Origin: Escherichia phage humlepung
Reading direction: 5' to 3' (one strand)
Sequence record: MN850564.1
DNA length: 64,000 bases
Shown here: piece by piece, positions 1 through 64,000 of the stretch
Position numbering within the stretch: position 1 is the first letter of the stretch
How the letters are laid out: every line of letters starts with the position of its first letter
Notes under the pieces: model-generated
The model's database searches: none
What the model was told of the DNA's origin: nothing
Seen by the model: the letters and a program-made list of their open reading frames with translations, nothing else
Translations under genes and position numbers: made by a program

Positions 1-177
1 ATCGTTAATTTCTACGCAGACCTGCAACTGTCTTATCATGGTCAGTTGAAAGTGGTAGGTATCCACCGTGATGCAGAACTGAAAGACCTGCTAACTCTTG
101 AATCAAGCGTTGATGCTACTGAAGTCAAGAAAGCTCTGGCTGCTAAAGGTATTGATTTCGTACCAACTGGCCTGTAA
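1..177 (+). CDS. 3-prime end of a capsid-module protein (partial; decoration/scaffold-like position)
   Basis: Open frame from window edge to TAA 175-177, immediately upstream of the capsid gene. Confidence 0.4.
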   Translation: MVNFYADLQLSYHGQLKVVGIHRDAELKDLLTLESSVDATEVKKALAAKGIDFVPTGL

Positions 178-210
178 TAACAATAATAAGACATTCTGGA
201 GAATTTTACA

Positions 211-1317
211 ATGTTGACTAATTCTGAAAAAAGCAGATTTTTCCTTGCTGACCTGACTGGTGAAGTCCAGTCTATCCCTAATACTTATGGGTATATTTCC
301 AACTTAGGTCTGTTCCGTTCAGCACCAATCACCCAAACTACTTTCCTTATGGACTTGACTGATTGGGATGTTAGCTTGCTTGATGCGGTAGACCGTGATA
401 GCCGTAAAGCAGAGACTAGCGCACCTGAGCGTGTTCGTCAAATCAGCTTCCCAATGATGTACTTCAAAGAAGTTGAAAGCATCACTCCTGATGAAATTCA
501 GGGTGTACGTCAGCCAGGCACTGCAAACGAACTGACTACTGAAGCTGTAGTACGTGCTAAGAAGCTGATGAAGATTCGTACCAAGTTCGATATTACTCGT
601 GAGTTCCTGTTTATGCAAGCTCTGAAGGGTAAAGTTGTTGATGCTCGTGGTACTCTGTACGCTGACCTGTACAAGCAGTTCGACGTTGAGAAGAAGACTG
701 TTTACTTCGACCTTGACAACCCTAATGCTGACATTGACGCTTCTATTGAAGAACTGCGTATGCACATGGAAGACGAAGCTAAGACTGGCACTGTAATCAA
801 CGGTGAAGAAATTCACGTAGTTGTTGACCGTGTATTCTTCAGCAAACTGGTTAAGCATCCTAAGATTCGTGACGCTTATCTTGCACAGCAGACCCCACTG
901 GCTTGGCAACAGATTACTGGTTCTCTGAGAACTGGTGGTACTGACGGCGTTCAGGCTCATATGAACACCTTCTACTACGGTGGTGTTAAGTTTGTCCAGT
1001 ACAACGGTAAGTTCAAAGACAAGCGTGGTAAGGTTCACACTCTGGTTAGCATTGACAGCGTAGCAGACACTGTTGGTGTTGGTCATGCTTTCCCTAACGT
1101 AGCTATGCTGGGTGAAGCTAACAACATCTTCGAAGTTGCATATGGTCCATGTCCTAAGATGGGTTACGCAAATACACTTGGTCAGGAACTGTATGTATTC
1201 GAATACGAAAAAGACCGTGACGAAGGTATTGACTTCGAAGCTCACTCTTACATGCTGCCATACTGTACTCGTCCTCAGTTGCTGGTAGATGTTCGCGCTG
1301 ATGCTGAAGACAAATAA
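211..1317 (+). CDS. major capsid protein (putative)
   Basis: 368 aa; first large gene of the structural operon, followed by connector/tail genes; assignment by position and size. Confidence 0.5.
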   Translation: MLTNSEKSRFFLADLTGEVQSIPNTYGYISNLGLFRSAPITQTTFLMDLTDWDVSLLDAVDRDSRKAETSAPERVRQISFPMMYFKEVESITPDEIQGVRQPGTANELTTEAVVRAKKLMKIRTKFDITREFLFMQALKGKVVDARGTLYADLYKQFDVEKKTVYFDLDNPNADIDASIEELRMHMEDEAKTGTVINGEEIHVVVDRVFFSKLVKHPKIRDAYLAQQTPLAWQQITGSLRTGGTDGVQAHMNTFYYGGVKFVQYNGKFKDKRGKVHTLVSIDSVADTVGVGHAFPNVAMLGEANNIFEVAYGPCPKMGYANTLGQELYVFEYEKDRDEGIDFEAHSYMLPYCTRPQLLVDVRADAEDK

Positions 1318-1338
1318 TATTCTTAAGGAGGGTTATGA

Positions 1339-1788
1339 ATGTGTTATACAGGCGACCCAGCCAATAACCCTCTTGATAGAGTAAGAATCCTCTGCACAGA
1401 CACCAATAATGATGAAATTCTTATTGAGCAGTCTGTGCTAGAGTGGTTCTATCTAGAATCTGGAAAGGATGAAAAGAAAGCAGCCATCAAAGCTCTTAAA
1501 TATTTACTCTTTCAAGTAGCCAAGATGGGAGATGAGAAGGTTGGTGGTGTTTATTTACGTAACTCTTCCAGATTCAAGTCTCTGAAAGCTGTTTATGACG
1601 ACCTTGTTAAAAGCTCTGTTTCAGGACTACCCTATGCAGGTGGTATTAATCAGTGTGATATTGACATGCGTCGTCAGAATCCTTGCTCTGTCAAGAAATA
1701 CACAGAATATGGTGATGCTGCCAGATACGAAGGCAGAGATTACTGCAACCGTGTTAATGGCGTATTTATTATCGAGCGAGATGAATAA
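1339..1788 (+). CDS. hypothetical head/connector-module protein
   Basis: ATG 1339 preceded by AAGGAGGG; 149 aa; tightly packed after the capsid gene. Confidence 0.45.
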   Translation: MCYTGDPANNPLDRVRILCTDTNNDEILIEQSVLEWFYLESGKDEKKAAIKALKYLLFQVAKMGDEKVGGVYLRNSSRFKSLKAVYDDLVKSSVSGLPYAGGINQCDIDMRRQNPCSVKKYTEYGDAARYEGRDYCNRVNGVFIIERDE

Positions 1789-2270
1789 TGGTTAAAAGGG
1801 TTATTCACCCCGCTAGAGCAAAATTAGTCGGGGCTATGAAGAACTTGCAAACGGCTAATGCTCAAGTTGGGTATTTTCAAGAACAAGGTCAACATAGCTC
1901 TGGTTTTTCTTATCCTGCTTTAATGTATTTACAAGAAGTTATTGGGGTTCCTTCAGCTTCTGGTAAAGTATATCGTAGGTTGTTTGAAATCACTATGATG
2001 CTAAACAAACAGACCTTGTTAGAGCAGACTAAGAAGAATCTATATAAGCAACTTAGCAGTCTCAACACAGACCCTTCAGATACCTTAGAAGCATTTGCAA
2101 AGAATGCTCAAAAGGCAATTAAAAGGGGCTTTGGTAATTCTGCTATCCTCCCTCCTAACGCACCTTCCACAGTCAAGAAAAAAGGCTTTAACGCACCTCT
2201 TGTTGAGACAGGTGACTTAAGAGATAACCTTGCTTATAAAATTTCTACTAAGAAGGGTATTAAGAAATGA
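1788..2270 (+). CDS. hypothetical head-tail joining protein
   Basis: ATGA overlap with upstream stop; 160 aa. Confidence 0.45.
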   Translation: MVKRVIHPARAKLVGAMKNLQTANAQVGYFQEQGQHSSGFSYPALMYLQEVIGVPSASGKVYRRLFEITMMLNKQTLLEQTKKNLYKQLSSLNTDPSDTLEAFAKNAQKAIKRGFGNSAILPPNAPSTVKKKGFNAPLVETGDLRDNLAYKISTKKGIKK

Positions 2271-2668
2271 GACTCTTAAACAGACACAGCTTTGTAGTAA
2301 AGCGTAAAGTCTCTGAAGACGGTTATTATAATGATGATGGTGATTGGGTAGCTTCACAAGATATTGTAGAGGTTAACTGCAAAGGTAATATCCAACCATA
2401 TATCAAAGGTTCTGTAAAGAATGGTACACAGATTGCTTTACCGGAAGGTATCAGGCTTACCGATACAAGAATCCTGTATACCACATATAAACTTAGAACT
2501 TCAGATGATGTAGAGTGGAATGAGTCTGATATTGTTATGATTGATGGTCATGAGTATGAAGTATTTATGACTATGGATTGGTCACAGCAATTAGCCCATA
2601 CGTCCCATTATGAATATATCATTATTAGAAGGGATAAAATGAATGCAGTTAGAAACAGCAGAACTTGA
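2267..2668 (+). CDS. hypothetical head-tail joining protein
   Basis: ATGA overlap at 2267-2270; 133 aa. Confidence 0.45.
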   Translation: MRLLNRHSFVVKRKVSEDGYYNDDGDWVASQDIVEVNCKGNIQPYIKGSVKNGTQIALPEGIRLTDTRILYTTYKLRTSDDVEWNESDIVMIDGHEYEVFMTMDWSQQLAHTSHYEYIIIRRDKMNAVRNSRT

Positions 2669-3242
2669 AAAAGGTCTAGTTAGAACCTTAGTGGATGTTA
2701 TTGGTCACAGACTAGCTCGTGATAAAAATAATAGGCCAAACGTAATTAGAGCTTACCCTTCTGATAACTCAAATGACAAAGGTTTAAAACCTGACCAGCC
2801 ATTTATCACCGTATATTGTCAAGATGCTGCAACACCTTATGGTTGGGTTCTTGATAAGTTTGTTGAGGATGATGTAGTTTGCTACAGAATTGCTTTTCAG
2901 ATTCCAGTATTAATTACGGTGAATGGTAAAGGTGCTCACAGTATTATGCTTGAGCTTAAACAACGATTAGAGATGAGTTCAGTCAGAGATTTAATCCTTG
3001 AAGAAACAGGAGCTACAGTACTAGACACTGGAGCTATCCCGAATGACTATACTTATCTCAATACAGATTTCGAAAATTCTGCACCTCTTGTTGTAACTCT
3101 TGTAAAAAACTCAGTCCTGAAGGATGAACGTGGAAGTATTATTGAGCGTGTCATTGTTGATGGTGAGTTGGTTTATGAAGAAGGACAAGAGCCACCAGAA
3201 TATACTATCCATCTAGATGTAGACTCCAAAGGGGTAAAATAA
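2643..3242 (+). CDS. hypothetical tail completion/neck protein
   Basis: 199 aa; overlaps upstream gene by 26 nt; no alternative in-frame ATG. Confidence 0.4.
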   Translation: MQLETAELEKGLVRTLVDVIGHRLARDKNNRPNVIRAYPSDNSNDKGLKPDQPFITVYCQDAATPYGWVLDKFVEDDVVCYRIAFQIPVLITVNGKGAHSIMLELKQRLEMSSVRDLILEETGATVLDTGAIPNDYTYLNTDFENSAPLVVTLVKNSVLKDERGSIIERVIVDGELVYEEGQEPPEYTIHLDVDSKGVK

Positions 3243-4595
3243 ATGTGGAATCCAATTGTTAATGTAGATATTACATTGAACACCGCAGGAACTACAAGAG
3301 AAGGTTTTGGTTTGCCACTATTCTTAGCTTCAACAGATAACTTTGAAGAAAGAGTACGTGGTTACACTTCCTTAACTGAAGTTGCTGAAGATTTCGATGA
3401 GAATACTGCTGCATATAAGGCTGCTAAACAACTTTGGAGTCAGACTCCTAAAGTAACTCAGCTTTATATCGGTAGACGCGCTATGCAGTACACTGTATCA
3501 ATTCCTGATGCCGTTACCGAAAGTACAGACTACTCAATTACTGTAGCTGTTGGCGGTGGAATTTCTCAACCATACCAGTACACAGCACAAGATTCAGACA
3601 CTGCTGAGGTAGTGTTGCAACAGTTTAAAACACAGATTGAAGCTGACCCAACAATCAAAGATAAGGTTTCTGTGAATGTAACTGGTAGCAATGGCTCTGC
3701 CACAATGATTATTACCAAAGCTGGTGATAATGACTTTGTGAAAGTAACAACCACAGCACAGACTGTATATATTGCAAGTACAACTGCTGATACAGCAGCA
3801 ACTGCTCTGGCAGCTATAGAAGCTTACTCTACTGACTGGTATTTCATTGCAGCAGAAGACAGAACTCAACAGTTTGTCTTAGCAATGGCTTCTGAGATTC
3901 AGGCTCGTAAGAAAATCTTCTTTACGGCTAACTCCGATGTAACAGCCCTACAAGGTACAGAATTAGCCAGTGCAAATGATGTTCCAGCACAGCTTGCTAA
4001 GAATATGTACACTCGTACAGTTTGCTTGTGGCATCACGCAGCAGCAGAAGATTATCCAGAGATGGCATACATTGCTTATGGTGCTCCATATGATGCAGGC
4101 TCAATTGCTTGGGGTAATGCTCAGCTAACTGGCGTAGCAGCTTCTCTACAACCACCTAATCAGAGACCTCTGACAAGTATTCAGAAGTCTGCTTTAGATG
4201 TACGTCACTGTAACTTTATTGACCTTGATGGTGGTGTTCCAGTGGTTCGTAGAGGGATTACTTCTGGTGGGGAATGGATTGATATCGTCCGTGGTGTTGA
4301 CTGGTTAGAATCAGACCTGAAAACTTCTCTGAGAGACTTGCTAATTAACCAGAAGGGTGGTAAGATTACTTATGATGATACTGGTATTACCCGTATTCGT
4401 CAAGTCATTGAAACCTCTCTGCAAAGAGCAGTCAACAGAAACTTCCTGTCATCTTACACAGTTAATGTTCCTAAAGCCTCTCAAGTTGCTTTAGCAGACA
4501 AGAAAGCACGTATCCTGAAAGATGTTACCTTCGCAGGTATCTTAGCAGGGGCTATCTTGGATGTTGACTTGAAAGGTACAGTGGCTTACGAATAA
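3243..4595 (+). CDS. tail sheath protein (putative)
   Basis: 450 aa; immediately upstream of a 148-aa tube-sized gene, chaperones and tape measure (myovirus order). Confidence 0.5.
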   Translation: MWNPIVNVDITLNTAGTTREGFGLPLFLASTDNFEERVRGYTSLTEVAEDFDENTAAYKAAKQLWSQTPKVTQLYIGRRAMQYTVSIPDAVTESTDYSITVAVGGGISQPYQYTAQDSDTAEVVLQQFKTQIEADPTIKDKVSVNVTGSNGSATMIITKAGDNDFVKVTTTAQTVYIASTTADTAATALAAIEAYSTDWYFIAAEDRTQQFVLAMASEIQARKKIFFTANSDVTALQGTELASANDVPAQLAKNMYTRTVCLWHHAAAEDYPEMAYIAYGAPYDAGSIAWGNAQLTGVAASLQPPNQRPLTSIQKSALDVRHCNFIDLDGGVPVVRRGITSGGEWIDIVRGVDWLESDLKTSLRDLLINQKGGKITYDDTGITRIRQVIETSLQRAVNRNFLSSYTVNVPKASQVALADKKARILKDVTFAGILAGAILDVDLKGTVAYE

Positions 4596-4610
4596 TAGAG
4601 GTAAATTGGA

Positions 4611-5057
4611 ATGGCTATGTATCAGCAATATTCCCCTAAAGACGTTGTATGTAGCTGGAACGGCATTGCTATTGAAGGCTTTGCTCCAGACTCATTCTTG
4701 CGTCTACAGAGAACATCACCACTTGTGACACCAGTTGTTGGTGCAGGTGGTCAGGTTGCTCTGACACGAAATGCAGACAAGACAGGTACTATTGAGATTG
4801 AGCTAATGCAGACTTCTCTCTCTAACCAGATGCTTTCTGCAATTCAAGCTAAACAAGACAATATGGAACTTGAAGAAGATATCTCTTCTAACTTCGTAAT
4901 CTACGACCCATCAGGCTCTGTTCTGGCAACTGGTATTAACGCTTGGTTGCAGGAGTTACCACAGATTGAACTTGGTCGTGACCAGAACTCTAAAACTTGG
5001 ATTTTTGGTTGTGAGAAGTTAGACTACACTTCTACAATTCCAGCGTCAAGTGTTTAA
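4611..5057 (+). CDS. tail tube protein (putative)
   Basis: 148 aa between sheath and chaperone genes; followed by a strong terminator. Confidence 0.5.
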   Translation: MAMYQQYSPKDVVCSWNGIAIEGFAPDSFLRLQRTSPLVTPVVGAGGQVALTRNADKTGTIEIELMQTSLSNQMLSAIQAKQDNMELEEDISSNFVIYDPSGSVLATGINAWLQELPQIELGRDQNSKTWIFGCEKLDYTSTIPASSV

Positions 5058-5069
5058 TAAATCCTATAA

Positions 5070-5103
5070 GGGGGAGACTTTAAAAGGTCTTCCCCTTTTT
5101 TGT
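5070..5103 (+). terminator. rho-independent terminator after tube gene
   Basis: GGGGGAGAC...GTCTTCCCC hairpin followed by T8. Confidence 0.6.
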
Positions 5104-5129
5104 TTCTTTTAAAGTATTAAGGAATCACA

Positions 5130-5528
5130 ATGAAAACAGAATCTAGAGTAATTAATGGTAAGAAAGTAAATATCGTTCTGCTTGGGGCAAGAGATGGTAT
5201 TAAGATGTCTATGAAGTTGGGTAAGATTGTTGTCCCAACCTTTGCACAGATGCTATCAAGTCTGACTGACAAGGGTAAGAAAGAAGCTCCAATGGTTCCA
5301 TTTAAAGAACTTGTTGAAGCTTGTTTTGACAGAATTGAAGAAATTAACCTTGAAGAGATGGCTACCCTGCTGTTTCAAGGGGCAACTGTTGATGACTTCC
5401 CACTTAATATTGATACGTACTTCCAAGCAAACTACGGTGAGTTTATTGATTACTTAGCATTTGCGCTGGAGGCAAACTTCGGAAGTTTTTTCGAAGCAAG
5501 CATTTTCAAAAGCCTAACTTCTCAGTAA
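5130..5528 (+). CDS. tail assembly chaperone (G-like, putative)
   Basis: 132 aa between tube and tape measure; RBS AAGGAA; contains T6C slippery run near its 3-prime end. Confidence 0.45.
   Translation: MKTESRVINGKKVNIVLLGARDGIKMSMKLGKIVVPTFAQMLSSLTDKGKKEAPMVPFKELVEACFDRIEEINLEEMATLLFQGATVDDFPLNIDTYFQANYGEFIDYLAFALEANFGSFFEASIFKSLTSQ
5486..5492 (+). other. candidate -1 programmed frameshift site T_TTT_TTC
   Basis: Heptamer in frame 0 of 5130..5528; the -1 frame is open from 5450 to 5770. Confidence 0.35.
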
Positions 5529-5530
5529 AC

Positions 5531-5769
5531 ATGGGTAACACTCTACAGACACCACTAACTGATGCTGCTGTAGAGGCAACCTATGAAGAAGCAGACGAGA
5601 TGAAATTTGTGCTTGCTATTTATGGTATGGAAGGGTGTAAAGAAACACTTGACCAACTCTTTGCTATGACATTCTCTGATTTATTATCATTGAGACAATT
5701 TCTTGAGATTCAGAGGTCGTATAAAGAGGAAATTGCTTACAACGAACTTAGAAGAGCAGGAAAAATGTA

Positions 5770-5770
<1 letters not shown>
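5531..5770 (+). CDS. tail assembly chaperone extension (T-like; -1 frame relative to upstream gene)
   Basis: 79 aa from ATG 5531; lies in -1 frame of the preceding chaperone, directly upstream of tape measure. Confidence 0.4.
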
Positions 5771-13768
<7,998 letters not shown>

Positions 13769-13770
13769 TA

Positions 13771-14919
13771 ATGGCAGTAGGTGAAATTCAAATTAGTGCC
13801 TTGCCTCAAGCAGCCTTACCAATTGACCTTAGTGATATCTTCCATCTTAAACAAGGTATCGAGGATAAAAGATGTACTCTTGAGCAATTACTTGCTCCAC
13901 ACTCAAGCCTAAGAAATAACCCTCATGGTGTTACTAAGACACAAATTGGTTTAGATAACGTTATTAATGCTCTCCAGTTAGTCGCTGAAAATAACTTATC
14001 AGACATTGTTAATGTAGCTGAGGCAAGAGCAAATCTACAGATTATGTCTTCAGAAGAGGTTAATAATCTTATTCAACAGCATATTGATGATAAGAGCAAC
14101 CCACACAATACTACTAAGGCACAGGTTGGGTTAAGCAATGTTCAGAACTGGGTGACATCTAACCTTTATAATGAGGATGCGGATAAGTATGCTACAGCAA
14201 GAGCAGTAAATAACTTGTACAAGGCTGTTCAGGCTTCTTATCCAGTAGGTACTATCCATCTTTCTATGAATCCTGCAAACCCCTCTACATATTTAATTTG
14301 TGGAGGTACTTGGGAGTTAGTCTCAAAAGGGAGAGCACTTGTAGGTTATGATAGTGATTCTAGGCCAGTTGGTTCAACGTTTGGTTCACAGACTACTGCA
14401 TTGACGGTTAATAACATCCCTGCACATACCCACTCAGTGTATGTCACTGGTGGTGGTCACACTCATGGTGCAACGGCCTCTATCAGTGCTTTTGATTATG
14501 GCACTAAAGGGACTACAACGTTTGACTACGGAACCAAGACCGTATCTACTTACGACTATGGCAACAGAACAACAAGTGCCGCTGGCTTAACACAAACAAC
14601 ATTCATTAACCGTGGCTATGCTGATGGTGGCTGGAGAGGTTTATCGGTTGAGGGGGCAAGCTATGACCCAAGAGCTACGTTGACAACAGCTAACAACCAC
14701 ACTCACTCTGTAGCAATTGGTGCGCATAATCATACGGTTGGTATTGGTGCTCACAGCCATTCTGTTGCAATTGGTTCCCACAGCCACTCAGCAACAGTAA
14801 CAGTAACCGGAGCAGGTGAGCATTCGCACTCTGGCACAACTGGTCCAACTGGTTCTGGTCAAGCATTTAGTGTTGAACAGCCATCCTTCGTATTGTATGT
14901 ATGGCAGAGAACAGCTTAA
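13771..14919 (+). CDS. tail fibre protein with C-terminal His-box (HxH) repeats
   Basis: 382 aa; repeated NPHxxTKAQ(I/V)GLxNV motifs; C-terminal HTHS/HNHT/HSHS repeats ending ...VWQRTA, paralogous to the next gene. Confidence 0.6.
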   Translation: MAVGEIQISALPQAALPIDLSDIFHLKQGIEDKRCTLEQLLAPHSSLRNNPHGVTKTQIGLDNVINALQLVAENNLSDIVNVAEARANLQIMSSEEVNNLIQQHIDDKSNPHNTTKAQVGLSNVQNWVTSNLYNEDADKYATARAVNNLYKAVQASYPVGTIHLSMNPANPSTYLICGGTWELVSKGRALVGYDSDSRPVGSTFGSQTTALTVNNIPAHTHSVYVTGGGHTHGATASISAFDYGTKGTTTFDYGTKTVSTYDYGNRTTSAAGLTQTTFINRGYADGGWRGLSVEGASYDPRATLTTANNHTHSVAIGAHNHTVGIGAHSHSVAIGSHSHSATVTVTGAGEHSHSGTTGPTGSGQAFSVEQPSFVLYVWQRTA

Positions 14920-14928
14920 TTTCTTTAC

Positions 14929-14950
14929 AGGGGCTGTATAGCCCCTTTTA
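14929..14950 (+). terminator. hairpin terminator between the two fibre genes
   Basis: AGGGGCTGTATAGCCCCT followed by TTTT; preceded by the CTTTACAG motif shared with the downstream cassette family. Confidence 0.45.
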
Positions 14951-14965
14951 AGAGGAAAATTTATA

Positions 14966-17305
14966 ATGGCAGATTACAAGTTGAGTGAATTAAACTCAAT
15001 CGACACAATCCGTTCAGACGACCTTCTCCATGTCAGGGTTAAAAAGAGACCTGAAATGTTAGGTGATGAAGACCGTCGAATGACCTATCAAGACTTCTTA
15101 GCGTCTTTTAAACTAGAAAGATTTGTTCAGATTGCTGGTAGCACTATGACGGGTGACTTAGGAATTGTCAAGTTACTTTATGGTGGTAAGGCAGTATTTG
15201 ACCCTACAGACTCTTCTGAGATTACTATGGGGGATGTTTTAAAGGCTTTTAAAATCAATGCAAACGGTCTTAAACTAACTATTGCAGATGCTTCAAGGTC
15301 TGCAACTGTTTATCATACTCTGAATAAGCCAAGCCCTAATGAACTTGGGATGAGAACTAATGAAGAGAATGACGCAAGATATGCAAGGTTGGCTGTTACA
15401 AACACATTTAACTCTAAACAGACCATTGTAGCAAATGGGGAACAGTTAACACTAAGGTCTCCTGTGAGTGGGGATAGAGCATACTCTGCTATTGTAGGTA
15501 GGGATGCAAGTAATGAAAAAACTTGGGCTATTGGGAACCTGATTAGGGGTAGTCTTGATGTTCAAATCGAGAGTAAACTAGGTTCCATCCTCACTCTAGG
15601 CACGGCTGCTTCTTTTAATAGGTCTTTATCAATCAATGGTCAAGTGCAACCTTCTGACTTCTCTAACTTGGATGCAAGATACTTCACACAGACAGCAGCT
15701 AATCAGAGATTTGCACAGCTAGTTGGCAATAACACCTTCAGGGGTATTAACAATTTTGTAGGAGAGTTCAATATCACCAGAGATAACGCTGTGCTAGTCA
15801 TTAAGAATGCCACTGCTGCAACTGGACTATACTTGCTGGGGCAGAAGGCTGATGGGACAAACAAGTTCTACTTAGGGACTGATAACTCTGATTCTGCAGT
15901 CAACCTACATAACTACACCACGAGTACAACTATCTCTTTGTCAAATGTGATTACCACTACTAAGACTGTGAAAATCACTGGTCAAGTTCAGCCTTCAGAT
16001 TGGGCTAACATTGACTCTAGATACATTCCAGCAGCAACATTAAGTACAATTGCAAGAACTAATGCAAGTAACACGTTCACTGCAAAGCAGGTTATTAACA
16101 CTAATGGTGAAGCTCTTGTGTTACAAGGAAAAACAACCGCCGCACTTTACATTAGGGGTAAGGACTATGATGGAACGAATAGGTGGTATGTTGGCAATGA
16201 TGACGGTAGTGACACTGTTAGTTTGTATAACTATAAAACTGGTAAAAACCTAAGCATTGGTTCCGAAGTATCAATTAATGCAAACTTAGTAATTGGTGGT
16301 CAAGTACAACCTAGCAACTTCACAAACTTTGATGCAAGGTATTACGGTAAAGCCGAAGCCGATTCAAAGTATTTCTGGTCAGCATTCAGAGCTTCGAAGA
16401 CCGAGGCTGCTGGTGGTGTGGCTTGGGACCAACCATCAGGAATCTATCTTGAGACAAAATCTAGCGGGCAAAACCGTTTAGTCTTGCACATGGCCTCTAA
16501 TGCGAAAGCCCTAACACCATCTGCACAATTAAGATTTGAATCGAAAAATGGTGGGATGTGGTACAGGTCAGCCAGAGACACACTTGGCTTTGAGGTTGAA
16601 TGGTCTAAGGTTTACACTGAAGCTCAGAAACCTACCCCTTCAGAGATTGGTGCATACACTAAAGCTGAAACTGACCAGAAGATTGCAGAAGCAATTAGTG
16701 ACTCTACAGACCTGAATAAAATCTATCCAGTAGGTATTGTGACGTGGTTTAACAGTAATGTTAACCCTAATACAGCACTGCCTGGCCTAACTTGGACGTA
16801 TCTGAAGAATGGTGTTGGTAGGACTATTAGAATTGCAGCAGCAAATGGTTCAGATGTTGCTACAACTGGTGGTTCAGATTCTGTAACGTTAGCTGTTGGT
16901 AACTTACCTTCGCACACGCACAGTTTTTCTGCGACTACCTCATCGTTTGACTACGGAACAAAAAACACTAACACGACTGGTGCTCACACTCACTCTGTAA
17001 GTGGCTCTACTTCATCTGCTGGTAACCACAACCATTCCATTTCGTGGATTGGTCAGAACTCTACACACTACTCTGGTGGTGGTGGTGGTAGTATTGGTGT
17101 AGGACCGGGTTACACCGATGTTAACGGTGCTCACACCCACTCCGTAAGTGGTACTGCCGCTTCTGCTGGTAACCATGCTCACAGTGTTGGTATTGGTGCT
17201 CACAGTCATACAGTAAGTGGTAACACTGGTGGTACAGGTTCTGGTTCAGCATTTAGTGTTACTAACCAGTTCTACAAGTTAATGGCTTGGGTGAGAACTG
17301 CTTAA
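14966..17305 (+). CDS. long tail fibre protein with His-box C-terminus
   Basis: 779 aa; three internal ~110-aa repeats containing GQVQPS(D/N)(F/W)xN(L/I/F)D(A/S)RY; C-terminus HTHS/HNHS/HAHS/HSHT repeats ending ...MAWVRTA. Confidence 0.6.
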   Translation: MADYKLSELNSIDTIRSDDLLHVRVKKRPEMLGDEDRRMTYQDFLASFKLERFVQIAGSTMTGDLGIVKLLYGGKAVFDPTDSSEITMGDVLKAFKINANGLKLTIADASRSATVYHTLNKPSPNELGMRTNEENDARYARLAVTNTFNSKQTIVANGEQLTLRSPVSGDRAYSAIVGRDASNEKTWAIGNLIRGSLDVQIESKLGSILTLGTAASFNRSLSINGQVQPSDFSNLDARYFTQTAANQRFAQLVGNNTFRGINNFVGEFNITRDNAVLVIKNATAATGLYLLGQKADGTNKFYLGTDNSDSAVNLHNYTTSTTISLSNVITTTKTVKITGQVQPSDWANIDSRYIPAATLSTIARTNASNTFTAKQVINTNGEALVLQGKTTAALYIRGKDYDGTNRWYVGNDDGSDTVSLYNYKTGKNLSIGSEVSINANLVIGGQVQPSNFTNFDARYYGKAEADSKYFWSAFRASKTEAAGGVAWDQPSGIYLETKSSGQNRLVLHMASNAKALTPSAQLRFESKNGGMWYRSARDTLGFEVEWSKVYTEAQKPTPSEIGAYTKAETDQKIAEAISDSTDLNKIYPVGIVTWFNSNVNPNTALPGLTWTYLKNGVGRTIRIAAANGSDVATTGGSDSVTLAVGNLPSHTHSFSATTSSFDYGTKNTNTTGAHTHSVSGSTSSAGNHNHSISWIGQNSTHYSGGGGGSIGVGPGYTDVNGAHTHSVSGTAASAGNHAHSVGIGAHSHTVSGNTGGTGSGSAFSVTNQFYKLMAWVRTA

Positions 17306-17312
17306 TCCCTTG

Positions 17313-17341
17313 TTGACTGATTGTTAAGATGGTGTTAATAT
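17313..17341 (+). promoter_or_regulatory. sigma70-like promoter TTGACT-N17-TAATAT
   Basis: Exact hexamers and 17-nt spacer; -10 sits in the loop of inverted repeat AAGATGGTG...CACCATCTT; same hexamers as the promoter at 57761. Confidence 0.55.
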
Positions 17342-17384
17342 TCTTTATGGGTATTCTCACCATCTTGGCTGATGAGGTGATTAA

Positions 17385-17579
17385 ATGCCTACAATCCTAG
17401 CAATTCTTCTAAAAAATCTAGGTAGCTTCTTCTGGAAACTCATTTTATCCCTTCTAAGTGAATACATGATTGAGAAAGTGTTCTTTAAGCTTGCAAGATA
17501 CCTTGCGAGTAAGACAGACACACCTATTGATGATGAGTTCGTAGATAACTTAGAAAAAGCTTTTAAGGGAGAGAAATAA
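17385..17579 (+). CDS. small hypothetical protein (hydrophobic N-terminus)
   Basis: 64 aa; RBS GAGGTGA; ATG 17385. Confidence 0.45.
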   Translation: MPTILAILLKNLGSFFWKLILSLLSEYMIEKVFFKLARYLASKTDTPIDDEFVDNLEKAFKGEK

Positions 17580-17951
17580 ATGAAGTGGCTAGAGGAAGCT
17601 TTTAAAAATAATATTGGTGCAATTGTAGTTGGTATTTTTAGTGTTATCGGAATGTATACCACTATGCAGGTTTCAAGTGGTAAACAAGAAGTGTCTGTCA
17701 CAACAAAGTTACAGCAGTTGGATAATTATTCCAAAAGTAACTATTCAGCTATTCGTGATTTACAGTCTGACATGAGACTGATTCAGCTAGGGATGGAGAA
17801 CCAGAAAGTTCAGTTAGAGAATGTTAAGGGTGAAAACGCAAAACTTACCAAAACTCTTGATAAATTCTCTGACAGTGTGAACAATCTGGCTCAATCAGTA
17901 TCAGCCTTGCAAGCTATTACTGAGAAGAACACAAAGAATACTGAAAAATAA
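17580..17951 (+). CDS. membrane-anchored coiled-coil protein (holin/spanin-like or fibre-associated)
   Basis: 123 aa; N-terminal TM segment IGAIVVGIFSVIGMY then helical region; ATGA-coupled. Confidence 0.45.
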   Translation: MKWLEEAFKNNIGAIVVGIFSVIGMYTTMQVSSGKQEVSVTTKLQQLDNYSKSNYSAIRDLQSDMRLIQLGMENQKVQLENVKGENAKLTKTLDKFSDSVNNLAQSVSALQAITEKNTKNTEK

Positions 17952-17956
17952 AGTTT

Positions 17957-17986
17957 AAGGCTCCTTTTTACGGGAGCCTTTTTTGT
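17957..17986. terminator. terminator at convergence of plus and minus operons
   Basis: GGCTCC...GGAGCC hairpin followed by T6; lies between the stop codons of converging genes. Confidence 0.6.
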
Positions 17987-17987
17987 T

Positions 17988-18887
17988 TTACTTACCTACT
18001 GACAGAGGTGCTTCAATCTTCCCTGCATGTTGGTAGTTGTTAATGCCGCCAATAAAATCACTTGCAGTAAGATGTTTTAAGTCACTTAAAGTGTTAAGTG
18101 GTACACCAATCTCAAAAGTAGGTGCATGGAACTCTTCGTTGTTCATCAGTTCATAAACCTGCTTCATATGATTCTGATAAATCTGAGTATCCCCAAAGAC
18201 ACCTATCAAGTATCGTGGAGTGTACCCAGTCATCTTACAAAGAACTTCCAGAATAAAACCATAAGACGCAATATTAAACGGAAGTCCTAAAAAGGTGTCT
18301 ACAGAACGTTGATACCATTGTAAGTCAACTTCACCTTCGTTGGTGATATAAATCTGAAACAGAACATGACAAGGTGCTAAAGCCATTGAGTTTGCTGCAA
18401 TATCTGCTGCATTCCAAGCATTAACAAGCATGTAACGGTCTGTGATATCACCTTTCATCTTCGTTACTAAGGTTTCTAACTGGTCTACAACACAACCATT
18501 ATGACCTTCAAAGTTTCTCCACTGAACCCCGTAGATTCTACCACCTGCATCTTCTAACCAGTCTTGTTCAGAGGAATAATTAGAGCTTAACCAGCGTTTA
18601 AAATCATCTGACCAGATAGTCCAGCGTTCTCCATCATTTTCACCCCAAGTACGATAACGGAGTTCACCAAGTTTATTCTCACCATTCAGGAACCATAAAG
18701 CTTCCCCAATAACTTGCCGTGTAAACACCTGTTTAGATGTTAAGAGTGGAAAACCAGTACGCATGTCAAAACGAAACTGTGGTGGAGCAAATGCAGAGAT
18801 AACATCTCCAGTTCGTGTAGTACGCAGTTCGCCAACAGATAAAACATGGTTCAGGATATTTTTGTAACTCAAATCAGCTTGTGACAT
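17988..18887 (-). CDS. thyA: thymidylate synthase
   Basis: 299 aa; active-site LAPCH motif; ThyA-like N-terminus. Confidence 0.85.
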   Translation of the reverse strand: MSQADLSYKNILNHVLSVGELRTTRTGDVISAFAPPQFRFDMRTGFPLLTSKQVFTRQVIGEALWFLNGENKLGELRYRTWGENDGERWTIWSDDFKRWLSSNYSSEQDWLEDAGGRIYGVQWRNFEGHNGCVVDQLETLVTKMKGDITDRYMLVNAWNAADIAANSMALAPCHVLFQIYITNEGEVDLQWYQRSVDTFLGLPFNIASYGFILEVLCKMTGYTPRYLIGVFGDTQIYQNHMKQVYELMNNEEFHAPTFEIGVPLNTLSDLKHLTASDFIGGINNYQHAGKIEAPLSVGK

Positions 18888-18888
18888 A

Positions 18889-19434
18889 TCAAAAGTGTCC
18901 TTTTACTTGTGGAACATAAATTTCAAAGGTTGCTTTACCATCATCTGAGGGTCTTGACTGCACCTTTGCAAATACACGGTTATCATACAGCTTATCAAAG
19001 AAGTTTTCAAAAGGTAAATACACAGTGGCTTCTTCAGTAACTTTATGGAAAACTGTATGAAAAACTACACCAGCATACGGTAAAGCATTGACAAGAACAC
19101 CTGCACCACCAATTACAAAAACATCTTCATCAATAGAGCTATCAAGATACTTCAAAAATGCTCCAAAGGATTCTTTACTGGCCTTAGCATACATTACATC
19201 ATCTTTGTCAAAATCTATGCCTAAGTATGGTACAGGATTTGTTAAGATGAGGTTTGCACGTTCTGGTAAAGGCTTACTCCCCAGAGTCTTAAAAGTCTCA
19301 TTACCCATGACTACTAAGTTGTTTTTAGTGAGTCTCTTAAACTCTTGCATATCTTGCTTATGTCGAGGCCACGGCATACCAGTTGGAGTACCAAATTCAC
19401 CGTTTTCACCACTTGCAAATATTAGCTTAATCAT
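18889..19434 (-). CDS. frd: dihydrofolate reductase
   Basis: 181 aa; GMPWP motif, VVMGNETFKTLG, VIGGAGV; adjacent to thyA. Confidence 0.8.
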   Translation of the reverse strand: MIKLIFASGENGEFGTPTGMPWPRHKQDMQEFKRLTKNNLVVMGNETFKTLGSKPLPERANLILTNPVPYLGIDFDKDDVMYAKASKESFGAFLKYLDSSIDEDVFVIGGAGVLVNALPYAGVVFHTVFHKVTEEATVYLPFENFFDKLYDNRVFAKVQSRPSDDGKATFEIYVPQVKGHF

Positions 19435-19691
19435 TTTGTAAACCCTTTCTTAATGAACCAGTTGATGACACTCTTCACAACTTTACTACGATGGTAGATA
19501 AAATGTGGAGAGGGTTGGTATGAACCATAAGCCCAGAAAGCGATAATTTCATTACACCCTGTGCATCGGGTACTTTCTTCAGCAATATGACCGTTGACTA
19601 TTTCACTTACCTCACCTTGTAAGTCTGTACACCCACAATGTGGACAACGGATAGGTGTTCCATCAGACTCATAGCAGTGTTCAATTTTCAT
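19431..19691 (-). CDS. small zinc-ribbon protein
   Basis: 86 aa; CPHCGC...CTGC; ATGA overlap with DHFR gene. Confidence 0.5.
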   Translation of the reverse strand: MKIEHCYESDGTPIRCPHCGCTDLQGEVSEIVNGHIAEESTRCTGCNEIIAFWAYGSYQPSPHFIYHRSKVVKSVINWFIKKGFTK

Positions 19692-20207
19692 CTATTTAAC
19701 CTCAAAAACTGGTTCAAGAACCAATATAAAGTCTACACAGTCATCTTCTTCATCCAGAATACCATCAAAGTTCTTAGGAACGAAGTCGAAGAGGCTCATA
19801 ACAAAACAGTCAGAAGTGACCTTGATAGTTCCTCCCATGTTCTCTACAGTTAACACTGTACGACTTTCTTTTACCTCCCTTAGAAGATTACCCACAAAGT
19901 CATCTAAGAAGTACTTCATCAATGACTTAAAACCTTTAGGATAATCTGTACCAGAGTATGTTTCAATCTGTGGTACAAGCTTAACATTTATACTAGTCTT
20001 TGTTAAGAACGTTTTAGAGAACATGCTATCAGGTAGCTTACAAACAGTCTTTCCAGTACCTTCATGTTCAATCTCAACAAAACCAGCTTCATCGCCACAT
20101 GTAACTATTTTAAAAGATGCTTCATTCTCATAATGTGAAGCCATAAACTTTTTAAGCATCTCTTTAAGGAAATCTGCATGAGCATCTTGTAAGAAGATAT
20201 CAATCAT
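19692..20207 (-). CDS. hypothetical protein
   Basis: 171 aa; RBS AGGTGA; coupled to downstream gene. Confidence 0.5.
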   Translation of the reverse strand: MIDIFLQDAHADFLKEMLKKFMASHYENEASFKIVTCGDEAGFVEIEHEGTGKTVCKLPDSMFSKTFLTKTSINVKLVPQIETYSGTDYPKGFKSLMKYFLDDFVGNLLREVKESRTVLTVENMGGTIKVTSDCFVMSLFDFVPKNFDGILDEEDDCVDFILVLEPVFEVK

Positions 20208-20220
20208 AGTTAATCACCTA

Positions 20221-20580
20221 TTATGGGAACAAGCACTTAATGTCGTCGTTTTTGAAAACAAAACTCGTGTAGTTATGACCATCAACATCCAGCCAAACAG
20301 CCTGAACATCCACACCATCAAGATTCTGGTAAAGCTCTTTGATGAAGTGGTCTTTCACAATCTGACTGCTAGTTGTCTCCAGCTTAATGTTTGAGATTGC
20401 TGAACCTACAGCCATATAACCCATGACACGTTTCTTCTCAGTATGCTTAATCTTACCATCTTTGTAAGCCATAATGAGATTGGAAAGAATCTTCACACCG
20501 TAGTACTTTTCAAGGTGAGTAGGTGCACCATAAAAGCCTAATGCGAAGTTTTCAGAGTGGATGATGTTTTCACGTTTCAT
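20221..20580 (-). CDS. hypothetical protein
   Basis: 119 aa; ATG 20580. Confidence 0.5.
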   Translation of the reverse strand: MKRENIIHSENFALGFYGAPTHLEKYYGVKILSNLIMAYKDGKIKHTEKKRVMGYMAVGSAISNIKLETTSSQIVKDHFIKELYQNLDGVDVQAVWLDVDGHNYTSFVFKNDDIKCLFP

Positions 20581-20581
20581 A

Positions 20582-20881
20582 TTAATCTGCCAACCTTAAA
20601 TTGAAATTAACACCAAATTTTTCACACACTTCCAACATATACTCAAGAGAGACATTGCCAGTGAGATGGATTATGTTGGATACGCGAGCCTGAGAGATAC
20701 CACAAATTTTAGCAACTTGCTCTTGAGAAAGACCTCTGGATTTAATCTCTCTCTTAAAACGATGTGCAACGAAGTCTCTCATTTCGTCTACACCCATTGG
20801 ACAAATATAACTCTCCATTTCAGCCTCTCTATCAGCCTCCCAATCATCTTGTGGAGCATAAGGGTCAAAAGCTTCATTCAT
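20582..20881 (-). CDS. helix-turn-helix (XRE-like) DNA-binding protein
   Basis: LSQEQVAKICGISQARVSNI HTH; start moved from track TTG (20911) to ATG 20881 with RBS. Confidence 0.5.
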   Translation of the reverse strand: MNEAFDPYAPQDDWEADREAEMESYICPMGVDEMRDFVAHRFKREIKSRGLSQEQVAKICGISQARVSNIIHLTGNVSLEYMLEVCEKFGVNFNLRLAD

Positions 20882-21086
20882 CTTTCTTCTTCCGTTTGCG
20901 TGAAGTGTCAATCAATGAATCTATGTTTGTAGCCCTAACCTTTTCACGTTCATCGTTAAGATAATCATCAAGAGCCTTTTCAATCTGTGAATCATCTTGG
21001 CAGATAACTGTAAAGACTGTAAAGCCATCTGTATCATCAATTATCTTACCATAACCGCTTCTGGGATGTAACTTTTTAAGAGCCAT
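20874..21086 (-). CDS. hypothetical protein
   Basis: 70 aa; ATG 21086; basic C-terminus. Confidence 0.45.
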   Translation of the reverse strand: MALKKLHPRSGYGKIIDDTDGFTVFTVICQDDSQIEKALDDYLNDEREKVRATNIDSLIDTSRKRKKKDE

Positions 21087-21087
21087 A

Positions 21088-21471
21088 TCAAATACCTGTG
21101 CAGCTTCTGTTTTCTAAGAAATACTCAACACCATACATAGCTTTTTGCATCAAATCTTCTTTAAACTGGATACGGTGGTTGAGCATAGCTTGTACATCAA
21201 TATCGTCATGGTGTTTCTCTTTAATATTTGCAGATTGCAGGAAATACTCTGCAAGAACACGATACTGGTAGTCAGTTACCTTATCAGTCATCTCTGTCAA
21301 AGACTCTTCAGAGATTGGTTTAAGTAGCTCACCATTAGCCAGAGCAACACCTTTTACAATCTGGCAAGTATCTTCTGGAACACCTGACAAGTCCACATTT
21401 GGAAGTTCTGTTGCATTGACTGGTAAATTCATTGTCATAACCATTGCAGCAGCTAATAAAATCTTTTTCAT
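21088..21471 (-). CDS. secreted protein with N-terminal signal peptide
   Basis: 127 aa; MKKILLAAAMVMTMNLPVNA signal-like N-terminus; RBS GAGGTC. Confidence 0.5.
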   Translation of the reverse strand: MKKILLAAAMVMTMNLPVNATELPNVDLSGVPEDTCQIVKGVALANGELLKPISEESLTEMTDKVTDYQYRVLAEYFLQSANIKEKHHDDIDVQAMLNHRIQFKEDLMQKAMYGVEYFLENRSCTGI

Positions 21472-21589
21472 AATGACCTCAAAGTTATATTAAATTTTGT
21501 ATTACGTTGAGTATAAAAATAAGCTATAACACCTGACTTGTCAACAGATTTTATAGCTTATTTGGCAGATTTTTTATAAGGCTACTGCC

Positions 21590-21830
21590 ATCCTTCCATA
21601 CTATACCCTACCAAACCGTACCTAACCTCACCCTACCGAACCGAACCGTACCTCATTAAAAGACCCTCTTTAAAGACCTTTTAAAAAGGTAAGTCTCATT
21701 TTAATGTAGCTGAGACTAACTACCCATACCAAACAGCACCGCACTATGCCTTACCCCACCTCACCGAGCCTCGCCCCACATCACTTAAAAACCCTTTTCA
21801 AAGACTCTTAAGTGATGTTGGTGAGTACCC
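21590..21830. repeat. G-poor degenerate tandem repeat (2 units of ~105 bp) in a 560-bp non-coding gap
   Basis: Two units of ACC/CCT-rich sequence each followed by TTAAAA(G/A)ACCCT...AAAGAC; hairpin GTCTCA...TGAGAC between them. Confidence 0.5.
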
Positions 21831-22032
21831 GTTGGTTTATGCTGCTCAGTATACTCACCAAATTTTCTATGTCAACAACTTTTTATAAAAAAGTTCTGAT
21901 AGCTATATGTGTCACGAAACAAAAGATTGTAAACAAGACACCCATTGCAAAAGATGTGTCCAAAAGCTTACTTGCAACGTATGACAATACAAAGACAACC
22001 AGTATAAACAGAATGACTGTACTGAACATAGT

Positions 22033-23133
22033 TTACTCATAATCCCTAATAACTAGCCCGACAGGGAACTGTAAAGAACCCTTACGAGTCATCTTCTGGA
22101 ACTGTACCGTTAAAGGCTTCCCGATAAACTCTTCAGGATGCTCAGCAAGATACTGTTTCTTCTCATGAGTAGTCTTCCATGATACATCTACAAAGACGTT
22201 AGGAAGAGTCTCTACAACGAACTTACCATGACCACGTTTATCAGTCTTTACACCAGTCACTTTAAACTCTTCAGTGTGCATCTTCTTGTGCTTAATCAAG
22301 AAGTATGAACGGTGACCACACTCATAGAAAGATTCTTCAGAGATTGAACGGTACATTGCACCTTCAAACTTAGCTTCAACCCACTTATCATGAGCTTCAT
22401 CAAATTCTTCCCAAGAATTTACACGACGAGACTTAACAGGAACAACTTTACAGCCATCTCTAAAGTCATTCAATGGTGAAGTCTCAATAATATCTCTACG
22501 CTCAGGCCACGTCTTAGTGCTGTCACAGATATCGTACCAGTAGAACTGGAGTAGATGTCGGTCTGGATTGTCAGCATTTTTAATCATAGACACAATATCT
22601 TCTAAGTCCCAACCATGAGCATAAATCTCACCATCAAAGTCTTCGACTTGTGGATGCAATTTAAGCAACAAAAGCAAATCTGGGATTAGTTCTGCTGGGA
22701 CGTTGTAAATAGTATTCTCACGAGAATAAGCCGTGAAGCTAACTAAATCAGCATCTCTTGAGATTCTACAACGTACACCATCAAGTTTTGGTTGAGCATC
22801 AGCAGGGAACTTCAGATACTTTGCATGACTAACCTTTGCAGCATCATGAGCAAGCTGTACACCTACCTTCTCAGTATTCTGTGCAGACTCTTTTGTGTAA
22901 GCATAACCTTTACGGTCAACTTGCTTTTTATACTTAGCAGCAACTTCAAAGAGAGCTTGCTGTTCAGCGTTACGCTCATTCTTTTTACCGATGTTCTTAG
23001 GCTCTGCTGTATACTCTTCAAACATCATCTTGCCATTCTCTTTACCATAGGTTGTAATAACTTTGTCACCTACAGCAACACATGACCAGACGTTGAAGGA
23101 ACCATCTTTATTTTGTTTGTACAGAATTGTCAT
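22033..23133 (-). CDS. ATP-dependent DNA ligase
   Basis: KLDGVRC motif I (KxDG); start set to ATG 23133 with GAGG RBS rather than track start 23169. Confidence 0.75.
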   Translation of the reverse strand: MTILYKQNKDGSFNVWSCVAVGDKVITTYGKENGKMMFEEYTAEPKNIGKKNERNAEQQALFEVAAKYKKQVDRKGYAYTKESAQNTEKVGVQLAHDAAKVSHAKYLKFPADAQPKLDGVRCRISRDADLVSFTAYSRENTIYNVPAELIPDLLLLLKLHPQVEDFDGEIYAHGWDLEDIVSMIKNADNPDRHLLQFYWYDICDSTKTWPERRDIIETSPLNDFRDGCKVVPVKSRRVNSWEEFDEAHDKWVEAKFEGAMYRSISEESFYECGHRSYFLIKHKKMHTEEFKVTGVKTDKRGHGKFVVETLPNVFVDVSWKTTHEKKQYLAEHPEEFIGKPLTVQFQKMTRKGSLQFPVGLVIRDYE

Positions 23134-23326
23134 TTTTAACCTCTGAGTGATACCAAGTATTGCAAGCATTACATGCGTAAAGCTCTAAGTCATTTTTATC
23201 TGGTTTGTGGAAACAGTTTGACCCACAACGACACCGGAATAGCTTACCATCAACACGAAGAATGAATGTTTCAAGCTCACCATCTTCTGTAAGAACTGCG
23301 TTCTTAAATTTATCTTCTACAGTCAT
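23108..23326 (-). CDS. small Cys-rich hypothetical protein
   Basis: 72 aa; CRCGSNCFH...CNACN zinc-ribbon-like. Confidence 0.45.
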   Translation of the reverse strand: MTVEDKFKNAVLTEDGELETFILRVDGKLFRCRCGSNCFHKPDKNDLELYACNACNTWYHSEVKNDNSVQTK

Positions 23327-23529
23327 TTTCTCTTACCACCAATCTCTACGTCGATAACTTGAACATCGCCAGCAACATCAAACTTATGAATGATGCTTTC
23401 CACAGTGTAAGTCCAACCCTCAATGCGAACCAACTCACCTTCTCGTGGGACGATTGGATTACGTTGAGCTACGGTTGTAGTGGAGTGAACAACATCATAA
23501 CAATAGATGTAGTTTACTAAGACTTCCAT
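23323..23529 (-). CDS. small hypothetical protein
   Basis: 68 aa from ATG 23529 with GAGGT RBS (the longer track ORF overlaps the lipoprotein gene). Confidence 0.4.
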   Translation of the reverse strand: MEVLVNYIYCYDVVHSTTTVAQRNPIVPREGELVRIEGWTYTVESIIHKFDVAGDVQVIDVEIGGKRK

Positions 23530-23539
23530 CGTGAAAACC

Positions 23540-23809
23540 TCACTCAATAACCGTAGTGTGTGATTGACCATTTTTGCCATAGCTATAAGATGTTGTTGTT
23601 TGGGAGTTTGGACATCTGACAACAACAATATCTCTGCTTATAGCATCACCATGTAACTTGTATACTTTGCAATCTTGCATCTCTGGTGGGAGACTGTAAG
23701 AAGCATTTTTATCTTCATAAGAAGGGTTGCAGCCAGATAGAAAAACAACACCAAGCGCAATTACTGCTTTCCACATAATACTTCCCCAGAGACTGTACAT
23801 TTTCTTCAT
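23540..23809 (-). CDS. lipoprotein (lipobox LSGC)
   Basis: 89 aa; N-terminus MKKMYSLWGSIMWKAVIALGVVFLSGC with lipobox Cys; RBS GGAG. Confidence 0.5.
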   Translation of the reverse strand: MKKMYSLWGSIMWKAVIALGVVFLSGCNPSYEDKNASYSLPPEMQDCKVYKLHGDAISRDIVVVRCPNSQTTTSYSYGKNGQSHTTVIE

Positions 23810-24024
23810 AGCAACTCCAGAATATCAATACGTTCGCCCTTAAGGACTCCAGTACGGTCTCTTGCAATCTTGCCGTCAACAATAAGGATATGTGCAGCCC
23901 TTAAAGAGTCACTATTAAAAGCTTTTACGAACTTACTAGGCATCACTACAATGGGCATCTCCTGAATCAACTCTGGAGTATAGCAATTGTCGTGAAGTTG
24001 CTGAATAACGTCTGCAAGTGTCAT
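23806..24024 (-). CDS. small hypothetical protein
   Basis: 72 aa from ATG 24024 (track start is TTG at 24039); RBS GGAGA. Confidence 0.45.
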   Translation of the reverse strand: MTLADVIQQLHDNCYTPELIQEMPIVVMPSKFVKAFNSDSLRAAHILIVDGKIARDRTGVLKGERIDILELL

Positions 24025-24230
24025 TTTTGATGTCTCCAATACTCAATGTCAATAAGTTCTTGTGCAATGCTTTTAAGGTTACCTTTCAAGAAAACCTTCT
24101 CAGAACCTGAAAGAGATGAATTGTCAATTAACCTGTTCATTCTCTCAAACAACTTCTGCTTACGATTTTTGATAGTCTCCTTTGAAGCACCTTTCATCAT
24201 TGCTGCATGGGTTCTTCCACGATGGCTCAT
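24021..24230 (-). CDS. small basic hypothetical protein
   Basis: 69 aa; strong RBS AGGAGGG. Confidence 0.5.
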   Translation of the reverse strand: MSHRGRTHAAMMKGASKETIKNRKQKLFERMNRLIDNSSLSGSEKVFLKGNLKSIAQELIDIEYWRHQK

Positions 24231-24281
24231 AATCCCTCCTATACAAGATGTAGTATAAGGTACTCTTCCCTGAGCACCTTG

Positions 24282-24785
24282 TCAACTTAGTTTTGCAAAC
24301 TCTCCGTGGAGTTTAATAGCAGCTTCACAGTAAGCTTTATGGGCTTCTTCTGGTGTGTCAAATAAACCAAGTGATGTCCTTTTACCTCTGCATGTTATAG
24401 CTGCCCTCCACTTATTGCAGTCTTTAAAGTAATGTACACCCTTGTAACCTGATTTGTTAGTCGTCTGCTTTACCCTATTTTGAGCATTTCCGTATTTATC
24501 AGTCTCCCTAAGATTAGAAATGTGATTATTACTTCTGTTACCATCAATGTGGTCTATCATCTTAGTGGGTTTGTAACCATGTTCGAACCACCAAACGAGG
24601 TGATGAATTTTTATTACGACATCTTTGAATTTAAGTACTTTGTAACCGTAAGCATCAGCACCTCCTGCAATCTGCCCAGCTTTAGCTTGTCTATTCCTGT
24701 CATACTTGTTGTAGAAGACCCCTTTGTCGGGGTCGTAAATAAAATTATCCTTGTAGTCTTGAAGTGTTAGTGTACGGCGTACCAT
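24282..24785 (-). CDS. HNH homing endonuclease with AP2-like DNA-binding domain
   Basis: IDHIDGNRSNNHISNLRE (HNH) plus YKGVHYFKDCNKWRAAI...LGLFDTPEEAHKAY (AP2-like); start overlaps the 3-prime end of the polymerase gene. Confidence 0.6.
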   Translation of the reverse strand: MVRRTLTLQDYKDNFIYDPDKGVFYNKYDRNRQAKAGQIAGGADAYGYKVLKFKDVVIKIHHLVWWFEHGYKPTKMIDHIDGNRSNNHISNLRETDKYGNAQNRVKQTTNKSGYKGVHYFKDCNKWRAAITCRGKRTSLGLFDTPEEAHKAYCEAAIKLHGEFAKLS

Positions 24786-27466
24786 GTCTTACCTACCTTA
24801 CCAGTGCCTGTAACAAGCGTCTTACTCTTTAATCCAAGATTTTTTGATGCTTGACCATACATTCTATCAATAATCTCCTTAACATCAGGTACATCTTTGG
24901 TTGGAACCTCTAAAGAGACCTCATCGTGGTAACTACAGACCCACCTAGCACCAATAGCTGGCTTCCTACCATTTAGAACTGTAAGCTTGCGCTCTGTTAA
25001 CTCCCTGTTAGCCAAGTTAATACCCTCATTCTGCACCTGCGCCTCACTGCCCATAAGTGTGTAATTCAATAACTTATGTGGAGATTTACACCATAACCAC
25101 GCCCCAGCAACCTTGATATAGCCACCTTTTGCAATTGCAGAAGTCTTTCCGAAAACCTCTTCAAGTGCTTTCTTAGTTGCTTTGAAGTCTTCCTCTAGTC
25201 TATCAAGCAGCTTTTTAATCTTAGGTAGACGCACAAAGTAAGTTTGTTTAGTCAATGCACCCTCTTCCGTAGATGATGCCTTGATAGTTTTTGCAAACTT
25301 CTCGTCTCCGGCTCCAAATAACAGGGCGTAGATGCCATTTTTGCTCTTCTTACGACCTTTTGTAATCTCGTGGAGAAGTTCCTCATCCTGTGTCTCCCTG
25401 CAACGAACAATATCCTCTTCTTTGTTAAGACCAAAGTAAATACTGTTCAGTGTATGCGCATCAGTCCCTGTGTAGACTTCATAGAGGTCATTTTCAGCAT
25501 CATAACGCAGATACTTGTCAGTTTCTGGGTTAAGATACTTGTCAAGATGTTTACAGTAGTATCTACCATCATCTTGCTTAGTGAACTCTACTGACTCTTT
25601 ACCCTCAGTTACCGCTTTAGTGAAGTCTTCATCACCCATAAAGTTACAAAGAAGAACTAGCTGGGCTGAGTTTTGGTCTACGGAGATGATATCTGTACCA
25701 TCTTCACAAGTCCACACCTCCCTCATAGGTGCTCCATAGACAGCAGCACCAGACGGTACGTTTACAATACCATATTGTGTCATACGTCCAGTTGAAGTGC
25801 CAAACACCATTGCACCAGCACTAAGGCGACCATCAGGACGAATCTGGTTCAACCAACCTTTTTCATCATCCTTTGAGTTCTCAATAGTTCTGCGTCGGTG
25901 CATCAAAGTATAGTACTTAGCAATCTTCTGTCCAAGCTCACCTTCAATCGTATCATAAGATGATTCAGTAAGTTTTGGTGAAGTACGGATTAAGCAAGGT
26001 TCAAGCAAATCTGTGTATTTCTTCACAGACCAGTTATGCTCGATGTACTGTACACCTTCATGTTCAACATAACTCAAACCACACCGCTCAACCATTTCCT
26101 GCCACTTAGGATGCTTTGTAATCATCTTTTTATTGTCTTTGAAACGACAAACTTTGATAGGGCGACCATCTGAGTCTTTCTTGTAATTCCAGTCATCTGG
26201 AATCCAACCAACTGATTTCAAGTAGTCTTTAACAACTGCTACCTGAGTCATACGAGAAACTTCAAACTCAATTGGTGTATATGGTGCATCAATCAAACCT
26301 GTGTAGCGACTTGACTCAAGTTCAAAGTGATTGACAACGTGACTGTTATAGTACTTCACAGTCTTGACTGTTTTTACTGGTTTCCAGTCTTTGCATTTTT
26401 TGCCAATCTTTGCATTCAACTCGTTGCAGATTGCACGAGCATCCTTCATCGCTACAAAACCCTCTTTGTACTCTTCACCAGTTACAGAGTTGGTTGGTGT
26501 ATAGCAATTTCTCTTTTCAATGTTAAAAATCTTTGTAGTTGGCTTACCAAATGGTTTGATTTCATAAGTCTGCATCTCACCATTACGTACCTGCTGACGA
26601 TACTTTGTCTTAGGGTACTTGGTAATTCTCTTCAGTCCATCTGCATGACCAAATGTTTCAACATACTCATTCCAAGCTTTTGCAAACTCTTCTCCAGTGA
26701 CTTTACCTTTGGTCTTAATAGTTGGAGGAAGATGTGGTTCAACCTCTGAAGCAAGTTCATTAGTCAATTTGTCAAGCTCCTTTACATGGAACTCCATAAG
26801 CTCCTTATCAGCTTTCCAACCATTGATAGCTTGCTGGCTCATCCAGAAAGATGTCTCTTTAGCTCGCATGTAAGTCTCATAAGTGTCTATACCACACTTC
26901 TTAAGCTTGAGATACTCGTTATCAAGTGCCCGTTTAGTTTTGGCATTAATACGGATATCTTCTACAACACGAGTGAAGATTTCTGCATTCCACACACCCC
27001 AATGTTCAATCTCTGGTTTACGGACACCAACACGAGCACCCCATGCAGCCAAACCATGAGCACCTTTATAACCCTTTGGGGTTGGCCTATCCATCCACTG
27101 AACACGAGACTGGATAAGAGAGTCCTGAAAGAAATTACTCCACGGTTTACACTTTGGATTATCAAAGTTCCATAAATCAGGTGCAATGTGATTGAAAACC
27201 CACCAGTCATAACCGAGACCATTATGGATGCAAAGACGTTTTGCCTTTAACGCAAATTCAACACCTTCACGTAAACCACCTTTGATGTACTTAGTGTACT
27301 TGTGACCGAGGATAGGCTCATCTGTAAAGACCCATACAGGTGGCTCTTCATCGTCAGATTTATAGTCTGCAAAGGCCATTACGTGAACTTTAGTGAACTC
27401 AAGGAGTAAACCATCAGTTTCTGTATCACCAACCAAATGTAAGTTTTTAAAATCTACGTTTTCCAT
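24767..27466 (-). CDS. DNA polymerase, family A (3-prime-5-prime exonuclease plus polymerase)
   Basis: 899 aa from ATG 27466 (RBS AGGGAG); DTETDGL exo motif, K...YG motif B (KNGIYALLFGAG), HDE motif C. Confidence 0.85.
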   Translation of the reverse strand: MENVDFKNLHLVGDTETDGLLLEFTKVHVMAFADYKSDDEEPPVWVFTDEPILGHKYTKYIKGGLREGVEFALKAKRLCIHNGLGYDWWVFNHIAPDLWNFDNPKCKPWSNFFQDSLIQSRVQWMDRPTPKGYKGAHGLAAWGARVGVRKPEIEHWGVWNAEIFTRVVEDIRINAKTKRALDNEYLKLKKCGIDTYETYMRAKETSFWMSQQAINGWKADKELMEFHVKELDKLTNELASEVEPHLPPTIKTKGKVTGEEFAKAWNEYVETFGHADGLKRITKYPKTKYRQQVRNGEMQTYEIKPFGKPTTKIFNIEKRNCYTPTNSVTGEEYKEGFVAMKDARAICNELNAKIGKKCKDWKPVKTVKTVKYYNSHVVNHFELESSRYTGLIDAPYTPIEFEVSRMTQVAVVKDYLKSVGWIPDDWNYKKDSDGRPIKVCRFKDNKKMITKHPKWQEMVERCGLSYVEHEGVQYIEHNWSVKKYTDLLEPCLIRTSPKLTESSYDTIEGELGQKIAKYYTLMHRRRTIENSKDDEKGWLNQIRPDGRLSAGAMVFGTSTGRMTQYGIVNVPSGAAVYGAPMREVWTCEDGTDIISVDQNSAQLVLLCNFMGDEDFTKAVTEGKESVEFTKQDDGRYYCKHLDKYLNPETDKYLRYDAENDLYEVYTGTDAHTLNSIYFGLNKEEDIVRCRETQDEELLHEITKGRKKSKNGIYALLFGAGDEKFAKTIKASSTEEGALTKQTYFVRLPKIKKLLDRLEEDFKATKKALEEVFGKTSAIAKGGYIKVAGAWLWCKSPHKLLNYTLMGSEAQVQNEGINLANRELTERKLTVLNGRKPAIGARWVCSYHDEVSLEVPTKDVPDVKEIIDRMYGQASKNLGLKSKTLVTGTGKVGKTWYAVH

Positions 27467-27723
27467 TTTTACTCCCTCTAAAATCATTAACCTCATACAT
27501 TACTGCAAAAAATTATAAAAAGCAAGTTGACAATGTACTTGACAAGGTGTTAATCTTTGCGAAGTGGGTTTTTACTTAAAAGGTCACTTAACAGTTTAAC
27601 TATACAGATACTTTAAAACTCTTAAAAGATTATTTAATAGCTTTTAAAAAGCTTTAAAGTATAACGTATAGAATACGTTAAGATAAAAGATTAAAACTTA
27701 ATAGTTACTTAAAAGAGGCTTAC
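27467..27723. promoter_or_regulatory. divergent intergenic control region with palindromic operator-like sites
   Basis: Between divergent pol and plus-strand operons; TTGACA x2; palindromes AGCTTTTAAAAAGCT and AACGTATAGAATACGTT (the latter contains a TATAGAAT -10-like element). Confidence 0.5.
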
Positions 27724-28146
27724 ATGCAGAAAATGTTTGTTCACCCAGACATAGCTGACTTTGTTAGAGCTTTGCAGAAGTTGGAAGAACTTGACATTGC
27801 TGCTCAGCGGGAATATGCTCACCATCACAGGAGAATGGTTGATATACAACATGAAATAGAGTTGTCTGAAAACTATGAAGATGACTTAAAATGCTCTGTA
27901 TTTGAGCATATGAAAGATGTTGCTACAGCGAGACGTAAAGCTAAAGACACAGTTGCTTTACTAGATTCTCTTAAAAAGAGGTTGCAAAGTGGTACAGACC
28001 TGTGTAATCTAGCGTCACTGATTAACGATGTTGAAACTTCTTGGGATAGGCACTATTATCCACGTTCTGAAAAGACACTTGACTTTTCTTCATCCGAAAA
28101 CTTAAAATGTTCTAGAAAGAAACTTAACCAACTGAGAGAGAAATAA
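27724..28146 (+). CDS. hypothetical early protein
   Basis: 140 aa; RBS AGAGG. Confidence 0.5.
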   Translation: MQKMFVHPDIADFVRALQKLEELDIAAQREYAHHHRRMVDIQHEIELSENYEDDLKCSVFEHMKDVATARRKAKDTVALLDSLKKRLQSGTDLCNLASLINDVETSWDRHYYPRSEKTLDFSSSENLKCSRKKLNQLREK

Positions 28147-28147
28147 T

Positions 28148-28948
28148 ATGAATATCGATGTAGAAAAGATGCTTGAAGAGAAAGGTGTTGATGAAGCATT
28201 CTTAATCAATGCCGTAGAAAGCATGGCTATGATTCTTCGTGGTAATAACTACACAGAACAGTTTATGCCTGCAAGCTATAACTTGCCTGAAGACAAGTCT
28301 GATAACGGTGCTTTTGCAGAACAGGTTAATATGATGTTGACAGACACTACACTTGCTCTGGCATCTATTGCGGTTGGTGTTGATGCACTTGCTGAGTTCA
28401 TTTTTTATGAAATGCAAAAGAATGACTATATCAGGATGTCAGACGAAGATAAGGAACTGTTGCTGACTAAGGACACTGATTTCATTATTGATACGCTTAT
28501 CTCATCAACGAGTGCTGTTATGGCTGTTCTTGAGAAGCGTATGGAAGAGAAACTTTCACGATATGAAAAACTTGATTGGGGCGTAGAAGAATTAAACCCA
28601 CGAATCAAAGAGATTATCCAGCAAACTAAAGAGTCTTTGGAAGAAGCTGTTGAAAATGACTCTGTAGCTGACATTGAACCACTTCAGGTGAAAGTTGCAC
28701 TGATGATTCCAGCTATCTCTACGATGATGAATATCGTTGCACTAATCCAACTGTCACAGATGATGGGTGTGAGTATTGAGTTCATTGAGGAAATGACTGG
28801 TGGCGTTAGTATGCAAGCAATCAATGATGTTCTGGTGAGCATTGGTGCTTCAATCATTGAAGAGAAGCTGCGCATTAACTTTGGTGATGATTTTGTGAAG
28901 CAAATCTCAGCTATGGCTGAAAAAGAGTCTGCTGACCAACTGCACTAA
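28148..28948 (+). CDS. hypothetical acidic protein
   Basis: 266 aa; coupled start. Confidence 0.5.
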   Translation: MNIDVEKMLEEKGVDEAFLINAVESMAMILRGNNYTEQFMPASYNLPEDKSDNGAFAEQVNMMLTDTTLALASIAVGVDALAEFIFYEMQKNDYIRMSDEDKELLLTKDTDFIIDTLISSTSAVMAVLEKRMEEKLSRYEKLDWGVEELNPRIKEIIQQTKESLEEAVENDSVADIEPLQVKVALMIPAISTMMNIVALIQLSQMMGVSIEFIEEMTGGVSMQAINDVLVSIGASIIEEKLRINFGDDFVKQISAMAEKESADQLH

Positions 28949-28965
28949 GTCTTTATAAATCTTAC

Positions 28966-28991
28966 AAGCCTCCTTAGTTGGGGGCTTTTTA
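28966..28991 (+). terminator. putative terminator
   Basis: AAGCCTCC...GGGGGCTT hairpin (one G-U) followed by T-rich run. Confidence 0.4.
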
Positions 28992-29009
28992 GTAATTAAT
29001 GGAGATAAA

Positions 29010-29753
29010 ATGAGTAATATTATAGCATTTACTGGAAAGGCGCGTTCTGGAAAAGACACCTCATGTTCTATTGTGAAGAACATCTTAGAGGATGAGCACG
29101 GCTACAATGTTGCAGTAATGGCCTTTGCAGACAACCTTAAACTATCTGCATCAAAGATATTTGACTTGACTTGGAATGACCTGTACGGTGAAACTAAAGA
29201 GACTCCGCAGGTATTTGACTTATCATATCATGAACTGATGTTTAAAGTTACGGAAGCTATGGAGTTCACCTTCAGGGATGAACGTTACCATATGGACTTC
29301 AAGCTTATGTCAGAGTTAACCGGACGATTAATCATGGAGCTTAAGAAGGTTGCTAAACCGACTCTATTGACACGTCTGGGGTTTAGTAAAAAGTATAAAT
29401 TCTCATCAAGACAAATTCAACAGATTTGGGGTACTGAAGTTGTCCGTAAAGTAATGGGCGACAAGTTCTGGTCTAAAGACCTTGAAAAAAGAATGGTTAG
29501 ATTCCATGAAATGTGCTCACTTAGAAATCAATATGGTTTTGTCTTAATCAGTGATTTAAGATTTGACTCTGAAGCTGAATGGCTGAGTAGATTTGCACAC
29601 CAAACTATTGAAGTAAAAAGAGACAATGTGGACAAAGTTTCATCACATGTTTCAGAAAATGGGATTTCTACAAAATATGAGCGTGACATTATTCATAATA
29701 ATGGTACTCTTGCAGACCTTGAGAACAAGCTAAGAGCCATCATTAAAGTTTGA
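29010..29753 (+). CDS. deoxynucleoside monophosphate kinase (T4 gp1-like)
   Basis: N-terminal P-loop FTGKARSGKDT resembling T4 dNMP kinase GVKRSGKDT; 247 aa. Confidence 0.55.
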   Translation: MSNIIAFTGKARSGKDTSCSIVKNILEDEHGYNVAVMAFADNLKLSASKIFDLTWNDLYGETKETPQVFDLSYHELMFKVTEAMEFTFRDERYHMDFKLMSELTGRLIMELKKVAKPTLLTRLGFSKKYKFSSRQIQQIWGTEVVRKVMGDKFWSKDLEKRMVRFHEMCSLRNQYGFVLISDLRFDSEAEWLSRFAHQTIEVKRDNVDKVSSHVSENGISTKYERDIIHNNGTLADLENKLRAIIKV

Positions 29754-29761
29754 AAGAGATA

Positions 29762-29962
29762 ATGAAGATGAGAGTAAAAGACAATTTTAAAGTTATTGAC
29801 CACCGTTTAGTGGAACTCTCATCTCTTTCCAATGAGGTAATGATTGAACGTCTTAAGAGAGTTGAATCACGAAGGAAAGAGATTGCAGATGAAATTCATG
29901 AACTGGACAAGATTGAAAATGGATTGAAGGCAGAACTACAACGAAGAGGTGCTAATGTCTAA
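29762..29962 (+). CDS. small coiled-coil protein
   Basis: ATG 29762 (track start 29750 is TTG); 66 aa. Confidence 0.4.
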   Translation: MKMRVKDNFKVIDHRLVELSSLSNEVMIERLKRVESRRKEIADEIHELDKIENGLKAELQRRGANV

Positions 29963-31940
29963 AGGTCGTAAATTGAAAGAGGCTGGTCAGTTTGTTGGTC
30001 ATTGCGCATGTCCACGTTGTGGTTCATCAGATGCTGGTTCAATCTATCACCATGACGATGATTCTTATTCAATGACTTGCTTTAGTTGTAACAAAGGTTT
30101 CCCAGAGTGGGATTTTGATAAAGGACAAATCGTGAGCACTTATTCTACTGGTTCAGACAATAAAAACCGTACTTTCCGTGGAATGGATTTAGACGATGTG
30201 AAAGAAAACCTTGAAGCAATGGACTTAAAGGACAGGAAGATTCCTGCAAAAGTCCTTGAACGCTTAGGTATCAAGGTTGACATTGACAGTGACGGTGAAA
30301 TTGATGCGCACTTCTATCCAACTTACAAACGTAATGAAGATGGTAAGCTAGAACATGTTGGCTACCGTGTTCGTCACCGTTACCCAGAAGACCATCCAAA
30401 AGAGCACCTACGTGGTAAGCTAAAAGACTTTTCAGGTGGTGTTGGAGACATTAAAGGTGAACTGGCAATGTTCGGTTCATGGATTGCTCCAGAAGGTGGT
30501 AACCGTCTATTCATCTGGGAAGGTGAGATGGAATGTGCGACAGCAATCTATATGACCTCTCTTGCGATTAAAGACAAGTCTCGTCGTAAGAATTACTGTC
30601 ACGTATCTGTTCCATCAGGTGCAAACATCAAGTCTATCAAAGACAACTATCAGTACATTACATCATTTGATGAGATTTACTTGTGCTTTGATAACGATGA
30701 AGCAGGTGCTAAAGCTACCAAAGAGGCTGCTGGTATTCTCCCTATTGAGAAGGTTCGTTTATTCCAGTATCCAGAAGGTGTAAAAGACCTTAACGAGTGG
30801 TGGACAAAGTTCTATAAAGAGAAAGATACAGTTCTGGAAGGATTTAAGCAGCGTATCTACAATGCACCTCGTTACTGTCCTGCTGGTATCAAGAACTTCG
30901 CAGATGGTTTTGAGGCAATGAAGAATCGTGGTCAGATTCCATTGATTCCTTTCCCAGAATCTTTCGGAGATTTGAACAGACTGACTTATGGTGGTTATGG
31001 TTTAGGTGAGATTACAACTCTGGCAGCACCATCTTCAGTGGGTAAATCTGCATACACTCGTGAAATGATTTATACTGCTTGGAAAGATACCGATTATAAT
31101 ATTGGTGTAATTCCTGTAGAAGATACCTATGAAGAGTTGATGGAGATGCTTTGTGCAATCCACCTGAGCAAGCAGATTTCTGAGATTCCTTATGATGAAC
31201 GTGATTGGGATGAATTGAAGGAGGCACATGCAGAACTATCTAAAGGTCGTCGTATCCACATCGTAGACCATCAAGGGGCAATTGACCAAGATAACTTACT
31301 GGAGTTTGTTGACTATCTTGTTAATAGCTTAGACTGTAAGATTATTATTCTTGACCCTATTACGTTGGCTCTGTCACGTTCAGATACGGATGAAGAGGAA
31401 GTTTTGTCTGAGCTATTGCGTCGTTGCAAACGCTACCAGTATGCACAAGTGAACGTCTGTCACGTTCGTAAGAGTGCAGGTGGTCAGAAGGCTAACTCTG
31501 AAGGTGGGGATATCTCTGAAGAGGATATTAAAGGCTCTGGTGCGTATTTCCAGATTTCTATGAACAACATTCTGTTAATGCGTAACAAGGTTGACCCAGA
31601 CCCTGTTAAGAAAAACTTGACAAAAATCAAGCTAACTAAATGTCGTCGTCACGGTAAGTCGACGGGTATTGCTGGTCATACTTGGTACAATCCAGATACA
31701 GGACGCCTCATCAAAGCATCTGGTTGCGGAGTTGACATTGATGGTGCAGCAGAAAATATTCGCCAACAGTTTGGTATTGGTGAAGCTGAAGACCATTACG
31801 ATGACTCTTTGCCACATTATGAGGATGAAGTGTTTGACCGTGAGACTGGTGAAGTCTATACTGAAGAGCAGCGCCAAAGCTCAACGATTCCACCTGTATT
31901 AAGTGAGGATGCAGATGACTGCCCATTCGAAACTGAGTGA
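29955..31940 (+). CDS. DNA primase/helicase (T7 gp4-like)
   Basis: Zinc-binding CACPRCG...CFSCNKGF, TOPRIM-like acidic region, Walker A LAAPSSVGKSAYT; start at ATG 29955 after GAAGAGG. Confidence 0.8.
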   Translation: MSKGRKLKEAGQFVGHCACPRCGSSDAGSIYHHDDDSYSMTCFSCNKGFPEWDFDKGQIVSTYSTGSDNKNRTFRGMDLDDVKENLEAMDLKDRKIPAKVLERLGIKVDIDSDGEIDAHFYPTYKRNEDGKLEHVGYRVRHRYPEDHPKEHLRGKLKDFSGGVGDIKGELAMFGSWIAPEGGNRLFIWEGEMECATAIYMTSLAIKDKSRRKNYCHVSVPSGANIKSIKDNYQYITSFDEIYLCFDNDEAGAKATKEAAGILPIEKVRLFQYPEGVKDLNEWWTKFYKEKDTVLEGFKQRIYNAPRYCPAGIKNFADGFEAMKNRGQIPLIPFPESFGDLNRLTYGGYGLGEITTLAAPSSVGKSAYTREMIYTAWKDTDYNIGVIPVEDTYEELMEMLCAIHLSKQISEIPYDERDWDELKEAHAELSKGRRIHIVDHQGAIDQDNLLEFVDYLVNSLDCKIIILDPITLALSRSDTDEEEVLSELLRRCKRYQYAQVNVCHVRKSAGGQKANSEGGDISEEDIKGSGAYFQISMNNILLMRNKVDPDPVKKNLTKIKLTKCRRHGKSTGIAGHTWYNPDTGRLIKASGCGVDIDGAAENIRQQFGIGEAEDHYDDSLPHYEDEVFDRETGEVYTEEQRQSSTIPPVLSEDADDCPFETE

Positions 31941-32010
31941 TAGTTATAAAAGAGAGGGGTTCACACCCTTCTTTGAAGAAAAAAGTTTAAATAAATTTCA
32001 GGAAGAGTGT

Positions 32011-32039
32011 TTGACAAAGATTGATAGATTCTATAGAAT
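32011..32039 (+). promoter_or_regulatory. sigma70-like promoter TTGACA-N17-TAGAAT
   Basis: Exact -35, 17-nt spacer, TAGAAT -10; same architecture as the promoter at 32350. Confidence 0.5.
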
Positions 32040-32192
32040 GCTCCTCATGAAATGCGATGGAGAGGTTGAGATAAAAGAAGATTTTCACCAGAGCATGATT
32101 ACAGTCATCATTGCGCTGCCTCAGCATAATATTAGTTGGCTGTTTATAATTAAAGAAAATGTGTTTGAATATCAAGTATATCGGAGAATATC

Positions 32193-32342
32193 ATGAAACA
32201 CTCTAAAGCATTTGAAAAAGTTTTTGGGGATTCCTTAAAAGCCACTGCTGGAAAACCAGCAAAATACTATGAAGAAAAACGTGTAAGAACTGGAAAAACT
32301 GCACGTAAAGCAGCTTCTAAAGATAAGCACAACTTCCAGTAA
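32193..32342 (+). CDS. small lysine-rich protein (49 aa, below ORF-track cutoff)
   Basis: ATG 32193 with GGAG RBS 6 nt upstream; MKHSKAFEKVFGDSLKATAGKPAKYYEEKRVRTGKTARKAASKDKHNFQ. Confidence 0.4.
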   Translation: MKHSKAFEKVFGDSLKATAGKPAKYYEEKRVRTGKTARKAASKDKHNFQ

Positions 32343-32349
32343 TTAGTAT

Positions 32350-32378
32350 TTGACAATAGAGTATCAACAAACTAGAAT
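32350..32378 (+). promoter_or_regulatory. sigma70-like promoter TTGACA-N17-TAGAAT
   Basis: Exact hexamers, 17-nt spacer, ~35 nt upstream of SSB-like gene. Confidence 0.55.
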
Positions 32379-32414
32379 TGGTACTCTTCATAAATTGAGA
32401 TAGAGGTTTAAATA

Positions 32415-33272
32415 ATGTCTAAAGTTGTTAAAATGAAAGCTCCGGTAGAGAAATACAATGGTACTGAACGCCAAACTCTGCGATACCTGCTGAAAGATGT
32501 CTGGTTTTATTACCTGAACACTTCACCACGTCCGGGAAAAGGTAAGTCTATTGATAAGAAATTCCCAGGCAAAGACTGTAACTACAGCGTATCAATTCTG
32601 GCAGAAGACGGTAACAAACTGTTTAAAGAGTTTACTAAGTCTAAGAAAAATCCAGAAGGCTGGGATAAAGTCACTACTGAAGCAGTTGATGCAGATGACT
32701 TCGAAGAGAAGTTTGGTTGTAAACCACCTTTTGAAGCAGACACTTACTACATCTTGAAAGTAAGTCGTGCAGCAGCTTATAAAGATGGTGCTGTATGGAC
32801 AGCTAAACAGTCATTCCCTGTGATGCTGATTGAAGAAGTAAATGGTAAGCGTGTAGCTGTTAAACAGCCGATGAAGAAAATCAAAGCTCAAGCATCTGAT
32901 AAACATGAAGATGACAAGAACTATGATGTAATTCATCCAGATATTGCAGTCGGTAACGGTTCTTTTGGTAGTGTGATTCTTTCTACTCACTTCTACACTT
33001 TTGAGAACAATGTTCTGACAAAACCTATTCAGGAACAGTTTATCATTGATACTCTTGTACCTTACACTGGTGGTAACGGTGCTAACGGTGAACCTGAACT
33101 GGATGAAGACGAACTGGCTATGCTTGGTCTTGATGGTGTCGAAGATAACGGTGAAATCACTGAAGAAGATGCAACAGACCATAAATCTTCGAATGAGTCT
33201 GATGATGGTGATGATGAAGATTTGCCAGACCCAGATGACGAAGAAGATGAAGACTTCGATACAGAAGACTAA
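32415..33272 (+). CDS. single-stranded DNA-binding protein (putative; acidic C-terminal tail)
   Basis: 285 aa; extremely acidic C-terminus DDGDDEDLPDPDDEEDEDFDTED typical of phage SSBs; own promoter. Confidence 0.5.
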   Translation: MSKVVKMKAPVEKYNGTERQTLRYLLKDVWFYYLNTSPRPGKGKSIDKKFPGKDCNYSVSILAEDGNKLFKEFTKSKKNPEGWDKVTTEAVDADDFEEKFGCKPPFEADTYYILKVSRAAAYKDGAVWTAKQSFPVMLIEEVNGKRVAVKQPMKKIKAQASDKHEDDKNYDVIHPDIAVGNGSFGSVILSTHFYTFENNVLTKPIQEQFIIDTLVPYTGGNGANGEPELDEDELAMLGLDGVEDNGEITEEDATDHKSSNESDDGDDEDLPDPDDEEDEDFDTED

Positions 33273-33290
33273 TCTCTAAAAGTTACTTTA

Positions 33291-33319
33291 AAGCCCTGTA
33301 CTTAGTATGGGGCTTTTTC
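33291..33319 (+). terminator. putative terminator
   Basis: AAGCCC...GGGCTT hairpin followed by T-run. Confidence 0.45.
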
Positions 33320-33334
33320 ATATGGAGAGCCATA

Positions 33335-34375
33335 ATGGAGAAGTACACATTAACAAAGCTTCCCGATTCAGTTACACATGTTTTTATTGACTCTGACAGT
33401 ATTGCCTATAAAGGTGCTTGTGTAGTTGAGAAAGCAAAGTATAAATATGTCAATAAACTCACAGCAGAAGAGTCTGAGCCATTTGATAATGCGAAAGATG
33501 CTGCAAGATGGTTAGCAGACCAGAGAATCCTTGTGGAAGAGCTTGGCCTGACATTTAATGAAGATGAATGGGAAAGGCAGACTTGGAAAGAAGCTAAGAG
33601 TGAAAAAGAAGCTATCATGGCTACTCAACAGGTTCTTCAGGAATGGCTTAAGGTTGTTGGTAAAGAGAGAATTTGGGTAGGTTATCTAACAGAGAAAGGT
33701 GTGCATAAGCATAAAGACATTAAAGGTCTTGAGCACCAATATCAAGGTAACCGTAAAGATGCTGTCACACCAACACACTTAGTTGCTTGTCGTGAGTATC
33801 TTCTGTCAAGACCAGAGTTCAAACTAATTCTTGATGGATTTGAAGCCGATTCTATCGTTATTGCTAAAGCTGAAAAGATGGGTAAAAAGGCTGCCTTGAT
33901 GAGTATTGATAAAGACCTTCGTCAAGCTGAAGGGACTTACTGCATTGATATGACCTATGAAAAGTCACCTTTGATTTTCATTGCTGACAACAACGTAGGT
34001 GAAATTTGGGATTGCCCAATAAAATCGACACCAAAAGCTAAGAAGACAGTTGGGGTAGGTTTTAAATTTCTTTGTTACCAAGCTGTGGCTGGTGATAATG
34101 CTGATAATTATTTTGGTTTAAAGGGCGTTGGTAAGGCTACTGTAATGAAAGCACTTGAAGGTAAAACCACCTACAAAGAGTGTCTTGATGCAATTTATGA
34201 GCTTTATGCTAAGAAAGAGTCATATACTTATGTCTCGTGGGATGGCCAAACAATTACCAGAACACCTTTAGAGTTAATGCAGCAACACTTTTTCTTAGCT
34301 TATCAGGAAAGAAACAAGAAAGACGATTTCACTTTTAAGAAATATAATTGGGAGCCGTGTATGAATGAAGATTAA
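33335..34375 (+). CDS. 5-prime-3-prime exonuclease / flap endonuclease
   Basis: 346 aa; H3TH-like AGDNADNYFGLKGVGKATVMKAL; acidic metal-binding N-terminus. Confidence 0.6.
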   Translation: MEKYTLTKLPDSVTHVFIDSDSIAYKGACVVEKAKYKYVNKLTAEESEPFDNAKDAARWLADQRILVEELGLTFNEDEWERQTWKEAKSEKEAIMATQQVLQEWLKVVGKERIWVGYLTEKGVHKHKDIKGLEHQYQGNRKDAVTPTHLVACREYLLSRPEFKLILDGFEADSIVIAKAEKMGKKAALMSIDKDLRQAEGTYCIDMTYEKSPLIFIADNNVGEIWDCPIKSTPKAKKTVGVGFKFLCYQAVAGDNADNYFGLKGVGKATVMKALEGKTTYKECLDAIYELYAKKESYTYVSWDGQTITRTPLELMQQHFFLAYQERNKKDDFTFKKYNWEPCMNED

Positions 34376-34862
34376 AGGATTTGGCAATTGCCCTACCTAT
34401 GGTCATTGGGTATCTTTATGTGGGGAAGTTGACCCCACTAAACATTTTGGTTTTGTCTATTTAGTGTACTGCAAAAAGACTGGACAGTATTATTTGGGTA
34501 AGAAACAGTTTAATAGCGTGACCAAAAGAAAAGTTGCTGGTAAGACTCGGAAGAAGATAGTCACTAAGGAAAGTGATTGGCTGACTTACGAGACTTCTTC
34601 TGAGTATATCAAAAAAGATATTGAGAGCTTTGGAAAAGAATCTTTTGACTTTTACATTATTCAGACCTACTACACAAAAGGTGGCCTAGTCTATGGTGAA
34701 GCAAACCTTCAACATAAATTCGATGTAATGACAAAAAGGATTGACTCGAAGCTCAGACTCTTCTACAATGCCAATATTGCAGCAATTAAGTTTATTACTA
34801 AAGAAACTTATGAAGATGCTGAAAAAAGAATCCATAAGGTAATGAAAGCAAATTGTGCTTGA
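34365..34862 (+). CDS. GIY-YIG homing endonuclease (putative)
   Basis: FGFVYLVYCKKTGQYYLGKKQF GIY-YIG-like motif; 165 aa; start overlaps exonuclease gene end. Confidence 0.5.
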   Translation: MKIKGFGNCPTYGHWVSLCGEVDPTKHFGFVYLVYCKKTGQYYLGKKQFNSVTKRKVAGKTRKKIVTKESDWLTYETSSEYIKKDIESFGKESFDFYIIQTYYTKGGLVYGEANLQHKFDVMTKRIDSKLRLFYNANIAAIKFITKETYEDAEKRIHKVMKANCA

Positions 34863-34883
34863 TAACTATTGAGAGAGAATAAA

Positions 34884-35132
34884 ATGTTTAACAAAAGTAA
34901 AGCTGTGAGTCATGTAGCAAAAGTTGACAGCAAGATTGAAGAACTTGAGCGCATCCTTGCAAATGCTAGAGAGTCAATAATTAAAGAAGTTGAAGCTGTT
35001 GAGTCTCAAATGCAGCACCTAATGCTTAAACGTCAAGAGCTACGTGAACATCTAGAATATATTGAAACACGAGAGCTAAAGGTTAACAAATATTTTAAGG
35101 AGTCCGAATGTTTAACTCAAGAGAATCAGTAA
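34884..35132 (+). CDS. small coiled-coil protein
   Basis: ATG 34884 (track start 34869 is TTG); 82 aa. Confidence 0.45.
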   Translation: MFNKSKAVSHVAKVDSKIEELERILANARESIIKEVEAVESQMQHLMLKRQELREHLEYIETRELKVNKYFKESECLTQENQ

Positions 35133-35863
35133 AAAACTGGAACCTTCGTTGTGGAAACACTCAAAAGCAACCTTACAGTGATGAGTATTGGGAATCTTTA
35201 AAATCTCAATCTCTGTGTATGCTTGAAGAAGCAAAAGAGCTTGTAAAAGCAATTGAAGAGAAAGACCCCATTGAGACACTGGATGCTCAGGCAGATTTGC
35301 AATATGTTCTTGACGGCTTGATTTATCTGTCACAACATGACCATAACGGTGCTATGAAAGCTGTTTGCCGTAATAATGACCTGAAGTACACAGATGACTA
35401 TGAAGAAGCTTTAAAACGTCTTGCAGACATTGAAAAGCGTACTGGTCAAGAGTGTATTATCAGAATGTCAGTAGTTGATGGTAAAGAGTGGTATGCTATT
35501 GTTCGTGCAGCCGATGGGAAGATTATGAAGCAATCAAATCTCCCTAAAGTACAGCTTGGTGAATACATTGTAGAACTTGAAAGCCAAGAACTTTTTGTGG
35601 TAGTATCTGAGACATGCGTTATCTGCAAAGGTATTGTAGGTAGCTTAAAGGATTTGGGTGTAGATGGTTTTGTAGAAGTTAATCCAATTACCTCTAAAGC
35701 AGATAAAGACTTCTGTAAAGAGAACGGACTATGGATTGCAGATATTGTCTACTATGATGGTGAGCAGTTCCATGTAACCTCATACCCGAAACTGAATTAT
35801 GATGCTAATAACCTGAAGTGCTGGTTAAAAGGGGTTGGTTATAATGGATTCACAGAACATTAA
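35108..35863 (+). CDS. hypothetical protein with MazG-like NTP pyrophosphohydrolase N-terminal region (tentative)
   Basis: RBS AAGGAG; LEEAKELVKAIEE...ETLDAQADLQYVLDGL resembles the MazG EExxE/DxxxD pattern; 251 aa. Confidence 0.35.
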   Translation: MFNSRESVKNWNLRCGNTQKQPYSDEYWESLKSQSLCMLEEAKELVKAIEEKDPIETLDAQADLQYVLDGLIYLSQHDHNGAMKAVCRNNDLKYTDDYEEALKRLADIEKRTGQECIIRMSVVDGKEWYAIVRAADGKIMKQSNLPKVQLGEYIVELESQELFVVVSETCVICKGIVGSLKDLGVDGFVEVNPITSKADKDFCKENGLWIADIVYYDGEQFHVTSYPKLNYDANNLKCWLKGVGYNGFTEH

Positions 35864-36167
35864 TAAAGAGGGTGTGGCTCAGAAGAGCCACTTCTCAAAC
35901 TACAATATTTCTATGACGGTGTTTATGAATGACCCGTTACTAGAAAAATATGGTGAGACTCCAGATACACTTCTGGACAATGAACAAGTTTTAAAAGCAG
36001 TCCTGTACAAATACGGTATTGATATTGAGAAAGAGTATTCTTTTGAAATCTGCCAACACAGAAACACTTTTGGTAAAGTTGTGATGGCTCCACTCTTTAT
36101 GGGCGTAGAAAGGACTGACTATGGCTGGTTGTATCTGAAAAGAAACTTGGAGAAATACCGTGTCTAA
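35844..36167 (+). CDS. hypothetical protein
   Basis: ATG 35844 (track start TTG 35835); 107 aa. Confidence 0.4.
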   Translation: MDSQNINKEGVAQKSHFSNYNISMTVFMNDPLLEKYGETPDTLLDNEQVLKAVLYKYGIDIEKEYSFEICQHRNTFGKVVMAPLFMGVERTDYGWLYLKRNLEKYRV

Positions 36168-36495
36168 AGCAAAAAAGCTATCTTATGATGACATTATCTC
36201 AGGTGCTAAGTTAGGTGTTGATAGTATCGGACAAGATGTTAAGCACGGAGACACAGTCATGTACTGTGATGACCGAAGAGGTAGAAGTGCAATCTTGTTT
36301 GGAAGAATTGTTTGCAAGATGAGAGGTAATTACGTTGTTGCAGACATGGATGTGAACGTTACACAAAAACTTGAAACAATTATGGATGCTAGCGCACCAT
36401 CATGGTTCCTAAATTGTATGCACACCTCGTCAGTCACAAAAGTAAGTGATAAGTTTTACGATATGTGGCAGAATGAGCAAATTTTCAAGATTTAA
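36160..36495 (+). CDS. hypothetical protein (GTG start)
   Basis: GTG 36160 preceded by GGAG; no in-frame ATG until codon 34. Confidence 0.4.
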   Translation: MSKAKKLSYDDIISGAKLGVDSIGQDVKHGDTVMYCDDRRGRSAILFGRIVCKMRGNYVVADMDVNVTQKLETIMDASAPSWFLNCMHTSSVTKVSDKFYDMWQNEQIFKI

Positions 36496-36501
36496 ACTAT
36501 G

Positions 36502-36525
36502 GAGCCTCTTCGGAGGCTCTTTTCA
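36502..36525 (+). terminator. rho-independent terminator
   Basis: GAGCCTC-TTCG-GAGGCTC followed by TTTT. Confidence 0.6.
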
Positions 36526-36541
36526 TCTGTAGGATTCAAAA

Positions 36542-38776
36542 ATGATTAAGACAATTAAAAAATCAAACGGTACAGTAGTAAGCTTTGACCCAGAAAGACT
36601 GAATAAGTGGGCATCATGGGCAGATAAACGTGGGATTATCTGGTCAGAAGTCACTATGGAAGCCATGAAACGTGTCTATGAGGGTTGCACTACAAAAGAG
36701 ATGCACCAAGCCATGATTGATGTTTGTGTTGATAAACAAACTCAAGAGTACTCAGATATGGCTGGACGACTGCTTTTGGGTATTATCTACAAAGAAGCCT
36801 TTGGAGGCTTTACTAAGGTTCCTACGCTGGTTACCTTCGTTAAAAATATGGAGAGAGCAGGACTTTGGGAGAAGATGGATTATTCACAGGAAGAGCTTGA
36901 ATACCTGCAAGGTTACATCGTACACTCAAAAGATATCTCTTACGGTTATGCAGTCTTGAAACAGTTCAGAGACAAGTATGGTATCCGTGATATTAAAACG
37001 GGAAGACTTTTTGAGTCACCACAATTTATGTTTATGGGTATGGCTATGAAAGCTTTTGAGAAGCAACCAAAGCACCGTAGACTGCAAGATGTTATCAAGC
37101 TGTACACTTATCTATCTGACCTGAAGATTAATGCTCCCACACCTTATTTAAACGGTTTAAGAGCTACTAAATCAGGTTATGCGTCATGCTGTTTGATTAA
37201 GGCGAATGATACTGCTGAATCTCTAGGTATTGCTGCAAAGGTTGCCTATGACATGACCACAAAGCAAGCTGGTATTGGGATGCTGATGGAGACTCGCACT
37301 ATTGGTGATGGCATCCGTCAAAATACTATTGAACACATGGGTAAGCTGCCTTATTATAAGCTTGTACGTTCATCTGTAGAGGCAAACAAACAGAAGAGTC
37401 GTGGTGGTTCAGCTAATAACTTCTACACTGCTCTAGACCCGCAGATTGAAGATTTACTGCGTTTGAAGCACCCTACAACGGTTCCTTCTAAACGTATTAA
37501 TGAGATGGACTACTCATTCGGCACAAACGATTATTTCTGGCAGTGTGTTCAGTATGATACAGATTGGTTGCTATTCTCTTACAAAGATGCACCAAAACTC
37601 TATGACATGTTCTACACAGCATCTGCTGATGAGTTTGCTATGGCAGTTGGTCACGCAGTACATACAGGAGTTAAGCACAGACGAGTAAAGGCTCGTGAAA
37701 TTGCTAAGCTGTTTATTCAACAGCGTTATGCTACAGGTCGTGTGTATCCATTCTTCACTAACAATGCAAACACACATACACCATTTAAAGAACCATTGAA
37801 GATGTCAAATCTTTGTATGGAAATTGTATTGCCAGTGTATGGTTTTGAGAAAGAGACAGACCTTTACAGAGACGATGCTGTGAAAGAGGATGGTGAGGTG
37901 GCTCTTTGCTTCCTAGCTAGTTTGGTTGCAGGGAGAATTTCAGAAGATGAATACGCTGACGTTGCTTATTATGCTCTTGCAATGGTTGACTCCGTTATTG
38001 ACCTTATGGATTATCCGTATCCGTCGATGCGTAACCATGTTCAGAAGCGTCGTTCTGTTGGGATTGGCCTTACAAATGTGGCTCATTACCTTGCGAAGAA
38101 CTACGTGAACTACTCTTCACGAGCAGGTAAAACGAAACTTCATGAACTTGCAGAGATGCACTCTTACTATCTGCATGAAGCCTCTCTGAGACTTGCTAAA
38201 GAGCGTGGCGTTCCAGAGTACATGAAGTTCACTAAGTATCCTGAAGGCTGGGTTCCTCCAAAGACAGCTAACAAGAAGATTGATGAAAAGCATGATGCAA
38301 AACTACGATATGATTGGGATGACTTAGCACAACGTATCAAAGAAAATGGTGGAATCCGAAACTCTGTATTAGAAGCTTACATGCCTAATGAGAGTTCTTC
38401 ACTAGCAACTAATACGACAAACGGCTTGTACCCAATTCGTGACTTTATTTTAACTAAAAAGTCTGCAACCGGTAACGTACTGTTTATTGTTCCAGATTAT
38501 GAAGAACTGAAGTATGTCTATGAAATTGCTTGGGATATTGACACCTTTGATATGATTGATTGTTATGCAATTGTTCAAAAGTTCACTGGTCAGGCTATCT
38601 CTTCAGACTTCTATGTTGACTATGCAAAGTCTAAGAAGGTATCATTGGCTCAAGCTTTGAAGTACATGATTTATGCCAACTCGGTAGGTATGAAAACCAT
38701 GTACTACCTTAACAGTCGCATTGGTGTAGGTAAATCTGCACTGCAAGATGCTTATTGCGAGGGTTGTGGTGTTTAG
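36542..38776 (+). CDS. nrdA: ribonucleotide reductase class I large subunit
   Basis: 744 aa; N-terminal ATP-cone (IKKSNGTVVSFDPERL); C-terminal CEGCG; followed by nrdB. Confidence 0.85.
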   Translation: MIKTIKKSNGTVVSFDPERLNKWASWADKRGIIWSEVTMEAMKRVYEGCTTKEMHQAMIDVCVDKQTQEYSDMAGRLLLGIIYKEAFGGFTKVPTLVTFVKNMERAGLWEKMDYSQEELEYLQGYIVHSKDISYGYAVLKQFRDKYGIRDIKTGRLFESPQFMFMGMAMKAFEKQPKHRRLQDVIKLYTYLSDLKINAPTPYLNGLRATKSGYASCCLIKANDTAESLGIAAKVAYDMTTKQAGIGMLMETRTIGDGIRQNTIEHMGKLPYYKLVRSSVEANKQKSRGGSANNFYTALDPQIEDLLRLKHPTTVPSKRINEMDYSFGTNDYFWQCVQYDTDWLLFSYKDAPKLYDMFYTASADEFAMAVGHAVHTGVKHRRVKAREIAKLFIQQRYATGRVYPFFTNNANTHTPFKEPLKMSNLCMEIVLPVYGFEKETDLYRDDAVKEDGEVALCFLASLVAGRISEDEYADVAYYALAMVDSVIDLMDYPYPSMRNHVQKRRSVGIGLTNVAHYLAKNYVNYSSRAGKTKLHELAEMHSYYLHEASLRLAKERGVPEYMKFTKYPEGWVPPKTANKKIDEKHDAKLRYDWDDLAQRIKENGGIRNSVLEAYMPNESSSLATNTTNGLYPIRDFILTKKSATGNVLFIVPDYEELKYVYEIAWDIDTFDMIDCYAIVQKFTGQAISSDFYVDYAKSKKVSLAQALKYMIYANSVGMKTMYYLNSRIGVGKSALQDAYCEGCGV

Positions 38777-38831
38777 TTTTAATAACTATGAGGGTCGTAA
38801 AAGACCCTCTAAAAATAACTTTGGAGAGACC

Positions 38832-39089
38832 ATGAAAGATTTAATAGAAAAACATGAGCGACCTATATACTTGCTCCACAAGCCTCGGAAAACGATGTAC
38901 TATGTGAGTAGCACAGACATGATGATAAAACAAAAGGATGACTCATGGGTTGCTGGTATCTCTTACATCTCTACAGCAGATGGTAAAATCTACGCAAGAC
39001 CTTATGAGATGTTCAATGAAGAAAATTGGGAAGTTTTAGACAGAAAACAAGCCTTAGAAATGATAAAGAAAGGAGAAATCACACTATGA
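38832..39089 (+). CDS. small hypothetical protein
   Basis: ATG 38832 after GGAGAG; 85 aa; stop overlaps nrdB start (ATGA). Confidence 0.4.
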   Translation: MKDLIEKHERPIYLLHKPRKTMYYVSSTDMMIKQKDDSWVAGISYISTADGKIYARPYEMFNEENWEVLDRKQALEMIKKGEITL

Positions 39090-40159
39090 TTAACCAGCAC
39101 CCAATCTTTTTAGGTGGTGAGAGAAAAACTTTTGACTCACTTAATAAGCACTACCCAAAAATCTTTGAACTTTATAAACAACAAAAAGCACAAGACTGGT
39201 CAGAAGATGAGTTCCCTTTTGAGCAATCACGTCTTGATTTTGAGAGTGTGCCAGCATCAATGTCAGGTGTAATGCTTGAGATTCTTAAGTGGCAGTGGGA
39301 AGCAGATACCCAAGTTGCTAAGAGCTTGGCATTCGCCTTTGCACCATTCATCTCTGATGATATTTATGCAACTGCAATTATGAAGCAGTCTGAGATTGAA
39401 AACCTACATGCTCTAACTTACTCGGAGATTGTAAGGCAATGTATTAAAAATCCTGAAACAATCTTAGATGAGATTAACCAGAACGTTGCTGTACAAGACC
39501 GATTAAAAACTGTGAATCGTGTTCTTGAAGAATTACTAGATGAAGGTATAAACTACCGACTGAGTTATGTCCGTGGCTCACTTCTGGACAAAGACCCTTT
39601 ACACTTCCATAAAGTGATTCTGAAAGGTCTATTTGCAGTGACTGCACTGGAAGGTATATCTTTTATGGCATCCTTTGCATGTACTTTTGCACTTGATGCT
39701 CAAGATAAATTTCAGGGTATTGCTCAAGCGGTACAGAAAATTATGCTTGACGAAATCCTTCACACTAAAATTGATATTGAAGTTTTAAAAGAAACTTTAA
39801 GAGATGATGAGTGGCAGAAAGCTTTTCAACAAATTCTTCCAGAGATTAAAGTAATCTTAGATGAAGTAGTTGAAAGTGAAGAGAAATGGTCGTATTATAT
39901 CTTCTCCGAAGGACGTGCTGTAGTTGGCTTAAATACAAAGCTTCTTCATGAGTGGGTTTACTATAATGCTGCCCCGCTGTATGACATGTTTGGCATTCAA
40001 AGAGATTTTGTAGCTCCTAAAGAACCACCTTTGAAGTACATGATTAAGAAGATGGAAATTGATAAAGAGCAGAATGCTAATCAGGAGCAACAGAACGGTG
40101 CGTACCTGTTGAATACTGTTGTAGACGATTTGAATAGTGGATTTTTAGAGGTTCCTTAA
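39086..40159 (+). CDS. nrdB: ribonucleotide reductase class I small subunit
   Basis: 357 aa from ATG 39086 (RBS AAAGGAGAAA); ferritin-like helical protein adjacent to nrdA. Confidence 0.75.
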   Translation: MINQHPIFLGGERKTFDSLNKHYPKIFELYKQQKAQDWSEDEFPFEQSRLDFESVPASMSGVMLEILKWQWEADTQVAKSLAFAFAPFISDDIYATAIMKQSEIENLHALTYSEIVRQCIKNPETILDEINQNVAVQDRLKTVNRVLEELLDEGINYRLSYVRGSLLDKDPLHFHKVILKGLFAVTALEGISFMASFACTFALDAQDKFQGIAQAVQKIMLDEILHTKIDIEVLKETLRDDEWQKAFQQILPEIKVILDEVVESEEKWSYYIFSEGRAVVGLNTKLLHEWVYYNAAPLYDMFGIQRDFVAPKEPPLKYMIKKMEIDKEQNANQEQQNGAYLLNTVVDDLNSGFLEVP

Positions 40160-40401
40160 TGACTTATGTAATTTACTCCAAAACTGGATGCCCTCAGTGT
40201 GAGACTGCAAAGAATTTTGCAAAAGCTCGTGGTATTGACCACGTTGTGAGAATGTTAGGGCAGGATTATGAGCTATCAGACCTGATGGATATTGCACAGA
40301 TGCCAGTTCGTCAGATGCCATTCATCATGAAAACTGATGGACAAAACCTAAAACCTGTTGGTACGCTACAGAATTTTATGGCAGAGGTGAATAATGCTTA
40401 A
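40159..40401 (+). CDS. nrdH: glutaredoxin-like protein
   Basis: 80 aa; CPQC redox motif at N-terminus; directly after nrdB. Confidence 0.65.
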   Translation: MTYVIYSKTGCPQCETAKNFAKARGIDHVVRMLGQDYELSDLMDIAQMPVRQMPFIMKTDGQNLKPVGTLQNFMAEVNNA

Positions 40402-40600
40402 ACGCCTTTGGGAAGGTTTGGTTGTTGATGCACCAGCTATTGTGATTGGTATGCTTATTGTTAACCTATTTACTGACTTTGAACAAGGTTCATTGTTTGG
40501 AGCCATGTTACTATGGGTTATCTTTGAAATATTAGAGATACAGTTAGGTATCACTGAAAAACTAAGAGAACTCTTTGCGAAGTTTTCTAAAAAGATTTAA
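40394..40600 (+). CDS. small membrane protein
   Basis: 68 aa; hydrophobic core; RBS GAGGTGA. Confidence 0.4.
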   Translation: MLKRLWEGLVVDAPAIVIGMLIVNLFTDFEQGSLFGAMLLWVIFEILEIQLGITEKLRELFAKFSKKI

Positions 40601-40606
40601 AATGAA

Positions 40607-40629
40607 AGGGTCTCTTCGGAGACCTTTTT
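40607..40629 (+). terminator. rho-independent terminator
   Basis: GGGTCTC-TTCG-GAGACC followed by TTTTT. Confidence 0.6.
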
Positions 40630-40648
40630 AGCATGTAAAGGGGCAATA

Positions 40649-42793
40649 ATGAACAAAGTACAGATTATTAAAAAGAATGGCTCACTCGAAGAACCTGATA
40701 TCAAAAAAGTTTTAGCAGCAGTCACAAAGTCAGCTAATAGGGTTGGGTATAAAGAACTTCCATCAGATGTTACCCAAGCTCTTGAGTCAGCATTTATGAG
40801 GATTCTGGTAAAATCTACTAAGCAGAATAATTTACTCATTTCAGTAAATGATATTCACAGTATTGTTGAAGGTGCTTTGGCAGAAGTCAATCACGAGATT
40901 TATGAGTCTTACTCAACATATAGAAATTACCGTAAAGAGGTTGCTCAAAATTGGGATGAACTCTACCAGAAGACCAAAGATACACTCTTCTTAGGTGACC
41001 GAGAAAACGCTAATTTTGACAGCAGTTTAATTTCTACAAAAGGCTCAATTATTCGTGGTTACCTGACTAAAGAAATCTTTAAACAGTACCACCTAACACC
41101 AGAGGAACTTGAAGCCATTGAAAAAGGGTTTATCTATATCCATGATTTAAGAGACCTGATTTTTGGTGGTATCAACTGTTGCTTGTTTGACATTGGTAAA
41201 GTGCTGAAAGGTGGCTTTGAAATGTCTGGCATTGAATACTGTGAACCGAAGTCTGTACTGTCAGCCTTACAGGTTATTGGTGATGTAGTTCTTTCAGCAA
41301 CTGCACAGCAATTTGGTGGCTTTACTTTAGCAGAGATTGATAAGGTACTTGTACCGTATGCTAAGAAGTCTCTACGTTACCATGCTGAAAAAGCAACAGC
41401 TTATGGTATTCCTAAAGAACATTACCACAACTATGTCATGGAGCAGCTACAGATTGAATTAACTCAAGGTTTTCAGTCTCTTGAAATGAAGCTCAATACT
41501 GTGCCTTGTAGCCGTGGTGATTTTGCATTCACAACTTTGACATTCGGGTTACTTGACTCAGATATGTCTAATGAAGATAACCGACTGCAATACATGATTG
41601 CAAGCACTCTCCTAGATGTTCGTATGAATGGACAAGGTAAGAGCAAGAAGCCTGTTGTATTCCCTAAACTGGTTTATATTTATGACCAGAAGAGACATAA
41701 TGAGAATATCTGTCAAGGCCACCTGTACAGTAAAGCTATTGAGTGTTGCTCTAAAGCTATGTATCCAGATTTCTTAAGTGTATCTGGACATGGTGCTGTA
41801 GCAGAGGCTTTTGAGCATTCTGGTAAGGTAATTTCACCGATGGGTTGCAGAGCCTTCTTATCTCCATATCTTAATGAGGAAGGAGAAGAGTTCTACGTTG
41901 GTCGTGCTAACATTGGTGCTGTATCTTTGAACTTACCAATGATTTACCAGTATTCTAAAGAGAATGGTTTAGATTTCTGGAAAGAGCTTGATAAGTACCT
42001 AGAGATGATTCGCAGCTTCCACAAGAAACGTTACGAAATGATTGCTAATATGCCAGCAAGTTCTAACCCTCTTGCATTCACACAGGGTGGTCTGTACAAA
42101 GGGAATAAGAAACCTACTGACAGGGTTGGTTGGGATATTGTGAAGTCCTTCACAGCTTCTTTTGGGGTTACTGCGCTTGATGAGCTATCTGTTCTTGCTG
42201 AAGGTAAACGACTTCATGAAGTCGGAAGCTGTAGTTTTGCATACGATGTTCTGGAATACATCAACATGAAAACTGAAGAGTTTAAAAATGAAGATGGCTT
42301 CTTATATGCAGTCTATGGCACTCCAGCAGAATCACTTTGTGGAACTCAGCTAAAACAGTTCAGAGATATGTTTGGCGTTATTAAAGGTGTCTCTGACAAG
42401 GAATACTTTACAAACAGTTTCCATATGAATGTTGCAGCAGACATCTCACCATTTGAGAAGCAGGACTTAGAAGAGCCATTCTTCCATATCTGTAGAGGTG
42501 GTAGAATCCAGTATGTAAGGGTAGCTAACCCAGAAAACTTAACAGCACTTAAAAGTTGTATTACCAGAGGGATGTTGAAGGGTTTTTATCAGGGACTTAA
42601 CTTTGACTTAGCAATCTGTGAACATTGTGGTAACAGACCAAAGGCTGATGTTGAAGAATGTGAGGTTTGCCATTCACATGATATCTCTGTGATTAACAGG
42701 GTGTGTGGGTACTTGTCATTCACAAAAATTAAAGGTCAGTCTCGAATGAATGACGCTAAGATGGCAGAAATTAAGGATAGGGTTTCTATGTAG
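40649..42793 (+). CDS. nrdD: anaerobic ribonucleotide reductase (class III)
   Basis: 714 aa; C-terminal glycyl-radical motif RVCGYL and zinc-ribbon CEHCG...CEVCHS. Confidence 0.85.
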   Translation: MNKVQIIKKNGSLEEPDIKKVLAAVTKSANRVGYKELPSDVTQALESAFMRILVKSTKQNNLLISVNDIHSIVEGALAEVNHEIYESYSTYRNYRKEVAQNWDELYQKTKDTLFLGDRENANFDSSLISTKGSIIRGYLTKEIFKQYHLTPEELEAIEKGFIYIHDLRDLIFGGINCCLFDIGKVLKGGFEMSGIEYCEPKSVLSALQVIGDVVLSATAQQFGGFTLAEIDKVLVPYAKKSLRYHAEKATAYGIPKEHYHNYVMEQLQIELTQGFQSLEMKLNTVPCSRGDFAFTTLTFGLLDSDMSNEDNRLQYMIASTLLDVRMNGQGKSKKPVVFPKLVYIYDQKRHNENICQGHLYSKAIECCSKAMYPDFLSVSGHGAVAEAFEHSGKVISPMGCRAFLSPYLNEEGEEFYVGRANIGAVSLNLPMIYQYSKENGLDFWKELDKYLEMIRSFHKKRYEMIANMPASSNPLAFTQGGLYKGNKKPTDRVGWDIVKSFTASFGVTALDELSVLAEGKRLHEVGSCSFAYDVLEYINMKTEEFKNEDGFLYAVYGTPAESLCGTQLKQFRDMFGVIKGVSDKEYFTNSFHMNVAADISPFEKQDLEEPFFHICRGGRIQYVRVANPENLTALKSCITRGMLKGFYQGLNFDLAICEHCGNRPKADVEECEVCHSHDISVINRVCGYLSFTKIKGQSRMNDAKMAEIKDRVSM

Positions 42794-42800
42794 AATACAA

Positions 42801-43358
42801 ATGAATTACGAACTAATATATAATGCAATTATTAAGAAGGCACATTCTGAAAGGGGTGTGCCTCTTACATACTACAAATGTCAAGGTAAGGGTTATGAAA
42901 GACACCATATCATACCAGTGTGTCTAGGTGGCGATAAAATTAGTGGAGATAATATTGCTCTACTTACACCTAGAGAACATTATATAGCTCATAAATTACT
43001 GGTTAAGATGTATCCAAACAACCACAAGTTATGGTTTGCATGGAACAGACTAGCTCATGATGGCCTAGATAGGAAAATATCATCCAGAGACTATGAAAAG
43101 GTAAGGGCTTTGAACTCGAAAGCTTTATCTATTGTGAATAAAGGTAGGGTTTTCACTGAAGAACATCGAAGACGATTAGGAGAATCTCAAATAGATAATA
43201 CAAAATCAAAAGGTTGTAAAAGGTCTATAGAAACAAGGAAGAGGATGTCAGAAGCCGGAAAAAAGCCAAAGAAAAAGAAAACTTGCCCTCATTGTGGTAT
43301 GACTGGTGGTGCTGGTAACATGACTCGATATCATTTTGACAATTGTAAGAAAAAATAA
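42801..43358 (+). CDS. HNH homing endonuclease
   Basis: YERHHIIPVCLGGDKISGDNIALLTPREHYIAH; start at ATG 42801; inserted between nrdD and nrdG. Confidence 0.6.
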   Translation: MNYELIYNAIIKKAHSERGVPLTYYKCQGKGYERHHIIPVCLGGDKISGDNIALLTPREHYIAHKLLVKMYPNNHKLWFAWNRLAHDGLDRKISSRDYEKVRALNSKALSIVNKGRVFTEEHRRRLGESQIDNTKSKGCKRSIETRKRMSEAGKKPKKKKTCPHCGMTGGAGNMTRYHFDNCKKK

Positions 43359-43378
43359 CCTTATGTAAAACTTGACAA

Positions 43379-43417
43379 GGTGATGTGGGTCTTGATAGGC
43401 TTACATCACCTTTTTTA
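43379..43417 (+). terminator. rho-independent terminator
   Basis: GGTGATGT...ACATCACC hairpin followed by T6. Confidence 0.55.
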
Positions 43418-43430
43418 TTGGATGTTAGAT

Positions 43431-43544
43431 ATGGCAGAAAGTATTATTGGATTGTTCATAGGTTCTGTCTTGCTAGGGTTCTTTTTAGGACTCTCTTATT
43501 GTGAATTGAGAGATAAGTTAAAATGTTTAAGATATCAAAAACGA
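43431..43544 (+). CDS. small hydrophobic peptide (37 aa, below ORF-track cutoff)
   Basis: MAESIIGLFIGSVLLGFFLGLSYCELRDKLKCLRYQKR; ATG 43431; TGATG overlap with next ORF. Confidence 0.3.
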
Positions 43545-43723
43545 TGATATACATACTCCACATTCTAATCTTCTTCTTTGGGGTTAGTGTTATGGTATGG
43601 GGTTTTTCAGACCCACAATGGAGTTTATCATATCATGGTCAGATGGATTTATGGTCATGCTTCAAACCATTTTTAGGGTTAGCTATAGCATTCAGTGCAT
43701 TACCAACTAAGGTGAAATTATGA
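43523..43723 (+). CDS. small membrane protein
   Basis: 66 aa with two hydrophobic segments; alternative start ATG 43544. Confidence 0.4.
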   Translation: MFKISKTMIYILHILIFFFGVSVMVWGFSDPQWSLSYHGQMDLWSCFKPFLGLAIAFSALPTKVKL

Positions 43724-44115
43724 TTAAGTTAAACCAAAAACAGTTAGAGTGGATTAAAGATTACGCCTCAGAGTGTGGTTCTTGCGAAAAGAATCACGTA
43801 AGATACTCAACATTCCATACGACCTTCACATTGTATATCGGCGACAATGTTCTAAGTGATTCTGTAGAAGATGGTGTAGCATTGCCTAATGAATTGCTTG
43901 ACAAATTAGCTGTAGTCACTGGAACTTGGTCTGAAGAAGACGGTCATGAATTATCTGACAATGTTGTCTTCTACAGTCTTGAAAATATTATGAATCCAGA
44001 GTACATTATGCTAATGACTTGTGCACAAGATTGTGTGCCATTACAAAACTTCATTAAAGAGCACTGTGAAGAATTTATTACTAAACAGGTTCCCTGTCAG
44101 GTAGTGTTTGGATGA
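43720..44115 (+). CDS. hypothetical Cys-rich protein
   Basis: 131 aa; RBS AAGGTGA. Confidence 0.45.
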   Translation: MIKLNQKQLEWIKDYASECGSCEKNHVRYSTFHTTFTLYIGDNVLSDSVEDGVALPNELLDKLAVVTGTWSEEDGHELSDNVVFYSLENIMNPEYIMLMTCAQDCVPLQNFIKEHCEEFITKQVPCQVVFG

Positions 44116-44174
44116 GCAAAACAATTCGAAGAAAAGGTTTACAGAACTTTTATATGTATTGGTGAGGTAACTAG

Positions 44175-44660
44175 ATGAATTACATGGAGATTAGACCATT
44201 TGACACAGCTAATGGTGAAGGGGTTCGTGTAAGCCTCTTCGTAGCTGGTTGTAAGCATCACTGTGAAGGCTGCTTTAACAGGGAGTCTTGGAAGTTTAAT
44301 GCTGGTAAGGTATTTACTTATGCAAACCTCTACGGAATCATCCAGCTAATGGGTGATAATGCTGTCAGTGGTTTGTCAATACTTGGTGGAGAACCTCTGG
44401 ATGATAGAAATATTCAAGAGGTTACAGACATATGCAAACGTGTTAAAACTGTTTACCCAGAGAAGACTATATGGCTCTGGACAGGTTTTCAGTTACACGA
44501 AAAAATTCACCTAGATGTAATGAAATATGTTGACGTGGTGATTGATGGTAAGTATGATTCATCTAAACCAACAGTTAAACCATATCGTGGTTCTGATAAC
44601 CAAAACCTCTGGAGAAAAGAGTATGGGTGGCAAGGCGATTGTCAATGGCGAGCAGAGTGA
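44175..44660 (+). CDS. nrdG: anaerobic ribonucleotide reductase activating protein (radical SAM)
   Basis: CKHHCEGCFN CxxxCxxC radical-SAM cluster motif near N-terminus; 161 aa. Confidence 0.8.
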   Translation: MNYMEIRPFDTANGEGVRVSLFVAGCKHHCEGCFNRESWKFNAGKVFTYANLYGIIQLMGDNAVSGLSILGGEPLDDRNIQEVTDICKRVKTVYPEKTIWLWTGFQLHEKIHLDVMKYVDVVIDGKYDSSKPTVKPYRGSDNQNLWRKEYGWQGDCQWRAE

Positions 44661-44898
44661 TTATTCTGGCAAGTGGACTTATGACATAAACAAGTTAGAT
44701 GCCTGGATGATTTATACGAGAGAAAAATTTGGTGCACGTTCATTATGTGCTCTTGCAACGATGGTGAAGAACGTTACCTTTGACATTCATGAATCTGATA
44801 AGTTTGGAGACTTCTACAGGATTCAAAACATCAGAGAAGGTATAACTCCAATCGGTATCACTGAAGAAGAGCTTCATAAGTTCTGTATCAAACTTTAA
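44623..44898 (+). CDS. hypothetical protein
   Basis: ATG 44623 after GGAG; overlaps nrdG 3-prime end in another frame. Confidence 0.35.
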   Translation: MGGKAIVNGEQSDYSGKWTYDINKLDAWMIYTREKFGARSLCALATMVKNVTFDIHESDKFGDFYRIQNIREGITPIGITEEELHKFCIKL

Positions 44899-44913
44899 TG
44901 AGTGAGACTAAAA

Positions 44914-45180
44914 ATGGGAATTTTAGGTAATATGAAAGCTGGCTTCTTGAAGGCACTGGCAAAAGCAGCAGCAATCATTTCTATGACTGGAAAGCAGGTT
45001 GGTGTGGATGCTTCAGCAATTGCACAGGTTCTTGCAAGCCAAATTGAACAGCAGCCTTACATCCACGTTGGACGTGGTAAAGGTGGTAAAAAACAAGCAC
45101 ATCGACCAACTGGTGCAGCAGCTATTAAACGAGCAGCTAAGAAAGCTCGTAACCGTAAACGTAACAAGAAGGCTAAATAA
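44914..45180 (+). CDS. small basic protein (Lys/Arg-rich C-terminus)
   Basis: ATG 44914 (track start 44902 is GTG); C-terminus KKARNRKRNKKAK. Confidence 0.4.
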   Translation: MGILGNMKAGFLKALAKAAAIISMTGKQVGVDASAIAQVLASQIEQQPYIHVGRGKGGKKQAHRPTGAAAIKRAAKKARNRKRNKKAK

Positions 45181-45182
45181 TC

Positions 45183-45503
45183 ATGAGCAAAGTTTATAAC
45201 ACTCGCAAATTACAGATTTTCGTACTGTGCCAGTTTATGGCTAAAGAATACAACTTCTACTATTGTGGTACAGGTTTTATTAGTGATGATGATGGCTCAT
45301 ACCTCCCATTCAAAGAAGCTGTAAAACTCTTTAATGAAGAGAAAAGCTCTAAGAAAGATATTGAAAAGGTTAAGCTAACTTACAGCAAGAAAGATAAGAA
45401 GATTATCTGCCTAGATAACTTTGTGAAAGTTACTGGAGAAGCAAAAGAGTTTATGGATGAGAGTGAGATTTCATTCACAAGCATCTTGAAAGTAGCTCAG
45501 TAA
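45183..45503 (+). CDS. hypothetical protein
   Basis: 106 aa; coupled start. Confidence 0.45.
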   Translation: MSKVYNTRKLQIFVLCQFMAKEYNFYYCGTGFISDDDGSYLPFKEAVKLFNEEKSSKKDIEKVKLTYSKKDKKIICLDNFVKVTGEAKEFMDESEISFTSILKVAQ

Positions 45504-45516
45504 ACAGATACTATAA

Positions 45517-45542
45517 GGGAACTGTAAAGGTTCCCTTTTTAT
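45517..45542 (+). terminator. rho-independent terminator
   Basis: GGGAAC-TGTAAAG-GTTCCC followed by T5. Confidence 0.55.
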
Positions 45543-45554
45543 TTTGGAGATAAT

Positions 45555-46070
45555 ATGTACCTGTCAAACCTGAAACGTTCTGCTGCAATGTCAGTGTTAA
45601 GACTCAGCTTTGAGGAACGTCAAGAGTTCATTGACTCCCACCAATATGACCCTTCAAACTCTAATCACATGATTCTCTGGAATCGTGATAGCACTCGTGA
45701 AAGAGCACTATTCCGCTACTACCCACACTACACCATAGACAACCTGTATGAATGTTTTGTTGTGAAGAACACCATTACAGTACTCAATAAACTTTGCAGA
45801 TACACAGGTAGTCAATCCTTCACATTAGGCCACCACAAACCTGTTACAAAGGGTGGTGAGCATCACTGTGCAAACTGGTTTATCCAGACTAAACTTGATA
45901 ACCAGAAGCAAGGAGATAACCTTCTAAGCACTCCTAAGATGACCTATGAAGAGCAAGAGAAATATATCAAAAATAATATGCCAGATGTGCTTGACAACAA
46001 CTATACAGATTTGGCAATATCTCTCCTGTTGAAGTTCGAGACAGTTTATAGGGCGACTTACAATGGCTAA
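45555..46070 (+). CDS. HNH endonuclease (putative homing endonuclease)
   Basis: LGHHKPVTKGGEHHCANW...N HNH-like motif; RBS GGAGA. Confidence 0.5.
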   Translation: MYLSNLKRSAAMSVLRLSFEERQEFIDSHQYDPSNSNHMILWNRDSTRERALFRYYPHYTIDNLYECFVVKNTITVLNKLCRYTGSQSFTLGHHKPVTKGGEHHCANWFIQTKLDNQKQGDNLLSTPKMTYEEQEKYIKNNMPDVLDNNYTDLAISLLLKFETVYRATYNG

Positions 46071-46341
46071 AGAAAAGTGGGAGATTTTACCACTAGTTAG
46101 TGAAGGCGGTAATGGTTGTGAAATGTACATGATACGTGGTCATGTTCCAGAACCAATTGCACTTGAGATGGTAAACAACTTTACAGATGGCTCTTACAAA
46201 GACTTAGGGGAGCCAACTATAAAGCAGCAATGGGTAAAGCCTGTACCAGACAGCACAGGTAACTGTAGTGTACTTTATCACGTTGTAGACCCTGCAAAAT
46301 GTAAATCTGCAATGGCAGTAACAAACGTAACTTTTGATTGA
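46063..46341 (+). CDS. hypothetical protein
   Basis: 92 aa; overlapping start. Confidence 0.45.
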   Translation: MAKEKWEILPLVSEGGNGCEMYMIRGHVPEPIALEMVNNFTDGSYKDLGEPTIKQQWVKPVPDSTGNCSVLYHVVDPAKCKSAMAVTNVTFD

Positions 46342-46352
46342 GAGAGAAAACT

Positions 46353-47234
46353 ATGAAAACTGTTATTGAAGCCGTCGTCACCGCACAAGAGAAATTCTTC
46401 CACACAGAAAAATTTAATATCATTCAATTCCCATCTGGAGAAATTGGTGGAAACTTCTCTGAAGATTTTGTTAAGTTTACTGAGCGTAATGCTGGTAAGA
46501 TTGATAATGTTATAATTACTGTACAGGGATATGACAAGGATACACTGTTTGCATTAGCTTTGGCTAAGGATGCCGTTGACAGTCTTGTTCCCCAGAAATC
46601 AGCGATGAAAACCGTTGTTTTCGGGTTCTTACCAAATGCTCGATATGACCGCCACATGTTCAAAGGTGATGCAGCAGCACTGAAAGTCTTTGCCAACCTA
46701 GTTAATGCAATGGGCTTTGATGCAGTATGTGCTCTTGACCCTCACAGTAATGTTGCAGAAAACTTATTTAAGTGTTTTCAGAGCATGAAGCAAAAAGATG
46801 TGGCAGTACACTTTGCAAGTGACCCACGCATTGATTTCTTGGTAGCCCCAGATGCAGGTGCAGCTAAGAAGACTGAAGATGCCGCTAAAGAGGTGGATAA
46901 ACCATATATCACAATGTCTAAGGTGCGCAATCTTAAGACTGGAGAAATCACTGGTATGCGAATCCTTGACGATGTTGATTTGACCGATAAAACTGTCATG
47001 ATTCTTGATGATATCTGTGATGGTGGTCGAACCTTCGTAGAGGCAGCTAAACACCTACGTGAAGCAGGTGCAAAACGTGTGGAACTCTATGTAACTCATG
47101 GTATTTTCTCTAAAGGTGTTGAAAACTTACTTGACAATGGTATTGACCATATCTACACTACAAACACTTTAGGTGAAGCTAAAGACCGTGGCTTAACACA
47201 TTACGCCCAAGTTACTGTAGCAACCATTGATTGA
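46353..47234 (+). CDS. ribose-phosphate pyrophosphokinase-like enzyme (candidate ADP-ribose pyrophosphokinase of NARP1)
   Basis: PRTase-type PRPP/ribose-phosphate binding loop VMILDDICDGGRTF; start ATG 46353 after GAGAGAGAAAA (track start TTG). Confidence 0.7.
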   Translation: MKTVIEAVVTAQEKFFHTEKFNIIQFPSGEIGGNFSEDFVKFTERNAGKIDNVIITVQGYDKDTLFALALAKDAVDSLVPQKSAMKTVVFGFLPNARYDRHMFKGDAAALKVFANLVNAMGFDAVCALDPHSNVAENLFKCFQSMKQKDVAVHFASDPRIDFLVAPDAGAAKKTEDAAKEVDKPYITMSKVRNLKTGEITGMRILDDVDLTDKTVMILDDICDGGRTFVEAAKHLREAGAKRVELYVTHGIFSKGVENLLDNGIDHIYTTNTLGEAKDRGLTHYAQVTVATID

Positions 47235-47243
47235 AACTTTATA

Positions 47244-47265
47244 GGGGCTTGAAAGCCCCATTTTG
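47244..47265 (+). terminator. putative terminator/attenuator between the Prs-like and NAMPT-like genes
   Basis: GGGGCT-TGAA-AGCCCC followed by ATTTTG. Confidence 0.4.
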
Positions 47266-47279
47266 AGAGAGATTAAAAG

Positions 47280-49061
47280 ATGACTAAATCGCTTTACGCA
47301 GTACCAGCAGGTTTAAACGCAGATGCTTACAAATCTGGTCATGTTTACCAGTACCCTAGTGCAACAGAATACTTGATGTTCAACCTGACACCACGTAGTG
47401 ACAAATGGTTTAACAGCCCCTTAGCAATTGATGGTGTAGTAGCTTTTGGTATTCAACGTTTCGTTAAAGATTACCTGATAGACCACTGGAACGCCACTTT
47501 CTTTGAACGTGATAAAAAAGAAGCAATTGACGAAATCTTAGAAGTTATGAATGGTGTTCTGGGGAAAGATGCTATCGGTCGAGAGCATTGGGAAGCACTT
47601 CACGACTTAGGTTATCTACCAGTTGAAGTGTACGCTGTAGAAGAAGGCACAGTTGTCCCGATGCGTGTCCCAATGATTGTCTTCCAGAACACTGTTTCAG
47701 GTTTCCATTGGGTAGCAGGTTATCTAGAAGACGCTTTCTCTGCTGAGATTTGGAAGACTTGCACCATTGCAACTATTGCATTGCACTACAAACGTATCTG
47801 TAAGAAGTGGGCTGACCTTACTTGCGACAATGAATTACATTTACCTTATCAGTGCCATGACTTTGCTATGCGTGGTATGTCCGGCTTTACCGATGACGCA
47901 TTTAATGCTGTAGGTCACTTAACCAGCTTTAAAGGAACTGATAGCTTCCCTGCTGTATACACGGCTAAACGCATCTATGGACAGTCTTACCCAATTTCTG
48001 ATATTGGTAGTTCTGTACCAGCCACTGAACACTCTGTAATGTGTGCAAACATTGCTTGGGAAGGTGGTAATGAATTGATTGAAGAGGAAAGACGCTTTAA
48101 AGGTGAGTTGCAAACCTTCCGTCGTTTCTTAACAGAAACTTACCCAACTGGTATTGCAAGTATTGTTTCAGATACTTATAACTTCTGGAGAACTGTGTCA
48201 GAAATCTTACCAGCACTTCGTAAAGAAATTATGGAACGTGATGGTAAGCTGGTAATTCGCCCTGACTCTGGAGACCCTGTACATATTGTCACAGGCTATA
48301 AAGCAATCCACTTAGAGTGTGCTAAGAAGGCTTATTACGAACACTTAAGCAAGCTTGAAGCCAGCGACACAATGTTGAATGCTGTTCTGAACATGAAGCT
48401 TGAAAACATCAATTATGGTATTGCTGGATGGCTACTGTCAGAAGGCTACGAAATGGTTGTTGACAGAGAAGACTTTGAAGTTGCTGATACAGTGCTGTTG
48501 AAAAACGCTTATATGGTTGGTTCTGCAAACGTTGTAACACGTCCTGTAGCTGAGATTGATGGAGCTATTAAGACACTGTACAACATCTTTGGGGGAACTA
48601 TTAACTCTAAAGGGTTTAAGGTACTGGATGAGCATATCGGACTTATCTATGGTGACTCTATCACGCTGGAACGTGCAAACGAAATCCTGAAGCGTCTGTA
48701 TGAAATGGGTTTTGCAAGCTCTAACGTAGTGTTTGGCGTAGGTTCTTACACTTACCAGTACATGACTCGTGACACCTTTGCATTTGCTGTCAAAGCAACT
48801 CTTGCAAGCATTGGTGGTAAAGAGATTATGCTTGCAAAAGACCCTAAAACAGATAGTGGTGTTAAGAAATCTGCCTTTGGTGGTGTAGCACCTATGTGGG
48901 ATGGTGACAAGCTGAAAGCTATAGATGGCTATGGATTCCAGAGTTTTGCAGATGTACTTGACCACCCAGCTTGTGCCTTACGTTTAGTCTTTAGTGACTC
49001 TGAGCAGTTCGGTTACACAACTCTTGGGGATATTCGAAATAATATTGACAAGCAGCTTTAA
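47280..49061 (+). CDS. nadV: nicotinamide phosphoribosyltransferase-like enzyme (candidate Namat of NARP1)
   Basis: 593 aa NAMPT/PBEF-family sized protein directly downstream of the Prs-like gene. Confidence 0.7.
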   Translation: MTKSLYAVPAGLNADAYKSGHVYQYPSATEYLMFNLTPRSDKWFNSPLAIDGVVAFGIQRFVKDYLIDHWNATFFERDKKEAIDEILEVMNGVLGKDAIGREHWEALHDLGYLPVEVYAVEEGTVVPMRVPMIVFQNTVSGFHWVAGYLEDAFSAEIWKTCTIATIALHYKRICKKWADLTCDNELHLPYQCHDFAMRGMSGFTDDAFNAVGHLTSFKGTDSFPAVYTAKRIYGQSYPISDIGSSVPATEHSVMCANIAWEGGNELIEEERRFKGELQTFRRFLTETYPTGIASIVSDTYNFWRTVSEILPALRKEIMERDGKLVIRPDSGDPVHIVTGYKAIHLECAKKAYYEHLSKLEASDTMLNAVLNMKLENINYGIAGWLLSEGYEMVVDREDFEVADTVLLKNAYMVGSANVVTRPVAEIDGAIKTLYNIFGGTINSKGFKVLDEHIGLIYGDSITLERANEILKRLYEMGFASSNVVFGVGSYTYQYMTRDTFAFAVKATLASIGGKEIMLAKDPKTDSGVKKSAFGGVAPMWDGDKLKAIDGYGFQSFADVLDHPACALRLVFSDSEQFGYTTLGDIRNNIDKQL

Positions 49062-49075
49062 AAGTATATGATAAG

Positions 49076-49100
49076 AGGCTCCTACGGGAGCCTTTTTAAT
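49076..49100 (+). terminator. rho-independent terminator
   Basis: AGGCTCC-TACG-GGAGCCT followed by T5. Confidence 0.6.
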
Positions 49101-49114
49101 TTCTGGAGAAAACT

Positions 49115-49450
49115 ATGAAAATCAAAGAGATGAACATCAACATTGTCTTAGAAGAACGTTGGGAGAACATCAAGAAGCCTGAAGATGGTCATAAGTTCCT
49201 TAACAAAATCTTGGTAGCAGCTAAAGAAGAACTGACTGGAAAGGTTGCAGCAGCAATCACAATAAAGGTTTGTGTAAAAGGTCTTCCACAACATCACCAG
49301 TTTGCACTTGACGAGTTTAAAGAAAGCTTCTACAATCCAAACAAACAGATGCTTGAAAGTAACTTTGCAGTATCTACAAGTATCGTTCATGACAGAAGCT
49401 TTATCCTTTACAAAAATATGAGAGGTGAGTCATGCAAGCATATTGGATAG
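49115..49450 (+). CDS. hypothetical protein
   Basis: 111 aa; RBS GGAGAA. Confidence 0.45.
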   Translation: MKIKEMNINIVLEERWENIKKPEDGHKFLNKILVAAKEELTGKVAAAITIKVCVKGLPQHHQFALDEFKESFYNPNKQMLESNFAVSTSIVHDRSFILYKNMRGESCKHIG

Positions 49451-49608
49451 AAATTTTACTGTCACTTGGTAGTGTAGCAGTATTTGTTTACCTCCTTTGT
49501 AAGTACTTTGCAGAGCACAAAAAATGTGACTACTGTAATGGAGAGGGGTACATAAGGGCAGGATGTTGCCCTATGTGTGGTGGTTCTGGTAAAATGTTTA
49601 ATAAGTAA
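49432..49608 (+). CDS. small membrane-anchored zinc-ribbon protein (58 aa, below ORF-track cutoff)
   Basis: ATG 49432 after AGAGGTGAG; hydrophobic N-terminus then CDYCNGEGYIRAGCCPMCGGSG (CxxC...CxxC). Confidence 0.4.
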   Translation: MQAYWIEILLSLGSVAVFVYLLCKYFAEHKKCDYCNGEGYIRAGCCPMCGGSGKMFNK

Positions 49609-49636
49609 TTTAACAGTAAACTGAGAGGAAAGTATT

Positions 49637-52003
49637 ATGCGCATGGTAAACGACCACGCAGAAGTGATTAAGAGTTCAACTTCTTTAGAGACGTCTCAAG
49701 CACAGATTACAATGACACCTGAAATGTTCAGCCTTTTGAGTTCTGGTGTATATACCTTTAAAGAAAGGGCAGTGATTCGTGAACTGTCATGTAACGCAGT
49801 AGATGCTCAGAAAGAAGCTGGAAAAGAGAATATCCCGTTCCATGTGCATTTACCTACTCGTTTTGAGCCTTACTTTGAAGTCCGTGATTTTGGAACTGGA
49901 TTGACTCATGATAAAGTTATGAGTTTGTACCTAAACTACGGGGCTTCTACGAAGAATGACTCTAATGATTACATTGGTGCAATGGGTATCGGCTCAAAAT
50001 CTCCATTTGCAATTGCTCAGTCATTCACAGTATCTAGCTATGTTGACGGTGTTGTTAATAAGTACTCTGTTTATCTTGAGAATGGTATTCCTCAAGTAAC
50101 TAAGCTGACAACTAACCCAACAAAAGAACCTAATGGTTTAGCTGTACGTGTGGCAGTTGCTGACCACCGTATCTCAAAGTTCTTTGAAGAAGCTGGTAAT
50201 GTATACTCATACTTTGCTGTAAAACCAGAAAGTAATATTGTGTACGACGATGTATTAGCAGATATGAACGTCATTGCCCGTGAAGAGGGTGTTTATGATG
50301 CCATGATTCATAAGCAAAGTTGGCGTTCTAGTGGTAACAGGACAGAGTTTAATGTGGTGATGGGTAACATTGCCTACCCTGTTAACATGGAAGCATTACT
50401 TGGTGATGACTTCTTCAAAGTATTGCCAGAATTTTTCCGTAGGAGCGTAGACCTTGTAAACATCTACATGCCTATTGGTTCAGTTGCTATTGCAGCTTCT
50501 CGTGAAGCATTGCAGATGAATGACACGACAAAAAATGTTATCATTGAGGCTACTAAAAAGATAACTGAAGCCATTACAAAGGATGTTATCAAGAAAGTTA
50601 ATAGCCAACCTACACTCATGGATGCTGCACAGGCTTATGCTGAGTTACGTTTGAACTCACGAGAGATGTTTAATGCTGTGTGTCCAAAGCTAGAGTGGGG
50701 AGGCGTTAAGCTTGATTCTCTGGAAGAAGAATTGCTAAACATTCGTCGTGGGATTATCTACGCAGAAGACGGCTCAGTCATTTATGAACGTGACGGTAAA
50801 GGTAATATTAAGGTTGACAGTAAAGGAAACAACATTCCTAAAGTGGACTACCTATACAATCCAGTTGCTTATGTCAAGTTCAACTCTTTAGAGAGTAAGA
50901 TTCGTGCAACAGCACTTTCCTACACTCAAGAGGCAAGTATGTTCAATATCTTTGGTGCAATGCGTAAAAGCCAAATTGAACAGTTTTTGTTCGTGATTAA
51001 TGACCGTCGCAATAAAAACGGAACTGAGAAGACTGTAGGACGCAATCAAATCTTGCGTGGTGCATGTCGAGACTACGCCAACGAGTCAAGTCTGTTTCGC
51101 AGATACAATGGTATTGTGTTTGTATTCTCGACTGAAAAAGAGCTAGATGACTTAATCAACCTACACAAACTTGATAAAAGCTTGTTAAAGATTGTGAAAA
51201 TGTCTGATAAGGAGCACCATTACCAGCGCAAAGAAGCTGTAAGGGGTGTTGTAAAACTCTGGAAAGCTGTTCCATCAGAAACTAAAGCTTCATACACAGA
51301 GGTGTCAGAAGACCTAGATACAATTGAAGAACCCCAGCTTTATATCAAGGCAGTAGGCGACACAGTTGATGGTGAATGTTTTTGCTCATCCCCAGAAGAT
51401 GTAGCTAAAACAATTGCTAATGTTATAGGAAAAACAGTCTATGTTTTCCGAAAAGCAAATTGGAAAAAGATACCAGAAGACTGGATTGAAGTAGATGAGA
51501 AGCTATTGAATGACAGCTTAACTGATGTTCACTGGATTAATCATAACAGGTATATGACACGTATCTATATGAATGGTGTCCTTGACCTTACAAGTAGTTG
51601 GATTATTGCCAGAAACTTTACGTTTAATAACAAGAAGATTTCTCGCGGGTATTGCTATTCACGAGATACAAACAAAACCATCTTCTTAGAAGGTAATGAG
51701 AATGCTGTTGAGGCAATGTTTGGTAAGATTCAGTATGTGGCTGCACCGTTTGCATACACTTACACTATCAGTGTTCTTCAGGATTTGAAGTCATGCCTTG
51801 ACAATGATACAAAACTGTACAAAAAGATTAAGAAAGCGGGTGACCGCATGGTTATCAAACTGACAAACTATCTTTCAAAAAGAAAACAAGAAAACTTCTT
51901 GCTTTCTCATTTAGATTGGAATAAAGTGTCACCCATCGAAGTGAGTAAGTTCTTAGGTTTTGATGTGAAGTGTGTTCCAGAAGGAACTACAATTTACGAT
52001 TAA
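49637..52003 (+). CDS. rIIA: rIIA-like protein (GHKL-type ATPase fold)
   Basis: 788 aa; N-terminal GHKL motifs ELSCNAVDA, DFGTG, GAMGIGSKS; followed by rIIB-sized gene. Confidence 0.6.
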   Translation: MRMVNDHAEVIKSSTSLETSQAQITMTPEMFSLLSSGVYTFKERAVIRELSCNAVDAQKEAGKENIPFHVHLPTRFEPYFEVRDFGTGLTHDKVMSLYLNYGASTKNDSNDYIGAMGIGSKSPFAIAQSFTVSSYVDGVVNKYSVYLENGIPQVTKLTTNPTKEPNGLAVRVAVADHRISKFFEEAGNVYSYFAVKPESNIVYDDVLADMNVIAREEGVYDAMIHKQSWRSSGNRTEFNVVMGNIAYPVNMEALLGDDFFKVLPEFFRRSVDLVNIYMPIGSVAIAASREALQMNDTTKNVIIEATKKITEAITKDVIKKVNSQPTLMDAAQAYAELRLNSREMFNAVCPKLEWGGVKLDSLEEELLNIRRGIIYAEDGSVIYERDGKGNIKVDSKGNNIPKVDYLYNPVAYVKFNSLESKIRATALSYTQEASMFNIFGAMRKSQIEQFLFVINDRRNKNGTEKTVGRNQILRGACRDYANESSLFRRYNGIVFVFSTEKELDDLINLHKLDKSLLKIVKMSDKEHHYQRKEAVRGVVKLWKAVPSETKASYTEVSEDLDTIEEPQLYIKAVGDTVDGECFCSSPEDVAKTIANVIGKTVYVFRKANWKKIPEDWIEVDEKLLNDSLTDVHWINHNRYMTRIYMNGVLDLTSSWIIARNFTFNNKKISRGYCYSRDTNKTIFLEGNENAVEAMFGKIQYVAAPFAYTYTISVLQDLKSCLDNDTKLYKKIKKAGDRMVIKLTNYLSKRKQENFLLSHLDWNKVSPIEVSKFLGFDVKCVPEGTTIYD

Positions 52004-52008
52004 AGTGT

Positions 52009-52038
52009 TTGACAAGGGGCTTCGAAGCCCCTTAGAAT
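52009..52038 (+). promoter_or_regulatory. promoter TTGACA-N18-TAGAAT with perfect GC palindrome in the spacer
   Basis: -35 TTGACA, spacer contains GGGGCTTCGAAGCCCC (doubles as hairpin after rIIA), -10 TAGAAT. Confidence 0.45.
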
Positions 52039-52082
52039 AGCCTTACAAAATGATTTATTAACTAACAAGAGAGAGTAATAAG

Positions 52083-53192
52083 ATGACTACTAAAACTAAA
52101 GCACAGATTGACGCAGAAATTTACGAACTGGTTAAAGAAGGTAAGCTGACTAAAACAGCTATTGCACAGAAATTCAATACTTCAACCCGTTCAGTTGGTC
52201 GTGCTGTAGAGCGTCATGAAGCAACCTTAAAAGGTAAGAAAAAGGTAGCTTCTAAACCAGCTACGAAGACTTTGAAGCAAGTTGCTAAATCAGTTAAAAA
52301 GAAAGCTGACAAACCAGTTGAAAAGGTTGTTAAAGAGCCTGTACAGAAAGCTCCGGTAAATAAACTGCATGAAGCTATGCAGAATGGCAACCAAATTGAG
52401 TACATGATTACTGGCGACTCTGTTATCATGACTTTCGGTGCAGATTCTGAAATCGTTGAATCTACCCATCCGAACTACAAAGAAATCGTGATGGCTGTTG
52501 TATCCGGTGAGTATAAGAAAGCTTTCGAACTGATGAACATTCGTAAGTCTATCGAAAACTTCACTCAGGGTGCTATCACCATCAAAGGTGACAAGTTATT
52601 CTACGGTGCTGTTGAGATGCGTTCTACTCTGGTTGACCGTATTCTTCACATGATGAAGACTGGAGATAAGGGTTTTGAACGCCTTGTGATGTTCTTCGAA
52701 AAACTGATGGAAAACCCATCTAAAGACTCTGTAGAACAACTTTGGGGATTCGTATCTCACCTTGATGTTGAAATTGATGAAGAAGGCTACATCATTGGTT
52801 GGAAGAAAGTCTCTACTCATGAAGGCAAGCTGGTTGACTCCCACACCTACAGAGTACCTAATGATTTGGGTAACATTGTAGAAATGCCACGTTGGATGGT
52901 TGATAATAACCGTAACGTGACTTGCTCTCAGGGTCTTCACGTTGGTGCTTGGGATTATGTTCGTTGCTTCTCAGGTGATACAATCCTGAAGGTTCGTGTC
53001 CATCCACGAGATGTTGTATCTGTTCCAACTGATTACAACGATATGAAGATGCGTTCGTCTCGTTATGAAGTTGCAGCAATCGTTGATAATCAACGTAAAG
53101 TGCTGAAAGAATGGGATGGCAAGACTGAAGCTTTGCATGTCATCGTTGGCACTGCTGGTGAACTAATCTCCCAACGTAAACGTGAAATCTAA
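52083..53192 (+). CDS. rIIB: rIIB-like protein
   Basis: 369 aa directly downstream of rIIA-like gene; basic N-terminal region. Confidence 0.5.
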   Translation: MTTKTKAQIDAEIYELVKEGKLTKTAIAQKFNTSTRSVGRAVERHEATLKGKKKVASKPATKTLKQVAKSVKKKADKPVEKVVKEPVQKAPVNKLHEAMQNGNQIEYMITGDSVIMTFGADSEIVESTHPNYKEIVMAVVSGEYKKAFELMNIRKSIENFTQGAITIKGDKLFYGAVEMRSTLVDRILHMMKTGDKGFERLVMFFEKLMENPSKDSVEQLWGFVSHLDVEIDEEGYIIGWKKVSTHEGKLVDSHTYRVPNDLGNIVEMPRWMVDNNRNVTCSQGLHVGAWDYVRCFSGDTILKVRVHPRDVVSVPTDYNDMKMRSSRYEVAAIVDNQRKVLKEWDGKTEALHVIVGTAGELISQRKREI

Positions 53193-53206
53193 TAAGTAAT
53201 TTCTTA

Positions 53207-53232
53207 AAAGGCTGCTTCGGCGGCCTTTTTTA
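53207..53232 (+). terminator. rho-independent terminator
   Basis: AGGCTGC-TTCG-GCGGCCT followed by T6. Confidence 0.55.
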
Positions 53233-53292
53233 TTTGTATTTTGTGCAGAGTGCTGTATAATTGTTGTCACGATAAACTAAACAGGAGAACCA

Positions 53293-53841
53293 ATGAAGAA
53301 ATTGATTCTAGGTTTGTGCTTAATGTTTACAGCACACTTATCTTATGCAGTTGACTGCCCAGAGCTATCAATTAGCCAAAAAGTAAACATGTTAAAAGCT
53401 TACCAGTATGGTGAGAATAACATGGGTAAAGGTTGGGGTATCACTCTAGCTGCTATAGCCTTACAAGAGTCAGAGTTAGGTCTGAAGGTAGAGAATAAAA
53501 AGACACATGATTATGGTATCTTCCAGAATCACTTGAAGACTGTTGTAAAGCGTAACAAAATTAGTCCTAATGTGGCTAAAAAGAAACTCTTAAAAGACTT
53601 TGACTATGCTGCGAAGGAAACTCACAAAGAGCTTGAGTTTTGGACAAAGGTGCATGGTCAGCCAAAGTCAAAGAAGACTTTACAAAAAGTTTTAGCATCA
53701 TATAATGCTGGGTATTCGTACAAAATCCCTAAAGCTAAGAAATATTCTCAAGATGTCTATAACAACATGAAAGTCATTGCTCAATGTGAATTTGCAATAA
53801 ACATTTCTAAGGTAAACCATGAAAAAATTAAAAAAGTCTGA
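53293..53841 (+). CDS. secreted lytic transglycosylase-like protein (SLT/lysozyme-like domain)
   Basis: Signal-like N-terminus MKKLILGLCLMFTAHLSYA; ALQESELGL...DYGIFQN resembles the SLT catalytic E-S...GxxQ motif. Confidence 0.45.
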   Translation: MKKLILGLCLMFTAHLSYAVDCPELSISQKVNMLKAYQYGENNMGKGWGITLAAIALQESELGLKVENKKTHDYGIFQNHLKTVVKRNKISPNVAKKKLLKDFDYAAKETHKELEFWTKVHGQPKSKKTLQKVLASYNAGYSYKIPKAKKYSQDVYNNMKVIAQCEFAINISKVNHEKIKKV

Positions 53842-54514
53842 TGAAGTATTGTGTCATGCTTACGACTTACATCCTCATGAGTTAGGTCTTGATTCCTGTG
53901 TATGGACTCCAGAACAGTGTAGGGATTTTGAAGACACTGCAAGAGAAGTTGTATGTTCACTCGAAGAGTTCCACACATCAGAGCCAATTGTGAATGTTGT
54001 AGATAAAGAGACTGGACAAACTATAGGTGTAAGTCGTGATAGCTTAGTCATAGTCAATAAAGACCTTGTAGAAAAAGGTAACCTCATCTTAGCAGATATT
54101 GATGGTGTTCTTACAAATTTTAATCACGAAGATTGCTCAACGGAATTGACTGATGGGTCATTCTCACAGTACACTAATCTTCTTGACTCTGTAAGAGCAA
54201 AACCAACGTATGTCTTTAGTATTATTGATGCAATTGCTAATCATGCTGCCATTGGACTCTTGACAGCGAGAGGTGAATCTCAGAGAATACCTACTGAGAT
54301 GTTTTTAAGGCATAACACAGAGCATGACTACATGCTTTTTATGCGTGGTTTTGGGACTAACTCTATAAGTGCAGAAAGTTTGAAAGTGAGGATGATTCAG
54401 TCTTGCATTCTGCCTTACTTTAATATAGTATGTTTTATAGAAGACACAGAGAAGAATGTGCAGAAGGTGAACAGAATACTTCCACACATCAAAACCATGT
54501 TAGTTAAACATTGA
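53819..54514 (+). CDS. HAD-superfamily hydrolase-like protein (C-terminal domain)
   Basis: LILADIDGVLTNF matches HAD motif I (DxDGT/V); 231 aa. Confidence 0.4.
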   Translation: MKKLKKSDEVLCHAYDLHPHELGLDSCVWTPEQCRDFEDTAREVVCSLEEFHTSEPIVNVVDKETGQTIGVSRDSLVIVNKDLVEKGNLILADIDGVLTNFNHEDCSTELTDGSFSQYTNLLDSVRAKPTYVFSIIDAIANHAAIGLLTARGESQRIPTEMFLRHNTEHDYMLFMRGFGTNSISAESLKVRMIQSCILPYFNIVCFIEDTEKNVQKVNRILPHIKTMLVKH

Positions 54515-54524
54515 GAGAAAACTT

Positions 54525-54989
54525 ATGAACAATATCATTACGGTAGCACTGGACGTTACGGCAAACAAATCTGAAGTAGTTCGTAACATTATCAAGAGCA
54601 ACTTTGAGGGTAAAATTTTCCGTGCTGTCAACGTAAAAGCAGACGGTAACATCCGAGAGTATCGTGCTCTTTTGAATGTTAAGAAACACGTAAAAGGTTC
54701 TGGCTCAACCACAGCACACAAAGAAAACCTGATGACTATCTATGATATGGGGATGGCTTCAGAATTAGGTGCTGAAGGTATTGTTAAAGAAGGTGCTCCG
54801 TATCGCTCTTTCAATCTGGAAACTGCTCTTATGCTTTCCTTTACAAGTGGTTCTAAAACAACTACTTATCTCTTTACTGATGCTGCAACGGTATCTGCTA
54901 TCAAGGATAGCACTGTCAAAGCTGGGGTAGCTGCTGCTGCAAAAGCTTCTTCGATGGCTGCAAATGTCCTTGCTAAAGTCCTCGGTTAA
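54525..54989 (+). CDS. hypothetical protein
   Basis: 154 aa; followed by strong terminator. Confidence 0.5.
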   Translation: MNNIITVALDVTANKSEVVRNIIKSNFEGKIFRAVNVKADGNIREYRALLNVKKHVKGSGSTTAHKENLMTIYDMGMASELGAEGIVKEGAPYRSFNLETALMLSFTSGSKTTTYLFTDAATVSAIKDSTVKAGVAAAAKASSMAANVLAKVLG

Positions 54990-55000
54990 GGTTAAGATAC

Positions 55001-55024
55001 AGGCTCCTTCGGGAGCCTTTTTCA
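55001..55024 (+). terminator. rho-independent terminator
   Basis: AGGCTCC-TTCG-GGAGCCT followed by T5. Confidence 0.6.
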
Positions 55025-55041
55025 TTTCAGGAGATTGTTAA

Positions 55042-55389
55042 ATGACATTTAAAGAGTTCTGTCAAGCTACTTTCATAATTGTTTTCTTAGTTGGTGCAGG
55101 TGTCTGGGGAGGATACTCTTACAGAGACTATCAAGTTGCTGAAGCTGAGCTAAATAATGAGAAACTAATAAGTGTTGCTAAAGATGCTTATCAGGAAGGT
55201 TTAGCCACACTCAGCACCAATTACAAAAATGATTTGAAAGATGTGCTTGCTAAGAATAAGCATACAAAAGAGGTACTAACGTATGAAAAGACTAAGCCAG
55301 AGTTTTATAATGTTTGTGTTACTGATAATTATGTCAGGGTGTTCAACGAACAAAGTGAGCAGTACATTCAAAAACTCCCAAGTAAGTGA
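55042..55389 (+). CDS. i-spanin-like protein (N-terminal TM plus helical periplasmic domain)
   Basis: 115 aa; TM segment ATFIIVFLVGAGVWGGYSY; RBS AGGAGA; 3-prime end overlapped by lipoprotein gene. Confidence 0.4.
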   Translation: MTFKEFCQATFIIVFLVGAGVWGGYSYRDYQVAEAELNNEKLISVAKDAYQEGLATLSTNYKNDLKDVLAKNKHTKEVLTYEKTKPEFYNVCVTDNYVRVFNEQSEQYIQKLPSK

Positions 55390-55552
55390 GAGTGATAAGT
55401 ACACTCAAGAAGAATCACGGTATATCATCAAAGGCAACACAGGTAGTGATGTAGCAGCAGCACTTGAGTTCTACCGTGACGGATTTTACCAGTGTACAAT
55501 CAAAGCTAATAACCTTATTGACATGATTTTATTAGGGAATAAGCAGCAATGA
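55283..55552 (+). CDS. o-spanin-like lipoprotein (overlapping, +1 frame)
   Basis: 89 aa; MKRLSQSFIMFVLLIIMSGC lipobox-like signal; starts inside preceding gene. Confidence 0.4.
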   Translation: MKRLSQSFIMFVLLIIMSGCSTNKVSSTFKNSQVSESDKYTQEESRYIIKGNTGSDVAAALEFYRDGFYQCTIKANNLIDMILLGNKQQ

Positions 55553-55818
55553 CAGAGAACGAAGATACTTTCTATGTAGAAGGGTACTTACTGCTACCAC
55601 GACCAAAAGAAACTTATATGCGGGTTGATTTCTCACCAACCATTATGGATAACGTGATGTGTCATATCTTTATGCAAGGTGTCACAGCACAACTTAAGCA
55701 TGTTGGTAAAGAGTGCAAAATAAAGGTTGACACTCATCCAGAAATCAAAGAGAATCACTACACATGGTTCTTACCAGACTCTAAAGAAATCTTAGCAGTT
55801 CTTAAAACGAGGAAGTAA
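55549..55818 (+). CDS. hypothetical protein
   Basis: 89 aa; ATGA-coupled. Confidence 0.45.
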   Translation: MTENEDTFYVEGYLLLPRPKETYMRVDFSPTIMDNVMCHIFMQGVTAQLKHVGKECKIKVDTHPEIKENHYTWFLPDSKEILAVLKTRK

Positions 55819-55820
55819 CT

Positions 55821-56150
55821 ATGCAGATTAATGGAAGAGACTTTGTAGCCGTTTACTACGACGAGAAAGATAAAGAAGTTGGTGTAGCACAAGTAACCTA
55901 TGGCAATGGTAAGTGGCTATATGGAACAATCGCAGTAGTAGGAACAAGAAGTGATACAAAAACTTTTAAAGATTGTGTTGACCTTCTTGAAGAATCCGTC
56001 CACAATCATTGGTGTCTGATATGGATGACTGACAATGAAGTGATGGAACGTTTCAAAAAGATTGATATCAACATAGACAGCATTGAGCATGTTGACTTGT
56101 ATGAACTGACTGAGAAGGTAAATTATGAAAGTAATTCTAGCCAGAGATAA
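55821..56150 (+). CDS. hypothetical protein
   Basis: 109 aa; RBS GAGGAAG. Confidence 0.45.
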   Translation: MQINGRDFVAVYYDEKDKEVGVAQVTYGNGKWLYGTIAVVGTRSDTKTFKDCVDLLEESVHNHWCLIWMTDNEVMERFKKIDINIDSIEHVDLYELTEKVNYESNSSQR

Positions 56151-56352
56151 AAAGACACGGAAAATTATCCGGTCAGCAGTATTTATTGGAAGAAATGAAG
56201 TGATTCCTTTTACAGCAAATGATGTGATAGTCTACAGGAAAAAATTAGCATTCAGTTATTGCTTACGTGGCTTTATCTCCCAGCCATTAGAAGATTTTAA
56301 AAATCGTTGTGGTAAAGGCATCATCATTCAAGAGGCAATTATTCATGGCTGA
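56125..56352 (+). CDS. hypothetical protein
   Basis: 75 aa. Confidence 0.4.
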   Translation: MKVILARDKKTRKIIRSAVFIGRNEVIPFTANDVIVYRKKLAFSYCLRGFISQPLEDFKNRCGKGIIIQEAIIHG

Positions 56353-56545
56353 CTTCTGCAAAGACTGTGCTATCGAGATGTTTGGGCGTGATACAGGTGA
56401 TTTAAAAGGTCTTATCACTGAAGATGACTTTAAAGCTGGCTATGCAATGCCAGTAATCTGTGAAGGTTGTGGATGTATCTGGGTAGACCATGAGGGGCAA
56501 CGTGTAAAACCTTCAGAAGATAAAGAATCTTGGGAGAGATGTTAA
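56345..56545 (+). CDS. small zinc-ribbon protein
   Basis: ATG 56345; CKDC...CEGCGC; coupled to macro-domain gene. Confidence 0.4.
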   Translation: MADFCKDCAIEMFGRDTGDLKGLITEDDFKAGYAMPVICEGCGCIWVDHEGQRVKPSEDKESWERC

Positions 56546-57331
56546 ATGGGTATTGTAAAAATAATCAATGGTGATATCTTTGCCGAATTTGATAAAGGTA
56601 AGTTTGACATCATCGGTCACGGTTGCAACTGTATGAATTTAATGGGTGCAGGTATCGCTGACAAGATTTCTAAACTTTACCCAAAAGCATATGAGACCGA
56701 TACAGAAGTTTATCTATATGCAGGTGGTATAGGACACAAACCCTGTGAAAATTTACTGGGTAATTTCTCTGTAGCACGTTTAAAACAAGGTCGAATAGCT
56801 AACCTTTACACTCAGCTTAAGACTGGTAAAGATGCCCGATACAGTGCTTTAGAATCATCTTTGAAACAGCTTAACAGATACTGTGAAGTCAATCAGTTGA
56901 AGAAAGTCGGGTTACCTATGATTGGCGCAGGTATCGGTGGACTAGACCCTCAAGCCGTCACAGTTATCATTAATCAGGTGATGAAGAGTGTAGATGTTTA
57001 TCTGTATGTCTACGAAGGAGAGATGTACCACAAGTTACGCTCAGGTTGGAATAACTACTGTGAACCAGAATACTTTGCAGGTGTAGTAATGTTCACAGAT
57101 GATACAGTTACCCTCTTCAGACGAAGAAAAGGTAAGATACATCAAAGTAACCCTCCGGTTGAGAAGATGTCTCTAAGTAACGCTCTAGTTACCCACCTGT
57201 CGAAGAGCAATCACAGAATTGCAGTAACATTTGGCAGTGATGCGGATACTTATATCTATGCAAGAACTGATGAGGATATCGAGTTAATCTTCTCTTCACC
57301 AGAGCTTACCTTCTTAGACGCAAAGAACTAA
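56546..57331 (+). CDS. macro-domain (ADP-ribose binding/hydrolase) protein with C-terminal extension
   Basis: N-terminus INGDIFAEF...DIIGHGCNCMNLMGAGIADKI fits the macro-domain GDI...NAAN...GGGV pattern; 261 aa. Confidence 0.55.
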   Translation: MGIVKIINGDIFAEFDKGKFDIIGHGCNCMNLMGAGIADKISKLYPKAYETDTEVYLYAGGIGHKPCENLLGNFSVARLKQGRIANLYTQLKTGKDARYSALESSLKQLNRYCEVNQLKKVGLPMIGAGIGGLDPQAVTVIINQVMKSVDVYLYVYEGEMYHKLRSGWNNYCEPEYFAGVVMFTDDTVTLFRRRKGKIHQSNPPVEKMSLSNALVTHLSKSNHRIAVTFGSDADTYIYARTDEDIELIFSSPELTFLDAKN

Positions 57332-57405
57332 GAAACTTCGTAGCATATTCACAATAGACTAAGCCTTTCTTATCTGGTAAATTTTTTCAGGTAAGGAGGG
57401 CTTTT

Positions 57406-57585
57406 TCATTTTAGAATTGTGCAGGTAGAGTTATGTAGAGAAATCTATAGAGAAAATTTTGAACTCCAAAGAGAAAATTCATTTTCAAACTGTGCAGGTA
57501 ATCTCCAAAGAGCTTTTTCATTTTCAAAACGTGCAGACCCCGCTCAGGTCGGGCAAGAAAAATCATTTTAGAATTGTGCAGGTAG
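57406..57585 (+). repeat. iteron-like direct repeats (4 copies of ~23 bp TCATTTT(A/C)(G/A)AA(T/C)(T/C)GTGCAGGTA)
   Basis: Copies at 57406, 57479, 57518, 57563; copies 1 and 4 identical; CTCCAAAGAG also repeated. Confidence 0.6.
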
Positions 57586-57600
57586 GTTTTTATAGACAGC

Positions 57601-57640
57601 CAGCCCAACCCCTCTCCCCCTCTTACTCCCCCTCTCCCCA
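57601..57640 (+). repeat. polypyrimidine C-rich tract
   Basis: CAGCCCAACCCCTCTCCCCCTCTTACTCCCCCTCTCCCC, between iterons and strong promoter. Confidence 0.5.
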
Positions 57641-57760
57641 AAAGTCAAGAGAAAAATTTGTAGCGGATTGAAAAATAATTCTTGATTTGCGTTCTGTTTT
57701 GTGGTAGTCGTGCGCACCCGTTTCATTACAGTTTTGCCAAAAATATTTTTAAGATTTTTA

Positions 57761-57852
57761 TTGACTCTTTGAACGTGGTTATCTAATATTTACATCAACG
57801 GGGAGGGAATGACCTTCCCCACTAAATAAAATCCTAAACTGGAGATTCAAAA
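57761..57852 (+). promoter_or_regulatory. cassette type 1 (promoter TTGACT-N17-TAATAT, 5-prime hairpin, conserved leader with GGAG)
   Basis: Hairpin GGGGAGGGAATGACCTTCCCC at 57800-57820; leader ACTAAATAAAATCCTAAACTGGAGATTCAAAAATG. Confidence 0.65.
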
Positions 57853-58236
57853 ATGGCATACCGCGCACCGAAATTCATCAATAAAGAAAATTTTCGTAAT
57901 GTATTAGAGAAGGTGCTTGATGAAAAATTTAACGGCAAAATAATTGTTGTTCACGCATACAATTTCAAGTATGATATCAACGGGAATAAAATCAACCATT
58001 ACACGGCAACTATGTTAGATGGCAATCTTTCAAGTGAAAAAGCCGTACTGAATGCACTTGCCGGACGTGGAAAAAACCTGATAAGATGCGATAAGAGACG
58101 TTATCAGGGTGGCGCATATGGTTACGATGATGCTATTTATCATCTTGAAAATATGGGCTATCAAGTAGAAAAAGCTGGAGTATCACAAATCATCGGCAGT
58201 GATGGCTATGTAACAATCTTCAAAATTAACAAATAA
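57853..58236 (+). CDS. cassette gene A, hypothetical
   Basis: 127 aa; starts ATG GCA in conserved leader. Confidence 0.55.
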   Translation: MAYRAPKFINKENFRNVLEKVLDEKFNGKIIVVHAYNFKYDINGNKINHYTATMLDGNLSSEKAVLNALAGRGKNLIRCDKRRYQGGAYGYDDAIYHLENMGYQVEKAGVSQIIGSDGYVTIFKINK

Positions 58237-58322
58237 AGTACTTTACAGGGGGCTTATAGTTCGATAAAGTAAGCCCCAGATAAAGAGCTTTACCACTAAA
58301 TCCTAAATTGGAGAACTTAAAA
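58234..58322 (+). repeat. cassette type 2 (palindrome TAAAGTACTTTA, hairpin, conserved leader)
   Basis: Palindrome begins with upstream stop codon; hairpin GGGGCTTATAGTTCGATAAAGTAAGCCCC without U-tract; shared leader/SD. Confidence 0.6.
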
Positions 58323-58613
58323 ATGGCTATTATCAAAAACGTTGTAATTCCCGCAAAAACTCGTGATGACGCTCGCATCATGGCGAAAAAGTTAGGCGGG
58401 AAAGTGGTTGACAATGGAAAACAATCTGCTGTAAGATGGGGTGTGAAGGCTGATAAACAGTTGAAGTTAAAAAATTCACCGATAAACCTTTTTACATGTG
58501 TAAACACTATCGGGAAGACAAATGTATACACGAAAAAAGCATATATTAGACGCGTAGCATTAACATCCCCCATTCGTACAATGAGAAGTTATGCAAAGCT
58601 GAAAATTAACTGA
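58323..58613 (+). CDS. cassette gene B, small basic protein
   Basis: ATG 58323 (track start is TTG); 96 aa; MAII N-terminus. Confidence 0.5.
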   Translation: MAIIKNVVIPAKTRDDARIMAKKLGGKVVDNGKQSAVRWGVKADKQLKLKNSPINLFTCVNTIGKTNVYTKKAYIRRVALTSPIRTMRSYAKLKIN

Positions 58614-58700
58614 TAAAGTACTTTACAGGGGGCTTAAAAGTTGGTATCTTAAGCCCCAGATAAAGAGCTTTACCACTAAATCCTAAACTGGAGATTCAAA
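58614..58700 (+). repeat. cassette type 2
   Basis: TAAAGTACTTTA palindrome; hairpin GGGGCTTAA...TTAAGCCCC with changed loop; conserved leader. Confidence 0.6.
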
Positions 58701-59213
58701 ATGAAAACTGTAGACGCTACTTTTGAAGTTGTAAAAGAAAAATTCACTATTATTTATGAAGCGGTAAATTGCTACGAAGCAAGCCATAATCTTGATAATT
58801 GGAAGTTTACAGATGACCATCAAGGCGGCGTGACTGTTAAAAACCCTAACTGTCAGCGTAACGATTTTAAATATGCAATCCCTTTAAATTATAGCCTTAA
58901 ACAGCTTTCTAGTGACTATGCAAAACAAGGCCGGGAAAATCCATCAAAAGAGGCTTACGCAAGCTTACAGAAAGAACTAGAAAGAGATTTAGAGGCTTCA
59001 GAGTACAACCTTGCCGCGAAAGTTGTCGATGCAAACGGTAACACGGTTTTAGAAAGTTTTTATCTTGGTTATGCTTTCGATTGGTGCTATAGTGACGGTG
59101 ATGATTTAGAGGAAAGACTAAAAGAAGAGGTGAGCAATTCAGACGCAGAAACTGAAGTATTAGAACGTTTGGAATCGTTGAAAGACTCAGTGATGAATAT
59201 CTTTAAGAACTAA
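58701..59213 (+). CDS. cassette gene C, acidic hypothetical protein
   Basis: 170 aa; acidic C-terminal half. Confidence 0.5.
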   Translation: MKTVDATFEVVKEKFTIIYEAVNCYEASHNLDNWKFTDDHQGGVTVKNPNCQRNDFKYAIPLNYSLKQLSSDYAKQGRENPSKEAYASLQKELERDLEASEYNLAAKVVDANGNTVLESFYLGYAFDWCYSDGDDLEERLKEEVSNSDAETEVLERLESLKDSVMNIFKN

Positions 59214-59305
59214 ATAGATTTCTTTACACGGGGTTATCAAGCTGGTAAGATAGCCCCAGATAAAGAGATTTATCAAATAAAGCCCTTAAACTAGGAGATT
59301 CTAAA
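59214..59305 (+). repeat. cassette type 2 (diverged copy)
   Basis: CTTTACACGGGGTTATC...GATAGCCCCAGATAAAGAG; hairpin retained with a G-U pair. Confidence 0.45.
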
Positions 59306-59602
59306 ATGAAATTATCAAATCAAGTGCGTGAAAATCTGAGCAAATTACTCAACAAAATTGATTTTATCGAGACATCAAGAAATAATCATGATGTTATGGA
59401 ATGGTTGCACGGCAAAATAAAAGGCCGTCGCGTAGTGATTTGCTTATGGAATAGTTGCAGGGAGTATAAAAAACCTGTATTGCAAGTAAATATTTATGAT
59501 GATACTTTTAAAAGTCCAGTAAAGTCTAAAAGTGACTTATTAGAATCCTATGAGATAACTGTAAATGGCAAAGTATCACGTAAAGAGGAAACACCATGTT
59601 AA
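59306..59602 (+). CDS. cassette gene D, hypothetical
   Basis: 98 aa. Confidence 0.5.
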   Translation: MKLSNQVRENLSKLLNKIDFIETSRNNHDVMEWLHGKIKGRRVVICLWNSCREYKKPVLQVNIYDDTFKSPVKSKSDLLESYEITVNGKVSRKEETPC

Positions 59603-59928
59603 TGACTGGCATCACCGCAATCCTTGCCATTTTCGCGCTATATAAGGCATATAAAGCCTATAATCTAGCAAATAAGGCAATCACGCAACAGGTCAATAAT
59701 AGCTTTGTAATGAGCTTTCTGGAGCGTTTAAGTGATGAACAAATAAAACGGTTAGAAATGAGCTTCAGATTTCAATCAAAAACTTATCAAATCAGCGACA
59801 TTTTCAAAGATGATTTTCAGTTAGTCGATGATTATAATTCTCTGATAAATGCTTTAAATGTCAGTGACTTAAAAGACTACTACGCTGTAATTGTTCAAGA
59901 ATTGAGCAAACGAAAAAATTCCTCTTGA
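59596..59928 (+). CDS. cassette gene E, membrane-anchored protein
   Basis: 110 aa; N-terminal TM segment ITAILAIFALY; coupled to gene D. Confidence 0.45.
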   Translation: MLMTGITAILAIFALYKAYKAYNLANKAITQQVNNSFVMSFLERLSDEQIKRLEMSFRFQSKTYQISDIFKDDFQLVDDYNSLINALNVSDLKDYYAVIVQELSKRKNSS

Positions 59929-60015
59929 TTTTGGTTTTTAAAACAAGTAAATTACTAATCAACGGGAGGTAATAACCTCCCCACTAAGTAAAGTCCTTAA
60001 ACTAGGAGATTCAAA
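59925..60015 (+). promoter_or_regulatory. cassette type 1 (TTGATT-N17-TAAATT, hairpin, leader)
   Basis: Hairpin GGGAGGTAATAACCTCCC (compensatory changes on both arms); conserved leader. Confidence 0.6.
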
Positions 60016-60288
60016 ATGTACACTACTAACAACGGTCGCACCTTAAACGTAACCATTCGTCACTATGTGAACGGTGTAATGCACTTCGAAGATTTACAAG
60101 CCGAACAACATATCTTAGATTGGCAACTTGCAGGACTACAAAAAACTGCTACAGGATACGGGAAAAAGATTCCAACCAGTTGGAAAGTATACTACGAAGG
60201 CCGTTTGCGCAGAATTTATCAGGATGTGCAAAGCAATAGCGCATCGAGTTACATCATAGTAAAAGGTAAAAAGCTGCATTTAGTGTAA
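60016..60288 (+). CDS. cassette gene F, hypothetical
   Basis: 90 aa. Confidence 0.5.
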   Translation: MYTTNNGRTLNVTIRHYVNGVMHFEDLQAEQHILDWQLAGLQKTATGYGKKIPTSWKVYYEGRLRRIYQDVQSNSASSYIIVKGKKLHLV

Positions 60289-60374
60289 AGTACTTTACAG
60301 GGGGCTTATAGTTCGATAAAGTAAGCCCCAGATAAAGAGCTTTACCACTAAATCCTAAATTGGAGAACTTAAAA
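60286..60374 (+). repeat. cassette type 2
   Basis: Near-identical to copy at 58234 (stop TAA embedded in palindrome). Confidence 0.6.
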
Positions 60375-60779
60375 ATGGCTATTAATAACCGTGAATTATC
60401 AATCTTAAAAGCACGTTTGACCGTTAACCGGATTAATGTTATCACGTCATCAGCGCCTGATGAGACATTGCACAACATTATCGGGAAGATTCAAAGCGTT
60501 ATCTTAGACGTTGAAAACGTAAAAAAATCATTGGCTGACGTTGCATCAGGTATCACGCTAGACGGCGCACAATATGAAATGGCTGACATGTTAGGCAAAT
60601 CAAAGATAATGAATAAAGAGCTTGATTTAAAAATGTTTCGATTTGCTGTTAAAGTATGGCTATCCGTCGAGTATGACGCTAATTTTGCAATCGCTGATTT
60701 CTTTGCCACTTGGTTACAACGTAATTTGACAAATCACGATTTTCGTGATGTCTGTGATGCAATTTATGCAGAACTCTAA
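60375..60779 (+). CDS. cassette gene G, hypothetical
   Basis: ATG 60375 (track start TTG); 134 aa; MAIN N-terminus. Confidence 0.5.
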   Translation: MAINNRELSILKARLTVNRINVITSSAPDETLHNIIGKIQSVILDVENVKKSLADVASGITLDGAQYEMADMLGKSKIMNKELDLKMFRFAVKVWLSVEYDANFAIADFFATWLQRNLTNHDFRDVCDAIYAEL

Positions 60780-60787
60780 AAATTTTG

Positions 60788-60879
60788 TTGACACCGGTTT
60801 TTAGATAGATTAAATTACACATCAACGGGGAGGGAGTGACCTTCCCCACTAAGTAAAGTCCTAAACTGGAGATTCTAAA
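60788..60879 (+). promoter_or_regulatory. cassette type 1 (TTGACA-N17-TAAATT, hairpin, leader)
   Basis: Hairpin GGGGAGGGAGTGACCTTCCCC. Confidence 0.65.
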
Positions 60880-61083
60880 ATGGCTATTATTAACGGCTTA
60901 AACATTGAAACTACACACATCAAAGATATCAAAGTTGGCGATATAGTCCTTTCCCACGGCGTAGAAAAAACTGTCACTACAAAGGATATCAAAGAGGATT
61001 CTTTCATGGGTAGGACTCTCTTCGGTGATTCTTATTGCTTAGGGTATCTTGCAGTCTTAAAAGTTGTCAAAAATAACAAATAA
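60880..61083 (+). CDS. cassette gene H, small hypothetical
   Basis: 67 aa; MAII N-terminus. Confidence 0.5.
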   Translation: MAIINGLNIETTHIKDIKVGDIVLSHGVEKTVTTKDIKEDSFMGRTLFGDSYCLGYLAVLKVVKNNK

Positions 61084-61169
61084 AGTACTTTACAAGGGGC
61101 TTATAGTTCGATAAAGTAAGCCCCAGATAAAGAGCTTTACCACTAAATCCTAAACTGGAGATTCAAAAA
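61081..61169 (+). repeat. cassette type 2
   Basis: TAAAGTACTTTACAAGGGGCTTATAGTTCGATAAAGTAAGCCCC...leader. Confidence 0.6.
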
Positions 61170-61712
61170 ATGAAATGCTTTCACGGTACTACTCAAGAAA
61201 ACTTTATCAACCTGATTAATAATGGTGATAAGCCATCAGGTGCATGGAATTGTTCGGATATGGACGGCAATTTTTACGTGTACCCAGAAAATAAAATCTA
61301 TGGCGACGATGAGGAAGAGATAATCTCTGAAGGTATCCAGCAAGCGTTAGGTAATGCCACTATTACGGCCGCTTTCCAGATGAAAACCCAAAATATTGTT
61401 ATCTTAGAACTTGATATCCCAGAGGATGACCTAAATGACGATTATTCTTGTGATAATATGTCTGGCGTAGCAAGTTTTACAGAATACTTCGATTTAAATT
61501 GGATTAAAAAGGTTTACGTAACAGAGTTTAACGCTATGTATTCGCCTTTTTGTCTTCCTTCATTGGATAACCCAAATTTAAATTATCTTGATGAGTCTCT
61601 GGAGCTTCTTGCTAAAAGTGTCCAACAGTCGGACAGTATTCAGGTTTTTTGTGACATCATGGACACACTAACGGGAAACATCGCAGAAGAGGATTTAAAG
61701 AGCTTTTTCTAA
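61170..61712 (+). CDS. cassette gene I, acidic hypothetical protein
   Basis: 180 aa. Confidence 0.5.
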   Translation: MKCFHGTTQENFINLINNGDKPSGAWNCSDMDGNFYVYPENKIYGDDEEEIISEGIQQALGNATITAAFQMKTQNIVILELDIPEDDLNDDYSCDNMSGVASFTEYFDLNWIKKVYVTEFNAMYSPFCLPSLDNPNLNYLDESLELLAKSVQQSDSIQVFCDIMDTLTGNIAEEDLKSFF

Positions 61713-61744
61713 AAACCTATGCAATCGCCTTATAAACACTGATT

Positions 61745-61764
61745 AGCCCCTCACAGGGGCTTTT
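61745..61764 (+). terminator. rho-independent terminator
   Basis: GCCCC-TCACA-GGGGC followed by TTTT. Confidence 0.5.
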
Positions 61765-61778
61765 AAGAGGCTTAAATC

Positions 61779-62012
61779 ATGCTTACAACCGTTTATCTTA
61801 TCCTTTCTATTTGTAATGGTCATTCATGTGATTTTAAAGGGCTTGAGGAGTTTACAGGAAGTAAAGAAAATGCTGTTCAGGTCTGTCAGATAGCAAGGCA
61901 AGACTACCCCGCCAGTGATGACATACAATGTTACTTTAAGACAGAAGATGAAGATGGTATCTATTTCGATAGTGTAGACGGTCAATATGAAATAATTATA
62001 GAAAAAGACTAG
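61779..62012 (+). CDS. cassette gene J, small Cys-containing protein
   Basis: 77 aa; RBS AAGAGG. Confidence 0.45.
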   Translation: MLTTVYLILSICNGHSCDFKGLEEFTGSKENAVQVCQIARQDYPASDDIQCYFKTEDEDGIYFDSVDGQYEIIIEKD

Positions 62013-62102
62013 ACAAGCCTGATAAAAATCTGTAAATTACTAATCAACGGGGAGGGAATGACCTTCCCCACTAAACAAAATCCTAAACTGGAGATTCAAA
62101 AA
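62010..62102 (+). promoter_or_regulatory. cassette type 1 (TAGACA-N17-TAAATT, hairpin, leader)
   Basis: Hairpin GGGGAGGGAATGACCTTCCCC at 62049-62069. Confidence 0.6.
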
Positions 62103-62444
62103 ATGGCTTATGTAACCGTAATTACCGATAAAGCTGGCGCATCTTGGTCAACTCAGGTTAGTGATAAGATGTCGCCTATGCAGTGCCTAAAATACTTTGA
62201 ACAGTGGAACAAAGGCGAGGACACAAGCCCCTTTCACGTAATGCAGATTATTCATGTAGACAATGAAGGGAAGAAAACAACTCTGAATAGTGAGTACTAC
62301 GCAAGCCGTTTTGAAACGAGAAGTAAAGCAATGAAGCTCTTACGTGAGGCCGGATATGGTCACATTGCCGCGATAATCTGGGATGACCTTCTAAAAAGTC
62401 AACGTATCAGCTATGTAAAGCCTGAAAAAATATTCATCAGTTAA
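62103..62444 (+). CDS. cassette gene K, hypothetical
   Basis: ATG 62103 (track ORF starts inside the hairpin at 62058); 113 aa. Confidence 0.5.
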   Translation: MAYVTVITDKAGASWSTQVSDKMSPMQCLKYFEQWNKGEDTSPFHVMQIIHVDNEGKKTTLNSEYYASRFETRSKAMKLLREAGYGHIAAIIWDDLLKSQRISYVKPEKIFIS

Positions 62445-62573
62445 TCAATAACTTACAAAAAACTTTTAAAAAAGTGTTGACAATACCCCTTGACATTGGT
62501 AACTTTGTTCGAGGGGGTTTATCTAAAAGGGATTCACTTAAAAGATTCTTTATAGATAAGCTTAAAAAATTGC

Positions 62574-62663
62574 TTGCAATCAGCTATCAAAACAAGTAAA
62601 TTACTAATCAACGGGAGGGATGACCTCCCCACTAAATAAAATCCTTAAACTAGGAGAGTCAAA
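62574..62663 (+). promoter_or_regulatory. cassette type 1 (TTGCAA-N17-TAAATT, hairpin, leader)
   Basis: Hairpin GGGAGGGATGACCTCCCC; additional TTGACA motifs at 62475-62495 upstream. Confidence 0.6.
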
Positions 62664-63194
62664 ATGAACAAGTTTAAAGCTATCAACTTCATTCGTTCAA
62701 ATGCTGTAATGTCAAAACCTGTAAAAGACACATACGAATTTCGCTGCAATGGGGTACACTTTGCAACCATCACTAAGTCAGAAAACGGGGCTTATTACGT
62801 ACATCGTCGTAATGTTGCAACCGTTGTAGTCTCTCACTTTATGCAAGCTGTAGCGGAGTTATTACCGTTATTCTTAGAGATTTATCTAGGTGAGTGTAAA
62901 AACGTTCGTAACCACGTTAAAAACCTTTTAAACGGTTATAAAATGGCTTATGAACGTTCTATCAAGTCCTTGAACAAGTTCTATAAATCCCCTGTAAATA
63001 CTGTTTCAATGGCTTACACTGTAAGCGGTGAGTTGGTTAGCCTCTTCGAAGTAGAAGAAATTGAACTATATGACTCACGTCCTAGCGGTTACTCTAAGAC
63101 ACTGGGAGAAGGATTATCTTTCAATATCAAGAACTTAGAAAAAACTTTAAAAGATATTGAAAAAGATATTGACGAGACAATCAAAAGTCTGTAA
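62664..63194 (+). CDS. cassette gene L, hypothetical
   Basis: 176 aa. Confidence 0.5.
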   Translation: MNKFKAINFIRSNAVMSKPVKDTYEFRCNGVHFATITKSENGAYYVHRRNVATVVVSHFMQAVAELLPLFLEIYLGECKNVRNHVKNLLNGYKMAYERSIKSLNKFYKSPVNTVSMAYTVSGELVSLFEVEEIELYDSRPSGYSKTLGEGLSFNIKNLEKTLKDIEKDIDETIKSL

Positions 63195-63260
63195 ATTGTC
63201 AATCAACGGGGAGGGAATGACCTTCCCCACTAAATGAAGTCCTAAACTGGAGATTCTAAA
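63169..63260 (+). promoter_or_regulatory. cassette type 1 (TTGACG-N17-TAAATT, hairpin, leader); -35 lies inside the 3-prime end of gene L
   Basis: Hairpin GGGGAGGGAATGACCTTCCCC at 63208-63228. Confidence 0.6.
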
Positions 63261-63509
63261 ATGGCTACTATCCGCGCAACTGTTAACGAATTCGGCTTCT
63301 ACTCTCTGGACGTTAAATTTGACCTTGTAGGTACTGATAACACCTTTGAAATGGTGAAAGGCCTTATCAGCCAGACCATCAGTGACTACAACCCCTCTGA
63401 TGAATTCTGGAAAGAAACAAAACAGGAAGTTCTCAAAGAGGGTTATACATACCACTACTGGGGTGAAAAAATTGTCTCCCTGTACTACGACAAAAAAGGC
63501 ACTAACTAA
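63261..63509 (+). CDS. cassette gene M, hypothetical
   Basis: 82 aa; MATI N-terminus. Confidence 0.5.
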   Translation: MATIRATVNEFGFYSLDVKFDLVGTDNTFEMVKGLISQTISDYNPSDEFWKETKQEVLKEGYTYHYWGEKIVSLYYDKKGTN

Positions 63510-63547
63510 ACGCCGCAACGGGGCTAAATAGCCCCAGATACCTTTAC

Positions 63548-63575
63548 AGCCCCTTTCCCATAGGGGCTTTTTTAC
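63548..63575 (+). terminator. rho-independent terminator closing the cassette array
   Basis: AGCCCC...GGGGCT followed by T6; preceded by a type-2-like hairpin GGGGCTAAATAGCCCCAGATA. Confidence 0.55.
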
Positions 63576-64000
63576 GTCTTATCAAATCCCTTATACAACC
63601 CTTTCCCTTTCCTTTCCAGAATCTTATCAGACCTTAAAAAGCAATAACTCTATAGTCTACTCTATAGCCTTTTATCAAATCAACTTAAATATAAGCCCAT
63701 AACCCGAAAGGGAAGGGCAACCGTTTAAACGCTCTATAAAGCTCTATAACAGCCTTATCAACCTAACTTAAGGGATTGCATTAACTCACCCTAAAAAGCC
63801 CTTTATAAAGCTTCCCAGAGACTTAAAAGAATCTTATAAGGGTGTAAGCTTTATTATCTCGTTAGCTATCTTGTGAACTACTAAACAAGCCCCTTGATAG
63901 TAACTGAAAAGTATGTTATAGGGGCTTTAAAGTTACTTTGAAGTGGCTTAAAAGTTACGTAAATGCTAGCCCCCTTAACATTTTCTTAACAATTTCTTAA
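63576..64000. repeat. non-coding repeat-rich region (CTTATCA x5, CTCTATA x4, AAGTTAC x2)
   Basis: No ORF of 60 aa or more on either strand; short direct repeats and pyrimidine-rich tracts. Confidence 0.5.

Follow-up and report, generated by a model that had tools for sequence, protein, structure and literature searches.

Tail assembly chaperones of the G/GT class are two proteins with a common N-terminus that are made in a fixed ratio, are both needed for tail assembly, and are absent from virions. In lambda G and GT, the slippery heptamer is G_GGA_AAG. The lambda pair (Levin et al. 1993; Xu, Hendrix and Duda 2004; PMC5009743) occupies the same genomic position as the two small genes considered here, which are found in the 64,000-nt stretch of Escherichia phage humlepung (MN850564.1) referred to here as the window. 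The window also appears to follow the lambda logic of a short protein plus a longer fusion, with ribosomes moving into the −1 frame shortly before the upstream open reading frame (ORF) ends. Lambda is a siphovirus, however, and there is no detectable sequence homology between the two systems.

A precedent that is closer in its details exists in the E and E+E′ proteins of phage P2. In the summary of Christie et al. 2002 given in PMC3091744, these are, like the proteins of the window, a myovirus chaperone pair encoded between the tube and tape measure genes, and they arise when ribosomes slip into the −1 frame at TTTTTTG, a T6N heptamer for which that summary reports no downstream hairpin. The last base of the P2 heptamer is G, whereas that of the window is C, and the P2 proteins are 91 and 142 aa in length, compared to 132 and a predicted 213 aa in the window. 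No homology to P2 E was found, and a Pfam scan at E ≤ 0.1 returned Phage_TAC_15 and one unrelated sub-threshold match. The window resembles P2 in mechanism only, through its T6N heptamer. The E. coli dnaX gene, like the window, combines a heptamer with an internal Shine-Dalgarno (SD)-like sequence located 9–14 nt upstream. The dnaX heptamer, however, is A_AAA_AAG and is accompanied by a strong 3′ stem-loop, with an efficiency of approximately 50%, whereas the window has no 3′ structure and its SD-like sequence is assigned a role by analogy.

A frameshift at the chaperone junction of Felix O1-like phages is already known, as an ordinary feature of tailed phages; the present analysis refines known biology and does not describe a new phenomenon. 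The nearest described case is found in Mooglevirus (phages Moogle, Michonne, Mordin, Mijalis, and Maleficent), a different, sister genus in which the homologous genes (70% fusion identity) have the same order and the same T_TTT_TTC heptamer. The Mooglevirus junction, identical in kind to that of the window, is deposited as a joined CDS in Maleficent, whereas in Felixounavirus, the genus of the window, the join is generally unannotated. The fusion predicted for Maleficent corresponds letter for letter to AYR00813.1, AKU44019.1, and YP_009177317.1, a 212-aa counterpart is deposited for Moogle, and the genome announcements of Moogle and Mijalis mention the frameshift (PMC4319497, PMC5543628). Both the Mooglevirus frameshift and that of the window are known in silico.

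More broadly, a paper from December 2025 reported a conserved −1 PRF poly-T motif in TAC-N in the families Vandenendeviridae and Andersonviridae, the latter represented by 231 phages; GTTTTT is invariant toward the 3′ end of the gene, and the −1 frame runs on without interruption (PMC12846349). That paper contains no analysis of register, of an upstream SD-like element, or of downstream structure, all of which are examined here. The additions made in this study are modest. They include codon-level statistics for the family, the tracing of the site into Vequintavirinae and uncultured contigs, the lack of 3′ structure in the window phage, and a candidate 5′ SD-like stimulator at a fixed distance of 13 nt.

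The chaperone genes and their reading frames

The assignment of the window to Felixounavirus is reflected in the region spanning 4600–5800, which is 98.6% identical to Felix O1 and 100% identical to Salmonella phage DaR-2019b and Escherichia phages heid and adrianh. The subfamily to which this genus belongs, Ounavirinae, is now placed in the family Andersonviridae, according to a taxonomy check. The features described below, from the tube gene to the tape measure gene, lie on the plus strand. The sheath gene (3243–4595, phrog_205) is followed by the tail tube gene (4611–5057; Pfam KPP10_Orf10, phrog_280), and the chaperone pair (5130–5770) sits between the latter and the tape measure protein gene (5770–7977; Pfam TMP_3, phrog_4036), which confirms, through Pfam and phrog matches, the placement of the pair given in a preliminary description of this DNA. 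A consensus scan identified an intrinsic-terminator-like hairpin with a T-run at 5068–5097, between the tube and chaperone genes. Its 13-bp stem contains 6 GC pairs and runs into TTTTGTTTCT, and the corresponding hairpin carries a "terminator" annotation in phages Barry and Tribble. With this element in place, the chaperone and tape measure genes may be transcribed less than the sheath and tube genes.

The zero-frame gene, ORF1 (5130–5528), encodes a 132-aa TAC-N, or "G-like," tail assembly chaperone and is preceded by the SD sequence AAGGA. Residues 9–124 match Pfam PF21822, Phage_TAC_15, with 71.0 bits against a gathering threshold of 22, and the protein also matches the tail assembly chaperone family phrog_1613 (2.9e-48). 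A PDB sequence search with the TAC-N profile gave no meaningful match. The second gene, ORF2 (5531–5770), occupies the −1 frame with respect to ORF1, and its 79-aa product matches a different tail assembly chaperone family, phrog_4963 (2.8e-55).

The preliminary description had placed the two genes in frames 0 and −1, with the −1 frame open from 5450, and had pointed to a slippery heptamer, T_TTT_TTC (5486–5492), in the overlap near the end of ORF1. Reading the letters and checking them by script bears out each of these points. A TGA at 5447–5449 closes the −1 frame upstream, and its next stop is the TAA at 5768–5770, which overlaps the tape measure ATG at 5770. ORF1 ends with the TAA at 5526–5528, and both frames are consequently open for 79 nt (5450–5528). 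Within this overlap, the zero-frame codons AGT TTT TTC put the heptamer in the X_XXY_YYZ register, with TTT TTC encoding Phe120 and Phe121, and a script check found T_TTT_TTC to be the only in-register X_XXY_YYZ sequence present. The −1 continuation (5492–5770), which constitutes the TAC-C, or "T-like," part with the phrog_4963 match, comprises 92 codons and a stop. The predicted junction reads ...NFGSFF|RSKHFQKP..., and the fusion product put forward in the preliminary description is retained with a trivial change in length, from about 214 aa to 121 + 92 = 213 aa.

In-frame X_XXY_YYZ sequences occur at a rate of 0.004 per codon in the long ORFs of the window, which corresponds to approximately 0.10 expected per 26-codon overlap. 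Because of this chance expectation, the heptamer in one genome is suggestive only, and it derives its significance from conservation among relatives. TTTTTTC is no more frequent in the window than expected (20 occurrences, 2 of them on the plus strand, compared to 28 expected).

Taken with the conservation detailed below, the locus is in all likelihood the site of a −1 ribosomal frameshift at 5486–5492 that yields the predicted 213-aa fusion. ORF1 and ORF2 would then represent a single tail assembly chaperone gene with two modes of decoding. In the scheme that we infer, most ribosomes would translate 5130–5528 and release the 132-aa TAC-N protein, while a minority would slip back by one base, with the two Phe-tRNAs on UUU UUC (5487–5492) re-pairing with UUU UUU, and would read the −1 frame to 5770 to produce the 213-aa fusion of TAC-N and a C-terminal domain. 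The slip would be helped by an upstream GGAGG and not by downstream RNA structure. Judging from lambda G/GT and P2 E/E+E′, the tape measure protein may be coated by the N-terminal part common to both products, tube subunits may be recruited by the extension that the less abundant fusion carries, and neither chaperone product would be expected to stay in the virion. The H_HH.U_UU.Y class of motifs, which includes U_UU.U_UU.C, is listed with the −1 motifs of highest efficiency in E. coli, and the motif is also found in IS3-family elements (Sharma et al. 2014, PMC4066793). The searchable literature yielded neither proteomic, genetic, nor reporter evidence for the two products, nor any report that detects the 213-aa protein directly in a phage of the Ounavirinae, and the 213-aa fusion of the window is absent from a collection of 15 billion proteins.

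This reading matters mainly for gene annotation. In most Felixounavirus records, among them both Felix O1 entries and the reference genome, two chaperone genes are listed as separate CDSs, and some records misname them, for example as "head closure protein." A single gene with a 132-aa product and a predicted 213-aa frameshift product is probably the right description. Felix O1-like phages are widely used for typing and biocontrol of Salmonella and E. coli, so correct structural-gene models are of practical use.

Conservation of the slippery site

The T_TTT_TTC heptamer is invariant and in register, following the peptide motif N[FY]x[SC]FF, in 10 named lineages of the Ounavirinae and Vequintavirinae: Felixounavirus, Mooglevirus, Suspvirus, Yersinia phage P778, Kolesnikvirus, Pectobacterium phage Arno162, Avunavirus Av-05, Certrevirus CR3 and phiTE, and Vequintavirinae phage LTH01. 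Protein identity among these lineages falls to 26–30%. To this set, 77 related loci were added from IMG/VR, collected with a profile of TAC-N proteins. Every one of the 77 contains T_TTT_TTN in register within the 0/−1 overlap, down to 23% protein identity, and the last base of the heptamer is C in 64 loci, T in 7, A in 5, and G in 1. The −1 ORF after the heptamer extends for 83–130 codons or longer in all loci but one (76/77), the exception being truncated by the contig.

The seed peptide used for the 77 loci ended at the first Phe and included [SC]F, and the amino acids at the site are therefore partly fixed by construction. Codon choice at the heptamer, unlike the amino acids there, is free of this constraint. 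An NNT Ser or Cys codon followed by TTT is found in 39 of 39 non-redundant lineages, against backgrounds of 37–40% and 47%. In six of the 77 loci, the second heptamer codon encodes Leu (TTA or TTG) and the T-run is still kept, which indicates that selection acts on the nucleotides and not on the protein.

Conservation also extends into the −1 frame. Directly after the heptamer, the −1 peptide FF-R-x-x-x-[FY]-x-[KE]-P is conserved across lineages; this start is followed by a variable linker and then by a conserved C-terminal domain. Between Felixounavirus and Kolesnikvirus, the sole DNA similarity in the chaperone gene that is detectable by blastn is a 41-nt island around the heptamer (5475–5515). 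The G/GT-type arrangement proposed in the preliminary description is thus present at the level of sequence, with the position, the frames, the in-register heptamer, and a site conserved in diverged homologues.

Sequences flanking the heptamer

An internal SD-like sequence, GGAGG (5468–5472), lies 13 nt 5′ of the heptamer and is a candidate dnaX-type 5′ stimulator. SD-like stimulators of −1 frameshifting work at spacings of 9–14 nt, as in dnaX (Atkins et al. review, PMC5009743), a range that includes the 13-nt spacer found here. GAGG or GGAGG occurs at exactly this spacing in 30 of the 39 lineages, compared to a baseline of 8% of 19-nt windows. The bias is visible at the level of codon choice: the Glu codon that forms GAGG is GAG in 31/36 lineages, compared to 39% overall and 29% before codons that start with G (binomial P about 1e-8). 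When the sequences are grouped at 50% identity, giving 22 clusters, 20 have Glu at this position and 16 of these use GAG. Kolesnikvirus and Certrevirus both have the heptamer and lack the SD-like element, which is consequently not obligatory in the family.

In the window phage, GGAGG probably aids the slip by pairing with 16S rRNA, as its dnaX counterpart does. A more tentative proposal, which we consider possible but somewhat doubtful, is that the Phage_TAC_15 family carries a two-part cassette composed of T_TTT_TTN and a GAGG that is held 13 nt upstream by codon choice. This proposal spans Andersonviridae, Vequintavirinae, and many uncultured myoviruses. If it is true, GAGG would be a dnaX-like 5′ stimulator that replaces the absent downstream hairpin in AT-rich members, the window phage being one of them. 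No description of a conserved 5′ stimulator for phage tail chaperone frameshifts was found in the literature examined. In the same region, the consensus scan also flagged a terminator-like hairpin immediately before the T-run (5466–5482), which is weak (6 pairs, including G-T) and was rejected; it is judged to arise as a side effect of the conserved Leu-Glu-Ala-Asn-Phe-Gly codons.

Downstream of the heptamer, the hairpin or pseudoknot that had been suggested as a stimulator is absent from the window. The 60 nt 3′ of the heptamer fold weakly (−3.4 kcal/mol, z = +1.1), 98% of local 60-nt windows being at least as stable, and contain no stable stem-loop 5–9 nt 3′ of the heptamer of the kind associated with dnaX. 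An Rfam scan of 5300–5800 at E ≤ 1 gave no match. Folding of 5493–5600 revealed a hairpin at approximately 5530–5585 (z = −1.87), which starts 37 nt from the heptamer and was rejected as a stimulator. The window contains no tRNA genes and therefore no phage-encoded tRNA-Phe that might modulate slippage.

Across the 39 lineages, the 60 nt 3′ of the heptamer have a mean z of −0.5, with a convincing hairpin in some GC-rich relatives only. For example, three GC-rich contigs (L078, L080, and L081) have a strong hairpin approximately 7 nt downstream (z = −2.6 to −3.5). The presence of this hairpin in these relatives but not in the window indicates that 3′ stimulators are lineage-specific. The strictness of T_TTT_TTN down to 23% identity, together with the SD-like element at a fixed distance, provides a natural series for asking how far the efficiency of frameshifting depends on 5′ pairing with rRNA and on optional 3′ hairpins.

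Alternative routes to the C-terminal domain

It is conceivable that Felixounavirus uses two routes, with the frameshift fusion accompanied by a free 79-aa C-terminal protein made by translational coupling from the ATG at 5531–5533, which gene callers take as the start of ORF2. This ATG lies 2 nt after the ORF1 stop, and Felixounavirus, Suspvirus, and Mooglevirus all keep an ATG 2–14 nt from that stop, a spacing close enough to allow reinitiation without an SD sequence (PMC5009743 and general knowledge). Outside these three genera, however, the ATG is not conserved, and in the Felixounavirus contig L022, whose TAC-N protein is identical to that of the window, it is replaced by ATA. We know of no role for a free T-like domain in the lambda or P2 systems. 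The combination of both routes is, on balance, rather unlikely, and the ATG, which has no SD sequence, is probably not required.

A second alternative is transcriptional slippage, in which RNA polymerase would add one U on the T6 run and the resulting U7 mRNA would be read normally. Since the protein produced would be the same 213-aa product, annotation cannot separate this process from ribosomal frameshifting. The site is a homopolymer, runs of T7–T8 are found in 7 related loci, and at this very position the deposited sequence of Escherichia phage CL1 carries T7, giving one in-frame ORF of 213 aa. The run in the window, however, is six T followed by C, which is short of the typical 8–9 or more; runs of 9 A or T are cited for productive transcriptional slippage in bacteria (PMC5009743). 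Selection holds six T and a C in 64 of the 77 loci without lengthening the run, a GAGG conserved at a constant distance of 13 nt is understandable only if the ribosome makes the shift, and P2, as presented in PMC3091744, shows −1 frameshifting at TTTTTTG. Polymerase slippage is accordingly a distinctly improbable source of the fusion.

The T7 of CL1 either reflects true variation or is a sequencing error in the homopolymer. It indicates that +1 T changes occur at this site, whether they are made by a polymerase or by a sequencer, and it illustrates what a transcript with one additional U would encode.

The final alternative is that ORF1 and ORF2 are two independent genes, with ORF2 translated only from the ATG at 5531, for example by termination-reinitiation, and with a heptamer that is coincidental. 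The proximity of this ATG, 2 nt past the TAA of ORF1, is consistent with such an arrangement, as are the separate CDSs in most Felixounavirus records, including the Felix O1 RefSeq entry, and a heptamer would be present in the overlap by chance with a probability of about 0.1. The preliminary description had named this arrangement as the one that would count against a frameshift, and it is contradicted by comparison with relatives. No SD-like sequence is found in the 22 nt upstream of 5531, while one is present for 18/18 other genes of the module, and L022 has ATA in place of the ATG. In Kolesnikvirus, whose records leave the −1 region unannotated or truncated, no start codon occurs in the −1 ORF until approximately 170 nt past the heptamer, a point far into the conserved domain, and in Certrevirus the first start codon is approximately 195 nt downstream of the heptamer. 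In many uncultured lineages, the −1 ORF likewise runs for 100–200 nt before any start codon, and in P778 the −1 frame opens just 3 nt before the heptamer. The conserved domain of relatives that lack a start codon over such distances is not translatable on its own. In addition, the −1 peptide encoded upstream of 5531 is conserved, and the heptamer is codon-invariant in the 39 lineages. Expression of ORF2 exclusively by independent initiation is therefore very unlikely, and a model of two unconnected genes is hardly tenable. A +1 frameshift was also considered and was rejected, since in the relatives checked the +1 frame closes soon after ORF1 ends.

Sequence of the slippery site and its surroundings

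The slippery heptamer T_TTT_TTC (window 5486–5492), at which a –1 frameshift is proposed to join ORF1 (5130–5528) to ORF2 (5531–5770), lies within a 41-nt island of 92.7% identity (window 5475–5515). This island, which also takes in the first codons read in both frames, is the sole similarity between Felixounavirus and Erwinia Kolesnikvirus that blastn detects within this gene. At the equivalent site in Escherichia phage CL1 (locus L012, chaperone ORF at 601–1242), the deposited genome (OK040806.1) carries T7 rather than T6, and as a result its chaperone is encoded as one in-frame ORF of 213 aa (UCJ01344.1). Either this T7 run reflects a sequencing error in a homopolymer, or CL1 is a natural variant that makes only the fusion.

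Another sequence difference affects the start codon of ORF2. In L022, a Felixounavirus contig (IMGVR_UViG_3300045988_004167), the positions equivalent to window 5531–5533 (1902–1904) read ATA instead of ATG, while the contig encodes a TAC-N protein identical to that of the window. From this ATA, the –1 ORF of L022 runs a further 69 nt to its next start codon.

An in-register U_UUC tetramer (ATT TTC) occurs 12 nt 3′ of the heptamer, at window 5504–5507, and is kept across the Ounavirinae. Because U_UU.C ranks second among E. coli tetramers in shift-proneness (PMC4066793), some –1 shifting might also take place at this tetramer, as a minor second site. Such a shift would yield a junction peptide unlike that of the heptamer.

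RNA structure 3′ of the heptamer

In three GC-rich distant relatives from IMG/VR (contigs L078, L080, and L081), a stable hairpin (z = –2.6 to –3.5) is found approximately 7 nt 3′ of T_TTT_TTC, while the AT-rich Felix O1-like phages have no such hairpin at this distance from the heptamer. Given this distribution, 3′ stimulators look lineage-specific. The window does have a hairpin at the start of ORF2 (5530–5585), with a perfect 8-bp inner stem (CUCUACAG/CUGUAGAG). It lies 37 nt from the heptamer, has a z-score of only –1.87, and is probably too distant for shift stimulation.

Junctions with the tube and tape measure genes

The tube and chaperone genes are separated by a strong intrinsic-terminator-like hairpin (window 5068–5097), consisting of a 13-bp stem followed by a T-run. 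Its equivalent is labelled “terminator” in the records of phages Barry and Tribble. With this hairpin in place, less read-through to the chaperone and tape measure genes than to the sheath and tube genes would be expected. At the downstream junction (window 5767–5772, ATGTAATG), the –1 frame ORF ends in a stop codon that overlaps the start of the tape measure gene, which has its own Shine-Dalgarno sequence, AGGAAA. Termination at this start is restricted to ribosomes that have frameshifted or that began translation at 5531.

Public annotation of the chaperone genes

Homologues of ORF1 and ORF2 are annotated inconsistently among public records. In Salmonella phage SUT_S820, the 79-aa ORF2 product goes under the name “head closure protein”, the chaperone region of VpaE1_ev78 bears the labels head closure, tail completion, and sheath, and AF320576 has an annotated minus-strand ORF157 equivalent to window 5117–5272. 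A near-identical 132-aa chaperone (WP_252560994.1) is contained in a Staphylococcus hyicus assembly, where it is probably contamination.

Follow-up and report, generated by a model that had tools for sequence, protein, structure and literature searches.

When two adjacent tail-fibre genes of one phage end in similar histidine-rich C-termini, do they provide two receptor specificities, a switch between hosts, or one specificity twice? We addressed this question in the window, the whole 64,000-nt stretch of Escherichia phage humlepung DNA that was analysed (MN850564.1). Both fibre open reading frames were confirmed at the positions assigned to them by the initial annotation, and a small attachment gene was identified just upstream:

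13466..13768, plus strand: long tail fibre (LTF)-platform gene, 100 aa, the equivalent of Bas63 gp25, with a gene order matching gp22-gp27
13771..14919, plus strand: short tail fibre (STF) gene, an ORF of 382 aa, the equivalent of Bas63 gp26
14966..17305, plus strand: LTF gene, an ORF of 779 aa, the equivalent of Bas63 gp27

The window is Felixounavirus DNA, and the ORF pair is its STF and LTF. It was 98.9% identical to phage Andreotti and matched 235 Felixounavirus-type records; its gene order was that of Bas63 gp22-gp34, and the succession wedge 2, wedge 1, LTF platform, STF and LTF, together with the ORF lengths, was as in Bas63. The STF was 98% identical to Bas63 gp26 and matched phrog_2097 (E 2e-128), the LTF was 100% identical to the humlepung fibre and matched phrog_4277 over aa 1-779, and the platform protein, whose role in Bas63 is that of the long-fibre attachment point on the baseplate wedge (PMC12609058), matched phrog_4141 (E 2.5e-62). 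The ORFs 3' of the LTF encode a 64-aa protein (phrog_402, with no assigned function) and then a protein annotated as holin in relatives. No gp38-like chaperone was found to be encoded in the window (tblastn with T4 gp38, E above 0.7), so fibre assembly must differ from that of T4.

A terminator-like hairpin had been described between the two fibre genes, and a hairpin is indeed present:

14930..14945, plus strand: hairpin GGGGCT-GTAT-AGCCCC followed by TTTT, 10 nt past the STF stop and 20 nt ahead of the LTF start

Its stem of 6-7 bp (predicted folding energy -12.3 kcal/mol) was kept in 12 of 12 relatives, with a variable loop. An intrinsic (rho-independent) terminator is defined by a GC-rich stem-loop and a following run of about 5 or more U residues, and the terminator scan did not call this hairpin because only TTTT follows; in Sf18 and Mijalis, the stem is kept and the T tract is absent. 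Identical-stem intergenic hairpins occur in four copies in the window, against 0 expected. The fibre-gene hairpin is one member of a genome-wide family and no feature of the fibre pair, and neither its reading as a terminator nor its special link to these genes was upheld.

The motifs quoted for the two C-termini (HTHS, HNHT, HSHS and HAHS) were all recovered. The STF carries seven HxH motifs (aa 219, 230, 310, 319, 328, 337 and 351) and the LTF six (aa 650, 674, 688, 723, 737 and 746), whereas 5000 residue shuffles gave a mean of 1.0 and a maximum of 5 for the STF, and a mean of 0.35 and a maximum of 4 for the LTF. The proposed paralogy of the tips also held (STF 157-382 against LTF 587-779, 31% identity, E 2e-14), but at this identity the tips are old paralogues rather than products of a recent duplication. 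The two proteins do share their C-terminal end, although "near-identical" overstated the likeness: FVLYVWQRTA and YKLMAWVRTA agree at 5 of 10 positions, and identity over the last 30 aa is 57%.

The resemblance to T4 fibre tips proved to be homology. PDB 2XGF, the T4 gp37 tip, matched LTF 581-758 (E 3e-17) and STF 146-352 (E 4e-14). LTF motifs 650, 674 and 688 align with T4 883, 915 and 929, and 723, 737 and 746 with T4 966, 980 and 989; in the STF, 219 aligns with T4 883 and 310-337 with T4 966-998, leaving extra motifs at 230 and 351. The LTF thus has counterparts in register for six of the seven T4 motifs, and the STF for five. The ascending needle of the STF differs from that of T4, since it has no HxH opposite T4 915 and 929. 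On this alignment, the STF was divided as follows:

13771..14238, plus strand: STF aa 1-156, N-terminal baseplate-binding domain and helix-turn stalk motifs (NPHGVTKTQIGLDNV, NPHNTTKAQVGLSNV)
14239..14433, plus strand: STF collar, aa 157-221, from YPVGTI to the first HTH (Pfam Gp10_C, E 1e-17)
14434..14553, plus strand: STF ascending needle, aa 222-261, with HTH230 and FDYGTK repeats (T4 gp37 alignment)
14554..14697, plus strand: STF predicted head, about aa 262-309, approximate boundaries, between the ascending and descending HxH motifs
14698..14829, plus strand: STF descending needle, aa 310-353, with five HxH motifs, four of which align with T4 HxH 966-998
14830..14916, plus strand: STF C-terminal return strand, aa 354-382, containing TGSGQAFSV and ending in WQRTA (T4 gp37 C-terminus alignment)

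The N-terminal part, whose domain assignment follows the Bas63 paper (PMC12609058), was 88-100% conserved across Felixounavirus relatives, and the final 7 aa were conserved in relatives as well. The collar aligns with both the T4 gp37 collar and T4 gp10, and its identities group by gene, not by phage. The head was the least conserved stretch of the STF, with 12-28% identity among relatives in the bin 276-300; its cassette was found in 43 phage records, always only once per genome, and 41 of these records are Escherichia.

The LTF combines a tip of the same kind with a long shaft:

14966..15370, plus strand: LTF aa 1-135, baseplate-binding domain and conserved first beta-helix domain
15371..15700, plus strand: LTF repeat R1, aa 136-245, a beta domain and then the linker GQVQPSDFSNLDARY
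15701..16042, plus strand: LTF repeat R2, aa 246-359, with the linker GQVQPSDWANIDSRY
16043..16360, plus strand: LTF repeat R3, aa 360-465, with the linker GQVQPSNFTNFDARY
16361..16705, plus strand: LTF D4, aa 466-580, gp37_C / phage Mu fibre S-like (Pfam PF12604, E 1e-14)
16706..16912, plus strand: LTF collar, aa 581-649 (2XGF alignment)
16913..17035, plus strand: LTF ascending needle, aa 650-690, HxH at 650, 674 and 688 (T4 register)
17036..17131, plus strand: LTF predicted head, about aa 691-722, SISWIGQNSTHYSGGGGGSIGVGPGYTDVNGA, approximate boundaries, between the two HxH series
17132..17215, plus strand: LTF descending needle, aa 723-750, HxH at 723, 737 and 746 (T4 register)
17216..17302, plus strand: LTF C-terminal return strand, aa 751-779, containing TGSGSAFSV and ending in WVRTA (T4 gp37 C-terminus alignment)

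The three internal repeats of about 110 aa had been recognised correctly. Their linkers start at aa 225, 339 and 445 (15638, 15980 and 16298 in the DNA, spaced by 342 and 318 nt). Among the units, R1 and R3 matched at E 1e-21 and R2 and R3 at E 1e-20, and the match of R1 with R2 was confined to the linker. Pfam PF20744 (gp37_trimer) covered three stretches of the LTF (E 3e-49, 165.3 bits against a cut-off of 21.7), the top one being 382-467 in R3. D4, which probably corresponds to the fifth of the beta-helix domains described for Bas63, gave a sequence match to the phage Mu structure 8JU3 over 483-574 (E 9e-18), which also ranked first in Foldseek. Weaker Pfam signals were Gp10_C at the LTF collar (23.1 bits, below the family cut-off of 27) and a Phage_fiber repeat at 742-754 (19.7 bits, just under the cut-off of 20). 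In the AF2 monomer model, the repeats and D4 were confident (pLDDT 70-92; 75-87 in R1), and Foldseek returned the Mu fibre 8JU3 and the T4 gp34 rod (4UXG and 5NXH) at E 1.6e-6 to 1e-4. Strands at aa 96-115 were modelled with low confidence, the N-terminus was not folded, and pLDDT was below 50 at 578-779. Because the tip is not folded in the monomer model, the tip topology of the LTF rests on the alignment and the Bas63 structure.

The C-terminus of T4 gp37 reportedly returns to the collar, as Bartual et al. are said to have described in 2010. In the Bas63 fibres, the chain likewise doubles back to the collar, in tips of low local resolution that were fitted with AlphaFold models (PMC12609058). 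The W.RTA end, which aligns opposite the ...IVRLA C-terminus of T4 gp37, is common to both fibres as noted initially but would fold back to the collar instead of lying at the tip. A similar division applies to the His-rich segments: they do belong to the tip module, but in the gp37 fold they form the structural needle, and the His-poor stretch forms the head that contacts the receptor. Since the HxH motifs build the needle while the head is distal, the His boxes are structural rather than receptor contacts. By alignment, both fibres of the window would end in a collar-needle-head tip with the chain reversed at the head, the head boundaries being approximate. That both proteins are virion fibres with receptor-binding tips is supported by cryo-EM of Bas63 (STF 98% and LTF tip 85-100% identical), in which both fibres were seen in the virion with collar-needle-head tips carrying 7 and 6 HxH motifs, and the LTF had five beta-helix domains with T4 gp34-like repeats (PMC12609058).

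The homology, the motif register, the repeats and the mosaic structure described below are direct observations, and they fit a single explanation that is very probably correct: the locus encodes two homotrimeric sets of baseplate fibres, each with a T4 gp37-type receptor-binding module. The 382-aa short fibre would attach to wedge protein 2, and the 779-aa long fibre via the 100-aa LTF-platform protein. The LTF shaft, in which a conserved beta-helix domain is followed by three homologous repeats of about 110 aa each and then by the Mu-S-like domain, would resemble the T4 gp34 rod. HxH motifs from three chains would together coordinate one iron ion per motif in a six-stranded beta-needle, at whose far end a small head would let the chain turn and run back to leave the C-terminus in the collar. 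Specificity would then lie in the His-poor heads (STF about aa 262-309, LTF about aa 691-722). Iron binding, LPS binding and differing specificities of the two heads are what we infer from these relationships.

A comparison of fibre alleles among relatives, proposed initially as a search for domain swaps, found such swaps in both the shaft modules and the heads. Among 69 LTFs, aa 1-135 formed one allele class (mean identity 96%), R1 15 classes, R2 12, R3 11, D4 17 and the head 13, and the C-terminal return strand was invariant. Hypervariability was concentrated in the predicted heads, with conserved collars (97-100% among LTFs) and C-termini; the LTF head was only 12-30% identical in Salmonella, Shigella and Citrobacter phages, and its cassette occurred in 41 records, 39 of them Escherichia. 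Relaxed constraint, with missense drift being tolerated, might instead explain why the LTF repeats vary; this is the first of three options in the Bas63 paper (PMC12609058). The repeat cores are only 24-41% identical within one protein, so the fold tolerates much sequence change, which is in keeping with drift. However, the divergence falls in sharp-edged blocks: the nataliec LTF differs from that of the window only in aa 121-240 (25-75% identity, with at least 92% in the remainder), and the tootiki LTF only in aa 241-520. DNA identity rises at the GQVQPS linkers from below 70% to at least 95%, and each module falls into 11-17 discrete classes that are joined in 60 different combinations among the 69 LTFs. 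The block edges, discrete classes and combinations point to recombination and not to local drift, which we consider very improbable. The GQVQPS...RY linkers and the conserved His-box needle DNA would serve as junctions for homologous recombination across the genus, through which phages would trade shaft modules and head cassettes.

Recombination would, in other lineages, also have carried head cassettes from one fibre gene to the other. Felix O1, JH2 and SeKF_63 have one head cassette in both fibre genes; in Felix O1 and JH2, the distal needle and head are 84% identical (aa) between the two genes of the same phage, whereas the collars are about 40% identical. Because these relatives combine shared distal tips with divergent collars, cassettes appear to have moved between the two genes over evolution. 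The same sharing could suggest a recently duplicated tip that is kept as a recombinational host-range switch, with tip exchange re-targeting the fibre, a stronger form of what the initial annotation had considered. In the window, the tips diverge to the extent given above, the heads are unlike in length and sequence, and the longest exact DNA run common to both genes is 20 nt (best blocks 24-48 nt at 77-96% identity), leaving no DNA substrate for a switch. Moreover, direct-repeat recombination would delete most of the LTF gene, and no inverted repeats, invertase or retroelement adjoin the fibre genes. Even the shared heads of relatives are only 76-81% identical in DNA, so the head exchange is old and no active switch. 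A switch within the window genome is largely ruled out, and we regard it as extremely improbable. A different possibility is that STF and LTF are redundant, both tips binding one LPS-core structure as a single receptor. Bas63, which shares the STF head of the window and has an LTF head that is 80% identical, is wholly dependent on an intact LPS core. In most Salmonella phages of the Felix O1 type, STF and LTF bear heads of one class, so the genus can get by with one specificity. In the window, by contrast, the heads of STF and LTF are unrelated. No cassette in the comparison was more than 36% identical to the STF distal cassette (range 27-36%), and some 40 phages, mostly isolates from laboratory strains of the E. 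coli K-12 type, carry these two heads as a fixed pair. By analogy with T4, the long and then the short fibre may also act in reversible and then irreversible binding, as was inferred for Bas63 (PMC12609058). Redundancy seems rather unlikely. Since the heads are unrelated, the use of two different receptors by the putative STF and LTF heads is plausible, and the particle probably shows two binding surfaces for the LPS core of rough E. coli; large genetic screens place Felixounavirus receptors no more precisely than "LPS/OPS".

With a modest lean in its favour, we propose that the fibre locus is a two-slot system, in which a head-plus-distal-needle cassette of ~60-90 aa, with conserved His-box DNA on both sides, fits either the STF or the LTF slot, the four LTF shaft modules are reshuffled at the GQVQPS linkers, and the slot contents may be a main host-range determinant in the genus. 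The apparent exchange between the STF and LTF slots is well supported by incongruent identity patterns. Phages isolated on rough E. coli K-12, that of the window included, may be described as "hetero-tipped", with two unrelated heads, and Felix O1 with most of its Salmonella relatives as "homo-tipped", with one head class in both slots. We found no description of such a two-slot cassette system in the searchable literature. The module classes, and head cassettes shared between fibres in Felix O1 but not in K-12 phages, could guide fibre engineering and host-range work, which is relevant to the Felix O1-type phages used in Salmonella diagnostics and biocontrol.

The fibre-pair arrangement itself is real but already known: as first stated, it adds nothing beyond the Bas63 cryo-EM paper (PMC12609058) and the T4 gp37 literature, and was a correct reading, from raw sequence, of a well-characterised kind of fibre. 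Its practical use lies in annotation, since public records label these genes vaguely or swapped; in the Bas63 record, the short fibre carries the label "long tail fiber protein". With the coordinates listed above, the structural needle can be told apart from the heads that likely determine specificity, a distinction that fibre engineering and host-range prediction require.

The closest known system is Bas63 (Escherichia phage JohannRWettstein), whose gp26 and gp27 share gene order, domain order and HxH counts with the window fibres. The STF has 382 aa in both phages, and the LTF has 784 aa in Bas63 and 779 aa in the window. The two LTFs are 70% identical overall and 85-100% at the N-terminus and tip, whereas the shafts belong to other allele classes (25-75% identity over aa 161-520). 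In addition, the window LTF has HNH at 688-690, without the extra His of the Bas63 HHxH motif.

The T4 gp37 tip (2XGF) has the same collar, FDYGTK motif and HxH needle, with the head between ascending and descending strands. It sits on a four-protein fibre (gp34-gp37), whereas the tips of the window sit on single-gene fibres directly on the baseplate, and T4's own short fibre, gp12, lacks a gp37-type tip. The window heads have no sequence relation to the T4 gp37 head, and the TGSG.AFSV...W.RTA motif of the window fibres is absent from T4. T4 has gp38 and the window has no homologue; the dependence of assembly on a gp38-type chaperone encoded beside the fibre gene is a feature of T4 and not of the fold. 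Like the T4 gp34 rod (4UXG, 5NXH; PF20744), the LTF consists of repeated beta domains with helix-turn linkers (Foldseek match spanning about 430 columns, E 5e-6), but sequence identity is only 12-14%, and the LTF gave no PDB sequence match to this rod. The TM-scores were low because the domain orientation in the monomer model is arbitrary. The Mu tail fibre S (8JU3; PF12604 gp37_C) corresponds to D4, but this domain is internal in the LTF, between the repeats and the collar, and does not precede Mu's own tip.

For T-even phages, Tetart et al. reportedly proposed in 1998 a "His box" recombination model, with hypervariable adhesin segments bounded by conserved motifs. The genus of the window resembles that model in that the hypervariable head has conserved His-box DNA on either side and phages trade head classes. 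Unlike in the T-even model, exchange here would also cross two paralogous fibre genes of one genome type, and a second set of junctions, the GQVQPS linkers, would shuffle the shaft modules.

The short tail fibre (STF) and long tail fibre (LTF) genes are separated by an intergenic spacer of 46 nt and lie, together with the elements downstream of them, at the following positions:

13771-14919, + strand, STF gene (ORF, 382 aa)
14966-17305, + strand, LTF gene (ORF, 779 aa)
17385-17579, 64-aa ORF downstream of LTF (phrog_402, function unknown)
17580-17951, 123-aa ORF downstream of LTF (annotated as holin in relatives)
17957-17980, stem-loop that scores as a terminator on both strands and separates the two small ORFs from the convergent thymidylate synthase gene

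The STF gene is preceded by the genes for baseplate wedge 2 (489 aa, Baseplate_J), baseplate wedge 1 (285 aa) and a 100-aa protein, the LTF platform, and the two small ORFs are followed by convergent thymidylate synthase and DHFR genes. The gene order is the same in gp22-gp34 of Escherichia phage JohannRWettstein (Bas63). No fibre chaperone gene was present among the ORFs adjoining LTF, and neither a T4 gp38 homologue nor tRNA genes were found within the window. The region showed 98.9% DNA identity to Escherichia phage Andreotti and matched 235 phage records, nearly all from Felixounavirus; the protein annotated 'tail fibers protein' in Escherichia phage humlepung is 100% identical to LTF. Since STF is 98% identical to Bas63 gp26 and the LTF tip 85-100% identical to Bas63 gp27, the conclusions on the Bas63 fibres transfer to the window.

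In the Bas63 GenBank record (MZ501086, 3001-6550), 'long tail fiber protein' is the label of the 382-aa short fibre and 'tail fiber protein' that of the 784-aa long fibre, the reverse of the cryo-EM assignment. Felixounavirus fibre genes also turned up under improbable host names, namely in MG065664 ('Campylobacter phage A132'), in GU169904 ('Staphylococcus phage SA1') and, as an 87%-identical LTF, in an 88-kb contig attributed to Methanobrevibacter gottschalkii. Contamination or mislabelling seems to account for these entries.

Both fibres carry clusters of HxH motifs, as the initial annotation had noted. There are seven in STF and six in LTF, against shuffle means of 1.0 and 0.35, respectively, and the observed counts were never reached in 5000 residue shuffles. 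The paralogous C-terminal domain was likewise recovered (STF 157-382 versus LTF 587-779, 31% identity, E 2e-14), whereas the extreme C-termini, described as near-identical, proved only similar, with 5 of the last 10 residues in common and 57% identity over the last 30. By sequence, both fibres matched the crystal structure of the T4 gp37 receptor-binding tip (2XGF; E 3e-17 for LTF and 4e-14 for STF), in which the HxH motifs coordinate iron. The T4 tip has seven such motifs (883, 915, 929, 966, 980, 989 and 998), the first six of which align with LTF 650, 674, 688, 723, 737 and 746. Equivalents of 883 and 966-998 are kept in STF, which has two extra HxH motifs of its own.

The Bas63 baseplate carries both gp26 (STF, 430 Å) and gp27 (LTF, 630 Å), each built from a collar, an HxH needle of six strands and, where the chain turns back, a small head, with the same HxH counts of 7 and 6 (PMC12609058). 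Given this Bas63/T4-type fold, the His boxes probably form the structural needle of the tip, and receptor contact is predicted for the His-poor stretch between the ascending and descending HxH series, that is, the head, at approximately LTF 691-722 and STF 262-309. These predicted heads are also the least conserved stretches among relatives. By the same analogy, the W.RTA end common to both fibres would lie back at the collar and not at the tip. Predicted as an AF2 monomer from an alignment of 69 sequences, full-length LTF had pLDDT values below 50 at the tip and N-terminus, so the model does not inform on tip topology; the intertwined needle cannot form from a single chain.

The overall quality of this model was poor (mean pLDDT 54), but the three LTF repeats and residues 470-575 were confident (pLDDT 70-92), and the linkers contained short helices. 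The repeats themselves were borne out, with GQVQPS at aa 225, 339 and 445 (DNA spacing 342 and 318 nt), three matches to Pfam PF20744 (E 3e-49) and homologous units at 136-245, 246-359 and 360-465 (R1, R2 and R3; R1 versus R3 E 1e-21, R2 versus R3 E 1e-20). Foldseek matched the model to the phage Mu fibre (8JU3) and the T4 gp34 rod (4UXG and 5NXH; E 1.6e-6 to 1e-4), in line with the account in the Bas63 paper (PMC12609058). A sequence match to the Mu fibre was also obtained for LTF 483-574 (E 9e-18). No fourth or fifth repeat was found in LTF with HMMs built from the 3 units or from 169 units. Bas63 LTF was described as having five beta-helix domains, with regions 2-5 being the variable ones (PMC12609058). 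The five domains most plausibly correspond to a single conserved domain at the N-terminus, R1-R3 and the Mu-S-like domain D4 (aa 466-580), a reading that fits the statement that regions 2-5 vary.

Comparison of fibre alleles with 12 relatives, proposed earlier as a check for domain swaps, revealed that LTF 121-560 is a mosaic with sharp edges, flanked by conserved stretches (aa 1-120 and 561-680). Only 121-240 differs from the window in nataliec and only 241-520 in tootiki, while 121-240 and 361-560 differ in CL1. LTF DNA identity jumps from <70% to >=95% at the GQVQPS linkers. Among 69 LTFs, the four shaft modules (aa 136-580; window 15371-16705) fell into 11-17 discrete classes each at an 80% identity cut, every linker formed a single class, and 60 module combinations were counted in this sample, which was drawn from 90%-identity clusters and is thus enriched for diversity. 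These patterns indicate that LTF shaft variability arises by cassette exchange, with the conserved junctions as sites of recombination. In the Bas63 paper the variability is regarded as unexplained; three explanations are offered, recombination is not one of them, and the word is absent from the text (PMC12609058). Among the 12 relatives, STF was conserved at aa 1-200 and over its last 7 residues, and identity within 201-375 dropped to 12-28% around aa 276-300.

Exchange between the two genes was visible in other phages. In Felix O1 (3218-6783 of the Felix O1 locus), SeKF_63, FG1m and JH2, the two fibres of a given phage have a common distal needle and head with 84% aa identity; identity over the whole tips is 54-57% (E 1e-53 to 1e-59). 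Because the distal cassettes are alike within a phage while the collars are only ~40% identical, a head cassette has moved between the two paralogous fibre genes. Identity grouped the collar and last 30 aa by gene and the distal cassette by phage. The DNA of heads common to both genes is only 76-81% identical, so the exchange is old, and it is the protein sequence that has been preserved. The Felix O1-type head occurred in 86 records, 80 of them from Salmonella phages, mostly twice per genome, and the JH2-type head once or twice per genome. The latter was also 70% identical to part of a tail collar fibre protein of Citrobacter phage phiNP (OR565852.1, 2585-2722), an unrelated 45-kb phage, indicating that head cassettes also cross phage families.

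Unlike Felix O1 and many Salmonella relatives, the window phage and ~40 others carry two unrelated heads. The window STF head (14554-14697) was found in 43 records and the LTF head (17036-17131) in 41, each once per genome; these records largely overlap, and laboratory strains of the E. coli K-12 type were the isolation hosts of most of the phages. The initial annotation had raised a recombinational host-range switch within this genome. The longest exact run common to the window STF and LTF genes is 20 nt, too little shared DNA for an active switch here, and this candidate was rejected.

The terminator-like hairpin reported between the two genes is a real stem-loop and belongs to the following family:

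14930-14945, hairpin GGGGCT-GTAT-AGCCCC between STF and LTF (predicted folding energy -12.3 kcal/mol)
47244-47259, hairpin with the same stem
52016-52031, hairpin with the same stem
63520-63535, hairpin with the same stem
61745-61761, hairpin with the stem halves reversed, with TTT
63548-63568, hairpin with the stem halves reversed, with a T tract

Only four T follow the 14930-14945 hairpin, and a consensus terminator scan made no call there. The stem is kept in 12/12 relatives, including two Mooglevirus phages, with a variable loop, and the T tract is absent in Sf18 and Mijalis. The GGGGCT/AGCCCC stem with a 4-nt loop occurs four times in the window versus 0 expected, each copy 9-12 nt after a + strand stop codon and, where a next start is present, 20-51 nt before it. 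Most of these four copies lack a proper T tract. Rather than belonging to the fibre pair alone, the hairpin is an intergenic element found genome-wide, possibly a weak terminator or a phage-specific transcript-end or RNA-stability element.

Overall, the sequence observations of the initial annotation were correct and its interpretation was partly right. The fibre biology has already been published for a near-identical phage, and the cassette patterns are modest additions that concern the genus rather than the window. The receptor literature yielded no assignment for either fibre, and Bas63 requires an intact LPS core. As the window phage carries two heads that are unrelated, binding to two distinct LPS-core epitopes seems more likely than binding to one. 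LTF would sample the surface and bind first, and STF would engage after the baseplate change, an order that the Bas63 authors inferred by analogy with T4 (PMC12609058).

Follow-up and report, generated by a model that had tools for sequence, protein, structure and literature searches.

A probable vrRNA array of the SUSP1-clade VIPR type, without a Vipr gene, beside the ligase gene of a Felixounavirus

VIPR (Viral Interference Programmable Repeat) is an RNA-guided DNA-silencing system of phages, described in two 2026 preprints (bioRxiv 10.64898/2026.04.26.720920 and 10.64898/2026.04.26.720927). It is related to CRISPR and proposed to be older than CRISPR. Its protein, Vipr, is a RAMP protein of ~20 kDa with the G-loop GxGDWRP, and the CRISPR RAMP proteins are proposed to descend from it. 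Its guides, the vrRNAs, are ~100 nt long and consist of 9-16 YNNGG repeats and a conserved 3' pseudoknot tail. By cryo-EM, each repeat is occupied by one Vipr protomer of a helical filament, in which GGY is flipped out and NN is presented. NN pairs with a dsDNA target but leaves out one base in three, usually at the codon wobble position, and the gapped R-loop/triplex represses the transcription of competing mobile elements (same two preprints).

In the SUSP1 clade, the guides mostly aim at the satellite that parasitises the phage, and the SUSP1 locus is composed of vrRNA1, vipr, vap1, and vrRNA2-4. The preprints also report satellites that carry vrRNAs without vipr. They located the systems via the protein, and the word "orphan" is not used in them (both preprints as above). 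The SUSP1 vrRNAs were detected by sRNA-seq (bioRxiv 10.64898/2026.04.26.720920), and pull-down and GFP assays showed that they co-purify with Vipr and repress matching targets.

VIPR and CRISPR share guide arrays that combine a variable targeting part with a conserved handle. In both, RAMP-fold proteins bind the guides with periodic base flipping, and arrays can persist without effector genes, as in orphan CRISPR arrays and in phage-borne mini-arrays that lack cas genes. They differ in the guide, which is a contiguous spacer in CRISPR but noncontiguous in VIPR, with NN every 5 nt. VIPR reads its target with a 1-nt skip and without a PAM, involves no Cas1/Cas2 acquisition machinery, and in type II represses the target, whereas CRISPR cleaves it.

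The TRAP sites in Bacillus trp leaders are another point of comparison. They consist of 9-11 (G/U)AG triplets with 2-3-nt spacers, and one repeat is bound per subunit. A conserved triplet with a 2-nt variable spacer in ~11 repeats is common to TRAP sites and VIPR. In VIPR, however, the triplet is GGY and the protein forms a RAMP/RRM filament, in place of the beta-sandwich ring of TRAP. The targeting information of VIPR lies in these spacers; those of TRAP sites have none.

The window analysed here, the whole 64-kb (64,000-nt) stretch of Escherichia phage humlepung (MN850564.1), belongs to a Felixounavirus (FelixO1-like myovirus). In this window, the ligase gene (22033-23169, minus strand) is separated by 560 nt from the next long gene (21088-21471, minus strand), which encodes a 127-aa signal-peptide protein. 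The region matches 243 phage records. A reading of the sequence alone had described the gap as 560 bp of non-coding DNA. Its length was right, but it is not entirely non-coding, as a 48-aa hydrophobic ORF lies at its upstream end. Along the minus strand, this ORF is followed by a predicted, near-consensus sigma-70 promoter, two repeated units, and a terminator-like hairpin that has the promoter of the next gene in its loop (Table 1). Each unit is built of a perfect 18-19-bp hairpin with G·U pairs, 11 GGY+NN pentamers, and a tail of 33-34 nt.

The base composition of the core (21590-21830) is strongly asymmetric. On the plus strand, G accounts for 27 of 241 nt (11%, versus 21% across the window) and C for 34% (versus 18%), and the GC skew has minima of -0.57 and -0.59. 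The core had been called almost devoid of G; it is G-poor, but this wording was too strong. The motif TTAAAARACCCT..AAAGAC, which had been noticed at the ends of the units, occurs at 21656 without mismatches and at 21784 with two mismatches, against 0.02 occurrences expected by chance. The hairpin GTCTCA...TGAGAC was also correctly placed between the two units. The unit length of ~105 bp was not, as the repeat interval is ~127 nt.

The two tracts have a strong 5-nt periodicity. The period-5 power reaches 7.84 (at 21596) and 3.51 (at 21716), while the window has a mean of 0.70 and a standard deviation of 0.43. Nowhere else in the 64 kb is either value attained. Read along the minus strand, the pattern behind this periodicity is (GGTNN)n. 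The periodicity, the pentamer code, and the guide-RNA function go beyond what the sequence-only reading had noted.

Table 1. Elements of the 560-nt intergenic gap, in minus-strand order.
Feature	Position	Strand	Sequence or composition	Basis or remark
48-aa ORF	22029..21883	minus	hydrophobic product	occupies the upstream quarter of the gap
Predicted promoter P1	21848..21875	minus	TTGACA, 16-nt spacer, TATACT	promoter scan, 11/12 consensus positions
Hairpin A	21779..21817	minus	CAUCACUUAAGAGUCUUU-GAA-AAGGGUUUUUAAGUGAUG; perfect stem of 18-19 bp, G·U-rich	fold; directly 5' of the first tract
vrRNA-a tract	21726..21778	minus	11 GGY+NN pentamers	NN: GG GA UC GA GG AA AU GC GC UU AU
vrRNA-a 3' tail	21693..21725	minus	GGGUAG..GUCUCA-GCUACAUUAAAA-UGAGAC	H-type pseudoknot; GUAG pairs with CUAC of the hairpin loop
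Hairpin B	21650..21690	minus	ACCUUUUUAAAAGGUCUUUAAAGAGGGUCUUUUAAUGAGGU	fold; inter-guide; 3' arm gives the first GGU of tract b
vrRNA-b tract	21598..21649	minus	11 pentamers	NN: AC UC UC AG GA UA AC UU AG AU AU
vrRNA-b 3' tail	21564..21597	minus	GGAAGG-AU-GGCAG-UAGCCUUAUAAAAAAU-CUGCC	pseudoknot; AAGG pairs with CCUU of the loop
Terminator-like hairpin	21513..21563	minus	AAAUAAGCUAUAA..UUAUAGCUUAUUU + U run	fold; end of the array
Promoter of the next gene	21544..21516	minus	TTGACA, 17-nt spacer, TATTTT	promoter scan; inside the terminator-hairpin loop

RNA folding indicated that the element is specific to one strand. The predicted fold energy is -110 kcal/mol for the minus-strand RNA (z = -5.4) and -68.9 kcal/mol for the plus-strand RNA, in which the G·U-dependent stems are lost. 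Since the stems contain several G·U pairs, the hairpins form only in the minus-strand transcript. Transcription from P1 would probably start near 21841. Hairpin A, whose closing pairs show compensatory changes in relatives, may be a spacer or a processing/termination element between guides. It is annotated as a terminator in one GenBank record.

The tails were aligned as 13 distinct sequences, including both tails of the window and one satellite tail. In this alignment, 88.8% of the cells of the pseudoknot are paired, and compensatory changes are seen in 9 of 11 pairs. Pairing is complete (100%) in the pseudoknot helix, where three of four pairs have compensatory changes; in the stem, six of seven do. 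The covariation score is 0.641, compared with 0.265 for shuffled alignments, none of 500 of which reached the observed score, and with 0.06-0.18 for slid registers. The covariance models of Rfam 15, which the sequence-only reading had proposed to search, do not include vrRNAs and gave nothing for 21472-22032 up to E 10.

The scaffold of the array is conserved while its guide part is not. The comparison set consisted of 29 IMG/VR loci found via the ligase protein and three GenBank records. In these relatives the promoter, hairpins, and tails are ~95-100% identical, whereas the pentamer tracts cannot be aligned even where the rest of the phages is 90-99% identical. A locus has one to five units, and NN is hypervariable. 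Among 55 unique tracts from relatives, the first position of the pentamer is G in 74% (and never C), the second is G in 86%, the third is T in 84%, and NN is near-random. In broader searches, P1 and hairpin A were present in 227 phage records, and the last tail and the terminator in 230. None of the 10 GenBank record rows inspected for these two segments has an annotated feature under the scaffold. The comparison also bears on the refuting condition set by the sequence-only reading, that related phages carry an ordinary short spacer here: they do not, and the element is conserved in them. A literature search for pentanucleotide or GGU repeats returned nothing relevant, and the PhageMaP paper on Bas63 makes no mention of this intergenic region.

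The proposal of a structured, G/U-rich non-coding RNA on the minus strand is therefore borne out by the promoter and the terminator that bracket the units, the strand-specific fold, the covariation of the tails, and the detection of the SUSP1 homologues by sRNA-seq. No evidence was found for the replication element or the packaging site that had been offered beside it.

The partner protein of such arrays was searched with an exact IMG/VR scan for (GGTNN)6GGT, followed by clustering of the neighbouring ORFs. Among the matches listed, besides plain microsatellites, arrays of degenerate tracts are found in many unrelated viral contigs. The tracts in these listed matches are typically 10-15 pentamers long, up to 18 tracts are present per array, the separators are lineage-specific, and the direction is that of the flanking genes. 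Of 45 loci among the matches listed, 34 encode a member of one ~200-aa family next to the array. This family is phrog_4652, whose function is unassigned in PHROG, and it gave no match in a Pfam search. In many Felixounaviruses, the gene for a member lies immediately 3' of the array. One such member, garuso_12, has a match in the PDB to chain 36pp_D, "SUSP1 Vipr protein", with E = 2e-128.

The closest characterized locus is the type II VIPR locus of SUSP1. SUSP1 (L020 4286-4480 and 5600-6080) has a promoter, a leader, hairpins A and B, tails, and a terminator that are nearly the same in sequence as those of the window. The P1 sequence also precedes SUSP1 vrRNA1, and the hairpin B element is also found 5' of vrRNA2 and vrRNA3. 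The tail of vrRNA-a matches those of SUSP1 vrRNA2 and vrRNA3. The tail of vrRNA-b is identical to that of SUSP1 vrRNA4, a type that marks the last vrRNA of an array. The promoter in the terminator loop is likewise shared. Both arrays lie 3' of the ligase gene, between it and the gene for the 127-aa signal-peptide protein, and they share three pseudoknot tail types, GGY+NN tracts of 11-12 repeats, and apparently the target class, the satellite islands of Felixounaviruses in E. coli. Our parsing of SUSP1 vrRNA1 gives 12 repeats, the number in the cryo-EM preprint. The window differs in having two vrRNAs and neither vipr nor vap1, and in a guide b that is unseen in other sampled arrays.

The published definition of vrRNAs, 9-16 YNNGG repeats and a pseudoknot tail, fits the two tracts of 11 repeats. 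The triplet is GGY in 8 of 11 repeats of vrRNA-a, the others being UGU, AGU, and UGU, and GGU in 10 of 11 repeats of vrRNA-b. With its pentamer tracts, covarying tail, and homology to SUSP1, the region has the RNA hallmarks of a vrRNA array. We are highly confident that it is a type II VIPR locus of the SUSP1 clade with two guides and no Vipr protein, that is, an orphan array. VIPR arrays of this kind are already described, and the locus is a genuine, conserved, and strand-specific non-coding RNA.

In vipr-positive relatives, the vipr-vap module sits inside this same array, and vipr is found in one place per record, at this locus. No match to vipr was obtained in the 64-kb window by tblastn with four family members, the Felixounavirus Vipr and three distant ones (E>0.09). 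A weak tblastn match of a distant Vipr at 61917-62378 proved to be an unrelated 128-aa ORF without the G-loop motif. The accessory gene vap1 has a predicted DNA-binding product. The 146-aa protein encoded 3' of vipr in garuso and SUSP1 is likely to be this product, judging from its position; tblastn with this protein found no homologue in the window or in JK55. JK55 is a close relative with three vrRNAs, and its complete 86-kb genome gave no tblastn match to vipr either. From JK55 and the constant position of vipr in relatives, we infer that vipr is also absent from the ~23 kb of the phage genome beyond the window.

The absence of vipr is not peculiar to this phage. Among 30 sampled array-bearing loci, vipr-vap is present in 19 and missing from 11, including the window. 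While the scaffold is found in 227-230 phage records, vipr is carried by 118 Ounavirinae records. By subtraction, ~110 of ~230 related phage records would be vipr-less, and about half of the arrays would be orphan. It appears that the two VIPR preprints do not report that vipr-less arrays are common in helper-type Felixounaviruses, nor, apparently, that the GGY triplets, tails, promoter, and satellite-matching guides of these arrays are as well kept as those of vipr-positive arrays. The GGY fraction is 0.72 in vipr-less arrays versus 0.76 in vipr-positive ones. This retention fits a recent remnant and a maintained function alike. Of the vrRNAs in vipr-less arrays, 18 of 19 are unique. Some guides are identical between vipr-positive and vipr-less phages. 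The guide of vrRNA-a is one of them, and is shared with the vipr-positive phage garuso (L001), where it is the first guide, and with JK55 (L003). The guide of vrRNA-b has no copy among 80 guides parsed from relatives.

The guides were compared with satellite islands of E. coli. With the phage baseplate-hub gene as a query, satellite islands were detected in 474 of 5,426 complete E. coli genomes, with nucleotide identity of up to 96%. The islands encode a tape measure protein, a baseplate protein, a serine recombinase, an HTH protein, and in some cases a methyltransferase. Five satellites were scanned locally under the 1-nt-skip rule, and IMG/VR was scanned with exact patterns. As a positive control, matches of at least 80% of NN to satellites were counted; they were found for 37 of 63 guides from vipr-positive arrays, 9 of 18 from vipr-less arrays, and 4 of 79 order-shuffled guides. 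One guide from the vipr-less array of a relative matches a satellite at 22 of 22 positions.

For the window, the best match of guide a is 17/20 in the serine-recombinase gene of a satellite, a value reached by 6 of 1000 shuffled guides (P=0.006). Over all 11 NN, with the conserved last AU included, this match is 17/22 (77%), which is under the 80% cut-off of the preprint. The best match of guide b is 18/20 (18/22, or 82%) in an HTH-domain gene of a satellite; its first eight NN are perfect, the match as a whole is imperfect, and none of 1000 shuffled guides reached it. The two sites belong to the satellite of E. coli MRE162 (NZ_CP119400.1), at about 2590705-2590736 in the recombinase gene and 2598375-2598406 in the HTH gene. 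Each is in phase with the codons, the wobble base being the one that is skipped. The flanking chromosome gave at best 14/20 for both guides, and the satellite L155 gave only chance-level matches. No perfect target of either guide was found in IMG/VR with exact 1-nt-skip patterns, and BLAST of "perfected" target sites against the 5,426 complete E. coli genomes returned no allele better than the imperfect ones in hand. There is no self-target in the window, where the best matches are 73% and 68%.

These observations suggest the following scenario. Host RNA polymerase would transcribe the array early in infection from the minus-strand promoter at 21875-21848. By analogy with SUSP1, the transcript would yield two RNAs of ~90-100 nt, each with 11 GGY+NN pentamers and a 3' pseudoknot cap. 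The vipr-vap module was probably lost by recombination between the repeated inter-guide hairpins; the layout of the window is the expected product of a deletion between the copies of hairpin B that flank vipr-vap. In a single infection, both vrRNAs would be made, but they would silence nothing because vipr-vap is missing. They could act only with Vipr supplied in trans, and would otherwise be a recently stranded remnant. For vipr-less arrays, we lean towards these two readings, remnant or conditional use.

It is possible, although we consider it rather less than an even chance, that the vipr-less array is not a remnant but is kept because its vrRNAs load on the Vipr of a co-infecting vipr-positive Felixounavirus, by which the phage gains satellite silencing. 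The ~110 vipr-less records among the ~230 with the scaffold, a number obtained by subtraction, are consistent with this. So are the retained promoter, tails, and GGY period of vipr-less arrays, the half of their guides that match satellites, and the uniqueness of nearly all of their vrRNAs. VIPR already seems to include cases in which Vipr is used in trans, since satellites carry vrRNAs without vipr. An example at L159 4840-4899 has a tract and a pseudoknot tail as in the window. This satellite has no vipr gene of its own, and its vrRNA must likewise rely on Vipr from another source. The carriers differ, however, as the satellite always meets a helper phage, whereas the window comes from a helper-type lytic phage. 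A vipr-positive relative would have to co-infect. The host cannot take its place: no SUSP1-type vipr DNA was found in the 5,426 complete E. coli genomes, and therefore the host is not a source of Vipr. The array scaffold was not found in E. coli genomes either. The guides shared by vipr-positive and vipr-less phages fit recent, recurrent deletions equally well.

Orphan vrRNAs might instead be decoys that, through strong early expression, sequester the Vipr of a competitor phage as an anti-VIPR sponge. The predicted promoter is strong and early, and the features that bind Vipr, GGY and the tail, are intact without the cognate protein. But a sponge needs no satellite-matching NN, and yet the guides of vipr-less arrays match satellites far above chance. 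The decoy function is improbable.

We give hardly any credence to a DNA-level element, whether a packaging site or a replication origin, for example one with R-loop priming by the G-rich transcript. The G/C strand asymmetry 3' of the promoter would favour R-loops, but neither function requires the strict 5-nt period, the conserved GGY, and random NN. The G·U hairpins form only as RNA of one strand, the tail pseudoknot covaries, and the one to five units are hypervariable in sequence between near-identical phages. The SUSP1 homologue is a demonstrated guide RNA.

Just as remote is an array or sponge for another multimeric RNA-binding partner, such as a TRAP-like ring, or tRNA 3'-CCA ends pairing with GGU. 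The triplet with a 2-nt spacer in 11-13 repeats per tract resembles TRAP sites, but the partner family was found by co-occurrence and its structure is solved as Vipr, with one protomer on each repeat by cryo-EM. A TRAP-type site was also rejected on the triplet, which is GGY and not GAG/UAG, and on the partner phrog_4652, which has no Pfam TrpBP match. E. coli is not known to have TRAP. Sponges for tRNA 3'-CCA ends or anti-Shine-Dalgarno sequences, an R-loop replication origin, two-tetrad G-quadruplex arrays, a cluster of primase recognition sites, a DGR-type variable region with a (GGTAA)n template mutated at A, Chi-like or RecA-preferred GT-rich DNA, and decoys of restriction/BREX sites (GGTAAG, GGTCT) all fail on the combination of conserved GGY with random NN, the covarying tail, and the RAMP partner.

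VIPR is a minimal, PAM-free, programmable DNA-binding system that was described only in 2026. The RNA half of VIPR often travels without the protein half. Its arrays are detectable from raw sequence with no protein signature, and protein-centred surveys would miss the vipr-less ones. It is a tentative and somewhat doubtful idea that vipr-less arrays are a maintained strategy, in which a phage keeps cheap, fast-evolving guides and borrows the Vipr of co-infecting relatives or diverts that of a competitor. If so, VIPR components would be shared or stolen between phages, like orphan CRISPR arrays that exploit host Cas. If the arrays are remnants, they show that VIPR loci readily delete themselves through their repeated scaffold. 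If they function in trans, this would change the view of whose Vipr is used by whom in the conflicts between phages and satellites.

In the window, the upstream quarter of the apparent gap that contains the two-guide vrRNA array is occupied by a 48-aa ORF, which has a 4-nt overlap with the stop codon of the ligase gene. The same hydrophobic ORF is present in the related phages JK55, ASO1A, and garuso. Many other relatives lack it, and their array promoter directly follows the ligase gene. In SUSP1, the phage with the characterized VIPR locus, the sequence at this position differs from that of the window. At the other end of the array, the loop of the terminator hairpin holds the predicted promoter of the downstream signal-peptide gene, TTGACA-17-TATTTT. 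A single 51-nt element would thus serve both to end the array transcript and to start that of the next gene.

Rfam gave a weak match to the L2-Alphaproteobacteria ribosomal leader in the window (20883-20940, minus strand; E = 0.2). The score of 18.1 bits is below the gathering score of 37.8, and the match lies within a coding region. It is most likely due to chance.

Coordinates of features in the window, in IMG/VR viral contigs, and in E. coli satellite islands
Feature	Sequence	Position	Strand	Basis
Array-closing terminator hairpin, downstream-gene promoter in its loop	window	21513-21563		promoter scan and fold
48-aa small ORF, very hydrophobic (MFSTVILFILVVFVLSYVASKLLDTSFAMGVLFTIFCFVTHIAIRTFL)	window	21883-22029	minus	ORF in window sequence
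Large (GGTNN)n array	L130	3232-4394		IMG/VR pattern scan
Large (GGTNN)n array	L052	2216-3406		IMG/VR pattern scan
Large (GGTNN)n array	L041	3330-5318		IMG/VR pattern scan
Further large (GGTNN)n arrays, among matches listed	L058, L042, L137, L145, and others			IMG/VR pattern scan
Satellite-borne vrRNA	L159	4840-4899	minus	E. coli 02E060 satellite island
Satellite insertion sites	E. coli chromosomes	within DUF72 gene near yecD/yecN; between yciI and tonB; near ymdF		

Among the IMG/VR matches listed, degenerate (GGTNN)n tracts form large arrays, with at least 18 tracts in the largest. Most tracts consist of 10-15 repeats, and the separators between them are lineage-specific (e.g., GGCAGTT, AAGGCTAATG, and AAGGAATGGTTTAATGAATTTAATT). 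Genes of phrog_4652, the Vipr family, are found directly upstream of such arrays in unrelated viral contigs among these matches. These arrays are probably other VIPR types.

Two other kinds of repeats were caught by the scan. Pure (GGTCG)n microsatellites, found in at least six loci (L066, L071, L093, L102, L112, and L122), are a separate repeat class matching the (GGTNN)n pattern. A conserved GGGTCGCCCTTT... motif lies upstream of the repeat in L066 and L071; L093, L102, and L122 have a common upstream flank distinct from this motif. The other kind is a repeat with a 15-nt period, (GGTTAGGTTAGGTAA)n, in L044, L060, L110, L111, L118, and L127. It sits within open reading stretches of 800-1000 nt, and its opposite strand would code for pentapeptide repeats of the TLPNL type. 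This repeat does not seem to be related to VIPR.

The ~11-kb satellite islands on E. coli chromosomes (L155-L159), which are found in 474 of 5,426 complete genomes, carry genes for tape measure and baseplate proteins, for a large serine recombinase, and for an HTH protein. Their insertion sites vary. The baseplate protein gene shows up to 96% DNA identity to the phage hub gene. The island of E. coli 02E060 carries its own vrRNA, composed of 12 repeats and the tail GGGUGGAUUGUCGUAGCCACGUUAAAAAUCGAC, which has the same pseudoknot architecture as phage vrRNA tails. There is no vipr gene on this island.

In the phage collection, the array scaffold is observed in 114 records of Escherichia-named phages, and vipr in 77. 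For Salmonella-named phages, the scaffold is observed in 72-75 records, and vipr in only 17. Most arrays of Salmonella Felixounaviruses thus seem to lack vipr.

Follow-up and report, generated by a model that had tools for sequence, protein, structure and literature searches.

A candidate lipoprotein of a widespread virulent-phage family, encoded in a Felixounavirus replication unit, with a possible role in protecting the infected cell

The window analysed here, a stretch of 64,000 nucleotides, is Felixounavirus DNA (94-96% identical to phages momo and Felix O1) and very probably encodes a lipoprotein that is expressed, secreted and lipid-modified. Signal peptidase II (SPII) is predicted to cut before Cys27, leaving a mature chain of ~62 residues that would form a disulfide-stapled sheet with a polar patch. 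The gene very probably belongs to the PHROG 902 / DUF4884 family, a stand-alone accessory gene in many virulent-phage lineages, and would be expressed from the replication transcription unit. We propose, with a probability of roughly 0.35, that the product acts in the periplasm from an outer-membrane anchor, binding a conserved component of the envelope and protecting against superinfection or lysis from without independently of the receptor, and not through Llp/Cor-style receptor closure. Gene and family have been catalogued before but not characterised; Felix O1 ORF91 is annotated "hypothetical protein", and literature searches found no function for the lipoprotein gene or DUF4884 and no experiment on any family member.

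Translation of the window at 23540..23809 on the minus strand yielded an 89-aa protein, MKKMYSLWGSIMWKAVIALGVVFLSGCNPSYEDKNASYSLPPEMQDCKVYKLHGDAISRDIVVVRCPNSQTTTSYSYGKNGQSHTTVIE. The gene, its start signals and the parts of its product are listed below.

23540..23809, minus strand: lipoprotein coding sequence, orthologue of Felix O1 ORF91 (89 aa from M1; TGA stop at 23540..23542)
23540..23776, minus strand: alternative coding sequence from M12 (78 aa, MWKAVIALGVVFLSG directly before the C of the cleavage site; GGGGAAG upstream)
23815..23818, minus strand: Shine-Dalgarno-like GGAG, 5 nt upstream of the M1 ATG and within the 3' end of the upstream ORF
23732..23809, minus strand: signal peptide, codons 1-26 (n-region with K2, K3 and K14; h-region AVIALGVVF; lipobox L-S-G at 23732..23740)
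23729..23731, minus strand: Cys27 codon, predicted lipidation site and mature residue 1 (invariant in 110 homologues)
23543..23728, minus strand: rest of the mature domain, residues 28-89 (~20-residue tether, then beta-sheet; LPPEMQDC(47)KVY and VVRC(66)PNSQTTT…GK)
23669..23671, minus strand: Cys47 codon, invariant (predicted disulfide partner of Cys66, base of hairpin 48-52/61-66)
23612..23614, minus strand: Cys66 codon, invariant (within the RCPNS motif)

The equivalent of M12 (MWK…) is the start in most orthologues, where a purine-rich site is also found upstream, and the M1 and M12 starts lead to the identical mature lipoprotein. At M1, the ATG and the stop codon of the preceding ORF share bases (ATGA), an overlap through which the lipoprotein gene would be translationally coupled to that ORF. 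Downstream, the lipoprotein ORF is overlapped by a 101-aa ORF (23323..23628), but the PHROG 4427 match covers only residues 34-101 of this longer form, which is thus really a 68-aa gene (23323..23529) and in no frame conflict with the lipoprotein gene. In phage momo (MN850580; locus L002, 2168..2428, minus strand) the lipoprotein ORF is intact yet unannotated, and the record annotates the overlapping long form (303 nt) of the downstream gene instead. This inconsistency may recur in other records of that study, from which momo alone was compared.

Lipoprotein N-termini were defined by a positively charged n-region, an uncharged h-region and a lipobox ([LVI][ASTVI][GAS]C) with its Cys at position 15-35. 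The N-terminus of ORF 23540..23809 had the features of an SPII substrate, with the lipobox L24-S25-G26-C27 (C16 when counted from M12) following an uncharged hydrophobic stretch. In a six-frame scan, a strict lipoprotein N-terminus was found in one ORF of the whole 64-kb window. Relaxing the -3 position gave two ORFs, as opposed to 0.37 per mononucleotide-shuffled window, and the second of these was the o-spanin candidate of the following pair.

55042..55389, plus strand: Rz-like i-spanin (115 aa, N-terminal transmembrane segment; overlaps the o-spanin)
55283..55552, plus strand: o-spanin lipoprotein (89 aa, MKRLSQSFIMFVLLIIMSG directly before the C; corresponds to Felix O1 ORF7)

The first-pass annotation had reported an 89-aa ORF with a signal peptide and a canonical lipobox (VVFLSGC), and the translation, the six-frame scan and the invariance of Cys27 confirmed this. 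The +2 residue of a lipoprotein sets its Lol sorting, and Asn at this position predicts sorting to the outer membrane; the +2 residue of the predicted mature lipoprotein is Asn.

The AF2 model generated from an alignment of 110 sequences (pLDDT 70, moderate confidence) consisted of a signal helix, a tether of ~20 residues and an antiparallel sheet of four to five strands. C47 and C66 face each other in the model at the base of hairpin 48-52/61-66, and, given the strand register and the invariance of the Cys pair, a periplasmic C47-C66 disulfide closing this 19-residue hairpin is probable. Around the predicted disulfide lies a conserved polar patch (D46, K48, R65, P67, N68, S69, T71, G78 and K79), and the C-terminus of the lipoprotein (…GKNGQSHTTVIE) is hydrophilic. 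Fold comparison of the model returned no match indicating a ligand, and a sequence-profile search of the PDB returned matches to the signal peptide only. The first AF2 model, built from a shallow alignment, had a pLDDT of 55 and was unusable.

The lipoprotein matched the PHROG 902 HMM (E 2.4e-17, residues 11-87), as did 19 of 19 diverse relatives tested, and its only other PHROG match, to PHROG 15147, was weak. Precomputed Pfam annotation records PF16225 (DUF4884) at E<=1e-5 for every homologue, and DUF4884 is the NCBI name for some phage proteins; hmmscan against a local Pfam-A did not return PF16225 for the window protein or for 110 relatives. Scans of the protein and its relatives against Pfam, NCBIfam and PADLOC gave lipid-attachment-site matches or sub-threshold noise alone. 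A profile search of 1.84 billion representatives (E<=1e-3) found 632 clusters at 50% identity, nearly all of 75-100 aa with a lipobox.

Across 110 diverse sequences the three Cys (C27, C47 and C66) were invariant, P41, P67, T71 and K79 were near-invariant, and D46, R65, N68, S69 and G78 were conserved at 76-89%, giving the consensus Y-x-L-P-x-E-L-x-D-C-K-x-Y … V-V-R-C-P-N-S-x-T-T-T … G-K. Many family members end in an extra strand (…VVIDGVEYxK) and some (P0027, P0031, P0098 and L056) in a helical tail (…KLTPEERKALGL), both of which are absent from the window protein.

Among 24 Felixounavirus sequences, 23 of them distinct in the mature region, dN/dS was 0.105 in the mature region and 0.57 in the signal region, where selection is relaxed. 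The strong purifying selection on the mature part indicates that the protein is functional and that its mature domain evolves under constraint instead of diversifying. The mature sequence is 78-100% identical among the Felixounaviruses of Salmonella, E. coli, Shigella and Citrobacter, and the ORF was intact in all 23 related Felixounavirus loci. Two metagenome contigs (P0012 and P0013) carry a 64-aa frameshifted form of the Felixounavirus lipoprotein, attributable to sequencing errors or to occasional gene loss, and these copies suggest that the gene may be dispensable.

By tblastn, the family was present in 584 phage records, the hosts of the phages being Enterobacteriaceae, Vibrio, Acinetobacter, Aeromonas, Pseudomonas, Erwinia and Serratia. 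Phages with a family member include the following.

Felixounaviruses of Salmonella, E. coli, Shigella and Citrobacter
T5-like Vibrio phages of 114 kb
Acinetobacter Obolenskvirus and the T4-like phage Acj61
Vequintavirinae (CB7, CR8)
Jumbo phages (121Q, Serratia BF, Erwinia, Yersinia)
Aeromonas and Pseudomonas phages

Of 64 loci compared, 56 came from IMG/VR, 5 were taken from annotated phage records and 3 lay on contigs located by protein look-up; they formed 27 lineages at 55% identity, a lower bound for the family. No conserved partner gene was found over these loci, any neighbour family being common to at most 2 of 27 lineages. Where the loci were annotated, the neighbours were small hypothetical genes or genes of replication and nucleotide metabolism, and no receptor-binding gene lay near the family members. 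The gene is normally single-copy; one 193-kb viral contig carries tandem divergent paralogues (L031, 6010..6306 and 6303..6629).

A DNA pattern for VVRCPNSxT, which recovers 20 of the 64 phage loci and hence about a third of members, produced 92 matches and no true member among 185,579 bacterial and archaeal species (one genome each). As far as a pattern that sees about a third of members can tell, the family thus seems to be linked to virulent phages, with few or no members in prophages. One family member of a different setting lies on a 2.23-Mb contig (L062, 10001..10255; JGI 3300047323), where its neighbours are ankyrin-repeat proteins, a Cys-tRNA synthetase, a dUTPase and genes that mostly lack a Pfam match; such a contig is unexpected for an otherwise phage-borne family and might belong to a giant virus or a symbiont, or result from chimeric assembly. 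Three further records bear Staphylococcus or Campylobacter labels: GU169904 ('Staphylococcus phage SA1') carries Felixounavirus sequence at 93.6% DNA identity, MG065664 ('Campylobacter phage A132') matched the Felixounavirus lipoprotein by tblastn at 92.5% protein identity, and MG065668 ('Campylobacter phage A126') was matched through a distant family member only. These records are probably contaminated or mislabelled.

In the window, the lipoprotein gene is surrounded by small hypothetical ORFs, the ligase gene, an HNH endonuclease gene and the polymerase gene, and lies between the following two genes.

24767..27496, minus strand: DNA polymerase
22033..23169, minus strand: DNA ligase

The order of the minus-strand unit is DNA polymerase, HNH/AP2 homing endonuclease, small ORFs including the lipoprotein gene, ligase, dihydrofolate reductase and thymidylate synthase, and the unit ends at a bidirectional terminator (17957..17980). 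The scan for promoters and terminators performed no better than shuffles. The tail-fibre block lies on the opposite strand and ends at 17305, 6.2 kb from the lipoprotein gene. The gene had been described as lying between the polymerase and ligase genes and outside the structural and lysis modules; both statements hold: the polymerase and ligase genes are on the minus strand, the gene belongs to the replication unit and the spanin pair is elsewhere.

The same description had placed the lipoprotein gene among small early genes, and the small-gene setting was borne out. In Felix O1, the transcription unit runs from ORF96 to ORF80, ORF96 is detectable at 5 min, and ORFs 88, 89, 90, 93 and 96 peak at 25 min (PMC3185647). 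Because this RT-PCR timing covers neighbours in the unit (ORF91 is marked "NT"), 'early' is assigned to ORF91 only through its unit, and "early to middle" would be more accurate. The ORF91 protein was absent from the Felix O1 virion proteome by mass spectrometry (PMC3185647).

Several other features of the region were observed. The homing endonuclease gene (HNH_3 and AP2; 24282..24785, minus strand) shares 19 nt with the 3' end of the DNA polymerase gene, and the small-gene cluster downstream of it varies among relatives, Felix O1 having an extra 48-aa ORF92 adjoining the lipoprotein gene. The same transcription unit encodes a second exported protein (21088..21471, minus strand; 127 aa; PHROG 4332) with a Sec-type signal peptide (MKKILLAAAMVMTMNLPVNA directly before TE). 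Between this homologue of ORF87 and the ligase gene lies a gap of 561 nt (21472..22032), compared with 282 nt in Felix O1, which contains a very hydrophobic 48-aa ORF (21883..22029, minus strand) together with the sigma-70-like site that scores best in the region (21875..21848, 11/12 matches).

For the function, we favour an outer-membrane-anchored periplasmic factor that would bind a conserved envelope component, with peptidoglycan or a conserved envelope machine as candidates, and not the receptor of one phage. By hindering late-arriving phages in penetrating the envelope or delivering their DNA, or by hindering lysis from without, the bound lipoprotein would keep the infected cell protected during the latent period. 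Consistent with this proposal are the lipoprotein signal with its invariant Cys, the strong purifying selection confined to the mature part, and the occurrence of 632 clusters of short lipoproteins over many virulent-phage lineages. So too are the contexts of small early or replication genes with no shared neighbour, the lack of a true bacterial member in the motif scan, and the absence of the protein from the Felix O1 virion. To our knowledge, superinfection exclusion is the established function of the characterised non-spanin lipoproteins of virulent phages. Against the proposal, the fold matches of the moderately confident model point to no ligand, and two metagenome contigs hold frameshifted copies. 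The argument for a conserved target is drawn from the distribution of the family, and an action on lysis timing, envelope homeostasis or a host defence would be just as possible.

The closest analogy to the proposed mechanism is that of Sp (spackle) and Imm of phage T4, which are located in the envelope and block a post-adsorption step of superinfection whatever the receptor. Sp is soluble in the periplasm, Imm resides in the inner membrane, and neither is a lipoprotein. The first-pass annotation had named functions of the Imm/Sp type for comparison; neither kinship with these T4 proteins nor their specific mechanism found support, and neither protein was matched through PHROG or Pfam. Superinfection exclusion may yet occur in a broader, receptor-independent sense.

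The main rival to the protective factor is one of envelope takeover or homeostasis with no part in exclusion, a possible but rather unlikely role. Such a protein would bind peptidoglycan or a conserved machine (e.g. Tol-Pal, Lpp, PBP activators, lytic transglycosylases, Bam, Lpt or Lol) and, to the benefit of the phage itself, would make the envelope more stable, remodel it or adjust when lysis occurs. In favour of this role, the spread of the family over hosts suggests a conserved target, the conserved patch has a polar and charged character, and the gene shares its transcription unit with replication and nucleotide-metabolism genes whose expression peaks in mid-infection. The other exported protein encoded in the same unit (21088..21471) and the rIIA/rIIB homologues carried by the phage also count in its favour. 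However, no homology or fold match to a known peptidoglycan-binding or envelope-regulator domain was found, and the gene shows no linkage to lysis genes.

Closure of the phage's own receptor, in which an Llp/Cor-type lipoprotein would mask or inactivate it from the periplasmic side, is improbable. The window protein is of the same size class as these proteins, with a predicted lipid anchor, disulfide and beta-rich fold and presumed expression in lytic growth, and T5 Llp (PDB 8a60 chain B) is likewise a small phage lipoprotein of lytic infection. The likeness to T5 Llp noted in the first-pass annotation therefore stands as a general analogy between small, disulfide-containing, beta-rich lipoproteins of lytic growth. 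Kinship was not supported, as T5 Llp aligned with the family profile over the signal peptide only (E 2.1), and fold comparison of the model gave no match to Llp. Llp is anchored in the inner leaflet of the outer membrane, faces the periplasm and has an intramolecular disulfide; its target is FhuA, and llp adjoins the receptor-binding gene, directly downstream of it (PMC9586334). In contrast to llp, the window gene lies in the replication unit of an LPS-binding phage.

Cor of T1, phi80 and N15 (PHROG 1119) is a lipoprotein of ~75 aa with a conserved Cys pair that acts in exclusion via an outer-membrane receptor. Alignment of the two families with hhalign covered 20 columns, all in the signal peptide, and gave a probability of 0.5% for the mature parts, and hmmsearch found no family member in T1 (E 0.006). 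The T1 cor gene is placed just after the tail genes. In Cor, and presumably also in Llp, the disulfide connects the two termini of the mature chain, whereas the predicted disulfide of the window protein (C47-C66) staples a hairpin. A match of one relative (P0026) to PHROG 1119 (E 7.8e-5, residues 1-53) was dropped as a sign of relationship to Cor, being most likely due to the signal peptide.

Receptor closure is further opposed by the high identity of the mature sequence (78-100%) over Felixounaviruses of Salmonella, E. coli, Shigella and Citrobacter, and by the conservation of the family over phages of unrelated receptors. Felixounaviruses adsorb to the LPS core and not to an outer-membrane protein (PMC13196588; PMC3185647), which leaves no obvious protein receptor for allosteric closure by a periplasmic lipoprotein. 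The sharing of the family over unrelated receptors and hosts, together with LPS-core adsorption, thus makes an Llp-like, receptor-specific block unlikely. Receptor masking, the specific mechanism put forward earlier, was not upheld on these grounds, on the missing homology and on the lack of a receptor-binding neighbour.

There is a similarly slim chance that the lipoprotein is a counter-defence factor, neutralising an envelope-located anti-phage function of the host or a prophage, or the entry or exclusion system of a competitor. In favour of this role, the accessory gene stands alone and in single copy, in variable regions and only in virulent phages; the tandem paralogues in one contig would suit it as well. 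However, the PADLOC defence-system models gave no match, and strong purifying selection with slow divergence is unusual for arms-race genes. The model of the TrbK entry-exclusion lipoprotein (TIGR04359) matched one orthologue at N-terminal residues 9-43, which span the signal peptide and the beginning of the mature chain, with 14.3 bits, below the cut-off of 23, and did not match the window protein itself.

A lysis component, either an o-spanin or a u-spanin, is very improbable. The protein resembles o-spanins such as Rz1 and Felix O1 ORF7 in being a small phage outer-membrane lipoprotein, but these come with an i-spanin partner, and the spanin role was rejected for 23540..23809 because the canonical overlapped pair is located at 55042..55552. 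As an Rz1-like o-spanin the candidate was excluded by its flanking ORFs, which hold no transmembrane segment, and by the lack of a conserved neighbour, and as a u-spanin (T1 gp11-like) by its hydrophilic C-terminus, which has no transmembrane segment; its domain is predicted to be a folded, disulfide-stapled beta domain, not a proline-rich linker. Felix O1 ORF7 itself, the o-spanin, is still "hypothetical" in RefSeq. That the ORF is a chance or decaying one with no function is hardly credible in view of the dN/dS of 0.105, the 632 homologous clusters with three invariant Cys and the ORF intact in all 23 related Felixounavirus loci, although it is unannotated in some records (momo) and has two frameshifted variants.

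Together, the probabilities attached to these readings fall short of one, since some other, unforeseen role is still likely. A wider generalisation, doubtful at present, is that DUF4884/PHROG 902 forms a third, unrelated and much wider class of phage lipoproteins for exclusion or envelope control. Such lipoproteins would act independently of the receptor on a component conserved in Gram-negative bacteria (e.g. peptidoglycan, TonB/TBDT energy transduction, or LPS or outer-membrane-protein assembly) and would give the infected cell broad cross-protection. The observation itself is solid, and no surprising feature has been demonstrated so far.

Should the lipoprotein prove to be an exclusion or envelope factor, it would add a new and unrelated variant to the known phage lipoproteins, one that occurs far more widely than Llp or Cor. 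With a role in envelope protection or exclusion, the gene would be a common portable module of numerous virulent phages, among them candidates for therapy (e.g. Felix O1-like, rV5-like, T4-like and jumbo phages). The module would then be relevant to the design of phage cocktails, because phages might exclude each other, and it could reveal a conserved weak point of the envelope.

Follow-up and report, generated by a model that had tools for sequence, protein, structure and literature searches.

The window, by which we mean the whole stretch of DNA analysed (64,000 nucleotides), belongs to a Felixounavirus, and all of the features located below lie on its minus strand. The gene under study (24282..24785) begins with ATG, encodes a protein of 167 amino acids and is a free-standing HNH-AP2 endonuclease gene, which we refer to as class A to distinguish it from the other classes found at the same site. 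It is flanked on one side by the gene of a family-A (T7-like) DNA polymerase (24767..27496; 909 amino acids), which is uninterrupted in the window and was assigned to its family by PF00476 and by PHROG 17 at 8.5e-113, and on the other side by small early genes near the ligase gene. The polymerase stop codon TAA occupies 24769..24767 and the endonuclease ATG occupies 24785..24783, resulting in an overlap of exactly 19 nt (24767..24785), in which the first six endonuclease codons lie within the last polymerase codons in a different reading frame. This overlap was kept in all of the 15 class-A loci examined and also in two further loci (L075 and L083). A Shine-Dalgarno-like sequence, AAGGTAGG (24792..24799), is located 6 nt upstream of the endonuclease ATG, within the polymerase codons K-V-G, and is the putative ribosome-binding site of the endonuclease gene. 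Because no separate promoter for the endonuclease gene was seen in the sequence and its start lies within the polymerase gene, the endonuclease is probably made from the polymerase transcript by co-transcription. A scan for terminators and sigma-70 promoters found no terminator 3' of the endonuclease gene. The sequence-only reading had described a free-standing endonuclease with HNH and AP2 domains that starts 19 nt inside the polymerase coding end, and the ORF list, the sequence and Pfam bore out this description, including its coordinates; the gene has its own start and stop codons and lies outside any intron or intein, as judged from the sequence and Rfam, and no intron or other RNA family was detected in the window at the Rfam gathering thresholds. 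Neither tblastn nor a family HMM run against all 341 ORFs found a paralogue of the endonuclease within the 64-kb window, and the base composition over the gene was without anomaly, giving no compositional sign of a recent foreign origin.

The endonuclease is, according to profile searches and a predicted structure, an HNH_3 nuclease domain (His-Me finger, I-HmuI-like) joined to an AP2 domain. The HNH_3 core (24492..24608; residues 60-98) was recognized by Pfam with 44.8 bits against a cut-off of 24.8, and the AP2 domain (24303..24452; residues 112-161), which is predicted to bind DNA, with 41.3 bits against a cut-off of 33.3; the protein also matched PHROG 99, "HNH endonuclease", at 7e-63. The core contains D78, H79, N87 and N91, with N100 and N103 just beyond it. 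In alignments of 37 and 42 homologous sequences, H79 and N91 were invariant and D78, N87 and N103 were at least 90% conserved, and the catalytic core residues were kept across all of the endonuclease classes at the site. A profile search of the PDB returned I-HmuI (1U3E) at 2.1e-8, covering the N-terminal half, together with the plant AP2 domains of WRI1 (5.7e-13) and AtERF1 (3e-5). The HNH part aligned in this search to residues 27-102 of I-HmuI, with H79, N91 and N100 paired with H75, N87 and N96, respectively, as counted by hand from the profile alignment. An AlphaFold2 model built on 37 homologues (pLDDT 93.7) showed a beta-beta-alpha metal-finger fold, made up of strands 76-79 and 92-95 followed by a helix at 97-101, and an AP2 half composed of three strands (117-120, 125-132 and 135-142) and a helix (145-163). 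The top Foldseek match of the model was again I-HmuI (1u3e; probability 1.00, E = 1.1e-4, identity 17%), and its AP2 half superposed on AtERF1 and TEM1 at 1.3-1.4 A over 51-54 columns. Furthermore, the endonuclease was under purifying selection within class A, with a dN/dS of 0.06-0.16.

The gene is already known, both as an annotated gene and as a kind of element. Over the region 23000-27600, the window shares 96.5% identity with Felix O1 and 98% with phages momo and pinkbiff, and ORF218 of Felix O1 is the same gene, with 99% amino acid identity and with its position and 19-nt overlap alike. No gene-level difference was found between the window gene and ORF218 or the other annotated Felixounavirus genes, for which the GenBank records give HNH or homing endonuclease. 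Six HNH endonuclease genes were reported in Felix O1 in 2010 (PMC3185647), and Felix O1-like phages were reported in 2013 to differ mainly through the insertion or deletion of homing endonuclease genes (PMC3728262). HNH-AP2 proteins are themselves a described family of homing endonucleases (Magnani et al. 2004, as cited in PMC10448857), with an N-terminal HNH and a C-terminal AP2 domain, which is the architecture of the window protein, and their genes lay near polymerase genes in 29% of surveyed cases (Barth, Dunham and Seed 2023, PMC10448857). In the searchable literature on Felixounavirus, we found annotation only, and no target, activity, allelic series or linked polymerase haplotype. The gene alone is thus of little weight, being an annotated member of a described endonuclease family, and the present comparison adds a precise definition of the empty site, a series of alleles, evidence for horizontal spread and the exclusive association of class A with a polymerase gene whose motif-C region is hyper-divergent.

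To define the site, we compared 29 Felix-like contigs from IMG/VR, all of which are colinear here. The site was occupied by an HNH-AP2 gene in 17 of them and precisely empty in the remaining 12, in which the polymerase stop codon TAA is followed, after 5-6 nt, by a TTGACA box (TTGACAAGGTGCTCA). The occupants represent at least six endonuclease classes, which are 37-48% identical to the window protein and, as a set, to one another. All of the 17 occupied IMG/VR sites and all of the 15 class-A loci carry intact full-length ORFs. Among GenBank phages, the downstream region was present in 274 records, of which 154 have at least the conserved 3' end of the endonuclease gene and 17 have a full-length class A. 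The endonuclease gene was found to be missing from about 41-44% of close relatives, and in the distant Ounavirinae (L028-L030 and L033) the polymerase gene is not followed by a gene of this kind. The sequence-only reading would have been contradicted if all relatives carried the gene at the same position and the protein had no nuclease activity; occupied and empty sites were found side by side in the same group of phages, with outgroups devoid of the gene, so that a presence/absence polymorphism does exist.

The C-terminal 26 amino acids are nearly invariant among the classes, the remainder of the protein being 37-47% identical, and the corresponding 3' end of the gene (24282..24351) is nearly unchanged across classes and marks where the class-specific segment ends on the right; many GenBank records with other classes match the window at 100% over these 70 nt. 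The right-hand insertion junction itself is formed by an element, TTGACA-N22-TATACT (24252..24285), which precedes the downstream small genes and is conserved in 43 of 43 loci. The endonuclease stop codon TGA (24282-24284) lies inside its TTGACA box (24280-24285), and this was true for every occupied site. The element was not called by the sigma-70 scan, because its spacer is 22 nt long. It is annotated as "promoter" in the AYO145A record by the authors of that record; this annotation and the conservation of the element suggest a promoter role, and we describe it as promoter-like. The downstream small genes, for their part, also vary in presence and order among relatives.

We then collected 43 polymerase genes, all of which are 2730 nt long after the removal of introns and could hence be aligned without indels. 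In the core (pol nt 600-1700), the 36 loci of the genus form a single cluster with about 96% identity, and in the segment of pol nt 1800-2172 the type of the window is common to class-A, class-E and some empty-site genomes. In the 3' end (pol nt 2290-2727), the same 36 loci split into clusters that are 66-87% identical. One of the resulting haplotypes (24767..25207; pol nt 2290-2730) was found solely with the class-A endonuclease: the A-type 3' end is present in 15 of 15 class-A loci and in 0 of 28 others, counts that do not represent independent events, because many of the carriers are close relatives and adjacent segments are linked anyway. Among themselves, the 15 carriers are 96% identical over this 3' end, whereas the 28 non-carriers are all 66-69% identical to them, and the class-A-specific tract begins at about pol nt 2290-2460. 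GenBank gave a corresponding picture, with a bimodal distribution of identity over the last 834 polymerase nt, in which 17 records were at least 91.9% identical and the rest mostly about 77-81%; the A-type 3' end and class A occur in the same 17 records. A pattern scan of viral and metagenome collections for the A-type motif-C sequence retrieved four contigs, and all four carry class A. The linkage has the form that flanking-marker co-conversion would produce, and it is correlative in nature. The polymerase 3' ends that accompany classes B, C and D are common to empty-site genomes too.

The class-A-linked differences are concentrated around motif C of the polymerase. There are 51 differences fixed between the A-linked and all other alleles, and 39 of the 51 fall within pol nt 2461-2640, the flanks of motif C (24857..25036), which we regard as a candidate target or immunity segment. 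The codons of motif C itself (YHDE, 24920-24931) are conserved, and the fixed differences lie in its two flanks. This peak may in part reflect a weaker protein constraint than in the last 30 codons. The synonymous divergence of the A-type 3' block is saturated (pS of 0.72-0.84) compared with a dS of 0.19-0.29 in the core, and its dN is 0.20-0.28 compared with 0.001-0.003 in the core. In GenBank, no donor lineage of the A-type polymerase end closer than about 80% was found outside class-A carriers, and the closest other context was a metagenomic Mooglevirus-like contig (L075) that carries a related endonuclease, class A'.

This contig and the phylogeny of the carriers bear on the mobility of the gene. 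The class-A carriers are monophyletic only in pol nt 2290-2727 and are polyphyletic in the core, and in pol nt 1-1740 the nearest neighbour of 8 of the 15 carriers is a non-A genome. In the Mooglevirus-like contig, pol nt 1-1800 are 93-99% identical to the type of Citrobacter phage Michonne, and the class-A' gene (85% amino acid identity) occupies the same site with the same 19-nt overlap and is accompanied by the A-type motif-C flank RWVCSYHDEVSLEVP. These placements show that the module has spread over unrelated backbones and into another genus. The sequence-only reading had proposed, from the behaviour of homing endonucleases next to polymerase genes, that the enzyme acts on the allelic polymerase sequence and drives marker exclusion in co-infections, and this idea fits the class-A linkage and the polyphyletic backbones of the carriers.

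The population data are in line with a homing element: the gene is optional, occupies one exact site, encodes a conserved protein and has been transferred among backbones and between genera. On the basis of these comparative data, we consider it likely that the product of the gene is a free-standing homing endonuclease, active now or until very recently, and that the gene spreads along with the adjoining polymerase end. Translation of the endonuclease would take place on the polymerase transcript, where both its ribosome-binding site and its start codon fall among the final codons of the polymerase gene. When the carrier shares a cell with a Felixounavirus whose site is empty or holds another allele, the enzyme would nick or cut the DNA of this second phage no more than a few hundred bases from the insertion, and recombinational repair would then copy the endonuclease gene of the carrier along with the adjacent, approximately 180-450 nt of the polymerase 3' end, the event being resolved on the right-hand side in the conserved endonuclease 3' end or in the promoter-like box. 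We infer the cleavage, be it a nick or a double-strand break, as well as its exact target and the biased inheritance that would result from it. As the best candidate for the target, we tentatively propose the motif-C flanks, which lie upstream of the polymerase stop codon by 90-270 nt and of the endonuclease start by 100-280 nt, because the class-specific differences peak there and not beside the gene, because they persist across genera and because the layout matches that of T3 gene 5.3. As a second candidate we would put forward, with greater reserve, the junction of the polymerase stop codon and the TTGACA box (CACTAA/TTAGTATTGACA), which is disrupted by the insertion. Since the polymerase ends of classes B, C and D also occur in empty-site genomes, an immunity allele borne by the polymerase gene is not family-wide, and this favours the junction as a target or an enzyme that tolerates cuts in its own genome. 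Enzymes of the I-HmuI type nick rather than cut and can also act on their own allele (PMC3428280), so that self-immunity need not be strict.

The arrangement has a counterpart in phage T3, in which gene 5.3, a free-standing HNH_3 gene (68.2 bits), lies 10 nt downstream of the gene of a T7-like family-A polymerase; the window gene is likewise an HNH_3 gene immediately 3' of such a polymerase gene. Bonocora and Shub reportedly found in 2009 that T3 gene 5.3 cuts intron-less polymerase genes at the PhiI/W31 intron site and spreads into empty sites. The PhiI/W31 intron site corresponds to position 881 of E. coli Pol I, in motif C (PMC3428280). Motif C is separated from the polymerase stop codon by about 50 codons in the window, and the spacing is similar in the T7/T3 polymerase. 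Orthology to T3 gp5.3 or I-TslI was considered and rejected, because BLASTP matches the HNH motif only, at E = 0.027. T3 gp5.3 has 101 amino acids and is devoid of an AP2 domain, whereas the window protein has 167 amino acids and contains one, and the I-TslI type cuts at a site where relatives have an intron encoding a homologous enzyme, whereas the intron of Felixounavirus relatives is in motif B and encodes Endonuclease_7; no intron at motif C was seen in the Felixounavirus relatives examined. I-HmuI is the closest solved structure to the nuclease half of the window protein, and HNH enzymes of its type nick polymerase genes (PMC3428280). I-HmuI and I-HmuII, from the polymerase introns of SPO1 and SP82, cut both intron-plus and intron-less alleles (PMC3428280), and competition between such intron endonucleases was reported to favour flanking markers (Goodrich-Blair and Shub 1996, as cited in PMC3428280). 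This competition parallels that of the endonuclease classes at the Felixounavirus site, although I-HmuI and I-HmuII are intron-encoded and their C-terminal DNA-binding part is not AP2, whereas the window gene is free-standing and its product has an AP2 domain. In our reading, by analogy, the protein would work like T3 gp5.3 and the I-HmuI group without being their orthologue. A further comparison is offered by the "IPA-HNH" genes and HEG islands, in which one gene replaces another at a fixed site and the exchanged DNA is bounded by nuclease genes (PMC10448857). The "IPA-HNH" genes of ICP1 are too divergent for the HNH_3 profile of Pfam, whereas the window protein matches it well, and the HEG island is larger than 10 kb and bracketed by two genes, whereas the unit here consists of one gene and an approximately 0.45-kb fragment of the polymerase gene.

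Since adjacency by itself yields linkage, the association of class A with its polymerase end could also be that of a passive passenger, that is, of an inactive or immobile gene in a module of approximately 0.9 kb that moves with the polymerase 3' end by ordinary phage recombination, with no cleavage involved. Felixounavirus genomes are indeed mosaic throughout, the small genes downstream differ in presence and order, and classes B, C and D have no private polymerase haplotype, as a passenger would lead one to expect. An inactive gene would, however, hardly be found with an intact ORF at each of the 17 occupied IMG/VR sites and 15 class-A loci, with its catalytic residues conserved at a dN/dS of 0.06-0.16, and ordinary recombination would not readily carry the module into another genus at exactly the same site; we hence regard a passive gene as unlikely. 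The same conservation of nuclease residues, which would be superfluous in a pure DNA-binding regulator, speaks against a domesticated role, in which the protein would regulate the promoter-like box through its AP2 domain, assist the polymerase as an accessory factor or take part in packaging in the manner of the HNH protein HK97 gp74. AP2 is a transcription-factor domain in plants and the endonuclease stop codon lies inside the conserved TTGACA box, which is suggestive of the first of these roles, but about 41-44% of close relatives are without the gene and yet keep both the promoter-like box and the polymerase, so that the gene is dispensable, and there are no terminase genes adjoining it. 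A domesticated role is accordingly very improbable in our estimation. In particular, the gene does not fit the terminase-associated type of HNH protein represented by HK97 gp74, in view of its location beside the polymerase gene and its absence from about 41-44% of relatives.

Collaborative homing, for which the mobilisation of the cyanophage psbA intron by F-CphI is the model, would assign the enzyme a different target, namely the intron site in polymerase motif B (25324|25323; pol nt 2173/2174), where cleavage would mobilise the group I intron of relatives. This intron, in its ORF-less form of 267-268 nt, is situated 558 nt upstream of the polymerase stop codon, all three of the collected loci that have it (L027, L061 and L062) also have a free-standing endonuclease gene, and haplotype switches occur near the intron site in L016, L018, L031 and L072-74. 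The window and 12 of the 15 class-A loci are nevertheless without an intron, the class-A tract only begins about 120-290 nt 3' of the intron site, and the sequence immediately preceding that site is also found in class-E and empty-site genomes, all of which would be unexpected if homing were centred there; in other relatives, moreover, the intron encodes an Endonuclease_7 ORF of its own. There is thus little reason to credit the class-A enzyme with this activity, and we take it to be a most improbable explanation of the data compared with homing of the endonuclease gene along with the adjoining polymerase end.

If the endonuclease gene does home in this manner, a wider interpretation may be considered, in which the site is an arena for the at least six endonuclease classes and the nearby intron-borne Endonuclease_7, and in which cleavage and escape from it drive the divergence of the polymerase 3' end. 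We offer this only as a speculative and rather doubtful extension. Were it true, competition among endonucleases would explain why an essential polymerase gene has diverged to 66-87% identity in its last third, with synonymous changes saturated and a dN about 100-fold higher, in phages whose remaining polymerase sequence is about 96% identical; the A-type and E-type motif-C flanks would be cleavage-resistant immunity alleles locked to their endonuclease; and the contest would resemble that of I-HmuI and I-HmuII, but as a multi-allelic one among free-standing enzymes, with the catalytic core of the polymerase as its object. The comparative picture provides a compact natural example of endonuclease genes shaping an essential phage gene, with a single site either empty or taken by one of several classes, and with one class bound to an anciently diverged polymerase end of its own. 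Felix O1-type phages are used in Salmonella typing, in biocontrol and in cocktails, and a biased inheritance of polymerase alleles in mixed infections could therefore matter to some extent in practice; a new site-specific nickase might also be derived from the enzyme. Distant homologues of the protein (approximately 40% identity) are found in unrelated phages, flanked by tail or capsid genes or surrounded by small genes of unknown function, and these non-polymerase contexts indicate that the family as a whole is not polymerase-specific.

In many relatives, though not in the window, motif B of the polymerase gene is interrupted by a group I intron. The homologous position of the insertion site in the window is 25324|25323, between the first and second bases of codon L725, and the intron was found in L027 (3234-3501), L061, L062, L021-L025 and L074, which are loci of related viruses. 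At its boundaries, U is the last base of the 5' exon and G is the last base of the intron, and splicing it out gives the product sequence YALLF. The intron occurs in a short, ORF-less form of 267-268 nt, for which the L027 copy scores 62 bits against Rfam RF00028, and in a long form of 780-805 nt, the loop of which holds an Endonuclease_7 ORF (PF02945, 70.9 bits). Intron-bearing polymerase genes are annotated in GenBank as two separate genes. The insertion site lies near E. coli position 763/764; the sites of polymerase introns listed in PMC3428280 correspond to 674, 676 and 881 in E. coli numbering.

In the polymerase segment at nt 1800-2172 of the gene (window about 25697-25325), the window's sequence type has about 75% identity to the common type. 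The window's type is shared by carriers of the class-A endonuclease gene, which is that of the window, by carriers of class E, another class at the same site, and by phage FSL SP-010, in which the endonuclease site is empty and the intron is present. In several genomes, furthermore, the haplotype switches at the intron site or just past it, suggesting that the segment was subject to intron-associated co-conversion, independent of the downstream endonuclease gene.

At the endonuclease gene, the 5-nt sequence ACTAA was found at both insertion ends (24767-24771 and 24286-24290, minus strand). The sequence is GTACACTAA where the polymerase gene stops and AAACTAAGTTGACA where the endonuclease gene ends, and in empty sites it is ACACTAATTAGTATTGACA. 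The two copies could be left over from the original insertion, or could have arisen by chance.

Homologues of the HNH-AP2 endonuclease were also found elsewhere. In the Erwinia-type Ounavirinae loci L028 (904-1359) and L029 (973-1359), a homologue with 33-34% amino acid identity lies immediately 5' of the polymerase gene and shares its orientation; on the downstream side there is no homologue. In unrelated phages, homologues of about 40% identity (L079:4001-4531, L081:4001-4492 and L077:4228-4734) separate a tail sheath gene from a tail tube gene, stand between genes of the capsid region or lie in groups of small genes whose function is unknown. As a family, these endonuclease genes are generalists that invade conserved gene junctions.

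Small genes are present 3' of the promoter-like box at the endonuclease 3' end (window 23806-24230 and matching regions of L001-L027). They represent PHROG 5180, PHROG 4230 and a 35-40% paralogue of the latter, each preceded by a similar ribosome-binding sequence, and their presence, order and copy number differ among close relatives.

Felix O1-like DNA was also observed in GenBank records whose labels name phages of unrelated hosts. GU169904 (Staphylococcus phage SA1, 147 kb) is 96% identical to the window region, class-A endonuclease gene included, and MG065668 (Campylobacter phage A126) matches only part of the endonuclease gene (76%). Both are probably chimeric or mislabelled records.
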